Source of the DNA: Promethearchaeia archaeon
Lineage (GTDB): Archaea > Asgardarchaeota > Lokiarchaeia > Sigyniarchaeales > SOKP01
Length of the DNA stretch: 64,000 nt
Assembly: GCA_046483985.1 (NCBI GenBank)
Contig: JAWOCD010000110.1
Span: forward strand, 53,023 to 117,022
Direction: 5' to 3'
Both the position numbers and the translations under genes were made by a program. Positions 1 to 64,000 of the stretch are shown here, in pieces (positions within the stretch are counted from its first letter, which is position 1; the number at the start of each line of letters is the position of its first letter). Under the pieces are notes generated by a model. It had not been told where the DNA came from. It worked only from the letters and a program-made list of their open reading frames with translations, and did not search any database.

Positions 1-698
1 AAATTAAGCGAAAACATGGAAAATTTACGGTGAAACCATCTTCAGGACCTCACCCCAGTAAGTTTTGTTTGCCCCTTTCACATATCCTCCGAGATATTTT
101 GAAGATCTGTGATAGTTTTAGAGAAGCGAAAAAGCTTCTTCAATTGGGGGTAGCCAAAGTGGATGGTCGTGTGGTACGTGATGTGGCTTTTCCATTAGGG
201 TTAATGGATGTATTAACACTTAAAGATAAATTATATTATCGTGTTCTTCCGCATTCACATTATGGATTAATTTTACAAGAAATTGACGAAGCCGCCAGCC
301 AGTTTAAAATCTGTCGAATAAACGAGAAAACGACCGTCAAGGGCGGAAATATTCAATTAAATCTCCATGATGGAAGAAACATTTTGATTGAAGTGAAGGA
401 TCCGGAAGAACCAAAAGAAGATGTCTATCAACGAATGGATGTTCTAAAAATATCCGTTCCGGAACAAGAAATTTTACAAACAATCAAATTACAAACAGGC
501 GCAATTGGGCTGATCATCGATGGATTGAACATCGGGAACTTCGGCAAGATTGTGGAAATTTCCAAGCGATTTGGACCTAATGCAAGTACTGTAACTATTG
601 AAGATGAGGAAGGAAATTTGATTCAAACTTCTTACGATTATATCTTTCCCTTAGGAACCGAAGCGCCTGAAATTGAAATAGAAAAGGAATCTGAATAG
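1..698 (+). CDS. rps4e: 30S ribosomal protein S4e (5' truncated by window edge)
   Basis: PSSGPH...LPL..ILRD and VKVDGRVVRD..FPLGLMDV motifs; frame open to window start (IKRKHGKFTVKP). Confidence 0.95.
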   Translation, partial: IKRKHGKFTVKPSSGPHPSKFCLPLSHILRDILKICDSFREAKKLLQLGVAKVDGRVVRDVAFPLGLMDVLTLKDKLYYRVLPHSHYGLILQEIDEAASQFKICRINEKTTVKGGNIQLNLHDGRNILIEVKDPEEPKEDVYQRMDVLKISVPEQEILQTIKLQTGAIGLIIDGLNIGNFGKIVEISKRFGPNASTVTIEDEEGNLIQTSYDYIFPLGTEAPEIEIEKESE

Positions 699-723
699 AT
701 AAATATAAATGGTGAAATAAAGT

Positions 724-1305
724 ATGGCAAAAACGACTCAACAATTAAGTCCCACGGACTATGATGAAAAGTGGAAAAATCCCATGAAACGTCCGTTTCT
801 TGAGAAATTAGTGCTTAGTATCGGTGTCGGAGGTGGAGGGGAAGAATTAGAAAGAGCGGTTGCTGTCTTGCGTACGATCACAGGAAAAGAACCGAAGCGT
901 ACACTTTCTAAAAAGAATGTTAAAGAATGGGATGTGAGGAAAGGTCGTCCCGTTGGCTGTAAGGTTACAGTTAGGAACGAGGAAGCGGAGAAATTACTTA
1001 AACGCTTATTAATCGTTAATAACAATAAAATGCTCAGAGAAAGTTTTGATGACCGGGGCAACTTTGGCTTCGGGATCAAGGAACACATTTCCATCCCGGG
1101 CATAGAATATGATAATGCAATCGGGATATATGGATTAAATGTAACAGGGCGAATTGTTCGTCCAGGGATGCGTGTACAGACTCGGCGAATACGCAGAGCA
1201 AAAATCCCAAAAGATCATTATGTGTCAAGAGATGAGGCACAATACTATTTAAAGAAAAAGTTTGATATAGAAATTGTCGAAGAACTAGAATTAGATTATA
1301 TTTAA
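724..1305 (+). CDS. rpl5: 50S ribosomal protein L5 (uL5)
   Basis: NPMKRP.LEKLVLSIGVG, GCKVTVR, FDDRGNFGFGIKEHI; operon position. Confidence 0.97.
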   Translation: MAKTTQQLSPTDYDEKWKNPMKRPFLEKLVLSIGVGGGGEELERAVAVLRTITGKEPKRTLSKKNVKEWDVRKGRPVGCKVTVRNEEAEKLLKRLLIVNNNKMLRESFDDRGNFGFGIKEHISIPGIEYDNAIGIYGLNVTGRIVRPGMRVQTRRIRRAKIPKDHYVSRDEAQYYLKKKFDIEIVEELELDYI

Positions 1306-1335
1306 ATTTATTATATTAAAAAGAGGAAGATTATT

Positions 1336-1485
1336 ATTCCACAAAATAAAAAATATGGAAAAGGAACTCGAACTTGTCGGCGCTGTGGCACAAATCGCGC
1401 CATTATTCGGCGTTATGGGTTAAATATCTGCCGCAGATGTTTTAATGAGGTTGCCGAAAAAATAGGGTTCGAAAGTTTCCATTAA
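1336..1485 (+). CDS. rps14: 30S ribosomal protein S14 (uS14, Zn-binding); not in ORF track, probable ATT start
   Basis: Manual translation: PQNKKYGKGTRTCRRCGTNRAIIRRYGLNICRRCFNEVAEKIGFESFH*; lies between rpl5 and rps8; no ATG/GTG/TTG in frame after stop at 1303-1305. Confidence 0.93.
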   Translation: MPQNKKYGKGTRTCRRCGTNRAIIRRYGLNICRRCFNEVAEKIGFESFH

Positions 1486-1506
1486 CAAAAAGGAGGTTTA
1501 TTAAGA

Positions 1507-1890
1507 ATGGTTAATCCACTAGCAGACGCAATGAATATGCTTAAGAATGCCGAAGCGGCACGTAAAAAAGAAGTAATTATTAGTCCTGCGTCCAAATTAA
1601 TTCAAAGGGTCCTTAGAATTTTCCAAAAATATGCTTATATCGGGGAATTCGAAAGATATGATGATGGACGACAAGGAAAGTTTAAAGTATCCCTTTTAGG
1701 AAAAATTAATGAGTGCAAAAAGCTCCTTCGGCTAAATTATAAAGTTGATCAATTATCAAAATTAGAAAGAAAAAATTTACCTGCCCCAGGCTTCGGCTTG
1801 GTTATAATCAGTACCAATCAAGGATTAATGACAAGCAGAGAAGCGGGAAAAAAAAATATTGGGGGAGTAGCAATAGCATTTGTATATTAA
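1507..1890 (+). CDS. rps8: 30S ribosomal protein S8 (uS8)
   Basis: NPLADAM, YIGEFE..DDGRQGK, LPAPGFG..IIST.QG. Confidence 0.97.
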   Translation: MVNPLADAMNMLKNAEAARKKEVIISPASKLIQRVLRIFQKYAYIGEFERYDDGRQGKFKVSLLGKINECKKLLRLNYKVDQLSKLERKNLPAPGFGLVIISTNQGLMTSREAGKKNIGGVAIAFVY

Positions 1891-1910
1891 TGTAGCGAGG
1901 ATGATTAAAA

Positions 1911-2495
1911 ATGGTAAAAGTAGCATTTTTTAGAGAAACAATCGACATCCCTGAGGATGTAGATGTGCAAGTTGAAGAAAATAGTAAAGTTACGATTAAA
2001 GGCCCAGAAGGAGGACCGTTGGAAAAGGATTTTTCTCATGCTCGAGGCATTAAAATTTCTAAAGAGAATGATCAATTAGTATTTTCAGCCAATTTCCCGA
2101 AGGGATCTACCGTTAGCTTGGCTAATACTATCATTAATATAGTCCAAAACATCATTAAAGGGGTACAAAAATCCTACAAATATGTATGCAAGATATGTAG
2201 CTCTCACTTTCCTTTCACCGTTGAGGTTAAAGAGCGGAAAAAGGAATTACATGTTGTTAATTTTCTCGGCGAGAAAGCTCCACGTGTGATAAAATATAAA
2301 CCATCGTTAATGGATGTCGAAGTAAAAGATGATGATGTTTATTTAATTGGACCCGACAAGGAACTTTTAGGCCAAGTTGCTGCAAATCTCAAGAAAATAT
2401 GTCATATTAAACTAAAAGATCCCAGAATCTATCAAGATGGAGTTTATTTATTCCAAAAGAAGTTAGGAAACAAAATTTTATGGGAAATACGTTAA
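1911..2495 (+). CDS. rpl6: 50S ribosomal protein L6 (uL6)
   Basis: SHFP, NFLGEKAPR, KDPRIYQDGVY. Confidence 0.96.
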   Translation: MVKVAFFRETIDIPEDVDVQVEENSKVTIKGPEGGPLEKDFSHARGIKISKENDQLVFSANFPKGSTVSLANTIINIVQNIIKGVQKSYKYVCKICSSHFPFTVEVKERKKELHVVNFLGEKAPRVIKYKPSLMDVEVKDDDVYLIGPDKELLGQVAANLKKICHIKLKDPRIYQDGVYLFQKKLGNKILWEIR

Positions 2496-2572
2496 TAAAA
2501 TTAAATAATACAAAATATTTTTAATCAGCAAACTCATCAATATTGAATTATGTTTATGAAAGAGTGTCTAAA

Positions 2573-3106
2573 ATGAGTAATGAAAAAGAAAGATTAATGA
2601 AACTTCGGAAGAAATTAAAGAAAAAGAAACCGTCGTTTAACCGGGTGGAATCGTGGCGCCATAAACGCGTTAAGGATTCCTGGAGGAAAGCGCGTGGTAT
2701 CGATTCCAAAACAAGGAAAAAAACAAAATCCGGTGTCAAATCGCCTAATGTAGGCTATAGAAGCCCGAAAGCTGTGCGTGGCTTACATCCCTCTGGCTAT
2801 GAAGAAGTACATGTGATTACCAAGAAAGATATTGAAGGATTGGATCCTAACAAACAAGCATTGACTCTTTCTGGGAGATTAGGCGCCCGAAAACGTATGG
2901 ATTTGATCGATTATGCCCAAAAAAGAGGCTTTAAAATTTTGAATTTGGGTGTTTCAGAAGCAGAGTTAGAAAGTATTGAGGAAATGTTGGAGACCTCTAT
3001 TGAGGATATTGAAGGCTTTGAAGATTTTGATGAGGAAGAATTGGGAGGATTTGAGGAAGAAGATTTTGAAGATTTTGATTTTGAAGATTTTGATGAGGAA
3101 ATATAA
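2573..3106 (+). CDS. rpl32e: 50S ribosomal protein L32e with acidic C-terminal extension
   Basis: KPSFNR.ESWRHKRV..SWRKARGIDSK, GYRSPKAVRGLHPSG; ATG 2573 preferred over TTG 2543. Confidence 0.95.
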   Translation: MSNEKERLMKLRKKLKKKKPSFNRVESWRHKRVKDSWRKARGIDSKTRKKTKSGVKSPNVGYRSPKAVRGLHPSGYEEVHVITKKDIEGLDPNKQALTLSGRLGARKRMDLIDYAQKRGFKILNLGVSEAELESIEEMLETSIEDIEGFEDFDEEELGGFEEEDFEDFDFEDFDEEI

Positions 3107-3131
3107 ATACCGAAAGGAGGAATGAGAAGAA

Positions 3132-3587
3132 ATGAATTTAAAGGCTCAAAAGCGAATGGCTGCGGATATTCTCAAATGTGGGGAATCTCAAGTATACTTT
3201 GACCCGTATTTAATCGAGGATATCAAATTGGCCATCACTCGAGATGATATTCGGAGTTTAATTAAAGAGGGGGCAATTCGCAAAAGATATGAAAAGGGAA
3301 TTTCAAAAAGCAGAAAGAAAAGACAACATCAACGGAAAAAAAAGGGAAGAGCTCGCGGTTTGGGAAAAAGAAAAGGCACGAAAAAAGCCCGGACCCCGAA
3401 AAAAAAATCGTGGATTCAAAGAATTCGCCCACAAAGAAAAGAGTTAAAAAAATTACGTGATCGAAAATCCATAACACGTTCGACATATCGGGATTTATAT
3501 AAGAAAGCAAAAGGTGGGATGTTTGATAGCGTCCGGCAACTTCACAAGTATATAGAGGAAAATGACTTAATGCGGAGGGGAAGATAA
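3132..3587 (+). CDS. rpl19e: 50S ribosomal protein L19e
   Basis: LKAQKRMAADILKCG, AITRDDIRSLI, GKRKGTKKAR, AKGGMF. Confidence 0.97.
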   Translation: MNLKAQKRMAADILKCGESQVYFDPYLIEDIKLAITRDDIRSLIKEGAIRKRYEKGISKSRKKRQHQRKKKGRARGLGKRKGTKKARTPKKKSWIQRIRPQRKELKKLRDRKSITRSTYRDLYKKAKGGMFDSVRQLHKYIEENDLMRRGR

Positions 3588-3589
3588 AA

Positions 3590-4183
3590 ATGGCAAAAGG
3601 ACCGAGATATAGACGACCATTCCGAAGAAGGGTAGAAGGAAAAACGAACTATCATAGAAGATTAAAATTAATCAAGTCCCGAAAGCTTCGGTTAGTAATT
3701 CGGGTTTCTTCTAACCATGCAAGAGTGCAAGTAGTTAAATCAAAAATCGGAGGCGATGAGGTGCTAGTTTCAGCCTTTTCAAAAGAGCTTGTGAATGATT
3801 ATGGATGGGATGCAAATACTGGAAATATTCCTGCTGCCTATTTAACGGGTTATTTGGCTGGAAAACGAGCACAAGAAGAGGGCATTGAAGAGGCAATTCT
3901 TGATTTAGGTCTTTTTTATCATCGAAATCGGGTATTAAGTGCGTTTAAAGGATTTTTAGAATCTAAAATTTTAGTTCCTTATAGAGAGGACTTTTTTCCG
4001 GATGGATTAAAAGACCAGATTGATGGCGCTCATATTCAAAATTATGCGAAAACTCTTAAAAATTCAGATAAAGAAGAATATGAAGAAGTATTTTCAGGGT
4101 ATTTACAAGAAAAAAAAATGGATCCTACTAAATTTACGAAACATTTTCAAAAAATTTTAAAAAAAATAGATAAAAACTTTTAA
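3590..4183 (+). CDS. rpl18: 50S ribosomal protein L18 (uL18)
   Basis: GPRYR.PFRRR.EGKTNY..RL, NIPAAYLTG. Confidence 0.97.
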   Translation: MAKGPRYRRPFRRRVEGKTNYHRRLKLIKSRKLRLVIRVSSNHARVQVVKSKIGGDEVLVSAFSKELVNDYGWDANTGNIPAAYLTGYLAGKRAQEEGIEEAILDLGLFYHRNRVLSAFKGFLESKILVPYREDFFPDGLKDQIDGAHIQNYAKTLKNSDKEEYEEVFSGYLQEKKMDPTKFTKHFQKILKKIDKNF

Positions 4184-4195
4184 ATGTGAAATAAT

Positions 4196-4810
4196 ATGGC
4201 TAGAAAAAAGGAAAATCTTAAAAAATGGGTTCCGAAAACGAAACTCGGAGATCAAGTCAAAAATGGATTAATCACATTAGATAAAATTTACCAGAAAAAT
4301 CTAATTGTGAAAGAGAAAGAAATCATTTCTATGCTTTTACCCGAACTCACAGAAGATGTCATTACAATTTCAATGGTTCAGCAAATGACTACTTCTGGCC
4401 AGAAAAGAAGATTTAAAGCAGTAGTAATTGTGGGAACTGAAGGATATTTGGGAATCGCGACTTCAAAATCTCCTGAAGTGGGACCCGCAATTCGTTCGGC
4501 GATTGATAAAGCAAAATTAAATTTAATACCAGTTAGGCGGGGCTGCGGTAGTAAAGAATGTGGGTGCGGCGGAAATCATAGTATACCCTTCCGTATAGAA
4601 GGTAAATGCGGTTCAGTCCGTATCCATTTAATACCTGCGCCAGCTGGTGTTGGCTTAGCATGTGCTGATAAAGTTAAGCAAGTATTAAGCTTATGTGGTA
4701 TCCAAGATATTTGGAGCAAGACATTCGGAGATACTCGTACGAGTGAAAATCTGGTAAAAGCCACGTTTAATGCACTTCGTAATGCACATAAATATTCCTA
4801 TAATTTATGA
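4196..4810 (+). CDS. rps5: 30S ribosomal protein S5 (uS5)
   Basis: WVPKTKLG, V.RGCGS.EC.CG..HSIPF, LIPAP.G.GL. Confidence 0.97.
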   Translation: MARKKENLKKWVPKTKLGDQVKNGLITLDKIYQKNLIVKEKEIISMLLPELTEDVITISMVQQMTTSGQKRRFKAVVIVGTEGYLGIATSKSPEVGPAIRSAIDKAKLNLIPVRRGCGSKECGCGGNHSIPFRIEGKCGSVRIHLIPAPAGVGLACADKVKQVLSLCGIQDIWSKTFGDTRTSENLVKATFNALRNAHKYSYNL

Positions 4811-4815
4811 GGTAA

Positions 4816-5349
4816 GTGATTGTAATGGCTAAAGTTAAAAAGAAAAAAAAGTCGAAAAATTTACAAGATAATGCTCAACTCTACTTTGTTGTGCGCATTA
4901 GAGGTGCTCCTGGTATGAGAAGGACAATCCTGGACACGCTCCAAATGTTGCGAATGCATAAGGTAAATCATGGTGTGCTTATTTGGGGCGAAAAAAGTTT
5001 TAAAGGAATGCTCCAGAAATGCAATAATTATATTACTTACGGGGAAATTGATGAAGAAACGCTTATTTCCCTCCTTAGAGAACGAGGTCGAATAATCGGA
5101 GATCGACGGTTAACTGATTCTGCCGTCGAAGATCTTATGGGATATGAAAGTATTGAAGATTTTGCAAGAGCATTATTGGATGGGGAAATTCAATATAAAG
5201 CTAATGATTTAAACAAAATCAAACCTGTATTTCGATTACATCCTCCCCGAAAAGGTTTCAAAGGTACTATAAAACGCCATAGGAAAGAAGGTGGAGCTTT
5301 AGGATATATTGGAAAGGATATTAATCAACTTATACAACGTATGATATAA
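4816..5349 (+). CDS. rpl30: 50S ribosomal protein L30 (uL30, archaeal long form); start may be ATG 4825
   Basis: VVRIRG, TLQMLRM.KVNH, FRLHPPRKGFK, GALGY.G..IN.LI.RM. Confidence 0.96.
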   Translation: MIVMAKVKKKKKSKNLQDNAQLYFVVRIRGAPGMRRTILDTLQMLRMHKVNHGVLIWGEKSFKGMLQKCNNYITYGEIDEETLISLLRERGRIIGDRRLTDSAVEDLMGYESIEDFARALLDGEIQYKANDLNKIKPVFRLHPPRKGFKGTIKRHRKEGGALGYIGKDINQLIQRMI

Positions 5350-5353
5350 TGAG

Positions 5354-5845
5354 GTGGAAAAATTGAGAAAGCATAAGAAAAAAACAAAAAAGAAGCGAGG
5401 CTCTCGAGTTATGGGCTACGGAAGAGTTGGTCAGCATCGAAAGACTGGACAACGAGCCGGAAGAGGTAAGACGACCCAATGGAAGAAGAGTAAAAAATCA
5501 TATTATTTGAAACAGAAGGAGTTAGGTTTTCCAGATGAGGATTGGAAGGTAGGAAAGCGTGGATTTAAGCGCCCGCAAAAAGTAGTAAGGAGAAATATTA
5601 CGAATATAATGAACGTCAAGGATTTAGATTTAAATCTTGAGGATTATATTGAAGAGGATGTTGCGGAGAAGTCTGGAAAAACCTATTCAATTGATTTAAC
5701 TGATTTAGATATCCAAAAATTACTCGGACGGGGGAAAATTACCAAGCCCGTTAACATTAAGGTTCAAAAAGCTTCCAAAGGAGCCATTAAAAAAGTGGAG
5801 GAAGCTGGTGGTAAAGTGACCTTGCTTTCGGAATCTGAAGAATAA
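5354..5845 (+). CDS. rpl15: 50S ribosomal protein L15 (uL15); start may be TTG 5363
   Basis: RGSR.MGYGRVGQHR..G, GKRGF, KLLGRG, AS..A..KVEEAGG. Confidence 0.95.
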   Translation: MEKLRKHKKKTKKKRGSRVMGYGRVGQHRKTGQRAGRGKTTQWKKSKKSYYLKQKELGFPDEDWKVGKRGFKRPQKVVRRNITNIMNVKDLDLNLEDYIEEDVAEKSGKTYSIDLTDLDIQKLLGRGKITKPVNIKVQKASKGAIKKVEEAGGKVTLLSESEE

Positions 5846-6052
5846 TTCCTATTTTTATTTAATTTTCTACTTTTATTACTATAGTCTTTTGCATAAGTTT
5901 TTTACATTTTATAATTCCAGTTTTTCTAATTTATAGTAACTTTAAATATCTACCCTTAATTCTGAAAAGAAGCGTGATATCTGGATATATATGATTAAAA
6001 ATTATTATAGCAAAAGACTATAATACCTTTTACCCTTTTAAATCATCCATTA

Positions 6053-6631
6053 TTATAGATCAAGCATTTTATAGATAGTTTGTATTAATACGGGTAAAAC
6101 AAAGATGAAGAGTAAAATATTTGCAATTAAATGAACTGTGGTAAATGAAATTCCAATTAGATATGTGGGCCAAAAGGCTTCTAATGTGCCAAAAAAGAAA
6201 AGTGCATGGATCATTGTGGTTGATATATCAAATATAAATGTTAATAATCCGCCTGTGGAGCCAAAAAGGAGTATAACCTTTAATTTATATAGATCCTTCT
6301 GGGGCTGAAAATATGGTTTATCTTTAATGAAATCCTTCATAAATCCCCCTATTAGAGCAATAGAAGCGTAATAGACAATCTGAAATACAAGAAGCGGTAA
6401 AGGTGATGCTCCCATCGGGTTAAAAAAACAAAACAAAAAAGAACTCATCAATCCTATTACGGCTCCATCTTTTTTTCCCATAATAAATCCCGATAGAAAG
6501 AGCATTATAAAAACTAATTGAATATTGGGAATATAGATTAGTAAAAATCCCAAGACAATAATTAAAGCGGTAAAAATCGCCATTATGGTAAATCGAAAGG
6601 ATTTTTTGTCTAACCACTTCGGATCACTCAT
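6053..6631 (-). CDS. ECF transporter substrate-specific (S) component, CbrT-like (cobalamin predicted)
   Basis: Six hydrophobic helices, N-terminal AIFTAL (AxxxA) motif followed by IPNIQ; divergent from a DUF4430 gene; ATG 6631 preferred to 6769. Confidence 0.7.
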   Translation of the reverse strand: MSDPKWLDKKSFRFTIMAIFTALIIVLGFLLIYIPNIQLVFIMLFLSGFIMGKKDGAVIGLMSSFLFCFFNPMGASPLPLLVFQIVYYASIALIGGFMKDFIKDKPYFQPQKDLYKLKVILLFGSTGGLLTFIFDISTTMIHALFFFGTLEAFWPTYLIGISFTTVHLIANILLFIFVLPVLIQTIYKMLDL

Positions 6632-6653
6632 TGTTTCCTTTTCTGTCTTTTTA

Positions 6654-6780
6654 CGCGGGTATCTGACTTCCCTCTCTTCAAGGTTATAACTTGAAGTGGG
6701 GCAACCCTTCCCTTTTATCTTTTGATCCAAGGTTACACTTATTTCATTTTTATTGTTCTCTACTGTCATGAGTCATCCGA
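6654..6780 (-). promoter_or_regulatory. Candidate cobalamin-riboswitch-like structured leader
   Basis: Minus strand reads AAAAGGGAA..TTGCCCCACT-[CTTCAAG/CTTGAAG hairpin]-GGGAAGTCAGATACCCGC, ending about 22 nt before ATG 6631. Confidence 0.4.
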
Positions 6781-7160
6781 GTCTAATTTTTCCTGACTAT
6801 TTTAATAAATACACTTTCGTTTTTATAATATAGGATAAATTTCCTATTTGTAATGGATACAGAGATTATGTTTCCTAAAATCGATGAAAGTGATTATAAT
6901 AAGATCACCCGAAATATGTTACTCAATAACAGTATATCTTTTATTATGAAGTGACATCAGTAGGGAATGAGGTGTACAATAAGTCTCTTGAAAATGCCGG
7001 GATTCCCGTTTTTTAACATTTTATTTTTCACATTTATTTTTACACTAAATTTTTTTTATCAGCCAAAACCTAAATTTTTTATTTATTGGAAACTTTTTTC
7101 AAATAGGAAAGCTAACCTAGGATACCTTATCCTAAAAAATATTAGAAATTTGAATTAAAA

Positions 7161-7970
7161 ATGAAAAAGAAGAAATACTGCATAATCTTAGCAATTTCGG
7201 TCTCGCTTTTATTAGGAATTAGTTTTTTCTTAGTTCCACAAGCACACGCAGAAAGCCAGGTTCCATCGGATTACTCTGAGGATTTGAGTCTAAATAAAAC
7301 CTACATTTATAATGTTACTGGATTTGATTCGGTCCTTTATTTTTACGATTATCATTATAATAGTATCGCCAATGTAAGCTCAAATGATGGAGGGCAGATT
7401 TGGATCAATTTCACTGGGTTCTATGACAAAGACTCGGCAGATATGAATACATTTTCAGAGCCCGTTCCTTATCTCAATATATCGTTTTGGAAAAAAGAAT
7501 CTAATTCTATGGTATTAAATGATACCATTTCAAATGTTTCTAGCAGCCTTGCAGGGTATGATTTAGCAATGGCGTTTAACGATTTCAGGCCAGGTTTTCT
7601 CATTCCCACAGAGGATACCGACTCCGTAATTCAAAAAGCTGAAGATGAAGAATTGGGTTATATTAATGGAACGGTTGAGACTCAAGAATTTAAGTATTTA
7701 TCCATGCTTGATATCACATTTAAAGCCAATAATACATCTCAAAATACAACTCTAATTTACGATACGGAAACAGGAATTTTAGAATATTGTGAGGTTGAGA
7801 GCACATTGGGGCCTAATTTTGGACTAGAACTGCATGAAATAAAAGATCTTGGCTACGAAGAACCCGCAATTTCCGGATTTTCGGTAATATTCCTTCTGTT
7901 ATCAATAGCAGTATGCTCTGGAATTATTTTGCTAAGATTGAGAAAGAGAAGAAAAAAATATCAATCTTAA
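7161..7970 (+). CDS. Secreted/surface protein with C-terminal Loki-CTERM-like anchor
   Basis: Signal peptide (AHA), many N-x-S/T sequons, C-terminal ISGFS + TM + basic tail. Confidence 0.7.
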   Translation: MKKKKYCIILAISVSLLLGISFFLVPQAHAESQVPSDYSEDLSLNKTYIYNVTGFDSVLYFYDYHYNSIANVSSNDGGQIWINFTGFYDKDSADMNTFSEPVPYLNISFWKKESNSMVLNDTISNVSSSLAGYDLAMAFNDFRPGFLIPTEDTDSVIQKAEDEELGYINGTVETQEFKYLSMLDITFKANNTSQNTTLIYDTETGILEYCEVESTLGPNFGLELHEIKDLGYEEPAISGFSVIFLLLSIAVCSGIILLRLRKRRKKYQS

Positions 7971-8029
7971 AATTTTTACATAACAAATAAACATCTATTA
8001 TTTTTTTATTATTTTTTGGTTTAAAACCT

Positions 8030-8638
8030 ATGGAAAAAAGGAAAAAATATATTATAATAGCTTTTATTGGTTCTTTATTGTTTTTGGGATTGATCCTCTA
8101 TAATTTTAATGTTATTCAGATCAATCAAGATGAAAATGAAATAGAGGAAGGAGACAATGAGGATACCTCTGAAATTTATGAACCTGAAGAGGGAAATTTC
8201 TCCGGTATAGCTTTAATCGTAGATTACAATAACGGTTCAAAAAAAGTCGAGGATGAAATCAATGTAGATTCGGGAAATGATACTGTTTTTGATATTCTAT
8301 TAGCCTATTGCGATGTCGAATACACCGAATATTCTAATGGAGAGGTCTTTATTGAGGGAATAGACGGAGTACGGAATAAAAATTCGAACAATTGGCTATA
8401 TTGGGTTAACGGAGAATATGCTGAAGTTGGCGCTGCTTCATATCATGTTGAAGACGGTGATGAAATTAAATGGATTTATGGAGATCAAAGCGATGAAAAT
8501 GGCACCAGTGATAGTAATAATACAGAGATTTCGATATCTGGGTATTCAATTACGATAATTATTTCTGTGCTGTCTTTCGGTATGATTATCGGAATGTACC
8601 ATTATAGAAGTGGCATGGTGGAAAATAAGAGTTTTTGA
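8030..8638 (+). CDS. DUF4430 (transcobalamin C-terminal-like) membrane-anchored protein
   Basis: TVFDIL...FIEGIDGV.N....WLYWVNGEYAEVGAASYHVEDGDEIKWIY; N-terminal TM and C-terminal ISGYS + TM. Confidence 0.8.
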   Translation: MEKRKKYIIIAFIGSLLFLGLILYNFNVIQINQDENEIEEGDNEDTSEIYEPEEGNFSGIALIVDYNNGSKKVEDEINVDSGNDTVFDILLAYCDVEYTEYSNGEVFIEGIDGVRNKNSNNWLYWVNGEYAEVGAASYHVEDGDEIKWIYGDQSDENGTSDSNNTEISISGYSITIIISVLSFGMIIGMYHYRSGMVENKSF

Positions 8639-8676
8639 ATTTTTAAGAATTTAAAATAAGAAATTAGTAGTTTCCA

Positions 8677-9114
8677 TTACATATCTTCTGCTTCTACTTT
8701 TTCCAAGAGCGGCTCCATTCTTTTAAATGCTTTTCTAATTTTATGGAAATAATACCCCAATTTATACCCTTTTTGACAATTGGTAAAGAGCATGAAGTTG
8801 TTATCCTTTGCGCCTACTAAGATGATGGTATATCCTTCATTTCCTCGTATGACGATATCACGAAGTTCTCCTTGCTCGAGCCCTTCACTTATTTTTTGTC
8901 CTAAAGAAATAAGCGTTGCTGGACTTGCGCTATAGACATCAGCAACTACATCGGACGTTTCTGAACTTGCAATGCGGAGTCCTTGCTTCGACACCACTGC
9001 AGTTCCCTCTAAATCGGTACTGCTTTCTAAATCTTCGAGAGATTTCATAATCTCGATGAGGGTCTCTTTTCCTACATCAGGTTGAGAGAAATCGATTCTC
9101 TTTTTTTCTTCCAT
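8677..9114 (-). CDS. Roadblock/LC7 domain protein
   Basis: LEGTAVVSKQGLRIAS, GEL..IVIRG.EGY.II pattern. Confidence 0.8.
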   Translation of the reverse strand: MEEKKRIDFSQPDVGKETLIEIMKSLEDLESSTDLEGTAVVSKQGLRIASSETSDVVADVYSASPATLISLGQKISEGLEQGELRDIVIRGNEGYTIILVGAKDNNFMLFTNCQKGYKLGYYFHKIRKAFKRMEPLLEKVEAEDM

Positions 9115-9179
9115 TTTTACGTCTCCTCGTACTATTATAAATATAGTTTTTAAAATTTTAAATGTTTTTTCTTGTATTT

Positions 9180-10592
9180 TTATTTGATATGAAAACTCCG
9201 TAATTCTTTCAAAATGACGGGCTCTGATTTGTCTATCTCCGAGATATCTTCTTCTGTTCCCACGATGACCGCGCCCTTTGTCCCAAAACTACCGAGAATT
9301 TTCGTAAAGGGAGCTTCCAGTTCTCTCCCGGTAATTTCTTTCGCTCCCTTGACACTTTGAGCTAATCCTTCACAAACTATCCCTTCAGAATGCTCTAAAT
9401 ATTTGATTCGCCCTTTCTTATACTTGTATTTGTAGAATAATGGCGCTTGTTCGTGGGTTTTCAAAAGATTTGCTGATCCGATTATCCGCAAGGTGGTTGG
9501 GGGGAGGTCCAATCGGCTTAATAAGAATATGACTTTATTTTTTGGAATTAATATCCGCTTGTTAAACCGAAGAATAGCCCGAAATTTAGATTGGGTCTGA
9601 GAAATGGACTTTTTCAACCGTTTCCCCTCAATCTCTTTATAAGGATAAATATTAGCCACATCTGTTTCCATTCCAATAGTGACGTGCACTTGCGTTCCAA
9701 ATTCTGTTTTTGGTTTGAAATGCTCCGTTTTATTCACAATAACTTCCGCAATAGTGCAGAATTCAAACGCGTTTTTATTATCAGTTACATATGTTCCTCG
9801 GTAGACCTTATCAATGTCAATATTTTTGATATTAACCCCTACTCGATTACCTGCCTCGGCAAAATCAACATCCTCGTGAAAGATTTGGATGTTTTTAACT
9901 TTTCCGGTTTCATTTATAGGGAGTATGTAGACCTGTTGATCTTTTTTCAGCGTTCCCGTAATTAGCGTTCCCGTAATGATCGGTCCTAAACCTTTTGCGG
10001 TAAAGTGGTGATCAATCGGAATGATCACATCTCCGTCTGTATCTCTGTCGATTTCTAACGATTTAATCAGATCGAAGATTCCTTCTTTTAACTCTGTGAA
10101 TCCTTTTTTTTCTTTTGCTGAAACAGCAAAAATGGGAACATTCTTGCCAAATGAAGTAGTTTTAAAGAATTCTTGAATGTTTTCGATTTCTTTTTCAATA
10201 TTGCCCTTGAATAGATCTATCTTATTTAAGACCACGATGATGTTTTCAATTCCTAAGGATTCGATCATGACTAAGTGCTCTCCAGTCTGAATCTGCGGCC
10301 CTTTGTTGATATCTATTACTAATAGTGCACAGTCAATTATTTCCACCGATGATGCGCTAATTTTAATTAAATCTGCATGCCCAGGTCCGTCTACAAGCGT
10401 AATTAAATACTCATCCATAAGAAAACTGGTGAATCCGATATCAATAGTTATTCCCCGTTCCTTACTCTGTGGATGAGCATCGATTCCTGCCGTAGAGATA
10501 ATCTCGGACAATACTGAGGCAACTGCTGTTTTGCCGGAGTCAATATGACCAAATAACCCAAAGTTGATAGGAATTTTTTCTTCGATATTCAT
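9180..10592 (-). CDS. selB: Selenocysteine-specific translation elongation factor (archaeal/eEFSec type)
   Basis: GHIDSGKT, HPQSKERGITIDIGF, DGPGHADL, NKID, RLDLPPTTLRI.G; no bacterial C-terminal winged-helix repeats. Confidence 0.93.
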   Translation of the reverse strand: MNIEEKIPINFGLFGHIDSGKTAVASVLSEIISTAGIDAHPQSKERGITIDIGFTSFLMDEYLITLVDGPGHADLIKISASSVEIIDCALLVIDINKGPQIQTGEHLVMIESLGIENIIVVLNKIDLFKGNIEKEIENIQEFFKTTSFGKNVPIFAVSAKEKKGFTELKEGIFDLIKSLEIDRDTDGDVIIPIDHHFTAKGLGPIITGTLITGTLKKDQQVYILPINETGKVKNIQIFHEDVDFAEAGNRVGVNIKNIDIDKVYRGTYVTDNKNAFEFCTIAEVIVNKTEHFKPKTEFGTQVHVTIGMETDVANIYPYKEIEGKRLKKSISQTQSKFRAILRFNKRILIPKNKVIFLLSRLDLPPTTLRIIGSANLLKTHEQAPLFYKYKYKKGRIKYLEHSEGIVCEGLAQSVKGAKEITGRELEAPFTKILGSFGTKGAVIVGTEEDISEIDKSEPVILKELRSFHIK

Positions 10593-10718
10593 CTTAACTA
10601 CTAATTATAATTAACCAATAAATAAAATCTTACAAAATTGGACTCACAAAATTTAATTAATTTAAATTTGATTTTAATAATAACAACAAGATTAATAATG
10701 TTTTGAGGATTAAAAAAT

Positions 10719-11570
10719 ATGACTCGACATTGCCCGTATTGCGGGGAGCCAGTCAAAGATGATGATAAATTTTGTATATCGTGCGGAAAACCTCTTATTT
10801 CCAACATTCCTTCCGAAGATAAGATAAACGAGAAGGAAAAGAAGAAGCAAAAAGAAGAAGAAACAAAAAGGGATAAAGAGGAGAAAGAAGAGGAGAAAAA
10901 AGAAAAAAAGAAAAATGAGAAAAAAGCAGACGAAGAGAAGAAAGAGGAAGAAGAGGATTTACCCGAATTACCAGAAGAGATTAAACAACAAGTAGAATAT
11001 CGCCTTGATTTAAACAGGCTAAAGATCACTAAACAAAAACTGGGTAGAAAATTAGAGAAAATTGAAAAAGCAATGGAGGGAAATAAATACGATGTAGACG
11101 ATGAATATGCTCAAAAAATAAACTCGCAGTTACAAGCTATAAAAGAGATCTCCAACGATCTAAAAGAAAAAGAACGGTCAATCGAAAGTAAGATTGATAA
11201 ACCCTTTATTACGGAACAATTGAATTTTGAAATTGACACCAAAAAAGACCAATTAAAAAGCATTGTGAGGGATTATAAACTCAAAAAATTAAAAAAATTC
11301 GCAATGAAGGACTTGAAGAAGCAATACAAAAAGGAGCTTAAAGATCTCAGAAAAAAGAAGGAAAATATCATTACCAATATAGAAAAATGGCTGGCAGAAA
11401 TTTCAATGAAAAAGACCAAATTGAAGAAAGAACTTGAATATGAAAAGGCAAAATTTTCCGCGAAAGAGATTTCGGAGGAAGAGTACGAAAGAAGCAAAAA
11501 GGACTTCAAAAAAGATATGAAACTCGTTGAGTTGAATATTGAGACGCTCAAAGACTTAACATCTAAATAA
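10719..11570 (+). CDS. Zinc-ribbon plus long coiled-coil protein
   Basis: CPYCG...FCISCG at N-terminus, K/E linker, heptad-rich remainder. Confidence 0.75.
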   Translation: MTRHCPYCGEPVKDDDKFCISCGKPLISNIPSEDKINEKEKKKQKEEETKRDKEEKEEEKKEKKKNEKKADEEKKEEEEDLPELPEEIKQQVEYRLDLNRLKITKQKLGRKLEKIEKAMEGNKYDVDDEYAQKINSQLQAIKEISNDLKEKERSIESKIDKPFITEQLNFEIDTKKDQLKSIVRDYKLKKLKKFAMKDLKKQYKKELKDLRKKKENIITNIEKWLAEISMKKTKLKKELEYEKAKFSAKEISEEEYERSKKDFKKDMKLVELNIETLKDLTSK

Positions 11571-11803
11571 TCCAAGCACAAATAATTAAAATAATAATTA
11601 ATTTCAATATCTATATATAAATAAAGAGCTGTTTATATGAGAAAAAGAATAACCACATTTATCCTATTTTTACTCTCATTATCTTTATTAACTTTGGGCA
11701 TAATTGAAGTGCAGTATAATTTGATAAACAAATTTTATCAAAAAATGGCGGCTTTTTAATTAAGTTTTACACCTATTTTTAAAATAAGAAATGAATAAAT
11801 GAA

Positions 11804-12109
11804 TTATTCGCCTAACCAGCGTCCCGTTTCTCGAGAAGATTCATCATTTAGAAAACCCTTTTTCTGATATAATTTTTCGTCAGATTTTTTAATCTTTTTG
11901 GCTTGCTTATAGTGTTTTTTGCAGAGATATATCTTATGGTGTCGATTCTCGGCATAATCCAATTTCGCCTTTTTTGCATAGGGACCCCATTTATTTTCGG
12001 ATAATGACCGAATTGCTTTTTTGGAACACCCTTTTATAGAACATCGCTTTGTTTTACCAGATGCTCTTTTCAATTCTCGCTTTTCTCGTAATTCTTTAGG
12101 CAGTTTCAA
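11804..12109 (-). CDS. Small basic zinc-finger protein (archaeal conserved hypothetical)
   Basis: CSIKGC...LCKKHY; TTG start preceded by GAGGT. Confidence 0.65.
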   Translation of the reverse strand: MKLPKELREKRELKRASGKTKRCSIKGCSKKAIRSLSENKWGPYAKKAKLDYAENRHHKIYLCKKHYKQAKKIKKSDEKLYQKKGFLNDESSRETGRWLGE

Positions 12110-12192
12110 TTGACTCAGACCTCGAATAAAAACTTTAAGATTTATTATAAATTACTAAATACAATAAAGCTTAAAATTTTTTTGAAAATTGT

Positions 12193-12930
12193 ATGCCCCC
12201 TGACTCATTAATCTTTGATAAATCAGAAATTCAAAGGAAACTATTTGCCCTTGATTCCCCCAAACGGATCAAATTAAAGGGTGATGAGTTTTTTACAAAA
12301 TCAGCGATATTATTTACCATTATTCGGAATGATACTCATCCTTACAAACTCCTTTTGATTCATAGGACGGATAGAGGGACAAAACATCGTAATGAGATTT
12401 CATTTCCCGGGGGAAGACATGAACCTGAGACGGACGTCTCTCTCATTGATACCGCAATTCGAGAAGCCATGGAGGAAATTGGAGTCTCAAGGACGGATGT
12501 TGAAATATTAGGATGTATGCACGATTTTCCCACATTAACTCGATATATCATCACCCCAATAATTGGCGTAATCAATAAAAATCAGAGATTTTGCAAGCAA
12601 GAGACCGAAGTAAGGAGGATTCTTAAAATTCCAATCGATTACTTTGCAGATAAGCACAATTTTAATGAACGACTTTTCATAATCAATCATAAAAAGTTTC
12701 CCGTATATTATTACAATTATTTTGATGAGGTTCAAAAGAGAATATATACTATTTGGGGGGCGACAGCTCATATGATCCAAGAATTTCTCCATCATATTTA
12801 TTCTGTTCAGTTATCTGAATCGGGTATTAAAAGATTCACCATTGAAAAAATAAAAAACTTGAAGAATAATCTCAAATTCAAGAGAAAACTATCAAACGGA
12901 TTTAACCCTCAAAAAGATAAACAAAAATGA
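12193..12930 (+). CDS. NUDIX hydrolase, CoA pyrophosphatase (NudL/PCD1) subfamily
   Basis: H..EISFPGG..E.........TA.REA.EEIG and IWGATA. Confidence 0.88.
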   Translation: MPPDSLIFDKSEIQRKLFALDSPKRIKLKGDEFFTKSAILFTIIRNDTHPYKLLLIHRTDRGTKHRNEISFPGGRHEPETDVSLIDTAIREAMEEIGVSRTDVEILGCMHDFPTLTRYIITPIIGVINKNQRFCKQETEVRRILKIPIDYFADKHNFNERLFIINHKKFPVYYYNYFDEVQKRIYTIWGATAHMIQEFLHHIYSVQLSESGIKRFTIEKIKNLKNNLKFKRKLSNGFNPQKDKQK

Positions 12931-13589
12931 AAGAAGCGTTAATCCTTGATGAGGAGAAAATAAAAAACCGGTTGTATAATTTTGAGGATTCAAAACGTCC
13001 TTGTTTTGATGATGCTCGATTTATTAAATCTGCGGTTATAATTCCCGTAATCTCTTATCCCGATAAACCCTTTGAAATCCTATTTATAAAAAGAACTATT
13101 CATAAGGAGGATAAACACTCGGGGGAAATGGCATTTCCAGGAGGTAAATACGATCCTCAAGTGGATAAAAATCTTAAAGAAACTGCATTAAGAGAAACAG
13201 AGGAAGAAATAGGTATTTTTGAATCGAATATTTCCGTATTGGGATGCTTGAAGGACCAGATTACCCCCAAAAAGTTCATTATTACCCCTTTTATTGCAAT
13301 TATAGAGAACAATGTTCAATTCTTGAGCGACAATGCTGAGGTGGCTGAAATTATAAAAATTCCGATTAATTATTTTCTGAATGGAAAAAATTATTTAGAA
13401 AGGACGTATACTTTAAAGAATACGCTTATAGCGGTCGGTAAGTATAAATATTGGCATACTAACGGAAAAAAATACGTCATTTTTGGAGCTTCTTGTCATA
13501 TTCTCGTTGATTTTATTGAAACCATCTACCAGATTAACTTAATGAACAAAAAAGCTCGAAGATTGCAATGTGCTGATTTTTCTAAATAA
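12927..13589 (+). CDS. NUDIX hydrolase, CoA pyrophosphatase subfamily (tandem paralogue)
   Basis: HSGEMAFPGG..D......ETALRETEEEIG; 4-nt ATGA overlap with upstream paralogue. Confidence 0.88.
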   Translation: MKEALILDEEKIKNRLYNFEDSKRPCFDDARFIKSAVIIPVISYPDKPFEILFIKRTIHKEDKHSGEMAFPGGKYDPQVDKNLKETALRETEEEIGIFESNISVLGCLKDQITPKKFIITPFIAIIENNVQFLSDNAEVAEIIKIPINYFLNGKNYLERTYTLKNTLIAVGKYKYWHTNGKKYVIFGASCHILVDFIETIYQINLMNKKARRLQCADFSK

Positions 13590-13745
13590 ATACGTAATAT
13601 TTTAAACTGAGAAGGAAATTAAACAATTTATAAAGCTAATTTACATATATATCCTTTTTTGACTTTTATTAAAAATTAATAAAAAACAATTACTATCCAA
13701 ATCACTATTTAATAAAATAAAAAATTATAAGATGGTAAAAATAAA

Positions 13746-14327
13746 ATGACTGCTGATAGCGAACTTGCAAACCCTGCCCCTCTAGGGCTGATGGGATTTG
13801 GTATGACCACAGTGCTTTTAAATCTGCATAATGCAGGGTTATTCCAATTAGACACGATGATTCTAGCGATGGGAATATTTTATGGTGGTTTAGCCCAAGT
13901 AATAGCTGGTATATTAGAATATAAAAAAGGGAATACATTTGGAGTGACTGCCTTTACATCATATGGCTTCTTTTGGTTATCTTTCGTTTTTCTAAATGTT
14001 CTACCAAACCTTGGATATTGGTCTGTAGAAGTTTCTTCAGTTTCGGATGGTTGGTATTTGTTCATGTGGGGTATTTTCTCATGCTTTATGTTTATAGGGA
14101 CTTTAAAAAGCAATAGAGCATTACAGTTTGTTTTTCTTTCTGTATCTTTATTGTTTTTAATTCTCGCAGCCTCGAAGTTTTTGAATTCCTCTCTCATTGG
14201 CACCATCGGGGGAATCGAAGGTATAATCTCTGGCTCCAGCGCAATTTATTTAGCGATGGCAGAAGTTATAAATGAATCGCATGATAAAACAATATTACCA
14301 ATCGGCGAACCTTCAGAAAGAGATTAA
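13746..14327 (+). CDS. satP: Acetate/succinate permease, GPR1/FUN34/YaaH family
   Basis: ANPAPLGLMGFGMTTVLLNLHNAG, YGGLAQ, NTFG.TAF.SYG.FW. Confidence 0.93.
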   Translation: MTADSELANPAPLGLMGFGMTTVLLNLHNAGLFQLDTMILAMGIFYGGLAQVIAGILEYKKGNTFGVTAFTSYGFFWLSFVFLNVLPNLGYWSVEVSSVSDGWYLFMWGIFSCFMFIGTLKSNRALQFVFLSVSLLFLILAASKFLNSSLIGTIGGIEGIISGSSAIYLAMAEVINESHDKTILPIGEPSERD

Positions 14328-14481
14328 ATATTAAAACGACCACGAAGAAATAAAAAAAGAATACAATTATTTTTCTCATTTTTTTCTCATTTCTTTTATT
14401 TTTCAAGACTAAAGAGATTTCCCGCCATCCTTGATCTTACATCTTATGCATGCGTTTCTTTTTCCTCTCGATATATTTTAA

Positions 14482-14504
14482 CGATCTGCGAAAGAAGTCC
14501 CCAT
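14482..14504 (+). mobile_element. Isolated IS200/IS605-type left-end fragment
   Basis: TTTAA|CGATCTGCGAAAGAAGTCCCCAT; 14477-14504 identical to 35974-36001. Confidence 0.55.
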
Positions 14505-14614
14505 TTTCATTTAATTTGAAATTATGAATTAAAATCGAAAATTTCTTTTACAATTTTTGATTATTAAGGATGAGAATTTTTGATAGTATATCAGTTCAAA
14601 AATTCAATTAATAA

Positions 14615-14707
14615 GGCCCTTGACGGTCGGAGTGGTCTCTGACGCCAGACTTCAAATCTGGTTATCCTGCGGAGGGATAGGGGTTCGATTCCCCTCGAGG
14701 GCCGCCA
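14615..14707 (+). tRNA. selC: tRNA-Sec (UCA), 9/4 fold, CCA encoded
   Basis: 9-bp acceptor GGCCCTTGA/TCGAGGGCC, 7-bp D stem, anticodon TCA 14652-14654, long variable arm, 4-bp T stem GGGG/CCCC; directly upstream of SepSecS. Confidence 0.95.
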
Positions 14708-14749
14708 TTTTACCTTGATATGAATAAATAACTATGTGTTGTCCTAATT

Positions 14750-16120
14750 ATGGTTGATTTAAGTAAGATAAATAAATATTTCGAAAACTCGAAAATCCCC
14801 AAAAATATGCTCAAACGGGGTCAGCTTGTTTTGAATGAATTCTTGAAACCCATTAAAATCCTTTTCGAACAAAAGGCACTTCCTGATGAGCCATGGAGTC
14901 AAGAGCAAATCAAATATTTGTTAGATACGCTTTCCCATATGGATACGGATAAGGACAGAAAGGCCGCCCGGGTGGGCGAACGGGAAGCACGAATTGCCTC
15001 GAAACTTAATCTAGAGATCTCAGCTGGCTTCTGTCATGGAATAGGTCGAAGTGGATTTTTAACTGATCCCCAACCGAAAGCTCCTGGGGGGTCCATCATG
15101 TATGATATTGCAAACTACGTTGCGCGTGACTTTTTACGAAAATTTGGATTGCCCAATATCAAAAAAGCAATTGTTGTGCCTATTGCAACTGGTATGTCTT
15201 TAGCTCTTTGTTTAGCCGCATTGCGTCCCGATTGGGATAATGGTTCTCTGCTTCATAAGAGAAAGATTTTGGTCCCCCGAATTGACCATAAATCCCTCAT
15301 CAAGGGGATCAAATTGGTTGGAGTTACTCCAAAAATAATCGATGGGAGGATTTTCGGAGATAGTGTCCGTGTTCCTATAGAAGATATTAAGGAGGCATTT
15401 GACGAGGACTGTTTTGGTATTATATCTGTTACCAGCTTTTTTCCCCCGAGAGAGCATGACGCCCTCAAGAAAATAAGTAAATTCGCCAAAAAGAAAGATT
15501 TATGTCACATTGTTATTAATGCCTACGGAGTACAGAGTCCAGAGTGGATGAAATTGATTCGCTCCGCTATCGATGCGGGACGAGTGGATGCCATTATTCA
15601 ATCTACGGACAAAAATGTATTGACTCCCGTAGGCGGAGCAGTTATTGCCTCTCCCTCGAAAAAAGTTATTGACACTATAAGTCAAACATATGCCGGACGT
15701 GCTTCTGCCACTCCCGTGGTAAATTTTCTCGTTTCTATTCTTTCTTTAGGAAAGCAAGGATATGAAGAACTAATAGACAAACAGCAACGACATCATAATT
15801 TACTCAGGAAAAAACTACAAAAATTCGCCGAAGAAATCGATGAACGGATCTTGGATACATTTAATCCTGTAGCTATCGCTATGACTTTAAATCATCTGCC
15901 AGAGGAAAAGTTAACTCAATTAGGTGGAGCGCTCTATAATTTGAGGGTAACGGGACCGAGGGTCTATAATCCAGATGAAAAAATGTTCGGATTTTGTTGT
16001 GAAGATTATCCGTATCCCTATATCGTTATGAATGCGGCAATAGGCTCCCGCAAATCGGACATTTTAACCGCAATAGAGCGACTTAAAAAAGCCTATGCTC
16101 AAGTTAAAAAAACCTCCTAA
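14750..16120 (+). CDS. spcS: O-phosphoseryl-tRNA(Sec) selenium transferase (SepSecS)
   Basis: MDTDKD..AARVGEREAR, HGIGRSG.L..PQPKAPG, QSTDKN.LTPVGG, Y.GRASA. Confidence 0.96.
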   Translation: MVDLSKINKYFENSKIPKNMLKRGQLVLNEFLKPIKILFEQKALPDEPWSQEQIKYLLDTLSHMDTDKDRKAARVGEREARIASKLNLEISAGFCHGIGRSGFLTDPQPKAPGGSIMYDIANYVARDFLRKFGLPNIKKAIVVPIATGMSLALCLAALRPDWDNGSLLHKRKILVPRIDHKSLIKGIKLVGVTPKIIDGRIFGDSVRVPIEDIKEAFDEDCFGIISVTSFFPPREHDALKKISKFAKKKDLCHIVINAYGVQSPEWMKLIRSAIDAGRVDAIIQSTDKNVLTPVGGAVIASPSKKVIDTISQTYAGRASATPVVNFLVSILSLGKQGYEELIDKQQRHHNLLRKKLQKFAEEIDERILDTFNPVAIAMTLNHLPEEKLTQLGGALYNLRVTGPRVYNPDEKMFGFCCEDYPYPYIVMNAAIGSRKSDILTAIERLKKAYAQVKKTS

Positions 16121-16265
16121 ATGGAAGATTGACAACATCAAAATTTTTAAAAAATATAAATATTATCTAAGAATTTAAAATAATAATTCTTTGAAATGAA
16201 ATTATAAAAATTATCAATACTTCTTAGAATTTAGTTCGCTTTCGATAATCAATGGTTATAAAAAT

Positions 16266-16982
16266 ATGAAAGAAAATAGATTACTTAACGAATTTCAAGG
16301 CACTATAAAATCTGAATGGAACAGTGCTGTGATTAACGAAGAATATTCTCCAATAAACCCCCGGGAATTGTTCGAATTAGCATATGATACCGCCAATAGC
16401 GTTCCGAACCGTAATATTTCGATGAGAATCTCCCAAGATGAAGATAAAGGAGGTCATTTTGTCATCTTATATCATTCAAAAAAGAAAATGTTTATCCATA
16501 TCCAAGCTTTGGATGATCATCTGCGAGTGGCAATTTATACTAAAGATGACAAATGTAAAGAGAAGAAAGCAGAGATTCAGAGAAAGATCTCCGAACGAAA
16601 GGAAAAATTTGCAAAGAAGGATAAAAAAATCAAATCGCAACTCCTCAAAATTATTCTGGTGGAAAGAAAAATTGACGAAGCGGTGAATTTAGTGATGCTT
16701 CGTGATATTAGTCGGAAAGTCTATTTTGCAATTGGTGATGCTCGCGAATCCGCCGCAGTTGTCCCTCTTTTTATGGAAGCAGATGGTGCCTCCTTGGTTC
16801 AACTGGCATTGAATAAGTGGATGACTGCAGCTCAAAGATTACCGCCAGAAAAAGATTTCCCCGATGACCACGTAAAAGGCCTCATCAAAAATATGATGCA
16901 GATCAAAAGATGGGTTTTGAAATTAATAGATAGATTGATCTTGGAAGAAAATCTTACCAGCGAAGGCGGTAATAAGGATTAA
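16266..16982 (+). CDS. Hypothetical protein
   Basis: 238-aa ORF with normal composition; family not recognised. Confidence 0.7.
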   Translation: MKENRLLNEFQGTIKSEWNSAVINEEYSPINPRELFELAYDTANSVPNRNISMRISQDEDKGGHFVILYHSKKKMFIHIQALDDHLRVAIYTKDDKCKEKKAEIQRKISERKEKFAKKDKKIKSQLLKIILVERKIDEAVNLVMLRDISRKVYFAIGDARESAAVVPLFMEADGASLVQLALNKWMTAAQRLPPEKDFPDDHVKGLIKNMMQIKRWVLKLIDRLILEENLTSEGGNKD

Positions 16983-17182
16983 AGAGTTAAACCCATATTT
17001 TTTTAATGAATTAGCCCTTCACGTATTTCAATAATCGCGTAAGTCGTTCAACTAAGCTGTTAAAAATAATGGGGACATATTTCAGCCAATTTTTCCTTAA
17101 GGTTCATAAAATATTTATTTTTTCTTATTTTCTTCTTCATTCTACGGGATCTAAATATTATTTCTAATTTCCTAAGAGGTCC

Positions 17183-17298
17183 TTGAACTACCACCCCCTA
17201 AAGGCCTTGAATTCATACTCCCTAATAGACAATATAAGTTGGTTAAAACGTAAAATTAATCTCCTCTCTAAAGAATGGAGTTTTCTTTTGCTTTTTTG
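17183..17298 (-). mobile_element. Degenerate IS200/IS605-derived miniature element
   Basis: Minus strand: degenerate left end (GCAAAAGAAAACTCCATTCTTTAGAGAGGAG) and right end GAATTCAAGGCCTTTAGGGGGTGGTAGTTCAA. Confidence 0.6.
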
Positions 17299-17417
17299 AT
17301 AAAAAAATTTTTATTCTTTTGTGTGTTTTGATTGAATATAGAAGATTTTAATACAAAATTGGTATAATGTCATATAGGGGATTTTTCCCTTAAAATAATG
17401 GATTATATCAATGCAGT

Positions 17418-17572
17418 GGTCCCGTTGCTTAGCTTGGTTAACATGCCCAGGTTTTTGAGCTTGGTCAACAAGCGCAGGTCTTATAAATGGCCCGCGGACA
17501 TACAAAGAAACCAAATAAGTGTCCGTGTTCAGTAAAAACCTGAGATCCCGGGTTCAAATCCCGGCGGGACCA
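17418..17572 (+). tRNA. tRNA-Ile (UAU) with a D-loop intron (~27-29 nt) and an anticodon-loop intron (51 nt)
   Basis: Acceptor GGTCCCG/CGGGACC + A, D stem GCTT/AAGC, anticodon stem CAGGT/ACCTG, loop CT-TAT-AA, T arm CCGGG-TTCAAAT-CCCGG; BHB/BHL-like folds at both inserts. Confidence 0.8.
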
Positions 17573-17762
17573 TGTTCTTTCTTTTCTTTTGGTAACAAAG
17601 CATTTCGATGTAATTTTTTACCAATGATTAGAAATTTTAAGGAATAAAATCAACTAAATAATAATAACTAAAAAAATTTAATAGTACTGGGTTGTATAAA
17701 GTTAGTATAAATACTATTAAAAAACATACTTAAATTTACTAACATTTAATAAGTGACTATTT

Positions 17763-18188
17763 ATGGCAGAGGATGAGATGATATTAACACTTTTGAAGAA
17801 TATCTATAGTCGCATTGCTCAACTTGGTAAGGCAATTCAAGGGCTAAAGACCACGTTGGATGAATTAAATCAAACCATTGAAGATAAAACAGGTCAATTA
17901 TCGAATAAATTAACTGAGTTTTCTGAAGAAATCGAAATCACACAGACCAAGCATCAGAAAACCATCTCAAAAATTGGTGAAGGAGCCACGAGAGAAATGG
18001 AAAAATTACAATCAAGCTTGGGATTAGATGCATTTGAAGGATTAGTGGAAAATCTGGAAAACTTTACGGAAATTGCGGGAGATGTCTTAAACCAAGATAC
18101 GGTGAATCTCCTATTATCTGAAACCATTGACTCTGTCAAGACTTTAAAGGAGTCTGTTATGCAACCGGAAGAAGAACAAATAGAATAA
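17763..18188 (+). CDS. Coiled-coil hypothetical protein
   Basis: Continuous heptad pattern, 141 aa. Confidence 0.7.
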   Translation: MAEDEMILTLLKNIYSRIAQLGKAIQGLKTTLDELNQTIEDKTGQLSNKLTEFSEEIEITQTKHQKTISKIGEGATREMEKLQSSLGLDAFEGLVENLENFTEIAGDVLNQDTVNLLLSETIDSVKTLKESVMQPEEEQIE

Positions 18189-18230
18189 ATGTTTTTTAAA
18201 AAAATAATACATAATATATGAGGTTTTTTC

Positions 18231-18644
18231 ATGTCAAATATCGATGATTCAGCACGAGAAATGATTCAAAATATCTCAAATTCATTAGAAGGAACGATTG
18301 CACAAATTAATAAAATGAATGAATCAATTAAACAATTAAATCAAAATTTTTCTGAGGAGATTGTAAAACTAGAGGAAAATGTTCGATTAATCGTTGAGGT
18401 CTTGAAACAATTTAGAGTAAATTCAAGCCGTAGTATCCAAGAACTTGTTGATGATATAAATGATAAAATAAATGAATTACATGAGAAAAAGGCGGTGGAA
18501 GCCATCTTAGAGGAGGAAAAAGAGGCAATCTCCAAAATCAAGGAAGCAGAACGAGCAGTTGGTAATAATTTGTATTACGCTCAGCTACTCACCATTATTC
18601 AGTCAATTAGAGAGGAAACCAATAGAATAAGAAGAAATTTGTAA
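18231..18644 (+). CDS. Coiled-coil hypothetical protein
   Basis: Continuous heptad pattern, GAGGT RBS, 137 aa. Confidence 0.7.
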   Translation: MSNIDDSAREMIQNISNSLEGTIAQINKMNESIKQLNQNFSEEIVKLEENVRLIVEVLKQFRVNSSRSIQELVDDINDKINELHEKKAVEAILEEEKEAISKIKEAERAVGNNLYYAQLLTIIQSIREETNRIRRNL

Positions 18645-18722
18645 AATATTTAACATTTTTAATCATTTAATAAATTTAAATAAAATTACTAAAATACAAT
18701 AAATAATTAAGGAGAAAAATCT

Positions 18723-19622
18723 ATGCCAGCGGGTACTTTTGTCATTTTATTACCAAAAGATAGGGATTATGAAGTATTGGGAACGTATTATAAAGAGAAA
18801 TTAGAAGAGCAAGATTTCCAAATTTCAAGCAACCTTTTTTTACGTTTGAATTTGAATCACGATAAAAACGAATTTAGTCTTATAAAATTAAAAGATCTAA
18901 ATCTTGTTTCATACCTTCATCACTTTGAGGGAAAATTAACGAGGAAATATAACGGTTTTATCCTGGGGCTATTAATTGAAGAAGAGAACCCAGAAAAATA
19001 TCGAACGGGTTTAAAGAATACTGCAAAGGCATTAGCAAGTAAAGATATTTTGGACTATTCTGAACAAGAGTTTAATGTTTTATTAAAAAAAACATACCAA
19101 CAAAATCTTGAAAAAAGTTCCGATCGGTTGGAAGCAGACCAGATTAAGGAAAGTGTCATTAATAAAACTAAGGATATGTTAGGGGGCGGCAAAAAAGAAA
19201 GAAAAATCGCCCAAGAGTTATTGGAAAAAATAGAAGATGATCTACATTTAAGAGTTTCAAAATATTATAATTCTGCTGAACAATCAGTAAAAAAGAAAGA
19301 TTATGGTAAAGCGGCAAAATTATACAAAAAAGCTGCAGAAGGGGCAGAAGAACTACGTGAAGAAGATTTAAAAAAAACATTCTTTGAAAAGGCAGAAAAT
19401 GCAAAAAGAGTACCGGAAATGATAGAAGAGAGAGACGATGCGATTGAGGAAGCAAGGGATAATTTGAGGGATGAGGATTTTAATGCAGCATCTCAGTGGT
19501 ATAAGAAAGCAAGTAAAATTTCTAAGGAATTAATGCAAACTGAAAAGGAAGAAGAATATAGACTTAAAGCAAAAGCTTTGCAAGATTTTTATCGCGTGGA
19601 TCAACGTTTTAAGAATGAGTAG
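18723..19622 (+). CDS. Longin-like domain plus TPR-like repeats
   Basis: N-terminal MP.G-hydrophobic strand and LVSY...FILGLL pattern shared with 33400 ORF; C-terminal Y.KAA.LYKKAAE helical repeats. Confidence 0.6.
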   Translation: MPAGTFVILLPKDRDYEVLGTYYKEKLEEQDFQISSNLFLRLNLNHDKNEFSLIKLKDLNLVSYLHHFEGKLTRKYNGFILGLLIEEENPEKYRTGLKNTAKALASKDILDYSEQEFNVLLKKTYQQNLEKSSDRLEADQIKESVINKTKDMLGGGKKERKIAQELLEKIEDDLHLRVSKYYNSAEQSVKKKDYGKAAKLYKKAAEGAEELREEDLKKTFFEKAENAKRVPEMIEERDDAIEEARDNLRDEDFNAASQWYKKASKISKELMQTEKEEEYRLKAKALQDFYRVDQRFKNE

Positions 19623-19638
19623 TTAATGAGGCTACATT

Positions 19639-20475
19639 ATGTCAAACCAAGACCCAATTGTTGGGATAATTACGGACTTTGGCGAAAAGGGGGCTCATTA
19701 CGTTGCCAGTATGAAGGGTGTTATGCTTAGTTTATCAAAAGAAATTAAAATAATCGATATTTCTCACGATATTACCCCATTTTCCATTCTTGAAACATCT
19801 TATTTTATTTTTACCACATATAAATATTTTCCACCTAAATCTGCGTTTTTAATTGTTGTAGACCCTGGGGTGGGAAGTTCAAGGAAGATTTTAGCGCTTG
19901 AAACTGACTCAATGCATTATTTTGTGGGACCAGATAATGGAATATTTACCCATTTACTATCTTCAAATGTCATTCGAACAGCTGTTTCGGTTGAGAATAA
20001 GGAATATTTTCGAGATAAGGTTTCCCAGACATTTCATGGCAGAGATATTATGGCGCCTGTTTCAGCATATCTTGCATCAGGAATTGAACTGGATCAGCTA
20101 GGTCCCGAAATACCGCTTAAAGATCTCCATCAACTTTCAATTATATCTCATTATCGCCAAAAATCAAGGCAAATCGAGGGGATGATCCAACATATTGATT
20201 CTTTTGGGACTGCTACGACTAATATTAAGATGGATGATGAATTTAAAATTGAGAATACTTCAATCCAAATAAAACCATCCTCGGAGATTACTCTTATTTA
20301 CGAGAACAAGGAATATTCAGCTAACTTTAGCTCTCATTTTTCAGAGGTTGACCTTGGCGAATTACTGTTCTTACAAGGATCATATGGATATTTGGAGATT
20401 GCAAAAAATCAAGGAAACGCTGCTGCTGAGATCGGACTTAGCGTAGGAGACCACATTATCTTGGATTTAAAATGA
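19639..20475 (+). CDS. SAM hydroxide adenosyltransferase / SAM-dependent halogenase family (DUF62)
   Basis: ITDFG, YVASMKGV, VVDPGVGSSR, GPDNG, S.TFHGRDI.AP, IDSFG. Confidence 0.93.
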   Translation: MSNQDPIVGIITDFGEKGAHYVASMKGVMLSLSKEIKIIDISHDITPFSILETSYFIFTTYKYFPPKSAFLIVVDPGVGSSRKILALETDSMHYFVGPDNGIFTHLLSSNVIRTAVSVENKEYFRDKVSQTFHGRDIMAPVSAYLASGIELDQLGPEIPLKDLHQLSIISHYRQKSRQIEGMIQHIDSFGTATTNIKMDDEFKIENTSIQIKPSSEITLIYENKEYSANFSSHFSEVDLGELLFLQGSYGYLEIAKNQGNAAAEIGLSVGDHIILDLK

Positions 20476-20487
20476 GGAGAGTTACTT

Positions 20488-21627
20488 ATGAAGGAAGAAA
20501 TATTAGCATGTATAAAGAAGGGGGATGTGAAATACTTAGAATCGGGGCAAGTGAGCAAATACATTTTTCCCATGGAACGGAAAAAAGCGCATGAAAACTC
20601 TGTGAGTCATTTAATTGTAAGAATCTTCATAGTGACCTACCAAAATGATGATATCTTGTATTTAGTTCAAAAGCGTGGGGACCAAAAGAAAAGTTACCCA
20701 GGATATTATACCGATTCTGCTTCGGGTCATGTAGAATATCAAGAAGGGCTTGATATGCATGCTATTAAAAATAATGCTCTCAGGGAATTAAAAGAAGAAT
20801 TTGGGATAACTAAAGAGAATCTGACTGCATTGAAGTTTTACGATTTACAATATGAGAAAGATCCGTTTTCCCAAGAAATTGCCTATATTTTCTTCGGATT
20901 GGTGAATCCGGACGTTAAGCCAAAACCAGATCCCTCAGAATTAAACCCAGAGAAGAGCATATTCTATACAGAATCCCAGTTAAGAGAAATTTTGCAAAAA
21001 AAGCACCTAGTAGATTATTCAGAAGAAATTTGGAACGATCTCTTGGAAATGGATATTAAATCTTTTTTTGAAGAAGAAGAACTTGTAAATACAGAGAACC
21101 GCCAAGCAACCGCTTTATTTTTGGGGAGATTCCAGCCGCTGCATAAAGGACATCTTTTTGTTATTAAAACACTTGCCGAAAAGTACCATTCGCTCAAAAT
21201 TGGAATAGGAAGTTCCCAGTTCTCTCATACACAACATAATCCGTTCACTAAATATGAACGCAAACAATTTCTTAAAGAGTGTCTGGAGAAGCTAGGCATT
21301 TCTGAAGAGAGATATCACATCTATTTTATTCCAGATCTTTTTAACGCGAAAAAATGGGTGGATAAGGTCATAAATATTGTAGGAAATTTTGATATCGTGG
21401 TTTCGAATAGCGATTGGGTGAGATCGCTCTTTGAACAAAAAGAATACTCGCTTGCGGATAAGATTTTATTTAAAAAAGAAATCTACAATGGCACGAGAAT
21501 CCGTAAACTTATTATTAATAAAGAAAAACAATGGAAAGAACTTGTTCCTCAATGTGTTCTGGATTTAATTAAAAAATACCAAGGAGTAGAACGAATTCGG
21601 TCCGATTATCGGGTAGAAAAAATTTGA
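20488..21627 (+). CDS. NUDIX (IDI-like) fused to NMN adenylyltransferase (NadM-type)
   Basis: N-terminal LVQKR...K.SYPG..DSASGHV...ALRELKEEFG; C-terminal GRFQPLHKGH, GSSQ.SH...NPFT..ER. Confidence 0.85.
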   Translation: MKEEILACIKKGDVKYLESGQVSKYIFPMERKKAHENSVSHLIVRIFIVTYQNDDILYLVQKRGDQKKSYPGYYTDSASGHVEYQEGLDMHAIKNNALRELKEEFGITKENLTALKFYDLQYEKDPFSQEIAYIFFGLVNPDVKPKPDPSELNPEKSIFYTESQLREILQKKHLVDYSEEIWNDLLEMDIKSFFEEEELVNTENRQATALFLGRFQPLHKGHLFVIKTLAEKYHSLKIGIGSSQFSHTQHNPFTKYERKQFLKECLEKLGISEERYHIYFIPDLFNAKKWVDKVINIVGNFDIVVSNSDWVRSLFEQKEYSLADKILFKKEIYNGTRIRKLIINKEKQWKELVPQCVLDLIKKYQGVERIRSDYRVEKI

Positions 21628-21760
21628 ACCACCACGCATTCACCGTAGTCCCTACGGCAGATTCATTATGAGTAAGGAACTTGATAGTATTTTCTCCTAA
21701 TTGCTTTTTGATATTTTTGGACGCATTTCCATCTCTATTATGATGCGCATTACAAGTAGG
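21624..21760 (-). mobile_element. IS200/IS605 remnant: 3' end of tnpB plus right end
   Basis: Minus strand translates PTCNAHHNRDGNASKNIKK...SAVGTTVNA (TnpB Zn-finger/RuvC-III tail) and ends GGTGGTTCAA. Confidence 0.75.
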
Positions 21761-21777
21761 AAAACCCTTTTTCTATA

Positions 21778-23061
21778 CTAAATCATTTTAAATAGTTGTC
21801 TTAATGCCAGTGACATAATGTACTGTTGGATTTGCCTGGTCCCACCACCAATTTCTTGTATTCTTGAAATCCCTAATAGGTCTTCCATTAATGTATTATC
21901 GCAAACTCCTGCTCCCCCCATGAGATTTGCACATTCATAACATGTCCGTTCGGTCAGCTTTGAACTTTGATACTTTAACTGAGATGCCGTCACTCCTAAT
22001 GCAAGATTCACTTTTTTTGGCGGTGCGCCATCAAACTTCTCGAGCTTTTTATCAACAATTTCACATAAATGTAAGGTAGCCAGAGTTACAGTCATTACCC
22101 TTGACCACATCTCGGCGAGAGTGAAACCGACCCCTTGAAATTTTAATATTTCTTGATCAAATTGCTTTCGCATATTGACGTATATATTTGCATGGGTAAG
22201 CGCATTCCATGCTTCCGCCAAATTTAAAATGACGATTCCCAACCGCTCTAAATTTAACCCTTCAAATAATAGTTCTTTCCCTTCTCCTGGCTCCCCTAAT
22301 ATATATTCTTCTGGGATCCTTAAATCATTAAATGTTTCTTTTCCGATATATATCCGTGGAGTCCAGGGGATATTAACTCTTTGTATGTTCCATCCATCCC
22401 ATTCGGTATTAACTAAAAATTGCGCCATTTGATTTGAAGAATCTCTTTCTGTAGTTGCATATACAATAGCCCAATCCGATTTTGGACCATTGGTCTGATA
22501 AATTTTTGTCCCATTCAGAGTAAAACTCCCATCCTTATCTTGTTCGCATAAAGTAGTCATGTGAACGGCATCAGAGCCCCGATCTGGCTCCGTTATACAG
22601 ACGCATCCAACTTTCTTACCTGTGACTAAGTCTTTAAGTGCTTCCAATCGCACGGGAACATTTTCATGATGGAGAGTTAGTGGATTTATCGCTAATACAG
22701 TTGCTCCCATTCCCATTGCTAATTGAGGATCAAAGAAATCGGTGGCCATTACCCGTGCAAACTCTGCCATCATCCCGTAATGCTCATAATTGATATCTAT
22801 CACCTCAAACCTATTTATATGCGTAATTAGCCCTTCTTTTCCAAAGTCTGGAATCCATTCGTAAAAATCTTCAGAATGATCAATATTATTCTTTTTTTCA
22901 TAGTTTGTATAGAATTTCTGAATTGATTTTAAAAAGTTCATATCCTTTGGCTTCAAGATCTTCATTAAATTATTGTTAAGAAACTTATAACGGTTCTTTA
23001 AACTCATCTTTTGTAAAATTTCACTATTAATGCATTGTACATCTCCTTCTTTTCCGGTCAT
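21778..23061 (-). CDS. Acyl-CoA dehydrogenase family protein
   Basis: CITEPDRGSDA, LNGTKIYQTNG, RKQF...I.KFQGV, GGAG, IGGGT.QIQ. Confidence 0.92.
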   Translation of the reverse strand: MTGKEGDVQCINSEILQKMSLKNRYKFLNNNLMKILKPKDMNFLKSIQKFYTNYEKKNNIDHSEDFYEWIPDFGKEGLITHINRFEVIDINYEHYGMMAEFARVMATDFFDPQLAMGMGATVLAINPLTLHHENVPVRLEALKDLVTGKKVGCVCITEPDRGSDAVHMTTLCEQDKDGSFTLNGTKIYQTNGPKSDWAIVYATTERDSSNQMAQFLVNTEWDGWNIQRVNIPWTPRIYIGKETFNDLRIPEEYILGEPGEGKELLFEGLNLERLGIVILNLAEAWNALTHANIYVNMRKQFDQEILKFQGVGFTLAEMWSRVMTVTLATLHLCEIVDKKLEKFDGAPPKKVNLALGVTASQLKYQSSKLTERTCYECANLMGGAGVCDNTLMEDLLGISRIQEIGGGTRQIQQYIMSLALRQLFKMI

Positions 23062-23180
23062 GAAATTCCCTCTGTAGATTGAATTCTTTTATTTAGGTTG
23101 GAATACTAATTATTATTACGATCATATATAAAATATTTAGCAATTAGATTTTTTTTCATGGATTCATTTTAAGGATTGGT

Positions 23181-24236
23181 ATGGATTTTTTAGAGATTGA
23201 CGGCTCATTCGGGGAAGGAGGGGGCTCTATTTTACGATTAAGCTCAGCATTTTCATTATTATTTGAAATTCCTGTTCATATTACCAATATCCGTGCAAAC
23301 CGTTCAAAACCTGGACTCAGATTACAACATTTACTTGGTCTGAAAACATTGGCTGAATTGACTCATAGTGAACTCAGTGAGTGTCAAGTTGGTACTCAAG
23401 AGATCACGTTAATACCCCATAAAAAGGAGATCAAGAATAACATTAAAGTGGATATCCGAACTGCAGCTTCCATAGGTCTACTTCTTCAACCACTCCAAAT
23501 CATGACTTTAGGATTAAATTCGGATGAAATAACGATAAAATTGAACGGTGGAGGGACTTACGGAAAATGGGCACCGAGCGTCAATTATTTAAATAAAGTA
23601 ACTTATAGAATTTTTAAATATAGCGGCCTTGATATTAACATAGATATAAAAAAGCATGGATTTTACCCAAAAGGGGGTGCGCGTTCCCTTTGTACTATAA
23701 ATCCGCCAAACCAGAAGAAGTTAAACCCGATTGACATTACGGAATTAGGAAATCTCTCCCAACTTCAAGGAAAAATTATTGTCACCAAACACCTTCAAGG
23801 CAGAAAAATTCCAGAGAGGATAAAACGCTCATTTCACAAAGAAATCAATAAAAATCTTTCAATAGATACTAATATCTCCCATAAATATGTGGATTCGCTG
23901 AGTCCGGGGGTAGGATTAGAAATCTGGTCAAAATCCGATACAGGAGCTATTATCTCATCGGGCACTATCATCGGTGAAAAACATATTTCTTCCGAACAGC
24001 TGGGAAAAATGGCTGCAGGAAAGATTTTGCAGTATATCGAGCATAATATCCCAGTGGATAATTATTTGTCAGATCAGTTAATTCCGTTAATGGCATACAT
24101 TGATGGCACATCGAAGATTAAGGTTCAGGAACTAAACAGTCATACCAAGACGAACTTAAAATTATTAGAGAAATTTGTCGAGAGAGAATACCATGTCCAA
24201 GAACTTGACACGGGTTTTATCATCGAGTATGTATAA
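23181..24236 (+). CDS. rtcA: RNA 3'-terminal phosphate cyclase
   Basis: IDGSFGEGGGSILR, IRANR.KPGLR.QHL, GFYPKGG, YLSDQL, SHT.TN. Confidence 0.95.
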   Translation: MDFLEIDGSFGEGGGSILRLSSAFSLLFEIPVHITNIRANRSKPGLRLQHLLGLKTLAELTHSELSECQVGTQEITLIPHKKEIKNNIKVDIRTAASIGLLLQPLQIMTLGLNSDEITIKLNGGGTYGKWAPSVNYLNKVTYRIFKYSGLDINIDIKKHGFYPKGGARSLCTINPPNQKKLNPIDITELGNLSQLQGKIIVTKHLQGRKIPERIKRSFHKEINKNLSIDTNISHKYVDSLSPGVGLEIWSKSDTGAIISSGTIIGEKHISSEQLGKMAAGKILQYIEHNIPVDNYLSDQLIPLMAYIDGTSKIKVQELNSHTKTNLKLLEKFVEREYHVQELDTGFIIEYV

Positions 24237-24258
24237 TAACTTAAAGTGAGGATCAAAA

Positions 24259-24840
24259 GTGTCTGTCCCCAAATATATTCATGAGGTTTCCACTTGGCAA
24301 AAGGTTATCAAAATAATCTCTCTCATAGTAGCGATTTTATCCCTTGGCTATTGGATTGTTCACGTGTTTATCCAGTTACCCGAGAATCCTTTTGAAATTT
24401 TTATCTATCCAGAATTCTTTCTGTTTATTATAGCGATTTCCGTATATACTTTTCTTTATCTACGTGTCTGGAAAGAGAGGATCTATAACCTAGAGACGGA
24501 CATATTTGAAACTATTGCATACCGAAAAAAAACATCCATAAAAAATATCGCCCGAATCAAAAATTTGAAAGAACGTTACGTGCGTGCGATCTTAGAACGA
24601 TTGATCAAACAGAATAAGTTATTTGGGTCGATCAAGGATGGGCTATATATCTCTGATAGAACTATGAAACCTAGTTGCTCACTTTGTAATAAAGAAATCG
24701 AAGATCATCTCTTAATGGTTCTGTGCCCCTACTGTAAGCGACCATTCCACAAGGATCATATTATTGACTATATTAATGATGTTGAGACAAAATGCCCAGA
24801 ATGCAATACTCCTTTGAACATTTCCGATATTATAAGCTAA
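24259..24840 (+). CDS. Membrane protein with PCI/winged-helix-like and C-terminal RING-like zinc finger
   Basis: Two TM helices; LERLI....LFGSI; CSLC-x12-CPYC...FHKDH-x10-CPEC. Confidence 0.7.
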   Translation: MSVPKYIHEVSTWQKVIKIISLIVAILSLGYWIVHVFIQLPENPFEIFIYPEFFLFIIAISVYTFLYLRVWKERIYNLETDIFETIAYRKKTSIKNIARIKNLKERYVRAILERLIKQNKLFGSIKDGLYISDRTMKPSCSLCNKEIEDHLLMVLCPYCKRPFHKDHIIDYINDVETKCPECNTPLNISDIIS

Positions 24841-24928
24841 AGAAAATCATTTTCCACCACATACCAATAAAAATATATAAAATTTAATGAATAATAATAT
24901 ATAATAAAAAATAGCTCTTTGAAAAAAA

Positions 24929-25885
24929 ATGTCAACTACATCCGACGCACTGCAACGATGTCCTCGGTGCGGAAATAAGAATAGAGCAAACTCTTATGCG
25001 TGCACTTTTTGCGGAAAACGGTTAAGAACAGAAAGTATTGAAAAGCTTCCAATCTTTAAACGATTTGAAGCCAAAGAATGGACCCATCCGCTTCCGTGGT
25101 ATCGTAAGATTTATAACTTATTCGTTAATCCTTCAAAGGCTTTTTGGGATATAAACCATAAGCGTTCTAAGGCCCCAGGAATGTTAATTCTGCTTTTTAA
25201 TGCACTCTTATATGGTCTATTCGGACTTGCAATCTTTTCGCATTTTAAGATAGTTGCTATTGGAGATAACCCAATAAACCCTTTCTCTCTCTATTTATTC
25301 TCGTATAATTTGAGCTTTTTCCTTTCATTCTTTCTGTTTGGATTGGTATATTATGCGGTATTTTTTACTCTCCTGACATGGCTATTCACCAAAGGAGCAA
25401 ATTACGCTGTTGATTTCTCTGGACGCTTAGAGTCTCGTTTTGGGAGTTCAAAAGAAGGACCAAAATACTCCCAAGAACAAGTATCAGTATTTAGTATATA
25501 CAAAGGCGGGACCTTATTACAAAAGCAAGAATCTCACAAATATAAAATGCTGTTTTCCGCATTTGCCCCATTCTTGCTTATCAATGCAATTAAGGTTATT
25601 ATTACCCTATTTGCCTTTCCGAATGTCGAATTGACCGTTAATTGGCAGGAGTTTAATCTGGAAACGTACCAACTCTTTTTTAATTCCCCCATATGGATTG
25701 TGTTTGATGTATTAGATGCTTTAATAATTGCGCTTTGGATCCCTATTCTTATCTCTATTGGGATTCGAGAATTGTCAAATTCCAGCACTTATCGGGTATT
25801 CATCTCATCATTAATCATAGGGATAGCAGTGGCGTTCATCTATTATCTTTTTAGACCTCATTTATTAGGAAGCGCACTACTTTAG
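24929..25885 (+). CDS. Zinc-ribbon plus Yip1-family membrane protein
   Basis: CPRCG...CTFCG; LFVNPSKAFWDI Yip1-like motif followed by about five TMs. Confidence 0.72.
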   Translation: MSTTSDALQRCPRCGNKNRANSYACTFCGKRLRTESIEKLPIFKRFEAKEWTHPLPWYRKIYNLFVNPSKAFWDINHKRSKAPGMLILLFNALLYGLFGLAIFSHFKIVAIGDNPINPFSLYLFSYNLSFFLSFFLFGLVYYAVFFTLLTWLFTKGANYAVDFSGRLESRFGSSKEGPKYSQEQVSVFSIYKGGTLLQKQESHKYKMLFSAFAPFLLINAIKVIITLFAFPNVELTVNWQEFNLETYQLFFNSPIWIVFDVLDALIIALWIPILISIGIRELSNSSTYRVFISSLIIGIAVAFIYYLFRPHLLGSALL

Positions 25886-26056
25886 CATAATTAAATATGC
25901 TACAATTCCCACGGGAGAACCTAGGATCTTCATACAATTAATGAGATTAATAAGAATTCAAATGACAAAATTAATTAATTGTCATCCTTTATATATACTA
26001 TCTGTATTAAATTAAATTAAATTCATAAAAAAAGAGATTTTACATAGGTTATTATA

Positions 26057-26341
26057 ATGCCCCGACCTGGTCTACGCTCAAAAACCCAGAAGCGTAAAGA
26101 AGTAAAAACACCTGGCAAAAAAAATAACACTCATTATTGGAGAAAAAAACCAAGTAAAGCGCATTGCTTAATGTGCAAAGAACCCTTAAAATCTGTCCCT
26201 CGTAAAAGACCCTCAGAGATGAAAAAAACCAACAAAAGCTCACGTAGAGCAAGCCGATATCTATCTGGTCGTTATTGCCATAACTGCTTACAAAAACTTA
26301 TACGGGAAGCTGTAAGGAAAGAGGCTCTCCAAGAACAGTAG
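26057..26341 (+). CDS. rpl34e: 50S ribosomal protein L34e
   Basis: MPRPGLRS, VKTPG, C..C..PL..VPR, R...G..C..C. Confidence 0.95.
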   Translation: MPRPGLRSKTQKRKEVKTPGKKNNTHYWRKKPSKAHCLMCKEPLKSVPRKRPSEMKKTNKSSRRASRYLSGRYCHNCLQKLIREAVRKEALQEQ

Positions 26342-26468
26342 ATTTTTAAAACACTCATTTTTATACGACGTATTATTACTTATAGTTTACCGAATCTTCT
26401 ATTCTTTCTAATAAATTTTTTCATCTTTAGAATTTTTTAAAGACAAATCATTATAAATCTTAAAAACG

Positions 26469-27011
26469 ATGATTATTACTATCTCTGGTCTCCATGGAAC
26501 GGGAAAGTCCTCTGTCGGAAAAGCGATTGCGAACCAATTAAACTATGATTATTATTCCACGGGTCAAGCATTTCGGGATCTTGCCGAAGAAAAAGGTCTT
26601 ACCTTGGAAGAGTTTAGTGAATATGTTGAAAATAATCCAGAAATCGATGAACAGTTAGATAAAAAAGTACTTCGTATAGCAAAAGAGGGAGATATTGTAA
26701 TTGATAGTCAACTGGGAGGTCATTTACTTCAAGATATTGCGGATTTTAAAGTCTTACTGACTGCTCCCTTAGAAATTCGCGTCAAACGGATGTCTGATCG
26801 GGATGGGACACCCTATGAAGCAAAATTGAAGGAAACGAAGATCAGAGAACGATCAGAATATGAACGTTTTAAAGAGTTATATGGGTATGATCTCCGAGAT
26901 AAAGAGCAGCTCAAAAAAATATATGATTTAATTGTTTCTACGGAAGGAGTCTCTAAAAAAAAAGTGATAGAAAAGATTATGGCTGCTCTAAAGGATTTTA
27001 ATAAGAAATGA
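26469..27011 (+). CDS. cmk: Cytidylate kinase (archaeal type)
   Basis: ITISGLHGTGKS, G..FR.LA, PEID..LD, RE.SE..RF...YG; between L34e and L14e. Confidence 0.92.
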   Translation: MIITISGLHGTGKSSVGKAIANQLNYDYYSTGQAFRDLAEEKGLTLEEFSEYVENNPEIDEQLDKKVLRIAKEGDIVIDSQLGGHLLQDIADFKVLLTAPLEIRVKRMSDRDGTPYEAKLKETKIRERSEYERFKELYGYDLRDKEQLKKIYDLIVSTEGVSKKKVIEKIMAALKDFNKK

Positions 27012-27140
27012 CTTTACAAGAAACCAAAATCACAAAGATTTTATTCTAATCTACCTTTTTAATCATATTGAATTTTAATATTACTGGTCTGTTTCCAGCA
27101 TCAGTAGTATTAAACAATAAAAATAATTTGGTGACGAATT

Positions 27141-27413
27141 ATTTCCGTATATGATATTGGTAGAGTTTGTGTCAAAACTATGGGTAGAGAAGCCGGTCAA
27201 TATTGTGTTATCGTAGATATTATAGATAAAAGCTATTTATTAATTGATGGTATTAATGTGCGCAGAAGACGTGTAAATTATAAGCATATTGAACCGACTC
27301 CTGATATTGTTGAGATTTCTAAGGGGGCTGATCATGAAGAGGTTATTGATGCGATTGAGGATGCCGACTTGGATGACAAGATGAGCGAACGAATAGAAAT
27401 ACCCTTAGATTAA
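27141..27413 (+). CDS. rpl14e: 50S ribosomal protein L14e (probable ATT start)
   Basis: SVYDIGRVCVKTMGREAGQYCVIVDIID; the conserved N-terminus lies upstream of ATG 27180 and is bounded by in-frame TGA 27132. Confidence 0.93.
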   Translation: MSVYDIGRVCVKTMGREAGQYCVIVDIIDKSYLLIDGINVRRRRVNYKHIEPTPDIVEISKGADHEEVIDAIEDADLDDKMSERIEIPLD

Positions 27414-27458
27414 GACTGTAAGGTATACAATCTTTTGTTTTTCTTTTTTTTATTTTAT

Positions 27459-27541
27459 GCATCAGTCGCCTAGTGGTATGGCGCTAGCTTGGAGAGCTAG
27501 TGCGCGTATAGCGCTCGTGGGTTCGAATCCCATCTGATGCG
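27459..27541 (+). tRNA. tRNA-Ser (GGA)
   Basis: GCATCAG/CTGATGC acceptor, CTAGC-TTGGAGA-GCTAG anticodon arm, long variable arm, GTGGG-TTCGAAT-CCCAT T arm, G discriminator. Confidence 0.95.
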
Positions 27542-27594
27542 TTCAATTCATCTATACACTCGCTTAAAGTTATGGAAGAAGTTTTAATTAAAAA

Positions 27595-27664
27595 TCCCCC
27601 ATGCCATCCTCATCAAACTCCGCCTCTTCCACGTGCGTTCCAACTGTACGGTCTCTGGGGGGAA
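27595..27664 (-). ncRNA. Candidate small structured RNA (unassigned)
   Basis: GC-rich 70-nt island with terminal stem CCCCCA/TGGGGG, TATA-like element ~15-25 nt upstream on the minus strand, T-run downstream. Confidence 0.35.
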
Positions 27665-27778
27665 TCAGATTTCTTATTATATATATCTTGATTTCAATTT
27701 TTATTAGCAAACCTTGTCTGGAGCTGGTTTTTTTGAAAATTGAAAAGTAGAAAAAATTAAAAAATCCTAATTCTCTAG

Positions 27779-28486
27779 CTATACTTCAGGGAATTCCATC
27801 GCGGAAGCCTTTTGTCCGCCCATCATTTGTTCCATTCCGCCAGATGCTTGATTTTGAATTCCGGCAATCCGCTGCAACAGTGTATTGATTCCTAAACTGC
27901 ATAAGAAATACCAGCTGGTGAAATTAATCCAACCATTTCTTTCCGAAATAGCTCTTACAGTTCCATAGACCGCCTTAGTCCATTCATAGGTTTCTCCACC
28001 GGTGGACGCCATGAGAAAGTCGCTTATGAAGGGCACATCCCAAGGATTCATCGGCGGCATCGCAACCGGTAATTGATATGTTGTTCCGCCTACTTGAATA
28101 GAAAAGATTCCACGCAGTATTGCAAAGATGATAATCATAGGTAAGAAAGTAATACATGTCGGTTTTAATCTACTGAATGCCATTCCTCGTTGGCTTTCTT
28201 GAATAAATTTATCCTTTCGTTCCCATTGTTTTCGCTCTTTTTGATATCGTGCCGGGTTGATATCTGCCAAATTGATGATTTCTTCTTTTCGTTTTTTGTG
28301 CTTTTTGATGAGTTTTTGCTTCCTTTGGATCTCCTCCGTGTCTGTTAAGAGTTTCGTGAGCCCAGTACTAATTACGGCGACCGTTGAGGATAAAAGCATA
28401 ATAAAAATCATTGAGCCGGGAGGATATTTTATTAACTCTATAAATATATTCTCCTCTGCAAACATGAAAATAAGCATCTTTTTCAA
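27779..28486 (-). CDS. EMC3/TMCO1 (DUF106, Oxa1 superfamily) membrane insertase
   Basis: TM-coiled coil-TM, KP..ITFLP, W.NF..WYFLCS; directly downstream of secY; start may be an ATG a few codons in. Confidence 0.88.
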   Translation of the reverse strand: MKKMLIFMFAEENIFIELIKYPPGSMIFIMLLSSTVAVISTGLTKLLTDTEEIQRKQKLIKKHKKRKEEIINLADINPARYQKERKQWERKDKFIQESQRGMAFSRLKPTCITFLPMIIIFAILRGIFSIQVGGTTYQLPVAMPPMNPWDVPFISDFLMASTGGETYEWTKAVYGTVRAISERNGWINFTSWYFLCSLGINTLLQRIAGIQNQASGGMEQMMGGQKASAMEFPEV

Positions 28487-28587
28487 CTATGTCAATTTTT
28501 TTTTAAAACGAATTAAATAAATATAGTATTAAAAAAACTCGTAATCCTAAAAATTTTCGGAATATTTTTGGATGAAAAAGCATAAGA

Positions 28588-30057
28588 TCAGCCTAATCCA
28601 AGAAAACCGCGCATTCCGGGATACTGCTCAGCAGCTGCTTCCTTGCTGATCGTTTCGGCATATTGGTGCATAATCTCTACACCTAAAAGCAAACCTGTTC
28701 CTGAAGAGAGTGCGCCTAATCCGTCTGCGAAGAAACTTAATATAGCGAGTACTATACCATTCAAAATCACAAGCATCGGAATATAACGCTTTAAAATCCG
28801 TTCGATAATCTTCTCAGATTGCCGAAAACCTGGTACTTGCATCCCACTATCGAGAATTTGTCCTGCAATATCACGAGGGGCTAGTCCGCTTACTTCTACC
28901 CATATCTGACCTAATTTCACACAGAGGACGACAAGTATTACAAAGTAAATGCCGGCACGTATCGGATCTCCAGTGAGTTGATCCAATCCCTGGGGCGCAG
29001 TAAGGAGATAGATTAATCCCGATTTCGGCGTAAGCTGGCTCCCAAGCCCAGTTCCTGCACTACTTGCCTCAAATGTCCCTATAAGATCTATCCAGAAATC
29101 GTACCCCTGACCCCGCAACGCTGATCTGGGTCCTGCTAGTAATTGCCCGAAGAATAAGATGTTTGCATATAATGCGTGCACTAATATAACTGGAATTACG
29201 GACACATAAAAAAATTTGATGGGGTATTTCCCCTTAAAACCCCGATATCCAGCATATTGCAGTGGTAGTTCGATTCTCATACTTATAAACCATATAACAC
29301 CAAGAAAAATGATAATTGTTGTAATTACTCCTAAAAGAGAGGGCAATCCGGCTTCTCTGATAAAGAGATCTCCTATCCTAGTGTTTGAGTCCCCATCAAA
29401 TAAAGCTGTGAAAAACGCAATGAAAATTCCCCTTTGTAATCCCCTTTCTCCTGCTTCAATAAAACTAAAAGAATTCCAGAAAATTTGACCGGCAACTCCT
29501 GCCGCAATGAAGAGGGACACACCGCTCCCTAATCCCCACCCTTTCTGTAAGGTTTCATCAAGCAATATAATAATAATACCTGCAAATAGGAGCTGCAGAA
29601 AGATGAGCACAACGTTTTGTAATCCTAATTGTGTTACGTTCCCGAAGGCTCCCCCCAGAATATACGCAAGTGAATTGAAAATAGTGAGAAAGATTGCCAA
29701 TACTTTTTGGGAACCACTAAACATGGAACGATCGTAAGGGTCATTCATGTCGACATCTATCATTTTACTCCCGTTCAGAAGTTGCATGATAAGTCCCGCA
29801 GTTACAATTGGTCCAATACCAAGCTCAGTAAGTGTTCCGCGCTCGCTTGCCAAAATGACCCGAAGCGAATAAAAATAATCTGTTGATTCCTCAAGTTGGA
29901 TTCCGTATAAAGGAATGTTTGACATAATTAAATATATAACTAAGACAACCGCAGTCCAGATAAACTTTTCTTTAAATGCTACTTCCCGTTGCGGTTGCTT
30001 AACTTCTGGCATTACCCGTACAAAGGGGGATAATGCCTTTAGGAACTTCCCAGCCAT
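28588..30057 (-). CDS. secY: Preprotein translocase SecY/Sec61alpha
   Basis: PEV..P.R.V.FKEK..WT, GTLTELGIGPIVTAG, KGWGLGSGVSLFIA, Q.PGFR, SGTG.LL. Confidence 0.98.
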   Translation of the reverse strand: MAGKFLKALSPFVRVMPEVKQPQREVAFKEKFIWTAVVLVIYLIMSNIPLYGIQLEESTDYFYSLRVILASERGTLTELGIGPIVTAGLIMQLLNGSKMIDVDMNDPYDRSMFSGSQKVLAIFLTIFNSLAYILGGAFGNVTQLGLQNVVLIFLQLLFAGIIIILLDETLQKGWGLGSGVSLFIAAGVAGQIFWNSFSFIEAGERGLQRGIFIAFFTALFDGDSNTRIGDLFIREAGLPSLLGVITTIIIFLGVIWFISMRIELPLQYAGYRGFKGKYPIKFFYVSVIPVILVHALYANILFFGQLLAGPRSALRGQGYDFWIDLIGTFEASSAGTGLGSQLTPKSGLIYLLTAPQGLDQLTGDPIRAGIYFVILVVLCVKLGQIWVEVSGLAPRDIAGQILDSGMQVPGFRQSEKIIERILKRYIPMLVILNGIVLAILSFFADGLGALSSGTGLLLGVEIMHQYAETISKEAAAEQYPGMRGFLGLG

Positions 30058-30300
30058 CTCTCTCTTTACACCACTACAAAATCGTAATCTTTTTTTTGAA
30101 AAATTTTTAAGAATTATGTTCTAAAGCTAAAAATAGTAAAAAAAATTTATGATTTCCAAAAAGAGTCATAAAGTCTCTTGGGTTTAATCTGAAATTAGGT
30201 CTGGAAATGCTGAATGTAAGTAAAAAATTAAAAAAATGGAAAAATAAATGTTCTGTTTATTTATGAAAGTTGCTCATCTTTAAAAGGAAAAATTGTGAGT

Positions 30301-30615
30301 TTAGAATAACGAGCCAATACCAGCTACTTCTTCATCCTCTTCTTCTTCCTCTTCTTCTTCATCCTCTTCTGCTTCTTCCTCTTCCCCTTCTTCAGGTGCA
30401 GCTCCTCCAACAGGTGCAGCAGCCGCTGTAACGGGTCCTGCAGCTGCATTTTTAATGATCTCTTCGATATCGGTCTGCTTAAGTCCGGCAACTAATTTGG
30501 CAATCTGTTCCTCATCACCATCGATACCTGCAGCTTTAAGGACTTTTTTAATATTATCTTCCGTAATGCTCTTTTCCGCTTTGTGCAGGAGAAGTGCAGA
30601 ATAAATTGATTCCAT
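30301..30615 (-). CDS. rpl12: 50S ribosomal stalk protein L12 (aP1)
   Basis: IYSALLLH, Ala-rich hinge, acidic tail, GIGSLF end. Confidence 0.96.
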   Translation of the reverse strand: MESIYSALLLHKAEKSITEDNIKKVLKAAGIDGDEEQIAKLVAGLKQTDIEEIIKNAAAGPVTAAAAPVGGAAPEEGEEEEAEEDEEEEEEEEDEEVAGIGSLF

Positions 30616-30673
30616 AAGCTTTTTTACCTCTTTTATTTTTTTATTTATAATTTTGTTTTATTTTTGCATTTAA

Positions 30674-31702
30674 TCAAAATAATCCTCCAATATTAGGAGA
30701 ATCTTCGTCTTCATCCTCATCTTCGTCACCATTACCGTCATCGCCACCAAATAGATCACCCATCCCAGCTTCTTCGTCCTCCTTTTCTTCCTCAGTTTTT
30801 TTCTCTTCTCTTTCAATAGACGATTCTTTCTCTTGAACACCAAAAACGAGGGAATTAATTGTGGCCGCAGTCGATTCAGCCTTTTTAATATATTCATCGA
30901 TCATATCCCCTACAATGATTGGCATTTCAAACATAAGACCTAATCCTTGTCTATAGGCTTTCTGTAACAATGGTTCAATGGTTTCTTCATCGACTATCTC
31001 CAGTTCAAGCGCAATAGTTAATGCCGTCTGGAAATGGGATGCAATATCTTGTTTGAACTTTCCCGTATCCATATAAATTACGCTTTTTGGAAGAATTTCT
31101 TCGTCACACCATGCATAATGAATCTTGATAACAGATTCCACGGGTCTTATTCCCAATTTTTTTAACACTGCTGCTTCCTTAACCGATACTTTTTCTCCTT
31201 CTTCGTGGGTGACAGTATCTTCTCTAATCCATATAGTATCGTTTTCAATTCTCGTAGGGAGTTTTAATGTGACATTTAATTCACTGATAACTTGTCCCGT
31301 AGGCAATCCTGTATCTCCCTTCTTAACGATAATATCTGAAGGGGCAGGTTCATTGGGGCTTGCTGCGATCATCCATTTATTCTCTTCAAATAACTTCTTT
31401 AACTCGAAGATGTCCATATTGGTGAATAAAAGACTTGATTGTCCGGGGATATTTTTTTCTAATTTGTCTAAATTCTCCTTCCCCGATTCCTTTTGATATT
31501 TCTCGATTGCCCGCGTTTGGAGAGATCGTTTACTCATTCGAAGAATTGCATCTCCTCTCAATGTCTTTCGCATGGACTGTACTTGTCTATCTGGGATTTT
31601 TGATAATGGAATGACTGCAACATTATCATATTTTTTAAATAACTCTGTCAATTGGTTAACTTCTTTTAATTTCCATTCTGGTATGTTCTGGTTTTTAATC
31701 AT
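30674..31702 (-). CDS. rpl10: 50S ribosomal protein L10 (P0)
   Basis: IPEWK...V, AP.DI.V..GDTG, LKKLGIRP, acidic tail ending IGGLF; ATG 31702 preferred. Confidence 0.95.
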   Translation of the reverse strand: MIKNQNIPEWKLKEVNQLTELFKKYDNVAVIPLSKIPDRQVQSMRKTLRGDAILRMSKRSLQTRAIEKYQKESGKENLDKLEKNIPGQSSLLFTNMDIFELKKLFEENKWMIAASPNEPAPSDIIVKKGDTGLPTGQVISELNVTLKLPTRIENDTIWIREDTVTHEEGEKVSVKEAAVLKKLGIRPVESVIKIHYAWCDEEILPKSVIYMDTGKFKQDIASHFQTALTIALELEIVDEETIEPLLQKAYRQGLGLMFEMPIIVGDMIDEYIKKAESTAATINSLVFGVQEKESSIEREEKKTEEEKEDEEAGMGDLFGGDDGNGDEDEDEDEDSPNIGGLF

Positions 31703-31706
31703 TTCA

Positions 31707-32429
31707 TTACACCCCCAAATCATCCAAGAATTCATCATCAATTTTAACTGGTTTTCCCATTGTGCTTTTCACATACATAGATTGGATGTTATTATATCGA
31801 TGCGGCATTTGACTCACAACATAATCCACAATTGTTTCCATATTCTCGAAGAGTTTTTCTTCATCCATAGATTTCTTTCCAATTATTGTTTGAACGATTG
31901 GCTGTTGGCGGACTCTTATCTTAATTATTCGCTTATATCGATCCACCGCCGTTTTTAGATCTTCGGGTGTGGAGATAATTCCATATCCATCTGGAAAAGG
32001 TTTTGGCATTTTTCCAGCAGGCCCAAGAAAACGGGCAAGATAACGAGCAACATTTCTCATCTGTTTGTCCTCGACAATGAAAAATTCATAATTTTTTACG
32101 AACTTTTTTTTATCCCGTTTTTCCTCATGGCTGAGTGCTTCTAATTCGTCCTCATCTAACACTTTCACATCTAAATCTTTGGCTTCTAAATAAACTTCTC
32201 CGGATCCGATAACACAGATGCTTGGGTCTGACCTAATCTCATGCGGGAGTATCAGTTCTTTATCGATTCTTTGTTTTGGGTCATTTAAATCAAGATCTTT
32301 TAGGTTCATAATAAAATCGATTGTTTCATCGAAATTCCGTTTTTTGGGTTCATGTCCCTCCTTTCTAATTATTGCTAATTCCAGCGCCGCGTCAATCGAA
32401 CGCTTTAGTAATTTTTCATCTACCTTCAT
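31707..32429 (-). CDS. rpl1: 50S ribosomal protein L1
   Basis: KRNFDET.D...NLKDLD, LGPAGKMPKP, YVKSTMGKP. Confidence 0.97.
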   Translation of the reverse strand: MKVDEKLLKRSIDAALELAIIRKEGHEPKKRNFDETIDFIMNLKDLDLNDPKQRIDKELILPHEIRSDPSICVIGSGEVYLEAKDLDVKVLDEDELEALSHEEKRDKKKFVKNYEFFIVEDKQMRNVARYLARFLGPAGKMPKPFPDGYGIISTPEDLKTAVDRYKRIIKIRVRQQPIVQTIIGKKSMDEEKLFENMETIVDYVVSQMPHRYNNIQSMYVKSTMGKPVKIDDEFLDDLGV

Positions 32430-32432
32430 TTT

Positions 32433-32933
32433 TTATTTCTCGACCTCCTCGATTTTATCATCATATTCTCCCGATTCGATTCTTTTTTGAATAACTCTGG
32501 GATCTTCCCCCTCCACTGTTAATCCTATGGAAAGTGCTGTACCCAATACCGTTTTTAATGCTCCTTTAAAGGTTTTATCAAAAAACTTTTCTCTTTTTGC
32601 TTTTGCTACATTCATTGCCTGATCAATTGAAATATCTCCAGCTTTTTCCTCTGCGACATTTTCAGACCCCATACTTAATCCCGCCTCTTTAAGTAAAAGA
32701 GAGGAGGTTGACGGAGTTTCTACGAATATTTCGAATTGTTTTGTACTTGGGTCACATTCAATGCGTACTGGTACAGTTAATCCTTGAAAAACCTCAGTCT
32801 TTTCATTTACTGCATCAACCACATCTTTGATATTAATCCCTGTGGGACCTATAGCGGGACCGATAGGTGGTCCTCCCGAGGCCTTCCCTCCTGTGACGAG
32901 TGCGTTAACGGTAACTTTCCCTTCTTCACTCAT
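32433..32933 (-). CDS. rpl11: 50S ribosomal protein L11
   Basis: V.GGKA..GPPIGPAIGP.G, N.KT....G..VPV. Confidence 0.97.
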   Translation of the reverse strand: MSEEGKVTVNALVTGGKASGGPPIGPAIGPTGINIKDVVDAVNEKTEVFQGLTVPVRIECDPSTKQFEIFVETPSTSSLLLKEAGLSMGSENVAEEKAGDISIDQAMNVAKAKREKFFDKTFKGALKTVLGTALSIGLTVEGEDPRVIQKRIESGEYDDKIEEVEK

Positions 32934-32986
32934 GATAACTCTTTTTTTTATTTAATTTAGAATTCAAAATTAATTATAAAAAGCAA

Positions 32987-33061
32987 AGGACCTATCAGAT
33001 GGTACTATGTTTCATTCCAATATCTTTTTCTTGCTATATCGGAACCGTACAAATACGTCCT
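32987..33061 (-). promoter_or_regulatory. Candidate structured 5' leader of the rpl11-rpl1-rpl10-rpl12 operon
   Basis: Nested stems AGGAC/GTCCT, GTAC/GTAC and TTCCGATAT/ATATTGGAA with asymmetric GG/TGAAACATA loop. Confidence 0.35.
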
Positions 33062-33399
33062 AAGTTTTTAAGAATTAATTTGAACTTAGTAATTTTTAAA
33101 ATGAATTTAAATTAAAAAATTTTCTCTTTCCAACGAGCGGTAAAATTATATTTCCTTTAAAAACCTAAATTCTTTGAAAATCAATACAATTCTTATATCA
33201 TCAAACATTTTTTAAAAAGAAAAAAAGTTTTAAAATTAATAAATAAATAAAACAAATTAAATAATAAAGTATGGGATATCATTTAGGTATACTTTTAAAT
33301 GAGTATCTGGACATTTTTTAAAAAAACTAATTGATTATTATGGTTTTTCATCGTATAAGAATTACAATTGATAATAAACCATCGCGGAGGTTTTCTTAA

Positions 33400-35478
33400 A
33401 TGCCACGAGGTATGCTCATGGCACGATGGGATGACAGACTTGGAGTTGTATTGGAGGCAAAACATCCCGAAGATATAACTCGGGGCTTGAGTGATGATGA
33501 TCTACTCACAATCTTCTCAACTCACGCTATGTCCGAATCTGCAGGGATTTTATCGATGAGAATTAAGCGGTTCTCAATTGTTTCATATTACACTGGAATT
33601 CCCGAGGATGAAATGGAAGATCAATATTTTGTGGCGCTTATTCTAAATGATCAAGAAAATCCAAACACCTTTGAGGAATCACTTACAGAAATTGGAAAAA
33701 TGGTAATTGATGCCTTTGGGCAACCGGGTTTTGAAGATTTTTATCGAGAAGCCTTTGACAGAGTCTCTAAGATGAAGGAAATCTCAGAAGAACAAAGATA
33801 TGCCTTTATTTTCCGGGATAAAGTTCGAAATCTATGCCTTTCCAAGTTGACAGATGGTCCAATGACCAAGGAAGGCCTGGCAAAATGGTTATCAAAGGAA
33901 GTAGAATCAGAAGTTACAGATATTGATGGTCTCTTAGCGCCCCTCTTAAAAACCGATTTGGTAACGGAACTAAACATCTCAAAAGGAAAAAAAGTCTCTC
34001 TTGAGTACATTTTTTTGCTCCGGGATGTTGCGCTAATTCGAACTCCCCATGTGGATCTCTTTAAAGCCGCTAAATCTGAACAAATGAGTCCGGAATTGGC
34101 AGAAACTTATGTAAAAGAAGTTGAAGATTTCTTTAAAAACTACCGAATTACCGCAGAAGATTCCCGCCTAATCTCTGAATTCATAAGTAACCCGGATACC
34201 TATGATATTATTAAAGTCTTACGGGAAGGATATATGACTCGGGAGGAAATACCTACAAAGATCGAACGAGATATGCCTAATATCGACCGACATCTGAAGC
34301 GATTAGCCGAGGATAATGTAATTCTACCAATAAAGGATAAAAAACAGAGAGTATGGGTCTTTCTTTTAAGTGACATTCAAGCAATTACTTTCTTCCCTGA
34401 ATATATGGTGGATATCATCCGTCGTCGATGGAAAGAAGGGACTATTGCGAAAGAAATAGCATTAAAGCATTTAGAACTTCTCAGAGCAGAATATATCTCA
34501 ACTCAAGCACCTAAATTCAGAGAAAAGATATTTGATGCAATTACTGATAACTACAATGAAGCAGAATCAAACATTCGAAAGAATAATCTCGATAAAGCTG
34601 CAAGTAACTTGGATGTATGCTCCTCACAAGCATATGATATGGGTGAACGGAAGTTAGGTGCCGAGTTACTTAACGCAGCAAAGCTTTTACGGGAAGATAA
34701 ACAAAAATATATTGAGGAGCAATGGCAAGAAGATAAAGAAACAATTTTAACACACTTCGAACGGATTAAACAAAATTTAGAGGAAGCAAAAGGGAAAAAG
34801 CCAAAAAAGCAGAAGAAAATCGCGGTAAAAGATAAGGAAAAGGGCCCGAGCGAAAAAGGGGAAGAACTTGACAAGGGTAAAGGAAAAGAAATGAAAGAAG
34901 AGGAAGTTAAGGCAAAAGGGAAATTTTCTTTATCAGATTCAATGGAGGAAGTTAAAGAGGCAACCACAGAAGGCCAATCCCAAGAAATTGAAGAGGCAAC
35001 CACAGAAGGCCAACCCCAAGAAATTGAAGAGGCTGCCACAGAAGGCCAACCTCAAGAAATTGAAGAGGCTCCAAAAAAAACAGAAGAAGAACTGGAAGAA
35101 GAAAAAAGCCTAAAAACGGTAATCTCTGATTTAAAGAAAGAATATAAGAAGGCTCAGAAAGCTAAAGATTATACTGCGGCAGCAGAAATTGTCCAAAAAT
35201 TAGCAGATGCATATAAAGAAGCGGGAGATATAAAACGAAGCCAAAAGTTAATCGAAAAGAAAAATGAGTTGACTATAAAGGCTTTAGCGAATATGCAAGA
35301 AAAGTTGCTTGATAAAGCAGAAGAAGCAAAAAAGCAAGGAGATATGGAAAAAGCAGCGAAATTTTATGCAGAATGTAGTTCTATCGCAAGCGATCTTTTC
35401 AAAGCGGGGAAAACGGAGCAAGCTGATGCAGTCAAAAAGTTCAAATCATTAGAAAAACAATGTCGTGAAAAAATGTAA
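33400..35478 (+). CDS. Longin/uDENN-like + tandem winged-helix + TPR-like protein
   Basis: N-terminal MARWDDRLG..LEAKHP pattern; two wHTH-like segments; low-complexity linker; C-terminal helical repeats. Confidence 0.65.
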   Translation: MPRGMLMARWDDRLGVVLEAKHPEDITRGLSDDDLLTIFSTHAMSESAGILSMRIKRFSIVSYYTGIPEDEMEDQYFVALILNDQENPNTFEESLTEIGKMVIDAFGQPGFEDFYREAFDRVSKMKEISEEQRYAFIFRDKVRNLCLSKLTDGPMTKEGLAKWLSKEVESEVTDIDGLLAPLLKTDLVTELNISKGKKVSLEYIFLLRDVALIRTPHVDLFKAAKSEQMSPELAETYVKEVEDFFKNYRITAEDSRLISEFISNPDTYDIIKVLREGYMTREEIPTKIERDMPNIDRHLKRLAEDNVILPIKDKKQRVWVFLLSDIQAITFFPEYMVDIIRRRWKEGTIAKEIALKHLELLRAEYISTQAPKFREKIFDAITDNYNEAESNIRKNNLDKAASNLDVCSSQAYDMGERKLGAELLNAAKLLREDKQKYIEEQWQEDKETILTHFERIKQNLEEAKGKKPKKQKKIAVKDKEKGPSEKGEELDKGKGKEMKEEEVKAKGKFSLSDSMEEVKEATTEGQSQEIEEATTEGQPQEIEEAATEGQPQEIEEAPKKTEEELEEEKSLKTVISDLKKEYKKAQKAKDYTAAAEIVQKLADAYKEAGDIKRSQKLIEKKNELTIKALANMQEKLLDKAEEAKKQGDMEKAAKFYAECSSIASDLFKAGKTEQADAVKKFKSLEKQCREKM
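34957..35070 (+). repeat. In-frame 36-bp tandem repeat (3 copies plus partial)
   Basis: GAGGCAACCACAGAAGGCCAAYCCCAAGAAATTGAA-like unit, encoding EA[TA]TEGQ[SP]QEIE. Confidence 0.9.
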
Positions 35479-35518
35479 TTTTTTTCTTTATTATTTCATT
35501 CCTATTTATTATTTTTTC

Positions 35519-35731
35519 TTATGAAAACCTGCAACATAACCTTCGTCCGAAACCAAGATTATGTTTCATATATTCATCTTCTAAGAATTTCATTAATCTC
35601 TCATATCCTATATCCATTTGTTCAGCAACATTTTTTATCTTTACACCGGGAGTTGCCATTAATTTAAATATTTGCTTTTTTTTATCATCATCAATTGGTT
35701 TTTTTTCTTTCTCCATATGTTCCAAATGCAC
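35519..35731 (-). CDS. Small HTH-like protein
   Basis: IFKLMATPGVKIKNVAEQMDIGYERL; ends CCRFS; true start may be ATG 35716. Confidence 0.55.
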   Translation of the reverse strand: MHLEHMEKEKKPIDDDKKKQIFKLMATPGVKIKNVAEQMDIGYERLMKFLEDEYMKHNLGFGRRLCCRFS

Positions 35732-35777
35732 TTTAACCTAAAAAAACTTAGCTTTTAGATCGATAAACATACTTTAA

Positions 35778-35896
35778 CGATCCTTTCTAAAGCAATGGAA
35801 CGGATTTTCTACGACACACAGCCCTAAGATATGCCCACCAGCTAACGCTTAGTGGACTCGTAGGAATCCCCGACCTTTAGGGCGGGGAGACTTCAA
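35778..35896 (+). mobile_element. IS200/IS605-derived miniature element (internally deleted)
   Basis: TTTAA|CGATC start; right end GGAATCCCCGACCTTTAGGGCGGGGAGACTTCAA; near-identical to 42410-42461. Confidence 0.75.
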
Positions 35897-35978
35897 TTAT
35901 TGGGGTTCGATTTCTGTCTAACTTCTCTATTTACTTTCAATTCTAATTTTAATTTGTGTGGATCGCTTATCAATTTAA

Positions 35979-36012
35979 CGATCTGCGAAAGAAGTCCCCA
36001 TCCCTTTAGGAT
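35979..36012 (+). mobile_element. IS200/IS605-type left-end fragment
   Basis: TTTAA|CGATCTGCGAAAGAAGTCCCCATCCCTTTAGG. Confidence 0.6.
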
Positions 36013-36019
36013 TAGAAAT

Positions 36020-38824
36020 TTATTCATTTCTAAAGCCAAACATATCAGTGCCGAGTAATTTTGCAACGAAGGGAATTAACCAAAAGAGAAGTTTGTAAGA
36101 TGTCTTTCCAATTGTTGAGGTTATGGATGTTTCTATAAAGTTCCTCAAACCAAATGAGAAACTAATCTTGCTTTTCCATCCCTTTTCCCACACGGGCCGA
36201 GTAATAGGTCCTTGCCATGCACCTGGTGGGCTTCCGAACGATCGTACAGATTTCCAATTTTCGTTTTCTTTTTCCCATATCTTTTGAAGCGGCCAATTCT
36301 CAGGTTTCTTCTTGGAATACAGCCAAGTGGGATCCGAAATGAAGTCTTCAGATGTTCCGTCAGTGTATTCTATATGTAAGATAAAATTCAGACCGCCTAT
36401 TCCCCTCGTCCAATTTTTTCCCTCTATACAAATTATATTTTCATTATTTTCCTTCATAAAATCGCTTACATCGAATAGCTGCACAGACTTTACCACCGGA
36501 AGGTGCGATAATGAAAATCGTGAAATCACTTCCCCAACATTTTTTCCATTCACAAAGATTCTCATATGATTTGCTGCAATTCCTTGACAAGTTGCTTGTT
36601 CGATTTCTTTCGATGGCAATACGAAAGTTTTATAAAAGTAAAACCATTTTTGATTACCCCAAGAGGAGTGAAATCTCCTACCCGAACGCCAAATCCAATG
36701 CGCCTTTAATTGATGCATGCTCGGCGCTTTTTGACTCTCTAATGATGACAATGATTGTTGATAATGCCATTGTAACACGTCAAATCGGTGCAGAGGATAT
36801 TGTAACCCTTCTGGGACAGCTTGTAGAAGCCATAATTTCTCATATTTTGATTGAAGATCTTTAATATTTTTTTTTAGCCATTCAAAAAGGGATGTTAATA
36901 TATTATAGAAGGTGAAAGTATCTTTTGTTTCTCCATAATATCTTTTTATGTCCATTAACTGGTTAGCGTTTAAAACTTCTGTGAATTTATCCAATAGGGA
37001 TCTGTCAGTCTGATATGCAATTTTACTGCTTATCAACTTTACACCGTAATGTAAGGCTAATTGGGCTGCAAATCTGATAAAATCGAGGTTATCTTGATTT
37101 TTTTGTATAATTTCTTTATTTTTTACTTTTTTAATTTTTTCTAATACATGGAGACTCTCGTTTATAAAACGAAAAGCATAATTGATCTCTTCCTCGTCAA
37201 TCTCTCGACAATGCGGATCCATCCAAAATCTGTTCATCATCCCGTTCGGAAATGATGGAAGGACTTCATTCTGTTTATTTAAAATCTCCATGCATTCCAT
37301 AATTCGATTATCCTCTGTTCCAAAGAATAACCAATTAAATGCAGTTTTAATATGAGAAACTTCCGCGTCTTTTGCGTTCCATGCTGCCTGTCCTTCTATT
37401 CCCAATCCGTAGTAGAGATTTTCTCTGAAATTTTCGTTGAAAAAATCTCCCCAACTGGTTGTGATATGTCCGATCATTCCCCGCTGTAATCCATCTTGTG
37501 CCATACATATCATATTTTTAGCAGCATAATCATAGTAGGGATAATGCCGGGACCAATCGAATGTTCCGGGGAGTCCAGCAATTGTGAATCCTTTCTCTTT
37601 TAGTTTTGATATGGTAGGATATTTTTCTTTATCCGAATACTCCCAGTATACTATTAATGGAATTTCTCCTTTTACTAACTCGAGCGTTTTGGGATATTTG
37701 TAAATTACATCGTGGGCAATCGTAGGATAGGTTTTTCCATATTTTTTGGCGGTTCGAACAAGAAACAAATACCATTCCGCCAGCACTTCGGCTTCACCTT
37801 TTTCTTCAATATATTCTCTACTCTTCCCAAGCCCAAAATCATGTGATTCATCGCAAATAAGATGAAATGCTTCAGACTTGAAGGCTGGACAGATCTCAGA
37901 GAGTAAATCATCAACGAATTCTTTTGTATCGGGATTCGAAACATCAAAACATTGAGCGCCGGGAAACTCGCCGTATTTTCGGAATTTGCGAATGGTCAAC
38001 AAGTTATCTTGGTGGCCGAATGACTCAAATGCGGGTTGTATTTCAATAAAATGATCCAGGGCATATTCTTCTAATTCAGAGATCATTTTTCTGGTCAACG
38101 GGGCCCTATTTTTTCCGATTCGAGGGTATTTTTCAAATTTAAACATATCTTCAATGTACAGAACTAATACATTTAGTTTTAAGGAACTCATAAACTGAAT
38201 AAATTTTTTAAAGTTCTCCATGGTAGGTCTTTGACCGCGTGAGATATCATCTACAAGCCCTCTTATCTCAAAGTCAGGATAATCGATTATTTCACAAGTA
38301 GGGTAATATATTTGAGAATTTTTTACTCTTAATAATTGACTTAAGGAGAGAAAAGCATAATAGGCTCCTCTCTTGGTCCAAGATTCAATTATTATCTCTC
38401 CAGATTTTGCAGATAAATAATATGCTTCACTTCGAGCATTATCTGAAAGGAGATCTTGAAATTGCTCATTTTTTTTTATTTTCTCCTCCTTCTTTTGGGA
38501 ATATTTCAGTTCAAAGGAGATTGGATCTGCACTTATGATATGTGTATTGAGCCATTGAGGGATATTTGCACAAAACTCCTCTCTCGTAAATTCGGGTTCT
38601 GGAATTGGAGGAAGATCACCTCTCCGGGCCATCTCCTCTTGGGAGATAAAAGCCCCTTTGATTTGAACATTTAAACTAATCGAGAATGGATGCCATTTTC
38701 TGTTTGTAGAAAACTCCTTGGGAAGGGGCAGCATACTCTTCCGAATATCTCTCGGAGTAGAAAAAAGCCGTAGTTCTCCTTCTTTTTCTTTTATTTTCTC
38801 CCATGTAAGTTTAATCCGGACCAT
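36020..38824 (-). CDS. Glycoside hydrolase family 20 (beta-N-acetylhexosaminidase-like) with C-terminal beta-sandwich
   Basis: I.DYP.F..RG...DISRG, ESFGH, FHLICDE catalytic DE, TSWGD. Confidence 0.88.
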   Translation of the reverse strand: MVRIKLTWEKIKEKEGELRLFSTPRDIRKSMLPLPKEFSTNRKWHPFSISLNVQIKGAFISQEEMARRGDLPPIPEPEFTREEFCANIPQWLNTHIISADPISFELKYSQKKEEKIKKNEQFQDLLSDNARSEAYYLSAKSGEIIIESWTKRGAYYAFLSLSQLLRVKNSQIYYPTCEIIDYPDFEIRGLVDDISRGQRPTMENFKKFIQFMSSLKLNVLVLYIEDMFKFEKYPRIGKNRAPLTRKMISELEEYALDHFIEIQPAFESFGHQDNLLTIRKFRKYGEFPGAQCFDVSNPDTKEFVDDLLSEICPAFKSEAFHLICDESHDFGLGKSREYIEEKGEAEVLAEWYLFLVRTAKKYGKTYPTIAHDVIYKYPKTLELVKGEIPLIVYWEYSDKEKYPTISKLKEKGFTIAGLPGTFDWSRHYPYYDYAAKNMICMAQDGLQRGMIGHITTSWGDFFNENFRENLYYGLGIEGQAAWNAKDAEVSHIKTAFNWLFFGTEDNRIMECMEILNKQNEVLPSFPNGMMNRFWMDPHCREIDEEEINYAFRFINESLHVLEKIKKVKNKEIIQKNQDNLDFIRFAAQLALHYGVKLISSKIAYQTDRSLLDKFTEVLNANQLMDIKRYYGETKDTFTFYNILTSLFEWLKKNIKDLQSKYEKLWLLQAVPEGLQYPLHRFDVLQWHYQQSLSSLESQKAPSMHQLKAHWIWRSGRRFHSSWGNQKWFYFYKTFVLPSKEIEQATCQGIAANHMRIFVNGKNVGEVISRFSLSHLPVVKSVQLFDVSDFMKENNENIICIEGKNWTRGIGGLNFILHIEYTDGTSEDFISDPTWLYSKKKPENWPLQKIWEKENENWKSVRSFGSPPGAWQGPITRPVWEKGWKSKISFSFGLRNFIETSITSTIGKTSYKLLFWLIPFVAKLLGTDMFGFRNE

Positions 38825-38913
38825 AAATTAGTTGACCTTAAGTTCAATAATAATCCAATTTTACTAAATTATATTACATAAAAAAATAATTAGTAAAGAT
38901 TTTAAGGATTTTT

Positions 38914-39483
38914 ATGGAAACGGAAGACTCTGGAGAAGAGAAATCATTAGAAAATCAAGATTTAACGTCTGTAAATGTAAGTAAAAAAGTCGCATCAGCG
39001 GGAATCTTTATCGTTGTAGGGTTAATCTTAAGTTATCTGAATCCATTTGCTTATTTCACTCTATTTGGCACGAAAATTAATCCCTTTGCCCACATCATTA
39101 ATGCTATTACTGGTGTATTGCTGGGCTTATCCTTTTCTCTGATTACCGCATTTGGAATTGCAATCTTACGGTTTAGTCTGGGGATCGGGTCTATTCATGC
39201 TTTTCATGGGGGGATGGCGGGAGCGTTAGTAGTGGGATCGATTGCTCGTTTAATCTGGAAGAGAAAACCAGAATTCGTGAAAAATGCGGCCTTTGCAGAA
39301 CCTATTGGAACTATCTTTATTGGCGGTACAATTGCGCAGCTTATTGCCCCTATTGGTGGTATTGAAGGGTTTTTTGTTTACTGGGGTTTATTTGCTGCGA
39401 GTTGCATTCCGGGAGCAATTATTGGATTTATTGTCTTAAAAATTCTTGAACATTCAAATATCTCTCGAAAAGATTATAATTAA
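38914..39483 (+). CDS. thiW: ECF transporter S component, ThiW family
   Basis: PF.HIIN...GVLLG, LR..LG.G...AF.G.M.GA, EPIGT..IG. Confidence 0.85.
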   Translation: METEDSGEEKSLENQDLTSVNVSKKVASAGIFIVVGLILSYLNPFAYFTLFGTKINPFAHIINAITGVLLGLSFSLITAFGIAILRFSLGIGSIHAFHGGMAGALVVGSIARLIWKRKPEFVKNAAFAEPIGTIFIGGTIAQLIAPIGGIEGFFVYWGLFAASCIPGAIIGFIVLKILEHSNISRKDYN

Positions 39484-39484
39484 A

Positions 39485-40087
39485 ATGAAATTTTCTCCAA
39501 CTTTTTTTAAAGGTTGTCTGGGAAAAAGCACTATTTTATATGGAGAAAGCAACACCGGAAAGACTTACTATACTGCGGAGTTTATTAAATTCCTTCTGGA
39601 AACAAAAAAAACTTCTCAAGACTCGATAACTATTCTTGATTTTGCTCCGAAAAAGGAGATAATTGCGGATAAGAAAATTGGCGGTAAAATCCGATCCTTT
39701 TATAATAAAAGTAAAACCTGTAAATATTATTCTGTAAAAGGTGAAATAATCCCAGCGCGCTTAATGGCTGAGAACAAGGAAGAACTTTATAAGTACAAGT
39801 GCCACAATCTGAAACTATGTCATACACTACTAGAGCAATATACGAATAATCCTACACCCTTTTTGGTCATAAATGATATTTCCATTTATCTACATTTAAA
39901 TAAAGTTAAGACCTTATTGAAGTATATAAGGCTGGCTGATACATTTTTCGGTAATAGTTATTATGGGACAGGTATAAAGTCGGATTTTTCACGGATATTA
40001 AGCATTTTAGAAAAGAAACGAGTAGAAAAATTGATTAGTTATATGGATACTAGTCGTCATTTAACAGAAAAGTTGGAAAATACATAA
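39485..40087 (+). CDS. P-loop NTPase-like conserved archaeal protein
   Basis: ILYGESNTGKT Walker A, ILDFAP, LVINDISIYLH. Confidence 0.75.
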   Translation: MKFSPTFFKGCLGKSTILYGESNTGKTYYTAEFIKFLLETKKTSQDSITILDFAPKKEIIADKKIGGKIRSFYNKSKTCKYYSVKGEIIPARLMAENKEELYKYKCHNLKLCHTLLEQYTNNPTPFLVINDISIYLHLNKVKTLLKYIRLADTFFGNSYYGTGIKSDFSRILSILEKKRVEKLISYMDTSRHLTEKLENT

Positions 40088-40091
40088 GATC

Positions 40092-40526
40092 TTATTTTTT
40101 AGGAGGAAAAATTACATTTTCTGCCCCAGCATATTGATCTAAAAAATTCTGGACCAAATTTTGAAACTCCTTACCGAGAGTAATGAATTTCTGAAACTCT
40201 TCAACCTCAGAACCAAATTCTTGCGCTAAAATTCTATTTACAAGGCTAGTATTTTTATTAAATCCGTCTAGCTTTTTTGAATGATAATCGTCCACAGCAA
40301 TAGTCCTGAAAGAATGTAAGGAAGCTAAAATCAAATTGGAAATGGTATTGTAATCGTTGGAGTTTTTTTTCGAAAATAGCTCTTGTACAAGCGTTAAAAG
40401 AATGTTAAACTTTTTCTTTTGGAGTTCTTTTTTTTGCTGTTTTTCATAGGAAGAATCAGAAATCTTATCCCCTTTTTGCTCCATTTTTATGTGTGTATAA
40501 AATTTCTTCAGTATTGATTCTGGCAT
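40092..40526 (-). CDS. Hypothetical protein
   Basis: 144-aa ORF with GGAG RBS; family not recognised. Confidence 0.55.
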   Translation of the reverse strand: MPESILKKFYTHIKMEQKGDKISDSSYEKQQKKELQKKKFNILLTLVQELFSKKNSNDYNTISNLILASLHSFRTIAVDDYHSKKLDGFNKNTSLVNRILAQEFGSEVEEFQKFITLGKEFQNLVQNFLDQYAGAENVIFPPKK

Positions 40527-40695
40527 AATTATTGCTCCGTTTTATTCAATCTTAAAATTCTTTTTCAAATCTAACTTTCTTACACAATAAAGTGTGATGT
40601 TCTTATTTATTTATTATTTATTTAAAAAATAAATTTTTTCCGCTTTCAAATTAAATTATAAAATTTTTAAGTACAAGAGGCTTAGAAATCCAATT

Positions 40696-41148
40696 TTACT
40701 TTTTCAAGTTTATAAAATTTGTTAATTTAAAGGTGTCAATAAAGGAACTTACATCCATTTGAGTTTTGACTCCATCTATTGTCTTAATATTATTATTGAT
40801 AAATCTCCATAACTTTTTCTCATTTTCCGCGATCAATTGTACGACCACATCATGGTCCCCTGTGGATGTGGCTACAATCTGTACTTCGTCATATTTCGCA
40901 AGTATCTTCGCGATTTCTCGCATTTTTAAAGCATCTACGGATAACCCTAACCATGCAATTGTATGATATCCCACCTTTTTGGGATCAACTATAGCACTAA
41001 AACTCTTAATAATTCCTTCTTTTTCCAATTTCTTCACTCTTGAATGAACCGTGCTCGCTGCTAAATCAAGCTTGTCAGCAATTGATTTATAGGATATTTT
41101 ATCATCTTTTTGCAGTAGATTGAGTATTTCTCTGTCTTTATTGTCCAT
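40696..41148 (-). CDS. Lrp/AsnC family transcriptional regulator
   Basis: MDNKDREIL..LQ.D...SY..IA..L.....TV..RVKKLE..GII; TGDHD. Confidence 0.95.
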   Translation of the reverse strand: MDNKDREILNLLQKDDKISYKSIADKLDLAASTVHSRVKKLEKEGIIKSFSAIVDPKKVGYHTIAWLGLSVDALKMREIAKILAKYDEVQIVATSTGDHDVVVQLIAENEKKLWRFINNNIKTIDGVKTQMDVSSFIDTFKLTNFINLKK

Positions 41149-41738
41149 TATTCTTTTCTTATCCGCTGTTCACTAATTAATATTTTTAAAATTTACTCAT
41201 TTATGAATGATGATAGAAAAAATAAAAATATATCGAATATCATTCGATGGTTAAATATTTTCATTTCATATCATAGTTTTACACCGACAAATTTCATCAA
41301 CGATTTAAAATTAAAGGAAAGAATTATTGGATGTCATAAATTATCTGTTATGTATATATCTCCAAGGAAGTAGTGTCTTTAAAAGTGTCTTTAATAAATT
41401 GGTCAAAAAAATCTTTTCAAAAGAAATTAACTATGATCAAGAGATCTATAGTGTTTATTTCGTGGTGGCATTATTGTTTGATAAATTTATTTCCTTAGAT
41501 GTGGCAGAAATCACTTTAAAAAAAAGAATAAAAGAATTAAAAACTAACATCTAAAATCTATTTCGTATAACGGGATTTCATTATCAAAATATTAGGTTTT
41601 TTATCTTTTTTATCGAATAGTAATTCATAAAAAGGATTTTCTTAAAATTTTATCCGATATTTATAAAAAATATGGAATAATAATTTTATTGGAAACTTTA
41701 TTAAAAATTATATTCAAATTATATATAAGGAATTCAAA

Positions 41739-42395
41739 ATGAAAAAAACGCATTTGGTCATTTTTGGCCCTCCTGGTGCGGGAAAGGGAACATTTAGTCA
41801 AAGAATAAAGAAAATTCTACATAATCTTGTTCATATTAGCACAGGAGACATTTTCCGGGAAAATATTAAAGATGGAACAGAATTGGGAAAAAAAATTAAA
41901 CATTATATGGATGAAGGGAAATTAGTTCCTGATAAAATTACAAATGCTGTGTTGAAAAATAAACTCGAAGACGTATCCGATAAATCATGGATTTTGGATG
42001 GATATCCGAGGAACTTAGAACAATGTAAATATTTAGATTCAATTACTGAAGTTGATAAAGCATTATATTTGGAATTATCCCAAGAGAGAATAAAAAAGCG
42101 TGTATTGGGACGATTTAAATGTCCTCAGTGTGGAAATATCTATAATAAATGGACACTCCCTCCCAAAGAAAAGATCGGAGAAAATAAATGGATTTGCGAT
42201 AAATGTGGAGCAAAAATGGAGTTTAACCAGAGAAATGATGATACCGAAGAGACTTTGGAAAAGCGCCTTGATATTTACGAAAAAAATATTACACCCATTA
42301 TCAATTATTATAATAATAAGGATAAACTGAAAAAGATTGATGCAAGGAAAACCTTAAAGTTTTCCGATGAGAAAGTCATTGATATTGTAACTTAA
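41739..42395 (+). CDS. adk: Adenylate kinase, long form with Zn-binding LID
   Basis: GPPGAGKGT, HISTGDIFR, LDGYPR, C..C...C..C LID, QR.DD. Confidence 0.93.
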   Translation: MKKTHLVIFGPPGAGKGTFSQRIKKILHNLVHISTGDIFRENIKDGTELGKKIKHYMDEGKLVPDKITNAVLKNKLEDVSDKSWILDGYPRNLEQCKYLDSITEVDKALYLELSQERIKKRVLGRFKCPQCGNIYNKWTLPPKEKIGENKWICDKCGAKMEFNQRNDDTEETLEKRLDIYEKNITPIINYYNNKDKLKKIDARKTLKFSDEKVIDIVT

Positions 42396-42461
42396 AATTC
42401 ACTAAGCTAACGCTTAGTGAACTCGTAGGAATCCCCATCCTTTAGGGCGGGGAGACTTCAA
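42396..42461 (+). mobile_element. IS200/IS605 right-end/omegaRNA fragment directly after the adk stop
   Basis: TTCACTAAGC-TAAC-GCTTAGTGAA hairpin then GGAATCCCCATCCTTTAGGGCGGGGAGACTTCAA. Confidence 0.75.
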
Positions 42462-42549
42462 TGTTTAATTTGTTTCTCGTAATTTTTTTTTAATTTGATT
42501 TATTTTCAAACTTAAACAACTATTAGTACTTAATAAGGATGTAAAAACA

Positions 42550-42975
42550 ATGATGGAAAGATCGCTCGTATTAATAAAGCCCGACGCCACTCGAAGGAAA
42601 TTAATTGGAAAGATTTTATCTCGCTTTGAAGAGAATAATCTCACCATAAAAGCCCTTAAAATGCTTAAAATCTCTAAAGAGTTGGCAGAAAAACACTATG
42701 CAGAACATAAAGGAAAGGATTTTTATGACGATTTAATTAAGTTTATAACTTCAGGTCCTGCAATAGCATTAATTTTGGAAGGAAAAAATGCAATTTCTTA
42801 CATTCGAGAATTGGTCGGAGCCACAAATCCAGCTGAAGCAAAGAAGGGAACAATTCGGGGAGATTTAAAAAAAGAGCCAGTTACATCTGTCACAGAAAAT
42901 ATGGTTCATGCCTCTGATTCTCTGGAATCTGCCAAACGAGAAATCACCTTATTCTTCGGGGAGAGATATCTTTAG
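42550..42975 (+). CDS. ndk: Nucleoside diphosphate kinase
   Basis: ERSLVLIKPDA, HYAEH, GATNP, GTIRGD, NMVHASDS. Confidence 0.97.
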   Translation: MMERSLVLIKPDATRRKLIGKILSRFEENNLTIKALKMLKISKELAEKHYAEHKGKDFYDDLIKFITSGPAIALILEGKNAISYIRELVGATNPAEAKKGTIRGDLKKEPVTSVTENMVHASDSLESAKREITLFFGERYL

Positions 42976-43071
42976 TCAATAATTTAAGCACGATATTGAT
43001 TTCGAAGTATCCCATACACCTTTCAGTTTAAACTTATGAGTTTAAATTATTTCATTTCTTATTTTTGAATA

Positions 43072-43818
43072 ATGTCATTTAGTTCAGAAAAAATTTGTAT
43101 TGCAATTCCGCTTTTCACAAGTAATAGAGAGCAGATTGCTCCTCTAATTGAGGAAGCGTGTAATAAAGAGCCTGATTTTCTTGAAATCCGGTTTGATTAT
43201 ATGGATGATATAAGCGAGATTTCAGAAAATTTTCTTCAATTTTTAATGTCAGAAAATCAAGACATACCTTATATATTCACCTTCCGTCATCCCTCTGAAG
43301 GAGGGCAAAGCGAAGTAAGCACTAAAAAACAAGTGGAAATAGTTCATACATTAATCAATAGTAAACCCCAATTCATTGATATTGAATTAAATAAAGAATA
43401 TAAATATTTAAGCGAACTTATTGCCCCAGCTATTGATTTGGGAGTCAACCTTATCTTTTCTTATCACAATTTCCATAAAACCCCTAACCTTGATGAGCTG
43501 GAAAAATTAATAAAGCAGTTTGAAAAAAAATTGATTACTGAAATCGAACAAGATTACGGAAACTGGAAGCATATCTATAAGGTAATCCCCACGGCTCAGC
43601 GTTTTACCGATAATTTAATTTCTTTAGAACTATGTAAATCTCTTTCCCAGCATGGTATGATGGTCGTCAGTTTTTGTATGGGGGAAAAGGGAATTTTTTC
43701 TCGCGTCTTATCTCTAAAAGCGGGCTCATTTTTCACTTATGCCTCATCGGGCGAAAAAACAGCACCGGGACAAGTGAATATAGATGTCGTTCGGAAAATA
43801 TTAAGTTTAATTGAATGA
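43072..43818 (+). CDS. aroD: Type I 3-dehydroquinate dehydratase
   Basis: EIRFD, FTFR...EGG, SYHNF..TP, FCMG..G..SR, TAPGQ. Confidence 0.93.
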   Translation: MSFSSEKICIAIPLFTSNREQIAPLIEEACNKEPDFLEIRFDYMDDISEISENFLQFLMSENQDIPYIFTFRHPSEGGQSEVSTKKQVEIVHTLINSKPQFIDIELNKEYKYLSELIAPAIDLGVNLIFSYHNFHKTPNLDELEKLIKQFEKKLITEIEQDYGNWKHIYKVIPTAQRFTDNLISLELCKSLSQHGMMVVSFCMGEKGIFSRVLSLKAGSFFTYASSGEKTAPGQVNIDVVRKILSLIE

Positions 43819-43921
43819 AAAGGCGTACATCTCTATTATTTGATGGATCGGATTTTTTGGATAGTAACAATAAAATCAGATAGTAACATTTATAAGAAAT
43901 TGAAGTCCTCTATATCTTATT

Positions 43922-45124
43922 ATGTCACCAAAAAAGAGAGTGAATGATGATAAAATTCTTAGATACTTAGAAGATCATACCTATGATGAGACCCAAGAGA
44001 AGTTTGGAATTTCTCGTATGACAATTTCACGAGTAAAAAAGCGAAATAAGGTTGTTATAGTCCCAGACAAAATAAATCTAGCTATTGCTGGAATTGGTAA
44101 TGCTGCATCAGCTTTAATCCAAGGAATTGAATATTATAAATCGCGCACTGATAATACGGGACTTTTACATCCGATGTTTGCAGGATATCATATTTCAGAT
44201 ATTAAAATTAGTGCAGCCTTCGATATCTCTGATAAAAAAGTAAAGAAATCGCTGAATAGCGCGTTAAAAGCAAATGAATTGGAGATAATTAGTAATATCG
44301 ATAATCAAAATACAAAAGTATCAATGGGTGAAATTAAGGATGGAATGATTAAAGAAACTGAAAAACTGATTAACCCCTCTTCTGAGGAACCTGCTGATGT
44401 TGCACAAATACTTGAGAATACAGATACAGAGATCTTGTTATGTTTATTACCTTCAGGAGCCGAAGAGGCTGTGTCTTATTATGCTGAAGAAGCTTTGGAA
44501 GCAGGGTGCGCGTTCATTAACGCAACTCCGAGTATTCTTGCAGGAGATAAAAAGATGAGCCAAAAATATCAAGATAAAGGATTACCACTAATAGGAGATG
44601 ACTTACAGGATCAATTTGGTGCAACTATACTGCATAAATTAATTCTCCAACAAATGGTTGATCAAGGTGTAGAAGTTAAAGAAAGCTATGCTTTAGACGT
44701 CGGGGGAGGATTAGAATCCCTTAACACGATACATCGTACACGCCATATCAAGAGGAAGATAAAAAGTAATTCTGTGGCGGGCTCTCTGAATATTGATGCT
44801 CCAATCGTTGCCGGCACGTCCGATTATGTACCCCACATGGGAAATAATCGAAATTCAATGTTATGGCTTGTAGGGAAAGGATTTTTGGGCAGTGAAATTG
44901 TAATGGATATTAAGATACAGACCACTGACGGACCCAATGGAGGGGCAATATTGGCCGATGTTATCAGAGCAACAAAAATCGCCCTACAGCAAGGAGCTAG
45001 TGGCGTTGTTAATGAAATTTCTTGTTATGGGTTCAAAAATCCTCCAACTGGGGTGGAGTCCCCCCAAAAAGCATTAGAACATTTAGCTCAATTTGTCTTA
45101 GGAGGAGGTATGGAAAAATGTTGA
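43922..45124 (+). CDS. HTH-fused divergent myo-inositol-1-phosphate synthase homologue
   Basis: N-terminal HTH (TYDETQEKFGISRMTISRVKKR); AIAGIGNAASALIQG, GCAFINATP, GDDLQDQFGAT. Confidence 0.85.
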   Translation: MSPKKRVNDDKILRYLEDHTYDETQEKFGISRMTISRVKKRNKVVIVPDKINLAIAGIGNAASALIQGIEYYKSRTDNTGLLHPMFAGYHISDIKISAAFDISDKKVKKSLNSALKANELEIISNIDNQNTKVSMGEIKDGMIKETEKLINPSSEEPADVAQILENTDTEILLCLLPSGAEEAVSYYAEEALEAGCAFINATPSILAGDKKMSQKYQDKGLPLIGDDLQDQFGATILHKLILQQMVDQGVEVKESYALDVGGGLESLNTIHRTRHIKRKIKSNSVAGSLNIDAPIVAGTSDYVPHMGNNRNSMLWLVGKGFLGSEIVMDIKIQTTDGPNGGAILADVIRATKIALQQGASGVVNEISCYGFKNPPTGVESPQKALEHLAQFVLGGGMEKC

Positions 45125-46284
45125 ATGAAGAATCGTCTAATAGAGAAATTAAAGTGGCGATTGCGGGCTTAGGAAACGTTGCCGCAGCCCTTGTTATGGG
45201 AATTGAATTTTATAGCAATATAAAGGAAGAGGATATGTATGAAGCGGGCTTGATGAATGCCTCAATTGGAGGATATTTACCCTCTGACATTAAAATTGTT
45301 GTTGCGTTTGATGTAGCCACTACCAAGATAAATAAGGATATATCCGAGGCGATCTATGCCGAACCGAATATGTGTCAAGAAATTATTCCTCCAGAGGAGA
45401 TGCCGAAACTCGATGCCCTATGCTATCCGGGACCCATTTCAGACGGTTGTTATCGAACCTATGACAAGGATGAGGATATAGTTTTTGATACCTATCAATA
45501 TTTTAGAGCGTATAACAAAGAGGAAGTAGAACCAATTGATATTGTTGAGGTTTTAAATGAAAATGAAGCCGAAATCCTTATCAATTTGTTGCCCGTGGGG
45601 AGTTATGAAGCATCACGTATTTACGCACAAGCCGCTTTGGACGCGAACTGCGCATTTATAAATGGTATTCCGGAATTTATTGTCTCAGAACAAGTGGAGG
45701 GAGACAAAAATTGGGTACAGGAATTCAAACAAAAAGGCTTACCATGCGCTGGAGATGATATAAAATCTCAAGTCGGGGCGACCATTCTTCATAGACTACT
45801 AGCGAAAGTTTTCTTGGACAGAGGGGTTATTGTTGATGACACCTATCAACTTAACATCGGTGGAAACGGAGACTTTTATAATATGAAATCGGAATCGAGA
45901 TTACAAACTAAAAGAAAGTCCAAAACCTCTGCAGTTACCAGCGTCCTTCCTTACGGTGAGAAAGTTGGCTGTAGAATCGGTCCAAGTGATTATGTCCCCT
46001 TTTTAGAAGACAAGAAGATTTGCTATATCAGGGTCAATGGTACGACATTTGGGGGATTACCGTTAGTGTGTGATTTAAAACTCCGGGTGGAAGATTCCCC
46101 TAACTCTGCGGGATTAATGATGGATCTCATTAGAGAAACTAAACTCGCATTGGATAGAGGCATCTCGGGACGCTTGGAGAGTATTTGTTCATTCAGCTTT
46201 AAACATCCGCACATTCAACCGCCTTCTGACTTTGAGGCCAAAAAATGGGTAAAAGAATTTATTGAGGGAAAACGAGAGCGGTAA
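45118..46284 (+). CDS. ino1: myo-inositol-1-phosphate synthase
   Basis: GDDIKSQVGATILHR, YQLNIGGNGDF.NM, K..SKT, GPSDYVP.L.D.K, EDSPNSAG. Confidence 0.95.
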   Translation: MLNEESSNREIKVAIAGLGNVAAALVMGIEFYSNIKEEDMYEAGLMNASIGGYLPSDIKIVVAFDVATTKINKDISEAIYAEPNMCQEIIPPEEMPKLDALCYPGPISDGCYRTYDKDEDIVFDTYQYFRAYNKEEVEPIDIVEVLNENEAEILINLLPVGSYEASRIYAQAALDANCAFINGIPEFIVSEQVEGDKNWVQEFKQKGLPCAGDDIKSQVGATILHRLLAKVFLDRGVIVDDTYQLNIGGNGDFYNMKSESRLQTKRKSKTSAVTSVLPYGEKVGCRIGPSDYVPFLEDKKICYIRVNGTTFGGLPLVCDLKLRVEDSPNSAGLMMDLIRETKLALDRGISGRLESICSFSFKHPHIQPPSDFEAKKWVKEFIEGKRER

Positions 46285-46351
46285 ATATAATCTGCTTAAA
46301 TTTTTTTATTTTTTTCCTATAATATAAATTATTTTCGTAAGATATTTATAG

Positions 46352-46492
46352 AAACCCCGAATTGAACGTCCCCGAAGGAACGATGAACTTGATTATACTT
46401 TTTAAGGATATTTATACTTCCCACTAAATTTCTTAATGTACGGAATATATTTGATCTCATTCTCGCCCTAAAGGACGGGTATTCTTTTGCCT
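46352..46492 (-). mobile_element. IS200/IS605-derived miniature element (right end lost)
   Basis: Left end TTTAA|AGGCAAAAGAATACCCGTCCTTTAGGGCGAG; internal block encodes LVGSINILKKYN and matches ~57863-57920. Confidence 0.7.
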
Positions 46493-46532
46493 TTAAAATA
46501 AAAAAAAGAAATTGTATTTAATTAGAATTAGT

Positions 46533-47177
46533 TTAACTTACTTTCCATTGATATTCCTTAGGACCGAAAAAGAGTAAGACAATTGCCGGGAATAGAATTG
46601 GGATCCCTCCCCACCATTGTCCGAAGATTTCAAAAAGTATCCCGAAGATTAACATCCATGGAATCCTAAAATCACCGAGCGTAAGTACATCATTATAGAG
46701 ATAGTCCCAGTCTTCATCGGCACACTTATCGGAAAAGCGTTTCTTAACATAGAAATACGAGAATATAATCGTAATGATTCCGCCGATAACATACCATATA
46801 TATTGTGCCGTCAGATAATTTATATCTGCTTGAGCAGAAGTAAGTGCATACTCACCATATTCAGAAGCTGCTGCTTCACCTTGTAATACTCCAAGCCAAG
46901 ATAATCCCCAAATTCCACCAATAATATAAATTATCCCGTTAATAAGACAAATAACCCACGCCCATTTTCCGACCAGGATAACGTAGTCCTTTAACATATC
47001 CCACATAGAATGGGCTTTTTCCTCCTTTTTCTTTTTAGGTTTCTTTTTAGGTTTGCTTTCTTTCTTCTTTTTTTCTTCCTCTAATTTTCTTAACGCTGCT
47101 TGATGAAACTCGCTATTAATATGACTCTTACTCTTCGGATTCTTCAGATCTTTTCCACAGATCTCACATTTTGGCAT
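46533..47177 (-). CDS. Membrane protein with N-terminal C2H2 (matrin-like) zinc finger
   Basis: CEIC-x11-H-x5-H, Lys-rich linker, about four TMs; ATG 47177 preferred. Confidence 0.7.
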   Translation of the reverse strand: MPKCEICGKDLKNPKSKSHINSEFHQAALRKLEEEKKKKESKPKKKPKKKKEEKAHSMWDMLKDYVILVGKWAWVICLINGIIYIIGGIWGLSWLGVLQGEAAASEYGEYALTSAQADINYLTAQYIWYVIGGIITIIFSYFYVKKRFSDKCADEDWDYLYNDVLTLGDFRIPWMLIFGILFEIFGQWWGGIPILFPAIVLLFFGPKEYQWKVS

Positions 47178-47371
47178 TATTATTTTTTTCCTTCCATCTA
47201 ATTTTTTAAAATATATATAGTAATAATCTTTCCTAAATTTAATCTTTTCCAAAAATCTAGAGAAATGATGATCTGCCGGGTATTTGCCCTTTCCCTTCTC
47301 CAGATTAGAAATAATATATAAGGCTTTAAAACTAATCTTTAATTTCTATATTTAAATAAGAATTTGTTATA

Positions 47372-48583
47372 TTGAACAAAATTATGATATATTTTTCATT
47401 CCTATTCCATATCTATCAACCCCCGACTCAGATTGCTCCGGTAATAAAACAGGTTGTAAAAGAATCTTACCAACCAATATTAGAAGCATTAAGAAACCAT
47501 CCGAAGGCAAAAATCACCCTAAATATTAACGGGACATTAACGGAACAATTGCATGATTTCGGATATGATGACATCATCCATAAAATCGCAACGTTGGCAT
47601 CCCGTGGACAAATAGAGTTTACTGGATCAGCCAAGTTCCATCCTTTACTCCCACTTATTCCTAAACCCGAGGTGAAACGCCAGATTGAATTGAATAATGA
47701 GACTAATAAACAATTTTTTGGAGAAGTGTATCAACCGCGAGGGTTTTTCCCTCCTGAAATGGCTATTTCGGAAGAAGTCCTTACCTGCGTGAAAGAAGAG
47801 GGGTTTGATTGGATTATCATGAGTGGGATAGCTAATACTTTATCCGATTTTCCTACAACCTTCATATCCCAAAACGAAGATGGACTCAAGTTGGTATTTC
47901 GGGATGATTATATCAGTATTGATTGCGCCTTTGATAAAATCAATAACGTGGAGGCATTTAAAAATCGCCTTTATTATCGCAATACCTCCGAGGATTATTA
48001 TGTCATCTTGGCTATGGACGGCGAAACATTTGGCCATCATGTAAAACATGCCATTACCGATTTCCTTATACCTCTTTTTGAGTCCTTGCCTCATCGAGAT
48101 GATATTAAACTCTGTAGCATCTCCGAAATTGTGGATAAATTTCCCGTGGGAGAGAAACAAACACCCCGGGACTCAAGTTGGTCTACCATGCCATGTGATA
48201 TTGCACATGATGTACCTTTCCCACTTTGGTTCGATCCCGATAATGAGATTCACAGAGAACAACACCGTTTTTTTATGTACGCGTTAACATTAGTTCATCT
48301 CTCATATAAATTCCGAGAGCAAATGGACGAGGAAAAAAAGCGTATTTTTGATAATGCCCGTAATTTATTGGATAGAGGGATCCACAGTTGTCAACAATGG
48401 TGGGCATCGAAAAGACCCTGGTATGAACCCGATATGATTATGAGAGGTTTAAATGAGGTCTTAATGGCCAGCGTGGATGCGAAGCGGAGCGTCCCAAAGG
48501 ATAATCATGATATTAAGGACGCGATGAAACTTATCATGACGGATATGTTGAAAGCCCAAAATAAGATAATCCTCTCTCTCTAA
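47372..48583 (+). CDS. Glycoside hydrolase family 57 protein
   Basis: HIYQP, ESY.P, NINGTL.EQL, HPLLPL, GFFPPEMA, AMDGETFGHH, SSWS; start may be ATG 47384. Confidence 0.92.
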   Translation: MNKIMIYFSFLFHIYQPPTQIAPVIKQVVKESYQPILEALRNHPKAKITLNINGTLTEQLHDFGYDDIIHKIATLASRGQIEFTGSAKFHPLLPLIPKPEVKRQIELNNETNKQFFGEVYQPRGFFPPEMAISEEVLTCVKEEGFDWIIMSGIANTLSDFPTTFISQNEDGLKLVFRDDYISIDCAFDKINNVEAFKNRLYYRNTSEDYYVILAMDGETFGHHVKHAITDFLIPLFESLPHRDDIKLCSISEIVDKFPVGEKQTPRDSSWSTMPCDIAHDVPFPLWFDPDNEIHREQHRFFMYALTLVHLSYKFREQMDEEKKRIFDNARNLLDRGIHSCQQWWASKRPWYEPDMIMRGLNEVLMASVDAKRSVPKDNHDIKDAMKLIMTDMLKAQNKIILSL

Positions 48584-48663
48584 GTATTCGTTTTCTGATT
48601 GGAAATTATATTTTTGAAAAAAAGAAGAAAAGAAATAGAAGGATTTGTTATTCTGTTAGTGAA

Positions 48664-48828
48664 TTATTTTGGTTTGTCAAAAACATGTCCGCATTGACCG
48701 CATTTTACTTGCTTTTTATAGACAGGAGAACCTTGCATAGAATAATAAAGGACATTGTTTTTATCCGGTTGTTCGTGTAATTTACGCCTATTTGTATTTC
48801 CACATTTGGGACATTTAATTCTGGCCAT
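48664..48828 (-). CDS. Small zinc-ribbon protein (54 aa, not in ORF track)
   Basis: MARIKCPKCGNTNRRKLHEQPDKNNVLYYSMQGSPVYKKQVKCGQCGHVFDKPK*. Confidence 0.75.
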   Translation of the reverse strand: MARIKCPKCGNTNRRKLHEQPDKNNVLYYSMQGSPVYKKQVKCGQCGHVFDKPK

Positions 48829-48948
48829 TTAATTCAAATCCCGATTCTTAATTACCTTATATGTATAAAAAATTAGATTCATTTAAATTTAGTTTTTTCA
48901 AAAGGAATGGAGATCAACTATAAAGAAAAAATTAAAGTTTTTTTCGTT

Positions 48949-49140
48949 CTACAATAATTTTTCCAAGGATTTAAAAGCCTCTTCAGCGCTCTTATAGGGA
49001 TCATTTTTCCAAACCACCCCATTAAATAGTTCCAGAGCCCCAATTCTTATAGCCAGTATGTCTGAGCTTTGCAAAAACATTTTTTAAATTGAAAAAAACC
49101 CTTACCACCCAAAACTCGGTCATAATCTCTCAGTAAATTG
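48949..49140 (-). pseudogene. Frameshifted C-terminal fragment of a sugar-phosphate isomerase/epimerase (xylose-isomerase-like TIM barrel)
   Basis: Three frames join as LRDYDRVLGGKGFF / FAKLRHTGYK / ALELFNGVVWKNDPYKSAEEAFKSLEKLL*. Confidence 0.55.
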
Positions 49141-49208
49141 AAATGCTTCTTAATTTTATGGCTTTTACTTTGATTAAAACGTCATTGTTTACGGAGTTTG
49201 AATATTTA

Positions 49209-49742
49209 CTAAGTGGTTGGGATGTCTGTTTTTTGGAGAATACTGGATACGATCTCATCAATTGATTTCCCAGTGGTATCACAAGTAATTTCTGCGGCAG
49301 CCTCGTAAAATGGTTTTCTAAAGTTTAAGAGCTCCCTAATCCTAGTTTTTGGATTCTTTTTGTCTATCACTGGTCTTTTTTCGGTTCCATCTTTAAACGC
49401 CCGTGCATATATTTCTTTTATAGACGCGGTTAACAAAACAATATGACAATTTTTTTTAAGATAATCTATATTAATTTTATTCAATACCACTCCCCCACCG
49501 CAAGAGATTATCACTTTCTGCAATTTAGACGCCCTTTTACACGCATTAATTTCATACTCTCGAAATTTAATCTCTCCATCTTCTTCGAATATTTCTGGGA
49601 TTGATTTCCCTGCCTCTTCAATGATAATTTGATCCGTTTCAATAAAGCGATATGCATCTCCTAATTCACCTGCTAATCTTTTTCCAACTGTTGTTTTTCC
49701 TGTGGCCATGAAACCAATTAATGCGATAGAATCTTTAACCAT
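49209..49742 (-). CDS. aroK: Shikimate kinase (bacterial NMP-kinase type)
   Basis: IALIGFMATGKTTVG, IF..DGE..FR.YE, SCGGG, RP. Confidence 0.93.
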   Translation of the reverse strand: MVKDSIALIGFMATGKTTVGKRLAGELGDAYRFIETDQIIIEEAGKSIPEIFEEDGEIKFREYEINACKRASKLQKVIISCGGGVVLNKINIDYLKKNCHIVLLTASIKEIYARAFKDGTEKRPVIDKKNPKTRIRELLNFRKPFYEAAAEITCDTTGKSIDEIVSSILQKTDIPTT

Positions 49743-49990
49743 TCTAATTACTCTTTTTTTATTTTATTTCATTTCTATGTTGATTCTTAAGCTCAATAAT
49801 TTTCTCTCCAATAATAATATAAAGAAGGAAGGAATTAATATAATCCTTTGATTTTTTCCGCTAAGGGGTATTCAAAAATGGCAATTATATTATAGCAATA
49901 GGATCGCCCGTAATATTGTTTTAGCACTATGGCAATAGAGAATTGTTGAATACAATTCTTTTAATATCAGACTTCTTATTATTATATAAT

Positions 49991-50857
49991 ATGAATGGAA
50001 GGTTTTCAATAAAAGGGACAACACAGATTCTCTGTTTAATAGGACATCCTGTTGCACATTCTTTTTCGCCTATAATGCATAATCCTGCTTTACAAGAACT
50101 TGAATTAGATTACGTGTATACTGCTTTTGACGTCCCTCCTCGCAATTTAGAAAAAGCAGTTGAGGGATTAAAAGCCTTAAATATCAAGGGATGTAATGTC
50201 ACTATCCCTCATAAAGAAGCAATAATCCCCTTTCTCGATGAGATTGATCCGCTGGCCGCTAAAATCGGGGCTATTAATACCATAAAGAATGATAATGGGA
50301 CATTGATAGCTAAAAATACGGATTCTATCGGAGGAAAGAAAGCATTAAAAGAGGCTGGGTGTACAATTTCCAAGCAGAAAATAGCAGTTATCGGAGCTGG
50401 AGGAGCCTCCCGTGCACTAAACTTCACTCTTGCCGAAGAAGCACGAGAAATCGTGATCTTTAATAGAACCGTCAGCCGTGGCAAAAATTTAGCAAAAGAA
50501 TTACAAAACAAAATGGAAATCAAAGCAAGGGGACTTTCGCTGGAACAAAAAATTCTTAAAAAAGAGCTGGAAGGGGCCGATATCTTGATAAACACTACGC
50601 CGGTTGGAATGTACCCAAAAGTTGATAACTCTCCAATTTCAAAGGATCTCCTTCATGAAGATTTATTTGTGTTCGATATTGTATACAATCCCAGTAAAAC
50701 TAAATTGTTAAAAGATGCCAAGAGTGTAGGCTGTGACACATTAGGCGGACTTGATATGTTAGTTTATCAAGGGGCATTAGGGTTCAAATGGTGGACCGGG
50801 CACAAACCAAACACTACTCTTATGAAAAAAGCGCTGAAGAAGCATTTGGGAATCTAA
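49991..50857 (+). CDS. aroE: Shikimate dehydrogenase
   Basis: G.PV.HS.SP.MHN, NVTIPHKE, GAINT, NTD..G, GAGGA, NRT, DIVYNP, ML..QG. Confidence 0.96.
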   Translation: MNGRFSIKGTTQILCLIGHPVAHSFSPIMHNPALQELELDYVYTAFDVPPRNLEKAVEGLKALNIKGCNVTIPHKEAIIPFLDEIDPLAAKIGAINTIKNDNGTLIAKNTDSIGGKKALKEAGCTISKQKIAVIGAGGASRALNFTLAEEAREIVIFNRTVSRGKNLAKELQNKMEIKARGLSLEQKILKKELEGADILINTTPVGMYPKVDNSPISKDLLHEDLFVFDIVYNPSKTKLLKDAKSVGCDTLGGLDMLVYQGALGFKWWTGHKPNTTLMKKALKKHLGI

Positions 50858-51034
50858 TACTGTTTCAAAAGATTTTTTAAATTAGTCTTCTTAGTAGTTA
50901 ATTCTCGGTTATAATTTAAAGAAAGATCGGATTAATGTCCTCCTCTTTTCATCTCCAAATGCCACTTGCTTAGAAAAAAATTCTTTTAACATCATATTAA
51001 TTATATATTATAATTATTGTAAAAACTGAATTTA

Positions 51035-52258
51035 ATGAATAAACCTATTGTTTCCCTTTCAAAAAATGAAAACCTTGAGATTGCCGTCAGAGACTCCTTA
51101 GATCAGTTAAGCCTCCCAGATTTGAATAACAAAACAGTTCTGTTAAAACCAAATGTGGGAAGAGAAACGGACCCTCGCATAGCGGTTAACACGAACCCTG
51201 ATGTTGTTGCTGCGATCTTTCACTACCTCACTAAAAAATTCGATGCTGAATTTCTGATTGGCGACTCTCCAATAATTAATACCGATTCGAGAGGAGCATT
51301 TGAACAATCGGGCTATGGTCCTTTGTTAAAAAAGAAAGGACTAAGATACTTGGATCTAAATGAACCAGAACCCATCGAGTTACCCATTCAAAAAGGAACA
51401 ATCTTGAAAAAAATTAAAGTAACAGGATATTGGAATGAGATTGATGCAATTATCTCTATTCCCGTGTTAAAATTTCATATGCATTGCGGAGCCACTCTCA
51501 GCTTTAAAAATCTGAAAGGGTTAATATATAGGCGAGAGAAAATAAAATTACACCATTTCCATAAACCTAAGATTCTACGGCAGGTGGAAAAAGAATTTTT
51601 TCAAGACTATGAAAGCCAAGTCAAGGAATTAGATATCGCGATTTCAGACCTTGCCTATGTGTTTAAACCCGCTTTAGCGATTATTGATGCATCTTATGCG
51701 TTAGAAGGGATGGGTCCTTCAGCAGGAAATGCGGTAAAATTAGATACAATTATTGCCTCAAGGAATTATCTTGCCGCCGATATAACGGCCTTGGCAATCA
51801 ACCAACCCGATTGGACTTTGACAAACGTTCCCCATTTAAAAATTATTTCGGAATCATTGCCCAATCAGCCTAAAACTATAGATGAGATAGAAACGATTCC
51901 TGAAAATATATCTCCGTATCAACGCACCTTAAAACCTCCACCAACCTCTATAACCATTAAACATGAAAATGTACACCTTATTGCAGAAAATGCGTGTTCC
52001 GCGTGCCTTTCAACAATCTTTAACCTCGTTGAGAATAATAAGGATTTTATCAACAAACACTTTACAAAAGAAAAGCCGCTTAACTTCGCCATAGGCAAGG
52101 GAATTAAAGAATTTGATTTATATGAAGATACTTATCTTGTTGGAAATTGTACTTATGAACACAGAGATCGCGGAACTTTTATAAAGGGATGTACCCCGGT
52201 GGAATCAACCATTATGAGAGTCATTAAAGAAAATTTAGGTCTTAAAAATAAGGAATAA
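51035..52258 (+). CDS. DUF362 domain protein with C-terminal Cys cluster
   Basis: VLLKPN, T.P.VV, P.LK.H....TLS.KN..G, EG.GP..G; CSAC, GNC, KGC.P. Confidence 0.85.
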   Translation: MNKPIVSLSKNENLEIAVRDSLDQLSLPDLNNKTVLLKPNVGRETDPRIAVNTNPDVVAAIFHYLTKKFDAEFLIGDSPIINTDSRGAFEQSGYGPLLKKKGLRYLDLNEPEPIELPIQKGTILKKIKVTGYWNEIDAIISIPVLKFHMHCGATLSFKNLKGLIYRREKIKLHHFHKPKILRQVEKEFFQDYESQVKELDIAISDLAYVFKPALAIIDASYALEGMGPSAGNAVKLDTIIASRNYLAADITALAINQPDWTLTNVPHLKIISESLPNQPKTIDEIETIPENISPYQRTLKPPPTSITIKHENVHLIAENACSACLSTIFNLVENNKDFINKHFTKEKPLNFAIGKGIKEFDLYEDTYLVGNCTYEHRDRGTFIKGCTPVESTIMRVIKENLGLKNKE

Positions 52259-52267
52259 AAAAAGATT

Positions 52268-53125
52268 TTATTTTGAGCTCTCTGATGCTGCTTTTTGCTC
52301 TTTTTTGGGAAACCATGGGAAAAATTGGCTGGTTTTTCGTTTATATAGTGTAAAGGCGTCATCGCCCTTGTGCATTTTGTCTTGTAGTTTAATCCCTGAA
52401 ACATTAATTATTTGAAAAGTAATATATAGTGGGCTGAACAGCATAAAAAAACCAAATGGAACACCTAAAGTAATAATATATATGCCCCACCATTGAGTAA
52501 TTTCGCCGAAATAATTAGGATGCTGTGTATAACGCCACAATCCTTCATCCATTACCTTTTTGGTCCGATCGGGATCATTAAGGAAACTATATAATTGGTA
52601 ATCCCCTACCGTTTCAAAAAAGAATCCAAAAGCCCAGACTAAAGCACCGACCCAGAGTGTTATCCCGGAGAAGCTTAATAGATTTTGGATCCCAGGATTT
52701 TCGACCACATTTATCCATAATACAGGAAAGGCTACAAGAAAAATTACAAATCCTTGAAATAAGTAAATCTTACCTAAACTCATAAGAACAACATTTTTCC
52801 CTTCTTCTTTCCATCTTTCCCTCATATTGGTATATCTTTTATCCTCCGGCTTTCCTTTATTCCGTATATATACATAGGAAGCTAATCTTATTGACCATAT
52901 GAGAACAAAAATGGTCACCACAATTTTTCGTATTGATAAGGTCCCACCTATTAAATATGAATTGATTAAACTGGTAAGAGCAACCACAAAATACCCGGGT
53001 CCATAAAAGATATCCATAATTCCATTGTTCTTCTTAACTGTCCCCACGATAAATGCAATCATTTGATATCCTAAAAGAAACAGACCAGAAATTCCAATAA
53101 CCAGTAATATATTTTCCGTAGACAT
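52268..53125 (-). CDS. DUF1295 family membrane protein (steroid 5-alpha-reductase/ICMT-like)
   Basis: EDKRY..MR, E.VGD.QL..F, GLWRYTQHPNYFGE...WWG. Confidence 0.9.
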   Translation of the reverse strand: MSTENILLVIGISGLFLLGYQMIAFIVGTVKKNNGIMDIFYGPGYFVVALTSLINSYLIGGTLSIRKIVVTIFVLIWSIRLASYVYIRNKGKPEDKRYTNMRERWKEEGKNVVLMSLGKIYLFQGFVIFLVAFPVLWINVVENPGIQNLLSFSGITLWVGALVWAFGFFFETVGDYQLYSFLNDPDRTKKVMDEGLWRYTQHPNYFGEITQWWGIYIITLGVPFGFFMLFSPLYITFQIINVSGIKLQDKMHKGDDAFTLYKRKTSQFFPWFPKKEQKAASESSK

Positions 53126-53279
53126 TTTAATTTTACCTTTGGAAATCTTATTTTATTATTATAACCTATTGAGCTTTCCTATTTAAATCTATGATTTATA
53201 CCTTAATAAGGAAGGAAAATCTGAATCTACAAAATTGAGATGAAGCCAATGGGAAAAAAGGGGAAGCATAAAAATCACC

Positions 53280-54218
53280 TTAGCTTTTTTCTGGTTTTCC
53301 CACTCGGAGCCTTCTTTCTTCTTCTTCTTTAACCTTCTTTATATATTTATATTTTTCAAGAACTGAAAGATCTTTATCGTGTCGCTTGGTATACAAAATC
53401 TCATATTTTTTTCTCAAGTCGCCTATATCAGTTATCTTCTTTTTTAATTTTTGTCTTAGCCCGTCCTCAAAGAATTTATTCTCCTTAAACTTTTTAGCAG
53501 GAACGCCAAGATAAATCCAACCGTCTTCTAACTCTTGTCCTACGGTGGTAAGCGAATTGGCCGCTAAGATTGTATTCTCTCCGATATGAGTGCCTGGCAT
53601 GACGACAGAATGCGCTCCGATATGTACATTATCCTCAATTACTGTTTTTCTGATTATAAAAAGATTTCCCATTATGATAGATGATTGGACTAAACTTGCT
53701 TGTCCGACTACTACATTATCACCGAATTCTATAAACTCGCAATCGACCCACCCTTCAAAGAGCGAATTAGAAAATTTGGTTTTCACTCCGAACAATTTAA
53801 AACATAAGTTGTCCAAAAAAGGAAAGGGAAATTTATGAGCTAACCATATAGGCCATTTTTTAATCACATTCCGAATGCACCAATATCTGTAATCTTTATC
53901 CGATTCGTCCCGTAAAAAAACCCCTTCTTTCGGTTCATGAATCGCATTAACTATTACCAATAAAATCTTGGCGCCCACTAATGAGACGAGAATGAGGGAA
54001 AAATACATCATTATTCCAACAAGGGGTAAAAAATAGAAACTATAGACGGGATCTTGGATGTAAAATTGCCAAAATACCCAAAATTCAAACTGAATTGTAA
54101 AGGCACTCAGCCATATCAAGAAAATATAGAAGAACAAATATCGTTTTTTTATTAATACATTAGAAGTGTGAGGTCCGACCTTCAAAGAACTCGGCACTGA
54201 CATGTCTCTATTCTTCAC
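53280..54218 (-). CDS. 2-TM + left-handed beta-helix (LbH) acyltransferase-like subunit (third of three)
   Basis: Two TMs, PKEGVF, YRYW.IR, PFP, FG, hexapeptides, WIYLGVPA. Confidence 0.8.
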   Translation of the reverse strand: MKNRDMSVPSSLKVGPHTSNVLIKKRYLFFYIFLIWLSAFTIQFEFWVFWQFYIQDPVYSFYFLPLVGIMMYFSLILVSLVGAKILLVIVNAIHEPKEGVFLRDESDKDYRYWCIRNVIKKWPIWLAHKFPFPFLDNLCFKLFGVKTKFSNSLFEGWVDCEFIEFGDNVVVGQASLVQSSIIMGNLFIIRKTVIEDNVHIGAHSVVMPGTHIGENTILAANSLTTVGQELEDGWIYLGVPAKKFKENKFFEDGLRQKLKKKITDIGDLRKKYEILYTKRHDKDLSVLEKYKYIKKVKEEEERRLRVGKPEKS

Positions 54219-55149
54219 CTCCCGCTTTCACTAAATGCTTCTTTTCCTCATCAATATTGACTTCCTGGGTGGTAAACGATTTGGTTCGACTATCGACGTC
54301 CCTCTTTACGATCACATCTTTTCTCTCATGAATAAATCTATTCTTCTTTAGTTGAATCCCGGGAATACCGAAATAAATCCAACCATCCTCTAATATTTGT
54401 TTGAAATTCGTACTGGAAAGAGCGCCCAAAACCGTTTCACGACCAAAAATGGTGCCCGGGGCAATAGTGGAAACTCCTCCGACTACAGCGTAATCGTCAA
54501 TTAAAATCTCCTTTATTATCAAGTATTTTCCAATAACCATAGAGGACATCACCACAGCGCCTTGCCCAATTGTGACTTTTCTTCCTAATTTGATAAATTC
54601 TACGTCTACCCATGCCTCCGTTAAATGACTGGAAAAATCCATTTTGATTCCAAACCACCGAAAGGCCCAAGCGTCGGCCCATGGTAAAGGTGAATTATTT
54701 AAAAGCCATACTCCCAACTTTTTTAATTCTTTACGCAATCTCCAGAATTCAAAATCCTTTTTTCCTTCTTTCGCTAAGAATATGCCTTGTTTTGGTTGAT
54801 GTATGAGATTAACTATTACTAACACCAGTTTAGTTAAGATTACACATCCTAAAATGAATATATAATATTCTCCAAGAAGGACTACAGGTAAAAAAAACAT
54901 TAAGTTTATCAAATTCTGACAAAAATTGAGGCAATGAATCCAAAAGGATAAACATAAAAAACCAGAAGCCCAAAAAATGGGAATATAAAGTATCAGAAAT
55001 TTGATATGGATTTTGCTGACTGCGCTGCTTGTATTAAAATCTATTGTATAGGTTTCATCATCCTCTTCTGTATCTCTCTCAGATTCCTTTGCATGTTCCC
55101 TTCCTCTCTTTTTTTTATCGTCATCTGGTGCGTTCTTTTGATTTGACAT
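54208..55149 (-). CDS. 2-TM + LbH acyltransferase-like subunit (second of three)
   Basis: Two TMs, PKQGIF, FEFWRLR, PLPW, FG, hexapeptides, WIYFGIP. Confidence 0.8.
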   Translation of the reverse strand: MSNQKNAPDDDKKKRGREHAKESERDTEEDDETYTIDFNTSSAVSKIHIKFLILYIPIFWASGFLCLSFWIHCLNFCQNLINLMFFLPVVLLGEYYIFILGCVILTKLVLVIVNLIHQPKQGIFLAKEGKKDFEFWRLRKELKKLGVWLLNNSPLPWADAWAFRWFGIKMDFSSHLTEAWVDVEFIKLGRKVTIGQGAVVMSSMVIGKYLIIKEILIDDYAVVGGVSTIAPGTIFGRETVLGALSSTNFKQILEDGWIYFGIPGIQLKKNRFIHERKDVIVKRDVDSRTKSFTTQEVNIDEEKKHLVKAGGEE

Positions 55150-56090
55150 TATCCATTTTCTACTCCTTTATCAATTTTGGATGGACTTTTATGCTGTTCT
55201 TTTTTCTCACTCTTTAAAACGTCTGCTTTGTTTAGTTCTTCCTTTGTTACATCTAGATATTTTTTCGTTTTTCGATTAGTTGTTCTCCTTAGAGGTAGTC
55301 CAAAATAGTAATTATCTCCTCTGAGTTTACTATGTTTGGTGGCCGAGGCTAAAGGAAATAAATAGGAATTATCTTTGATCTCAGCGCCAGGAGCTACACA
55401 ATTGATTCCCCCCGTAGTTACATTATCTCCTAACTTTATTTTGAAATACGAGAGATTTCCAAATATTCCCTCCAAAGAATGGGAACTGAATCCTGAATTA
55501 ACCCCGATATAACAATCCTCTCCCATCTCTACGAATTTGTCCGCACCAAATTGTTCTTCTATGGTTGTACCTTTTCCTATTTTATTAGTTCCCACAAAAT
55601 TGTAAAACCAATTCAAGAGCCATGGAAAAGGACCTTTTATAAATGCATTTTTCGGATACTTAATCATGAATGACCGGATATGATAATAATTTAAGGTTTT
55701 ACTCTGAATATTCCTCGGAATTATACCCTCTTTAGAAGGTGAATTTTTCTCCGTAATTCCCCATAACCCTCTGGTAATTACTCCCACCATCAGGAGGTGG
55801 AGTACATAACACCCCATAATTACTAACGGTAAAAAGACAGAAGCTAGCAATGGTCTGGGTTTAATGAAAATAAGGATAAAAGCATTAGTAGATAATAAAT
55901 ACGGATAGTAGAAATATATAATATAGAGTGTGAGTAGAATGCCTGGGATTAAAAATGAACCTAAAAAAATTAAAAAGAAGGACAAGAAATACCAGTGAAA
56001 TTGGAGGTTTATCTCTTGCTTCGGCGGGTCATCGGAATTATTCATATGAGAATCTTTATTATTCGTATCTTCTCTTGAGGTTTGATTCAT
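55149..56090 (-). CDS. 2-TM + LbH acyltransferase-like subunit (first of three, retains His)
   Basis: Two TMs, SKEGII, YYHIR, PFPW, VG..KIG.GT.I, FSSHSLEG, YYFGLP. Confidence 0.8.
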   Translation of the reverse strand: MNQTSREDTNNKDSHMNNSDDPPKQEINLQFHWYFLSFFLIFLGSFLIPGILLTLYIIYFYYPYLLSTNAFILIFIKPRPLLASVFLPLVIMGCYVLHLLMVGVITRGLWGITEKNSPSKEGIIPRNIQSKTLNYYHIRSFMIKYPKNAFIKGPFPWLLNWFYNFVGTNKIGKGTTIEEQFGADKFVEMGEDCYIGVNSGFSSHSLEGIFGNLSYFKIKLGDNVTTGGINCVAPGAEIKDNSYLFPLASATKHSKLRGDNYYFGLPLRRTTNRKTKKYLDVTKEELNKADVLKSEKKEQHKSPSKIDKGVENG

Positions 56091-56274
56091 CTAAATCATC
56101 TTACAAATGGATTTAATATAACTTTATTACGATCTAATTAAAATCTTTTGCTTTGGGCCATACATAGATTTATATATTTTTTTAAGAATTAAAAATCTAA
56201 AAAGAAAAAAAACGTATTAAAAATTGAACGAAGAAAAATGTTAGGGCTGAAGAGGAAAAATTAGATCTTAAGAA

Positions 56275-56679
56275 TTATTCCAAATTACTGCCGCAATTTG
56301 CGCAGAATTTCTGGTCTCTATTATCCAATTTTGAACCACAAAATGGACAATGTTTTTGAGAGTTTCCAACGCTCTCAACTACTTCGGGCTGATAATTAAC
56401 AGTGTTCTGAGAAGTAGCAGATGAAGGGGGTAATTGGTCTTGGGCTGGTTCTTGGTAATCCAACTCTTGCTCTTGTTCTTGATAATCAAGGGGTTTACAA
56501 ATCGAATTACAGTGGACGCATCTAATCTCATCTTGCGCATAATAATAGATTAAATAGAAAATTATCCCGATCCCGGTGAATGATAAAACAATGCCTAAAC
56601 AGATATCGAAATCCTTTTTTTTCATCAGAACCTTCTGTTTACAATGAGGACAATAACCAACAGGGTTTGCGGTTGTCAT
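56275..56679 (-). CDS. LITAF-like zinc ribbon plus second zinc ribbon
   Basis: CPHC-hydrophobic segment-CVHC, then CPFCG...CANCG. Confidence 0.75.
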   Translation of the reverse strand: MTTANPVGYCPHCKQKVLMKKKDFDICLGIVLSFTGIGIIFYLIYYYAQDEIRCVHCNSICKPLDYQEQEQELDYQEPAQDQLPPSSATSQNTVNYQPEVVESVGNSQKHCPFCGSKLDNRDQKFCANCGSNLE

Positions 56680-56870
56680 TATTAAACTCTCTTCTTGCTA
56701 CTTTTTCATTCCTTATGATAGCTAATACAAATAACTCTATTAAATCTTTAGATCTTAATCTTATCTTGTTTCCTTTTATTATCTTTATTTATTTCCATCT
56801 ATATTGATATTCGCTTATCTCAACGGGGTAAGGGGGTCACCTATTTTTTATTTAAGGATGGTTAACCTTA

Positions 56871-57092
56871 TTAGATGAAATCTTTCAATTCTGCTTCACA
56901 ATAAGGACAATATTTTTTTTTCATAAAAATAAAACGGTAAATAGCATAAATAATAACTCCCAACCCCGCTGTCATTAAGCCCACCAAAAAAAATAACGTG
57001 TTATATTGGTTTTTTACTGGCTTTCTCACGGGATATACAAATTCTTCACAGATTTGGCAATATGCTATATTTCTCTCCTTATTTTTTTTCAT
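56871..57092 (-). CDS. LITAF-like zinc-ribbon membrane protein
   Basis: CQIC-hydrophobic segment-CPYC. Confidence 0.7.
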   Translation of the reverse strand: MKKNKERNIAYCQICEEFVYPVRKPVKNQYNTLFFLVGLMTAGLGVIIYAIYRFIFMKKKYCPYCEAELKDFI

Positions 57093-57168
57093 GGTCTTAA
57101 TTAATTTTGTTAGAGATTCAATAATATTAAATTTATATAATATTTAATTTATTTTTCTTGGGATTAAA

Positions 57169-57771
57169 GTGACTAAAAAAGAACCCTTTTTTATTGTGAT
57201 TGATGGAATTGACGGCTGTGGATCTTCTACCCATTGTAAAATCTTAGCAAGTACATTGGAAAATAAGGGATACAAAGTACATTTAACACAAGAACCCTCA
57301 TTCAGTGAAGTAGGGAAACTTCTTCGCAAATTTTTGAAGAATCCCTCAATTCCGCCCACCACGGACGCCTTAATGTTTGCCGCAGATAGGGATTTACATT
57401 ATCGTAACGAGATTAAGAAATTTATGGATAAGGGATATATTGTGATCTCTGATAGATATAAAGAATCATCTATCGTTTATCAATCTGCCCAATCAGAAGA
57501 GGTTACAGTTGAGTGGGTAAAGAAAATTAATAAATTTGCTGAACGTCCGGATATTACTATCATCTTGGATCTTGACACCGAGATTGCTCTTGCAAGAAAA
57601 GATAAAGACGATTTAGAAAAATTTGAGGATTCTTCCTTTCTTGAAAAGGTACGAAAGCTCTATTTAAAACGTGCTGAAGAAGAAGATTATCATGTAATCA
57701 ATTCGGATAACATTTTGGAATTAGTACAAGAAAAAATCCAACAAATTGTATTTAAGAAACTTGAAACTTGA
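57169..57771 (+). CDS. tmk: Thymidylate kinase
   Basis: FIVIDGIDGCGSST, T.EP, LMFAADR, VISDRY..SS..YQ, PD..I.LD, KFE. Confidence 0.94.
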   Translation: MTKKEPFFIVIDGIDGCGSSTHCKILASTLENKGYKVHLTQEPSFSEVGKLLRKFLKNPSIPPTTDALMFAADRDLHYRNEIKKFMDKGYIVISDRYKESSIVYQSAQSEEVTVEWVKKINKFAERPDITIILDLDTEIALARKDKDDLEKFEDSSFLEKVRKLYLKRAEEEDYHVINSDNILELVQEKIQQIVFKKLET

Positions 57772-58233
57772 ACTACTTACGTCTGAAGGCGTGAGATTCG
57801 TACTTCCTATTGTTTAATACACACACTAGACAATTCGGAGTTGTTTTCCATCCCGAAAGGATCGTCCCCGAAGGTTCGATGAACTCGATTATACTTTTTA
57901 AGGATATTTATGCTTCTCACCACATCTCGGTCACCCCCTAATTCTTTATAGAGCTTGTGTTATTGTTCTGCATAGATGGAACTTCTTTATCCTGATTGAA
58001 AAAGGATTTTCTTCTGTAATAATTAACTAAGTTCTAGAGACCACTGCTGCTGACCAATATACTCTTTAGAAACCACTATTGTTATTCATTTTGTTTCAAT
58101 TCTCAAGTATTAGTCCGAAGCATACATTTTATATATGGTTTCCATTATTTGATTCTTTTGATTAATGCGGTTCTTAGGCTAAAATTGGAGTAAAATTTAT
58201 ACTCACCCTAAAAGACGGGGTATTTTTTTGCCT
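57768..58233 (-). mobile_element. Non-autonomous IS200/IS605 element with decayed tnpB, both ends present
   Basis: Left end ATTAA|AGGCAAAAAAATACCCCGTCTTTTAGGGTGAG; TnpB relics IVVSKEYIGQQ and GDRDVVRSINILKKYN; right end GAATCTCACGCCTTCAGACGTAAGTAGTTCAA. Confidence 0.8.
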
Positions 58234-58305
58234 TTAATGATAAAAGAAAAACATAAAAGATTTTGAATTATATAACTAATAAAGTTCCTAATTTGGTTAT
58301 TTAAT

Positions 58306-59643
58306 GTGAATAAAGAGAAATCATCTTCTTGTGTTGAGGAACAATTATTTAACTACGTAAAGGAATTTAGTTTTCCGCGCTTAGCGGGAACAGAAGGAGA
58401 AAAAAAAGCTGTAGAAAAAGTATATAGGACTTTTAAAGAGATCGGATACGAGGAAGATCAAATTGAAAAGGAACCTTTTGAATTTTCGGATTTTTACAGC
58501 ACCACACTTGTTAAATTTATCATGTTGCTCAGTTTTAATGTTATTTTAATCTTAATTTTTCTATTATATATATTCTACTTCTTTACCTTTTTTATAATTG
58601 GAGTAATGGTTATCATCATGACTTTAATACTCAGAGCTTTAAAACACCCCGAGAAAATGGGATTTTGGGGCGAATATTTTGGTGATATTTTAGAGGCTAC
58701 CAATGTGTTTACGAAAATCCCAGCAAAGAAGTTAACTGAACAAGAAGCGGGAGATATTATTATTTCCGCTCATTTAGATTCAAAATCGCAAACCTTTAAA
58801 ACCTCTTGGAGAATCGTATTCTATCGGATTTGGTTATTTTCGGGAATATTATTAGGAGGATTTTATATCGCCAGCCTCCTCATCAACCTCAATATATTCC
58901 CCATACCACGTATTTCTATACAATTTTGGGATATTGAAATTTTTATCTTGGACCTCGGAATTATTGGGTTAACTTTACTGATCCTCATTTCCAATGTCTT
59001 TTTGATGTTCTTGAATACTCATAATAAGTCACCCGGCGCTTGTGATAATGGTTCTGGAATGGCAATTGTATTTGCACTAAGTCAATTTTTTCTGGATCAT
59101 CCGTTAGATCATTTTAATCTATGGTTTTGTCAATTCTCTGCGGAAGAATTAGGCACAATGGGCTCAAGAATTTTTGTCAATAATCACGATGACAAATTTA
59201 CCAAGGGACGGATTTTTCAAATTAATTTTGATATGATTTCCGCAGCCAATCTCAGACCGAAAAAGAATCGGGTAGAGTATTTAAAGTCTTATGGTATCTT
59301 CCCTCGAAAAAAGATTGCTCCCTTACTAAGTAAATATTTGGATGAAGCTGCAAAACACGAAGGATTAGAAATACATGGATTTCACCTCACAACTGGTGCG
59401 CATACGGATTCCGTTCCGTTCCATTTACGGGGATATTCTTCAGTGGATATTGTAACCCGCCATGCTGCTCGGTATGCCCATGATGAGATAGATACGCCCG
59501 ATAAGGTGGACCCTAAAGTGCTTAAAACCGCATGCTCCATTGGAAAACGAGCAGTTTTAAACCTAGATCGAGATTATCATAAGTTATGCAATAATGAATT
59601 ATTAGTGTGTGTTGATAACAAAGATGGGATTAACAATAGCTGA
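58306..59643 (+). CDS. M28 family peptidase with internal TM helices
   Basis: PRLAGT.GE, SAHLDS, GACDNGSG, SAEELG..GS, NFDM, TDS.PF, H...D. Confidence 0.9.
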   Translation: MNKEKSSSCVEEQLFNYVKEFSFPRLAGTEGEKKAVEKVYRTFKEIGYEEDQIEKEPFEFSDFYSTTLVKFIMLLSFNVILILIFLLYIFYFFTFFIIGVMVIIMTLILRALKHPEKMGFWGEYFGDILEATNVFTKIPAKKLTEQEAGDIIISAHLDSKSQTFKTSWRIVFYRIWLFSGILLGGFYIASLLINLNIFPIPRISIQFWDIEIFILDLGIIGLTLLILISNVFLMFLNTHNKSPGACDNGSGMAIVFALSQFFLDHPLDHFNLWFCQFSAEELGTMGSRIFVNNHDDKFTKGRIFQINFDMISAANLRPKKNRVEYLKSYGIFPRKKIAPLLSKYLDEAAKHEGLEIHGFHLTTGAHTDSVPFHLRGYSSVDIVTRHAARYAHDEIDTPDKVDPKVLKTACSIGKRAVLNLDRDYHKLCNNELLVCVDNKDGINNS

Positions 59644-60889
59644 GAAGATTCTTAAAACTCATTCCCAAGGTACTGAAATATCTCCTGGAGAGTTTCTTAA
59701 AGCAGATATTGATTTAATCATGGTCCATGAACAATTGGGAGGAAGGATCCATAAAGAGTATGAAAAATTGGGTTTAAATTCGGTTTGGGACCCCGAAAAA
59801 ATCTTTTTTATCTTGGATCATTGGGTGCCCGCCCCAACTATTTCAGCTGCTGAAATGCACCAGGATTGCAGAAAATTTGCAAAGAAATATGGTTTTATCC
59901 ATAATATGGGCATAGATAAGGGAATATGCCATCAAGTCTTACCAGAAATGGGATTCTCAAGACCTGGTATGCTAATCGTTGGCTCGGATAGTCATACAAC
60001 CACCTATGGCGCCTTAAATTGTCTGTCCACGGGCATAGGTGCAACGGATGTGTCAGTGGTATTTGCAACGGGAAAATTATGGTTTAAAGTACCAGAAAGT
60101 TATAAGATTCATTTAACGGGTAAATTAAACCCGGGTGTTATGTCAAAAGATTTCATTTTAACGTTTATTCATGATATCTCCACTAAAGGGGCGCTCTATA
60201 AATCTCTTGAGTTTCACGGAGAGGGAAGTCGATCGCTTTCCATAGATGCCCGAATGACCGTTTCTAATATGGTTGTCGAGGCGGGGGCAAAATGCGGTAT
60301 TTTTTTACCCGATCAGAAGTTAAAAAAATGGCTAACGCAGCATACGGATCGCTCTTCTTTTAACTTTGTGAGACCCGATGTGGATGCAGAGTATAAAAAA
60401 ACCTATGAATACGATCTTGGAAATATCACCCCCACGGTGGCAAAACCTTTTAGCCCGGGAAACGGAGTTCCCGTAGAAGAGGTGGGAGGTCTGGCGATTG
60501 ATCAAGCATTTTTAGGAAGTTGCACCAATGGACGACTGGAGGATTTATCCATCGCGGCAAAGATTTTGAAAGATCAAAAAGTTCATCCGGAAATTCGTTT
60601 AATTATTATTCCCGCCTCAAAAAAGGTTTATAGGGCTGCACTCAAGGAGGGACTTATTGAAATTTTTATAAAAGCTGGAGCAGCGGTCGGACATTCCACT
60701 TGCGGCCCGTGTATTGGGGGACATATGGGTGTATTGGGGAAAGAGGAGGTCTGTATTAGCAGTACAAATCGTAATTTTGTAGGGAGAATGGGTGCTCCAT
60801 CGTCAAAAGTTTATCTTGCCTCACCAGCAACTGTTGCTGCTTCGGCTATTCAAGGAAAAATAACTGATCCGAGGGAGGTATTAAAATGA
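59624..60889 (+). CDS. leuC: 3-isopropylmalate dehydratase / homoaconitase large subunit (LeuC/HacA family)
   Basis: DH, GICHQ, GSDSHT.T.GA, GSCTNGR..DL, CGPC.G, STNRNF.GRMG, YLASP; substrate uncertain. Confidence 0.88.
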   Translation: MGLTIAEKILKTHSQGTEISPGEFLKADIDLIMVHEQLGGRIHKEYEKLGLNSVWDPEKIFFILDHWVPAPTISAAEMHQDCRKFAKKYGFIHNMGIDKGICHQVLPEMGFSRPGMLIVGSDSHTTTYGALNCLSTGIGATDVSVVFATGKLWFKVPESYKIHLTGKLNPGVMSKDFILTFIHDISTKGALYKSLEFHGEGSRSLSIDARMTVSNMVVEAGAKCGIFLPDQKLKKWLTQHTDRSSFNFVRPDVDAEYKKTYEYDLGNITPTVAKPFSPGNGVPVEEVGGLAIDQAFLGSCTNGRLEDLSIAAKILKDQKVHPEIRLIIIPASKKVYRAALKEGLIEIFIKAGAAVGHSTCGPCIGGHMGVLGKEEVCISSTNRNFVGRMGAPSSKVYLASPATVAASAIQGKITDPREVLK

Positions 60890-61386
60890 TTGATAAAAAA
60901 AAAGGATATGTGTATCTTATGGGGGACAACATAAATACGGATGATATCGTTCCCAGTCATGTACTTACTATGAGATGTGCAGAGGATATGGCCGAATGTG
61001 CGTGCGAAAATATTGACCCAAATTTCTCAGAAAATGTGAAAAAAGGGTGTATCGTTGTTGCTGGAGAGAATTTTGGATGTGGGAGTTCACGTGAAGAGGC
61101 AGTTTACGTATTTAAAATCCTCGGGATTAGGGCAATTATCGCGAAATCATTTGCCAGAATTTACTTTAGAAATTTAATCAATAATGGAATTCCGGGGCTA
61201 ACCCTGGATTGGGAAGATTCTGATTTTAAGCAAGACGATAAAATAGAAATAAATCTTAAAGAGGGCCTTATTTACAATACATCTCAAAATAAAGAAATTC
61301 CATTTAAGAAACTCCCGCCCTTTCTAATGGAAATTGTTGAGAAAAACGGAATTCTTAATAAAATCAAAGAAAGTCGGTCTTTTTAA
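60886..61386 (+). CDS. leuD: 3-isopropylmalate dehydratase / homoaconitase small subunit
   Basis: GDNINTDDI.P, AGENFGCGSSRE.A, SFARIYFRN.IN.G. Confidence 0.88.
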   Translation: MIDKKKGYVYLMGDNINTDDIVPSHVLTMRCAEDMAECACENIDPNFSENVKKGCIVVAGENFGCGSSREEAVYVFKILGIRAIIAKSFARIYFRNLINNGIPGLTLDWEDSDFKQDDKIEINLKEGLIYNTSQNKEIPFKKLPPFLMEIVEKNGILNKIKESRSF

Positions 61387-61934
61387 TTGTTTTGCTCCAT
61401 TAAAGTCTCAATTTCCTCTTTAATTTGCTCTACTCGTTTTTTACTTTTTAATAATAGTTCGCTTTTACCATGTTTTGAAAACCAATATTTAAACCGCTCT
61501 TCTACACTTACTCTTTTATCTCCCATTGTCATTTTATCTGCCAGACACACAATTTTTTCTTCAATTTTTTCGGGAAAAAAATCTTTAGGGGGCAAGTTTG
61601 CTTTTTTAGCCTCCTCTTTATCTAACCCTCCCAAGATATGGGTTTCACAGATACGAGATAAGGATTCAGAGTATCCTAACTTTTTTACTATCTTTCCCCC
61701 TAAATATCCATGCTTAAGTGTATGGGTCTTTGATCGCCCTAGATCATGTAATAAAGCTCCTATGATAACAAGATCTTTATTTATCTCTAATTTTTTGGGA
61801 TTTTTTATTCTTGACATTAAGTCCTTTGCTGTATTAGCTACTTTAATGGAATGTTGTCTTATTGAGATGCCAATATTATGCTTCCGCAGTAATTTGAGCG
61901 CCGTTCTTTTTGAAGGTAAAGCAATATTTCCCAT
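61383..61934 (-). CDS. HD-domain protein (archaeal HDIG family)
   Basis: HS..V, GALLHDLGRS, H...G, ETH..GG, P...EEKIV..AD. Confidence 0.88.
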   Translation of the reverse strand: MGNIALPSKRTALKLLRKHNIGISIRQHSIKVANTAKDLMSRIKNPKKLEINKDLVIIGALLHDLGRSKTHTLKHGYLGGKIVKKLGYSESLSRICETHILGGLDKEEAKKANLPPKDFFPEKIEEKIVCLADKMTMGDKRVSVEERFKYWFSKHGKSELLLKSKKRVEQIKEEIETLMEQNN

Positions 61935-61960
61935 ACTTTAAAAAAATATTCTATGAAAAA

Positions 61961-62908
61961 TTAAGTTTCAGTTTCTTTTGAGCTCTCGGAATCTTCCACT
62001 AAATGGGAAATGTTATCAACTTCCTGGATTCTGGCTTGAAATTGGACCAAGAGGCTATTACCCGTAATAATCATAATAATTCCGAGGATAAAGAATGGAG
62101 GAAAATTTACTTGTTGATTGAATGCAATGATCCCCCCTATAACGGCAAGCAGAAGATTTGAAGTGGCCTGCAACCCGAATGCCACCCCCACCTTACTTTT
62201 TTGGAACGCAATTTGCTGAACCCCAGTTGCTAGCACATTGCACACAAACATTATCAAGAAGAACACTAATCCAAGTACCAATAATGTGAAGTGATTTTGT
62301 AATAAAACCACGCCCACTTGGTTCAAAAGGGCTCCAATTCCGAACAAAATTCCAGAGACCAATGCCATCGATAATCCAGATATAACGATATGATCCTTCA
62401 CTTTATACCCTAGGACTCCTAGAACACTTAAAAGGCTGAAGTATATGATCATAATAATTATGAAGTTAATTTGAAAATCAGATTGGGCGATATTCACGTC
62501 CGGAGGGCTTACGTTTCCTAATGCTATAAAAAGCGGTGATACAAGGATGATAATAAAGCCTATTTTCTCAATAGGTTTGAGCTTTTCATTTAACATTTTT
62601 ACGCCTAATATTACAACGAATGCCAATTGCAGTCCAAGAACTAGAGGCTGAGTGAGGGCGACGCCAATAAGACCAGTAACAATTAAATACGGTAACCATC
62701 CTGAGAAGGCTAATAAGATCCCCACAACCCAGAGGTGATTCTGAAACATCTCTTTAATGGAGTTCATTTTGTTTAATTTGATCTCTTCCATGTTACTTAC
62801 TGCTTTCTTCTGTAAAGCAATCCCCAAGGCAAATAGAAAACTTGCACCAGCAGAAAAAATTATCCCCCACATTAAATTAACGATGTTAATAGAAGTATTA
62901 AAAATCAT
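61961..62908 (-). CDS. DMT-superfamily (NIPA-like) membrane transporter
   Basis: About nine TMs, ALGIALQKKA, W..GI, QP, LNEKL. Confidence 0.8.
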   Translation of the reverse strand: MIFNTSINIVNLMWGIIFSAGASFLFALGIALQKKAVSNMEEIKLNKMNSIKEMFQNHLWVVGILLAFSGWLPYLIVTGLIGVALTQPLVLGLQLAFVVILGVKMLNEKLKPIEKIGFIIILVSPLFIALGNVSPPDVNIAQSDFQINFIIIMIIYFSLLSVLGVLGYKVKDHIVISGLSMALVSGILFGIGALLNQVGVVLLQNHFTLLVLGLVFFLIMFVCNVLATGVQQIAFQKSKVGVAFGLQATSNLLLAVIGGIIAFNQQVNFPPFFILGIIMIITGNSLLVQFQARIQEVDNISHLVEDSESSKETET

Positions 62909-63105
62909 TATAAATAAACCTCACTTGAGCTACTTACTGTGCCTCCCATTATTCCTCCTCCTACTCCACCCAGAAAGGCTGTGAGAATCTCTCCGAAAGT
63001 AGTAATCAGAGCTTTCCCAGTAAATAATGACATTAAATCAACAGCAGCTAAAAAGAAAGAATGATCCATAGTAATAAATTGATAACAATAATTAATAATT
63101 TTTAC

Positions 63106-63327
63106 CACTCAAGTGCGAGAAAGCCCGACCTTCACGGCGGGGATGAATCGCACATACATTTATAAACGATTAATCCTATAAAATTATTGATGGACGATAA
63201 CCAAGTTCATCGTGTAACCGCAGGGACTGCGGGGTTAGCGTTTGGAGCATCTGTAAGACCTGTGCACTTAGGCAAGATATTTCCAAGGAATTACGAATCC
63301 CTCACTCGTTAGGGTGTGGTAGTTCAA
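63106..63327 (+). mobile_element. Complete IS608-like non-autonomous element carrying an omegaRNA-like scaffold
   Basis: TTAC| ... AAAG-CCCGACCTTCACGGCGGGG left end; ACCGCAGGGACTGCGGGGTTAGCGTTTGGAG; GAAT-hairpin-TAGTTCAA right end. Confidence 0.8.
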
Positions 63328-63368
63328 AGAAAGATAGATAAATAATAATTTTTGAGTAATTTATTAAC

Positions 63369-64000
63369 ATGTACTCGTTAAAAGAAAAAATTAAGGAACT
63401 GAAAGATACCCAGTTAATTTCCCTTGTAGAGGGAGCACTCCTCATTTCATTTCTCATCTTCTCAGTCATAACTATTTTCGAGCTTCTTTCTTTGGAAATT
63501 TATAATATTAAAACCGTATTCGGATTGTGGAGCCTCCGGCTCTCAATCATCTTTGTCATTCTTTTTTTTAGTATGCCTTACTTAGTCATCTATCTTTTAA
63601 AGTTTGGAAAAAAGATCAAAGCAAAATATGCACGTACCGAATTTAAGAAAAATTTCTTTAAAGAAATAGAGGGTAAAAGGCAGATTGATATTCTTACTCT
63701 TTCAAATAAATACAATATTAATCTCCTTTTTATAAAAAATTATCTCCGTGATTTAATTTCTCAAGGGTTGTTAAAAGGGGAGTTAAAAAATAATATCTTT
63801 GAGATTAATGAGGATTTTGAGATAAAAAGTATGAAAGAAAAGCGAATGGAATTTTTCAAGCAAAATCTTGGAAAACATTTAACCGCCCATCGCCGAGTAA
63901 GTCTGAGTACACTCTCCGATAATTTTAAAATCCCTAAAAAGATTATCAAACGTTATATGATTAATTTGATCGATAAAGGTGTTCTAAAGGGGTATTTCGA
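63369..64000 (+). CDS. Membrane protein with tandem PCI/winged-helix-like domains (3' truncated)
   Basis: Manual translation: two TMs, then LSNKYNI...LRDLISQGLLKG and LSDNFKI...MINLIDKGVLKGYF; open to window end. Confidence 0.7.
   Translation, partial: MYSLKEKIKELKDTQLISLVEGALLISFLIFSVITIFELLSLEIYNIKTVFGLWSLRLSIIFVILFFSMPYLVIYLLKFGKKIKAKYARTEFKKNFFKEIEGKRQIDILTLSNKYNINLLFIKNYLRDLISQGLLKGELKNNIFEINEDFEIKSMKEKRMEFFKQNLGKHLTAHRRVSLSTLSDNFKIPKKIIKRYMINLIDKGVLKGYF

Follow-up and report, generated by a model that had tools for sequence, protein, structure and literature searches.

A tRNA-Ile(UAU) gene with two introns is the probable AUA decoder of a Loki-type Asgard family in which TiaS was not found

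The tRNA-Ile(UAU) gene and its surroundings

The window, by which we mean the whole stretch of 64,000 nucleotides that was analysed, belongs to a MAG of 4.06 Mb with 35% GC in 128 contigs (97% complete), whose named relatives are Promethearchaeota/Promethearchaeia, i.e. Loki-type Asgard archaea. A complete tRNA-Ile(UAU) gene is located on its plus strand at 17418-17572, with a precursor of 155 nt, a mature tRNA of 75 nt and no encoded CCA. The Rfam tRNA model RF00005 matched this segment with 44.8 bits, against a gathering score of 29, and aligned end to end over model positions 1-71, leaving large inserts at two sites, the D loop and the position after CUUAUA. When both were cut in silico (17441-17469 and 17487-17537), ARAGORN called the product tRNA-Ile(tat), 75 nt long and with a standard cloverleaf, and when the D-loop insert alone was cut, it called tRNA-Ile(tat) with a 51-nt intron. 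These results confirm the preliminary description of the locus as a tRNA-Ile(UAU) gene carrying two introns. The cloverleaf that remains after intron removal has a 7-nt anticodon loop with U33 and reads UAU, and no other anticodon, at positions 34-36 (17482-17484, +). Its sequence context is that of an isoleucine tRNA (A73, A35, U36, A37, A38 and the pair C4:G69), and A73, C4:G69 and U9 are all present as had been described.

The three exons, all on the plus strand, divide the cloverleaf between them. Exon 1 (17418-17440) holds the 5' strand of the acceptor stem, U8 and U9, the 5' strand of the D stem and the D loop up to A21; exon 2 (17470-17486) holds the 3' strand of the D stem, G26, the 5' strand of the anticodon stem and the loop CUUAUAA; and exon 3 (17538-17572) holds the 3' strand of the anticodon stem, the variable loop AGAUC, the T arm, the 3' strand of the acceptor stem and A73. 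Upstream, a TATA-like box read from the sequence, TTAAAATA (17390-17397, +), lies 21-28 nt before the first tRNA base and is a putative archaeal promoter, and the gene is followed by a T-rich trailer, TGTTCTTTCTTTTCTTTTGG (17573-17592, +), likewise read from the sequence, which may act as a terminator. The fold of the whole precursor has a z-score of -5.0, and none of 200 shuffles was as stable.

ARAGORN without intron mode did not call the gene in the window, and most interrupted tRNAs were missed or miscalled by it in both modes, in the window as well as in the genome. With its two introns, the gene thus escapes ordinary tRNA finders. A whole-genome Rfam tRNA search, in which 150 of 253 first-look candidates were scored, also lacked the gene in its output.

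A selenocysteine unit was observed ~1.3 kb upstream of the tRNA-Ile gene, consisting of a tRNA-Sec (14615-14707 of the window, Rfam 61 bits) directly upstream of a SepSecS gene (14750-16120, Pfam 390 bits). In two relatives, the tRNA-Ile(UAU) orthologue is located within ~1-1.3 kb of the SepSecS orthologue.

Predicted bulge-helix-bulge folds of the two introns

The anticodon-loop intron (17487-17537, +) is 51 nt long. In the minimum-energy fold of 17474-17542 (z = -3.7), the 5-bp anticodon stem is followed inward by C32 opposite two A's, a 4-bp central helix in which U33-U36 pair with GUAA of the intron, a 3-nt AAA bulge on the 5' strand, a 3-bp helix and a 9-bp hairpin. The pairing of TTAT with intron GTAA beside an AAA bulge, which had been noticed by eye, is therefore the same in the computed fold. 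As a bulge-helix-bulge (BHB) motif, the structure has a canonical 5' bulge and H and h' helices, and its 3' side is relaxed, with the 2 nt AA opposite C32. The intron position had been given as ambiguous between 37/38 and 38/39; the ambiguity does arise from a run of A's, and both registers yield an identical spliced product, but the position can be refined. Under the BHB rule, each strand is cut two bases past the central helix, which puts the intron at 38/39, and the 5' AA of the intron is invariant in relatives while its last two bases vary (AA, AC, AU), which also favours 38/39.

Several registers are possible for the 29-nt D-loop intron (17441-17469, +) in the BHB scan. In the register used here, the cut follows gene base 23 and the sequence resumes at base 53, giving an hBHBh' motif with a 3-bp outer helix, a 4-bp central helix (UGGU/GUCA), the bulges UA↓A and AC↓A, and an inner helix (CAUGC/GCUUG) that has one U-U mismatch in the window's copy. 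This register leaves exactly the mature D arm of three intron-less orthologues (L023, L153 and L180), and the two lines of evidence together place the intron between positions 21 and 22. The D arm obtained after splicing has a 4-bp stem and a normal 10-nt loop, so that the concern that the spliced D loop might be too long is not borne out. The D-arm region alone folded no better than its shuffles (z = -0.7).

Within 17431-17470 of the window, the 3' end of the D-loop intron, AGCTTGGTCAAC, nearly repeats the D-loop sequence AGCTTGGTTAAC found at the 5' border of the intron. Of the two, the 3' copy contributes strands h' and H and a bulge to the BHB motif (GCUUG, GUCA and AC), and splicing therefore accounts for part of the conservation of the repeat.

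Heavy interruption of Asgard tRNA genes has been published, including D-arm introns that tRNAscan-SE misses (PMC11291895; bioRxiv 10.64898/2026.10.13.758758). In the window's genome, most tRNAs have introns similar to those described here, and the splicing endonuclease EndA is encoded by a single gene (PF01974, 100 bits, 202-aa frame, C32:38560-38793). The tRNAs Lys-UUU, Thr-CGU and Ala-GGC have ~30-nt T-loop introns at the same position with the core TTATCC(G/A)TTT(C/A)GG(G/A)TAAATT, the loci being C37:41308-41411 (-), C37:40035-40136 (-) and C99:45532-45665 (+); judged by the shared core, this looks like an intron that was copied between tRNA genes.

TiaS and CAU tRNAs

TiaS is the enzyme that most archaea need for AUA decoding. 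Its TCKD domain (TiaS_TCKD, PF22641) had no match in the window's genome, and the same search was positive in four archaeal control genomes. The FLD domain (TiaS_FLD, PF08489) had one 18-bit match in the genome, to a 486-aa ORF (L001). We rejected this ORF as a TiaS candidate and regard the match as due to chance: it is below the cut-off, the ORF matches no other family, and it does not resemble real Asgard TiaS (E = 4). Genuine Asgard TiaS proteins have the domain order TCKD, FLD, OB and zinc ribbon and score 100-140 bits. TiaS was found in 113 of the 201 genomes sampled across the phylum. None was found in the 40 sampled members of the window's own family (f1), nor in the sampled genomes of six other families (f2, 0/3; f3, 0/4; f12, 0/19; f13, 0/3; f16, 0/5; f21, 0/3), and most of the other 20 Asgard families sampled had it in nearly all genomes.

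For the tRNA inventory of the genome, we used scans that tolerate inserts in the D, anticodon, variable and T loops; 44 tRNA species were recovered, and Phe, Ala(UGC) and Arg(CCG) were missed among the expected ones. An initial scan by T arm and acceptor missed tRNAs with T-loop introns, and anticodon-only listings were noise. The partner of the UAU tRNA is a tRNA-Ile(GAU) at C50:58164-58267. Two CAU tRNAs were identified, namely the initiator (C37:91378-91511), marked by A1:U72 and GGG/CCC in the anticodon stem, and a single elongator (C24:61353-61519). No third CAU tRNA was detected in two independent scans, which also missed Phe, Ala(UGC) and Arg(CCG), and since three expected tRNAs were missed, a heavily interrupted tRNA-Ile2(CAU) could be hidden in the genome.

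A tRNA-like element was also observed at C56:8115-8214 (-) of the window's genome. It has a good acceptor stem and T arm (GCTCCAG ... AGGGGTTCAAATCCCTT CTGGAGC G), and in the fits neither a D arm nor an anticodon arm could be recognised. The element may represent a heavily interrupted tRNA, such as one of the three missed ones.

Among the alternatives to a UAU tRNA that decodes AUA by itself, the one that survives best is that a cryptic tRNA-Ile2(CAU), together with an unrecognised non-TiaS enzyme, reads AUA and that the UAU tRNA is accessory. Room for such a gene is left by the tRNA scan, which was incomplete by at least three expected tRNAs, and some bacteria are known to carry both tilS and a TAT tRNA gene (PMC3575796). 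Against it stand the two independent scans, which gave two CAU tRNAs only, and the fact that TiaS is missing from whole families. A published tRNAscan table points the same way: Atabeyarchaeota_2 is listed there with Ile-TAT, one Met, one iMet and no Ile2, and a Freyarchaeia genome in the same table has Ile2-CAT and no TAT (PMC11291895). We thus regard a redundant role of the UAU tRNA as very unlikely.

Conservation of the gene in the family

BLAST with the gene gave matches running through the introns in 47 of 60 family genomes, and 34 orthologues were seen in the family, of which 30 were tabulated and four were added later. The exact 15-mer around the anticodon, GCGCAGGTCTTATAA, was present in 28 of the 40 family genomes sampled, 27 of them with a single copy and one with two, and occurred once in the window's genome; its reversed control gave at most one match, and the 15-mer was absent from all 160 genomes of 26 other families. 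A looser pattern recovered the gene in four of five family genomes that had been missed by the first BLAST or the exact 15-mer. One family genome that is 100% complete (G040) yielded no copy with the patterns tried. Phylum-wide matches to the 15-mer with two mismatches were discarded, because they were as numerous as those of the reversed control and the inspected ones (f13 and other families) lay in coding sequence.

The tabulated orthologues share an invariant core and differ in ways that preserve pairing. The loop CUUAUAA, and with it the anticodon, as well as A73, C4:G69 and C5:G68 were invariant in 30 of 30. The acceptor, anticodon and T stems were fully paired in all of them, with double compensatory changes in the acceptor stem (pairs 2, 3, 6 and 7) and the T stem (pairs 1 and 2), and among the orthologues as a whole the anticodon-stem pair 28:42 is A:U, G:C or U:A. 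In the D stem, 13:22 is a C-A mismatch in 13 of the 30 copies.

The anticodon-loop intron was kept in 34 of 34 family orthologues, and the other introns come and go. The D-loop intron was present in 27 of the 30 tabulated copies, and the number of introns per orthologue ranged from one to four, the extra ones being a second D-loop intron, a variable-loop intron or a T-loop intron. U33-U36 pair with RUAR of the anticodon-loop intron, and the stem of the intron hairpin covaries among family orthologues (GGACA/UGUCC, AGACA/UGUCU, GGACC/GGUCC and AGUCAG/UGACU).

A conserved ACA marks the start of the loop of this hairpin (17502-17504, +). In 28 of 29 distinct family sequences, it follows immediately on the 5' strand of the hairpin (intron offset 14-15), unlike the remainder of the loop, which varies freely, and it was also found in the divergent copies of G147, G138 and G141 and in the family f2 (G089). 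We considered an H/ACA guide within the intron and rejected it, because the ACA is in the terminal loop after the 5' strand and not 3' of a lower stem; no pocket and no K-turn were seen in the intron, and no Rfam H/ACA family matched it at E <= 1.

These patterns bear on the possibility that the gene is a pseudogene or relic, disabled by its inserts, in an organism that reads AUA by something else. That ARAGORN misses the gene, that the 3' bulge of the anticodon-loop intron is relaxed and that tRNAscan-SE flagged the Ile-TAT of Atabeyarchaeia as 'possible pseudo' (PMC11291895, supplementary table) would be consistent with decay. However, the acceptor, anticodon and T helices of the 30 tabulated orthologues are kept paired by double compensatory changes around an invariant anticodon loop, the intron helices covary too, similar introns interrupt most tRNAs of the genome, and no alternative AUA decoder emerged from the TiaS search and the CAU tRNA scans, so that we give a pseudogene hardly any credence. 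The preliminary description had named an unexpressed gene lacking conservation beside an intact TiaS and tRNA-Ile2(CAU) as an outcome that would speak against a functional UAU tRNA; what we found is a gene conserved with compensatory changes in a family without detected TiaS.

Several public MAGs (JBHL... records) are named Hodarchaeota, Hermodarchaeota or Thorarchaeota, yet they behave as members of the window's Loki-type family. Five such mislabelled MAGs all lacked a detected TiaS and all had the orthologous tRNA, and at least one of them is identical to a family member (G189). Since these labels clash with family membership, record names are an unsafe guide to lineage.

In one genus of the family (g4), two loci (L154, G040:C27; L155, G147:C2) carry a tRNA-Ile(GAU) at ~1500-1600 of each locus on the minus strand, with a 20-nt intron that splits the anticodon at 34/35 and a perfect central helix CGGC/GCCG. 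Read naively, the anticodon of this gene is GAU or UAU; the BHB register gives GAU, and the gene was dismissed as a UAU tRNA.

Use and meaning of AUA codons

AUA is in regular use in the window's genome, at 21.8 per 1000 codons and 24.5% of isoleucine codons. We compared 124 AUA codons with homologues from other Asgard families (26 alignments); they were aligned with I in 35%, V in 21% and L in 14%. This profile is that of AUU/AUC and differs from that of AUG, so that the codon is not only in use but also aligned at Ile-like positions. A tRNA of other identity, or a code in which AUA is read like AUG and recoded, e.g. to Met as in mitochondria, is accordingly scarcely credible: U34 could in principle pair with G as well as A, and no modification enzyme that would restrict it was identified, but in homologues from other families AUA aligns with I/V/L and not with M, an Ile identity fits A73 and the A35-U36-A37-A38 context, and MetRS needs C34 (PMC11685878).

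UAU tRNAs in other Asgard families

Among the seven families without detected TiaS, UAU tRNAs were located in the window's family, f2 and f13. In the sister family f2 (G089), the UAU tRNA carries a canonical intron at 37/38. In f13, which corresponds to Atabeyarchaeia, a UAU tRNA was present in three of three sampled genomes, and in one of them (G023) it lies at the exact coordinates of the 'Ile TAT, possible pseudo' entry in the supplementary table of PMC11291895. For the remaining families, one genome each was searched by BLAST with family sequences, an outcome that counts as no verdict on a UAU tRNA: f16 (G041) gave no UAU tRNA, f3 (G001) gave a GAU tRNA only, and f12 (G060) and f21 (G053) gave matches only to the last ~30 nt of the query, i.e. 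the T arm and acceptor end.

The introns of these tRNAs offer a clue to the origin of the UAU anticodon. In f2 (L173) and f13 (L164/L165; G034 and G023, two parsed), U34 faces a G of the intron, and a helix is formed between C32-A35 and UGAG. A CAU tRNA of the TiaS-positive family f5 (L049, L050 and L058) has a 37/38 intron with the same end, UGAG-NN↓A, as in f2 and f13, and with a C34:G pair. The common position and end of the intron in the CAU tRNA of f5 and the UAU tRNAs of f2 and f13 suggest that the UAU tRNA may have arisen from a CAU tRNA by a C-to-U change at position 34; the CAU tRNA of f5 may be Ile2 or Met.

Discussion

To decode AUA without also misreading AUG is a classic problem, with different solutions in the three domains. 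We consider it highly probable, on comparative grounds, that the gene described here encodes a functional elongator tRNA-Ile(UAU) that serves as the AUA decoder of the organism, whose lineage would have lost TiaS together with the agmatidine-dependent tRNA-Ile2(CAU). Since TiaS was not found, only two CAU tRNAs were recovered, and AUA is common and aligned with I, V and L, the codon is very probably decoded by this gene alone. The idea that a UAU tRNA replaces the route through TiaS and tRNA-Ile2(CAU), which was raised in the preliminary description, is thus supported by the lack of TiaS matches in the 40 family genomes, the two CAU tRNAs and the compensatory changes.

In the pathway that we propose, the 155-nt precursor would be transcribed from its own TATA-type promoter, EndA would cut both BHB introns (D loop 21/22 and anticodon loop 38/39), and the exons would be joined by a ligase and CCA would be added. 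An archaeal/eukaryotic-type IleRS would then charge the tRNA, its conserved arginine reading a hydrogen-bond acceptor on base 34, and U34 would pair with the A of AUA. Bases that offer this acceptor are U, pseudouridine, G, I and agmatidine, and C lacks it (PMC11685878); on this basis the charging of a U34 tRNA by IleRS is plausible.

TiaS-independent decoding by a UAU tRNA is already known in Nanoarchaeum, Korarchaeum and ARMAN, and here it is described in an Asgard family. A published survey lists a UAU tRNA in only two of 167 archaeal genomes, those of Nanoarchaeum equitans and Ca. Korarchaeum cryptofilum (PMC6000648, citing Ikeuchi 2010 and Mandal 2010). As in the window's gene, the UAU gene of Korarchaeum has an intron, and its GAU partner has none (PMC6000648). 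The two cases were described as gains in single species (PMC6000648), whereas here the gene is fixed family-wide, with 34 orthologues and one to four introns per gene, and occurs also in f2 and Atabeyarchaeia. A similar gene is the tRNA-Ile(UAU) of ARMAN-2, -4 and -5, whose genomes lack TiaS and tRNA-Ile(CAU) and whose anticodon-loop BHB intron was cleaved in vitro by recombinant EndA (Fujishima et al. 2011, PMC3239211). In ARMAN, this intron has 25 nt, is located at 37/38 and is of strict hBHBh' form (PMC3239211), whereas that of the window's gene is 51 nt long, located at 38/39 and relaxed in its 3' bulge; the window's gene also has a second intron in the D loop, and its host is an Asgard archaeon, ARMAN belonging to DPANN. 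In bacteria, Mycoplasma mobile has likewise lost the C34-modifying enzyme and replaced it by a tRNA-Ile2(UAU), but that tRNA has no intron and an unmodified U34, and its use needed a Trp-to-Arg change in the Zn domain of IleRS as well as ribosomal adaptation (PMC3575796). Archaeal IleRS has a different C-terminal reader (PMC11685878). In the literature searched, no paper joined TiaS with Asgard or agmatidine with the truncated term Lokiarchae, and none discussed a UAU/TiaS-less arrangement for Asgard archaea, although one supplementary table lists the Ile-TAT of Atabeyarchaeia.

The preliminary description called this a eukaryote-like solution, which holds only for the outcome. In eukaryotic cytoplasmic tRNA-Ile(UAU) (yeast, S. 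pombe and C. merolae), the UAU tRNA is dedicated to AUA, the intron is always located beside the anticodon and the anticodon is paired to the intron (PMC11912914, PMC9602550); an anticodon-adjacent, anticodon-pairing intron is equally kept in all 34 family orthologues. The C. merolae gene has additional introns in other arms, as here (PMC11912914, PMC9602550). In eukaryotes, however, Psi34/Psi36 are formed by Pus1 while the precursor still holds its intron, and the UAU tRNA is partnered by an IAU tRNA (PMC11912914, PMC9602550), whereas the window's genome has one TruA-family gene and its partner tRNA is GAU, not AAU/IAU. A dedicated or extra Pus1-type gene was not found in this genome, which has a single PF01416 (TruA/Pus1 family) gene. 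This is the usual state in ordinary archaea. UAU is still presented as a eukaryotic rescue in one review (PMC8879553). The UAU swap has already been published for Nanoarchaeum, Korarchaeum and ARMAN, and the pattern is therefore archaeal as much as eukaryotic.

A U34 that is unmodified or of xm5 type is expected to misread AUG. No mechanism guarding against this was identified in the genome with its single TruA/Pus1-family gene. One speculation, which we hold to be improbable, is that the anticodon-loop intron is obligatory because it programmes a modification of the wobble base, e.g. Psi34/Psi36, on the precursor by means of its cis hairpin and the ACA at fixed distance from U34. Intron-dependent wobble modification of tRNA-Ile(UAU) is thought to be a eukaryotic invention. 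If the intron did programme such a modification, an intron-dependent, safe UAU decoder would predate eukaryotes and would exist in their archaeal relatives, and cultured Loki-type strains could be used to test for it.

The window's Loki-type family, its sister family and Atabeyarchaeia use the UAU solution without a detected TiaS, and other Asgard families keep TiaS. Pipelines that miss the gene or call it 'pseudo' leave such genomes without an annotated AUA decoder. With both arrangements present in one phylum, the switch from CAU to UAU is open to study among close relatives.

Follow-up and report, generated by a model that had tools for sequence, protein, structure and literature searches.

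The closest described relatives of the proteins analysed here are the poly-lysine and poly-ornithine synthetases Pls and PosA, whose membrane C1-C2-C3 end has been modelled for PosA; that end has neither a solved structure nor an established mechanism (PMC10522769). We analysed a window of 64,000 nucleotides from a Promethearchaeia archaeon of the Asgardarchaeota (assembly GCA_046483985.1, contig JAWOCD010000110.1, positions 53,023 to 117,022 of the forward strand), in which three adjacent genes, termed A, B and C, each encode one unit composed of transmembrane helices and a hexapeptide LbH (TM-LbH). The initial annotation had read the three genes as a split Pls-like condensation module forming an obligate heterotrimer with one active site. 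From sequence comparison, the trio is most likely a carrier-free cousin of the polymer-making end of the bacterial poly-lysine synthetases.

All three genes are encoded on the minus strand at the positions given by the initial annotation, with open reading frames of 313, 313 and 312 aa (coordinates are those of the window). Gene A (55149..56090, 313 aa) and gene B (54208..55149, 313 aa) overlap by one base within a TAATG, where the ATG of B starts on the TAA of A, with an AGGAG upstream. The frame of gene C is open from a GTG at 54218, a start that would create an 11-nt overlap with B. The ATG at 54203 (MSVPSS...) is the likelier start, since orthologues begin there, it lies only 4 nt past the TAG of B, and GGAGGTGA precedes it, giving a gene C of 53280..54203 and about 307 aa. 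The description of the trio as overlapping, translationally coupled paralogues thus stands for the A/B overlap, the tight coupling and the paralogy, but probably not for an overlap between B and C. A 184-nt spacer separates gene A from the zinc-ribbon gene, and it contains an A/T-rich, TATA-like box (56166..56182, minus strand, roughly 80 nt ahead of gene A), which can be read as a candidate promoter of the operon. Likewise, an oligo-T run directly after the stop codon of C (CCCCTTTTTTCCC, 53251..53264, minus strand) would be a candidate archaeal terminator.

Each of the three proteins has a hairpin of two TM helices, a conserved linker and an LbH. All motifs reported in the initial annotation were found, namely SKEG/PKQG/PKEG, YHIR/WRLR/WCIR, PFP/PLP/PFP and YFGLP/YFGIP/YLGVP in A, B and C, respectively, and B additionally bears a conserved N-terminal F-x-T-S-S-A motif. 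Sequence comparison confirmed that A, B and C are paralogous far beyond chance, with 40% identity between B and C (E 9e-63) and 28% between A and C (E 1e-17). Hexapep (PF00132) was the sole Pfam family found in them, with C at 39.9 bits above the cut-off of 27 bits and A and B below it at 18.9 and 20.8 bits. Foldseek matched single units to MAT, GAT, AntD and CysE structures. Two long hydrophobic helices are present in each protein, and Lys and Arg residues number 3-9 in the N-terminal tail, 7-9 after the second helix and 0-1 in the inter-helix loop. Because of this positive-inside distribution, the beta-helix is expected on the cytoplasmic side of the membrane, as are both termini. The mean column identity in the family alignments was 52% for A, 55% for B and 61% for C; B and C are thus conserved at least as well as A.

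The kinship with Pls proposed by the initial annotation was borne out by profile searches, which could instead have returned only soluble LbH enzymes. The model of the Pls/PosA terminal domain, TIGR02353, was the top NCBIfam match for A, B and C, at scores (21.3, 36.0 and 40.2 bits among the three) far below its curated cut-off of 423 bits. When the trio profiles were aligned by hhalign with 14 Pls/PosA enzymes, the probabilities were 97.0, 96.8 and 98.0%, and the alignments included the pre-helix linker in all three profiles as well as the post-hairpin P-K-x-G segment in B. In the opposite direction, an HMM of the Asgard units matched two or three of C1-C3 in every Pls tested; a single iteration raised this to all three. 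As judged from these alignments, the homology to the Pls unit extends past the generic hexapeptide repeat and includes the linker motifs. The N-terminal adenylation domain that a Pls/PosA enzyme would have was not found by Pfam searches in the polypeptides of A, B and C. Nor are six TM helices and three LbHs combined in one polypeptide: each gene supplies two TM helices and one LbH, and the layout of the Pls/PosA C-terminal region is obtained when the three genes are summed. Our full-text literature search found no solved structure of a Pls C-terminal domain, and searches of the PDB with C, A and the A profile and with Foldseek found no chain with the whole TM-LbH architecture.

Only A carries a His at the loop position, in the sequence FSSHSLEG (H-x-x-E; His204 codon at 55479..55481, minus strand), whereas B has VMSSMVIG and C has VQSSIIMG, each with a Ser at the aligned position. 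In 25 A-type proteins His204 does not vary, and in the alignment across units this column is His in 21/21 A, 0/22 B and 0/22 C sequences. The best PDB match of the A profile was LacA (1kqa, E 1.5e-7), in which the catalytic His115 aligns with His204. His204 also shares its column with the invariant His of Pls C3 (Q-T-H-L-x-E-D-R), and this column is His in 25/25 C3, 1/25 C1 and 0/25 C2 units of Pls/PosA. Both H1284 and E1287 of Pls are invariant across 14 Pls enzymes. The earlier proposal of one His-bearing, putatively catalytic subunit is therefore supported, and Pls follows the same pattern, with the His in C3.

Does the trio then derive from a Pls gene that was split? In our tree, all Asgard units clustered together and away from Pls C1 and C2. 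We rejected the hypothesis of one ancient triplication with A and Pls C3 as orthologues: a tree uniting all His-bearing units was worse by 109 log-likelihood units (p-AU 0.00013 in an AU test), in what is a quick tree of 153 columns with long branches, for which the tested group was fixed after the first tree had been seen. The origin by fission of a Pls gene, as suggested by the term "split Pls-like", is thus disfavoured, and the tree and the AU test point to an origin of the three-way split in Asgard archaea independent of Pls C1-C3. In the same tree, the Asgard units had as their nearest outgroup bacterial stand-alone proteins with three fused TM-LbH units. One of such fused homologues, which lacks adenylation and carrier domains, is encoded in an operon with sugar-nucleotide and glycosyltransferase genes.

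The TM-LbH family is present in all 41 same-family genomes searched. An uninterrupted A-B-C run was found at 12 of 16 same-family loci, five of which have two tandem sets, so that the synteny of the trio, which the initial annotation had proposed to examine, is largely kept in relatives. Among the other four loci, A and B are fused at three and no C was found at one. Natural fusions include A-B (P0126, P0127), C-A (C43, C41 and C114, from the genome of the trio) and C-A-B (P0123-P0125), and every type retains the cyclic order. AF2 models of a natural triple fusion (pLDDT 87.1, pTM 0.87) and of a C-A fusion from the trio's own genome (pLDDT 86.5, pTM 0.83) are each predicted to fold as a single body with beta-helix coils. 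In both models, two long helices are followed by a strand, two helices and the beta-helix, the order seen in the published PosA model (PMC10522769). Prediction of the A+B+C complex gave ipSAE values of 0.79, 0.80 and 0.70; controls with replaced partners scored 0.00, except for the control with chain 2 replaced, which reached 0.75, and we count this prediction neither for nor against the heterotrimer. None of the three outcomes that the initial annotation had named as refuting was seen, the complex prediction covering A+B+C. The genome of the trio contains five further paralogous sets (six in all). Set 5 has two genes and set 6 is a lone His-bearing unit, so that other stoichiometries exist; an A-like gene stands alone on contig C64.

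The scanned neighbours of the trio were a DUF1295 gene, a zinc-ribbon gene and a DUF362 gene. Consistent with the initial annotation, which had noted no adenylation or carrier domain, none was found in the ORFs scanned between 51035 and 56679. The co-oriented DUF1295 membrane protein gene downstream (52268..53125, minus strand; PF06966, E 1e-57; steroid-reductase/ICMT/PEMT-like superfamily) is probably on its own transcript. It had been taken as fitting a lipid role, and it is indeed a frequent neighbour, as at least 17 same-family genomes have their best DUF1295 copy next to an A-type gene. However, 19 of the 41 same-family genomes, including some that are 100% complete, gave no DUF1295 match; on this phyletic pattern we rejected it as an obligate partner and regard it as accessory rather than core. 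A full-text literature search found no characterisation of DUF1295. In four relatives, a FadD-like acyl-CoA ligase of the AMP-binding type adjoins DUF1295 near the trio, and its best score is with long-chain fatty-acid-CoA ligases rather than with amino-acid adenylating domains. A PIG-L deacetylase follows one paralogous set, the genes adjoining the six sets differ within this genome, and PADLOC returned no defence-system match.

The genome-wide check for stand-alone adenylation and carrier components gave a divided answer. Fifteen stand-alone AMP-binding enzymes are encoded, but neither PP-binding (PF00550) nor PPTase (PF01648) had any match in this 97%-complete genome, both of which were detected in most control genomes. 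A carrier-dependent condensation of the NRPS type, as the initial annotation implied, is therefore unlikely.

We place a probability of roughly 65% on the trio being a heterotrimeric, single-site membrane acyltransferase with a six-helix base, a probable acyl-CoA donor and a lipid or glycolipid as the likeliest acceptor. The acyltransferase reading is preferred over an NRPS module because a carrier-protein domain and a PPTase were not found in the genome. A, B and C would be expressed from one operon, and each subunit would be anchored in the membrane by its helical hairpin, its two ends facing the cytoplasm. The three cytoplasmic LbHs would then pack around a pseudo-threefold axis, creating a heterotrimer of 1:1:1 stoichiometry seated on six membrane helices, the architecture of the C1-C2-C3 end of Pls/PosA. 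We infer this assembly, as well as the donor and the acceptor; the natural fusions argue for the heterotrimer proposed initially, together with the retained gene order and the presence of the His in A only. In LbH acyltransferases, the active sites lie where subunits meet. As A alone would supply the general-base His (His204, H-x-x-E), each complex would have one active site, with B and C as conserved, non-catalytic partners shaping it.

For the donor, an acyl-CoA thioester is the most likely candidate. In Pls, the aminoacyl group is presented on a phosphopantetheine arm, which acyl-CoA has as well, and family precedent together with the absence of a carrier protein makes acyl-CoA the probable donor by analogy. 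The acceptor would be a hydroxyl or an amine, most likely that of a membrane lipid or a glycolipid, or else of a molecule in transit through the six-helix base. Our best guess, a lipid or glycolipid, is hinted at by the DUF1295 neighbours, the FadD-like ligase, the PIG-L deacetylase and the sugar-nucleotide and glycosyltransferase operon of the bacterial homologue.

The kinship with the Pls/PosA polymerisation domain, the closest family, and the single H-x-x-E unit common to both could also be explained by a true Pls-like polymerase, which would build a homopolymer from amino acids, or from some other activated monomer, and release it via the six-helix base. One of the 15 stand-alone AMP-binding enzymes might activate the monomer in trans without a carrier, for example through an aminoacyl-CoA or aminoacyl-AMP donor, and an AMP-binding gene does lie near the trio and DUF1295 in four relatives. 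We nevertheless consider a polymerase unlikely: PP-binding and PPTase domains were not found, no adenylating gene adjoins the trio or most of its paralogues, the AMP-binding neighbour of the relatives resembles a fatty-acid-CoA ligase, and no specific relationship links the three Asgard units, taken together, to Pls. It is quite unlikely that the Asgard trios polymerise and export without a carrier, as a minimal Pls-type membrane machine in naturally split form, turning CoA-activated monomers into a polyamide or acylated polymer and extruding it onto the surface of Loki-type cells. If they did, each of the four or five paralogous sets in a genome would yield a product of its own, and all Pls-type enzymes would have the one His-bearing unit as their only catalytic centre.

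Two other readings concern the assembly and the chemistry. Solved LbH acyltransferases among the PDB matches are mostly homotrimers and a lone A-like gene exists on contig C64, but three separate homotrimeric enzymes with different substrates or steps would be very unlikely, given that B and C lack the catalytic-base His yet are highly conserved, that the A-B-C order is kept and covalent A-B, C-A and C-A-B fusions occur, and that the fused forms are predicted to fold as one body. The CA/CAL heterotrimer on mitochondrial complex I offers a comparison for an LbH assembly that is not an acyltransferase. C weakly matches gamma-carbonic-anhydrase (gamma-CA) families and the complex I CA/CAL subunits. 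The gamma-CA zinc site of three conserved His is, however, absent from every unit, as the lists of invariant or near-invariant columns contain at most one or two (H204 and H137 in A, H117 in B, H128 and H203 in C), and the best matches are LacA/MAT-type acetyltransferases and Pls. A gamma-CA-like or purely structural membrane module is thus highly unlikely.

The heterotrimeric acyltransferase reading has consequences beyond this locus. No description of an Asgard TM-LbH system was found in a full-text literature search, and this multi-copy membrane enzyme family of Asgard archaea appears undescribed so far. Its probable role is in modifying lipids or the envelope in these archaea, which are the closest ones to eukaryotes. 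A split trio without adenylation and carrier parts could serve as a genetically separable model for the Pls end, as its units can be individually expressed, mutated or omitted. For Pls, the rule of one His in three units predicts that mutation of the C3 His abolishes polymerisation, whereas the matching positions of C1 and C2 tolerate change.

Compared with known systems, the single units find their best structural matches in enzymes of the LacA, maltose acetyltransferase and AntD type (1kqa, 2ic7, 3vbi), with which they share the LbH fold, the C-terminal coils and the alignment of His204 of A with the catalytic His115. Unlike the trio, these enzymes are soluble, consist of three identical subunits with three active sites and have neither a membrane hairpin nor the linker module. 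The bacterial fused triples (P0217; P0233 from a Planctomycetales MAG, plus a relative of 71% identity from an Omnitrophota MAG) are likewise devoid of adenylation and carrier domains and have three units with the His in the middle one only; they differ in being single polypeptides of about 680 aa with shorter units, and are bacterial and uncharacterised. The Pls/PosA C-terminal domain differs in that the Asgard units are distributed over three genes without adenylation or carrier domains, in a genome where no carrier or PPTase was found and several paralogous sets occur, and in that the three-way differentiation would have arisen independently in Asgard archaea. It shares with the trio the TM hairpin, P-x-x-G, two linker helices and a strand, the LbH and W/Y-x-G-x-P, as well as three units per assembly (predicted for the trio), exactly one of which bears the His (H-x-x-E), and the predicted pseudo-trimer on six bent helices agrees with the published PosA model (PMC10522769).

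The three genes, each encoding a two-TM hairpin, a linker and a left-handed beta-helix (LbH), are arranged head to tail along the minus strand, with A at 55149-56090, B at 54208-55149 and C within the ORF 53280-54218. The TAA of A and the ATG of B have one base in common (TAATG), with AGGAG upstream. The start of C is most likely ATG 54203 rather than GTG 54218, judging from the N-terminus of its orthologues (MSVPSS...) and the SD sequence GGAGGTGA ahead of it. C would thus comprise ~307 residues, not 312, with its ATG 4 nt past the TAG of B. Of the three overlapping, coupled ORFs described in the initial annotation, the ORFs themselves and the A/B overlap stand, but B and C are probably separate. 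C shares 40% identity with B (E 9e-63) and 28% with A (E 1e-17). Each protein contains a pair of long hydrophobic helices, with Lys and Arg dense in the N-tail and after helix 2 and almost none in the loop, and from this distribution the beta-helix should be on the cytoplasmic side. The gene directly upstream of A, in the same orientation (56275-56679, minus), encodes a small membrane protein with zinc ribbons at its N- and C-terminus; the trios of relatives were not found to have it as a neighbour.

In Pfam, A, B and C matched hexapeptide repeats alone, over the cut-off in C only. The top NCBIfam match of all three was TIGR02353, the terminal domain of the bacterial homopoly(amino acid) synthetases Pls/PosA, ahead of LacA/MAT-type acetyltransferases; these matches were partial, at 21-40 bits against a cut-off of 423 bits for a model spanning three units. 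An HMM of the Asgard units directly found two or three of the C-terminal TM-LbH units (C1-C3) of true Pls/PosA enzymes, and all three after one iteration. In hhalign against 14 Pls enzymes, the A, B and C profiles reached probabilities of 97.0%, 96.8% and 98.0%, and for each profile the pre-helix linker was part of the alignment, as was the post-hairpin P-K-x-G segment for B. The match thus exceeds generic coils, and the proposed relationship to Pls is borne out.

The interpretation of the trio as a Pls-like heterotrimer with one active site is largely right, as argued by gene order, natural fusions and the loop histidine, which occurs in A alone (FSSHSLEG, vs. VMSSMVIG in B and VQSSIIMG in C); the other motifs initially ascribed to the three proteins are also all present. 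An uninterrupted A-B-C run was found at 12 of 16 loci in genomes of the same family, five of the 12 carrying two tandem sets; A and B are fused at three of the 16, C was not found at one (L048), and one second set is interrupted (L046). Fusions of A-B (P0126, P0127 and three relatives), C-A (three sets of the window's own genome and P0122) and C-A-B (P0123-P0125, ~800 aa, without an adenylation/thiolation (A/T) domain) all fit the cycle A>B>C>A in this Rosetta-stone comparison. For a natural triple fusion, AlphaFold2 reached pLDDT 87.1 and pTM 0.87; for an own-genome C-A fusion, ~60% identical to the window's C and A, it reached 86.5 and 0.83.

The window's genome holds six sets of TM-LbH units, including the three separate genes of the window. 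Set 2 (contig C43, L009:3382-6047) consists of B and a C-A fusion, sets 3 (C41, L010:5569-8071) and 4 (C114, L011:5445-7849) of a C-A fusion and B, set 5 (C32, L012:5941-7561) of a His unit and a His-less unit, and set 6 (C64, L013:4920-5696) of a lone His unit. In the tree, each unit of P0123 and of sets 3 and 4 groups with the clade of A, B or C, so the three-way differentiation is older than the duplication of the sets.

His204 of A is invariant among 25 A-type sequences, down to 29% identity. In a common alignment, the loop column is His in 21/21 A, 0/22 B and 0/22 C sequences and, among Pls units, in 25/25 C3, 1/25 C1 and 0/25 C2; two bacterial stand-alone triples also have it, in their middle unit. 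The C3 motif Q-T-H-L-x-E-D-R (longer form Q-T-H-L-x-E-D-R-x-M-K) is invariant in 14 Pls/PosA enzymes (P0281 and 13 others), and its H-x-x-E spacing is common to A. The best PDB match of the A profile is E. coli LacA (1kqa, E 1.5e-7); by residue count in this alignment, His204 falls on LacA His115, the catalytic base of that enzyme. Family precedent would place His204 at a subunit interface. B and C are not decaying: columns are on average 55% and 61% identical in them, compared with 52% in A.

In a quickly built tree of 153 columns, whose deep nodes need care, all Asgard units formed one group (SH-aLRT 93), with bacterial stand-alone triples as sister and then Pls C3, and Pls C1 and C2 stood apart (support 99). 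A tree constrained to unite every His-bearing unit in a single clade was 109 log-likelihood units worse (p-AU 0.00013). Together, these results suggest that the arrangement of one active and two silent units had more than one origin, starting from an ancestor that bore the His. The trio is a cousin of Pls, not a broken-off piece of it; the split Pls-like module proposed initially holds as to its likeness to Pls, but the three-way split appears to be of independent origin.

A condensation of the NRPS type, dependent on a carrier, is unlikely. Neither the carrier domain PP-binding (PF00550) nor its loading enzyme PPTase (PF01648) had a match in the window's 97%-complete genome, whereas most control genomes matched, and the 15 AMP-binding enzymes are all stand-alone, none adjoining the window trio. 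The chemistry is thus carrier-free and probably acyl-CoA based, acyl-CoA being the simplest donor; its pantetheine arm is also that of a T domain, and it is what the closest soluble relatives use.

Neighbours differ across the six sets (DUF1295, PIG-L deacetylase, GH31, metallophosphoesterase, helicase). In at least 17 genomes of the same family, comparison of coordinates puts the best DUF1295 copy next to an A-type gene; DUF1295 was not detected in 19 of the 41 genomes of that family, 100%-complete ones among them, and is present in Asgard families without an A-profile match. The window's DUF1295 may be transcribed separately, given an oligo-T run after C and a TATA-like box before DUF1295. 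A FadD-like acyl-CoA ligase is convergent to DUF1295 in four relatives. In a Planctomycetales MAG, the gene for P0233, a stand-alone fused triple TM-LbH without A/T domains, comes first in a compact operon (L064:5971-12604) that also encodes a GT1-type glycosyltransferase, an RmlA-like nucleotidyltransferase, a GMC oxidoreductase and an SDR; this setting suggests acylation of a glycolipid or glycan. Taken together, the DUF1295, FadD-like ligase, PIG-L and P0233 contexts give a weak indication that the acceptor is a lipid or glycolipid. P0233 has a 71% identical relative in an Omnitrophota MAG (L065), where the neighbouring genes are different. A PIG-L/BshB-like de-N-acetylase (L010:4693-5475) lies directly downstream of set 3 on the same strand, and an ADP-forming acyl-CoA synthetase-like gene (CoA_binding and Succ_CoA_lig, L013:5722-7227) is convergent to the lone A-like gene of set 6. 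In one relative, the class II ribonucleotide reductase gene adjoining the trios (L047:9485-12928) contains an intein that bears a LAGLIDADG homing endonuclease; six more relatives have this gene, intein-free, flanking their trios.

Matches to the A profile were found in 41/41 same-family and 3/3 sister-family genomes; in the phylum sample, three other families matched only weakly and 22 further ones had no match. The named database relatives are all Asgard MAGs, and our literature search found no published description of an Asgard TM-LbH trio. The restriction of the loop His to C3 in Pls/PosA leads us to predict that those enzymes have a single catalytic base, located in C3. The AlphaFold description of PosA reports a pseudo-threefold domain on six bent helices (PMC10522769), and the order within each unit of our fusion models, two long helices, a strand, two helices and the beta-helix, agrees with that published description.
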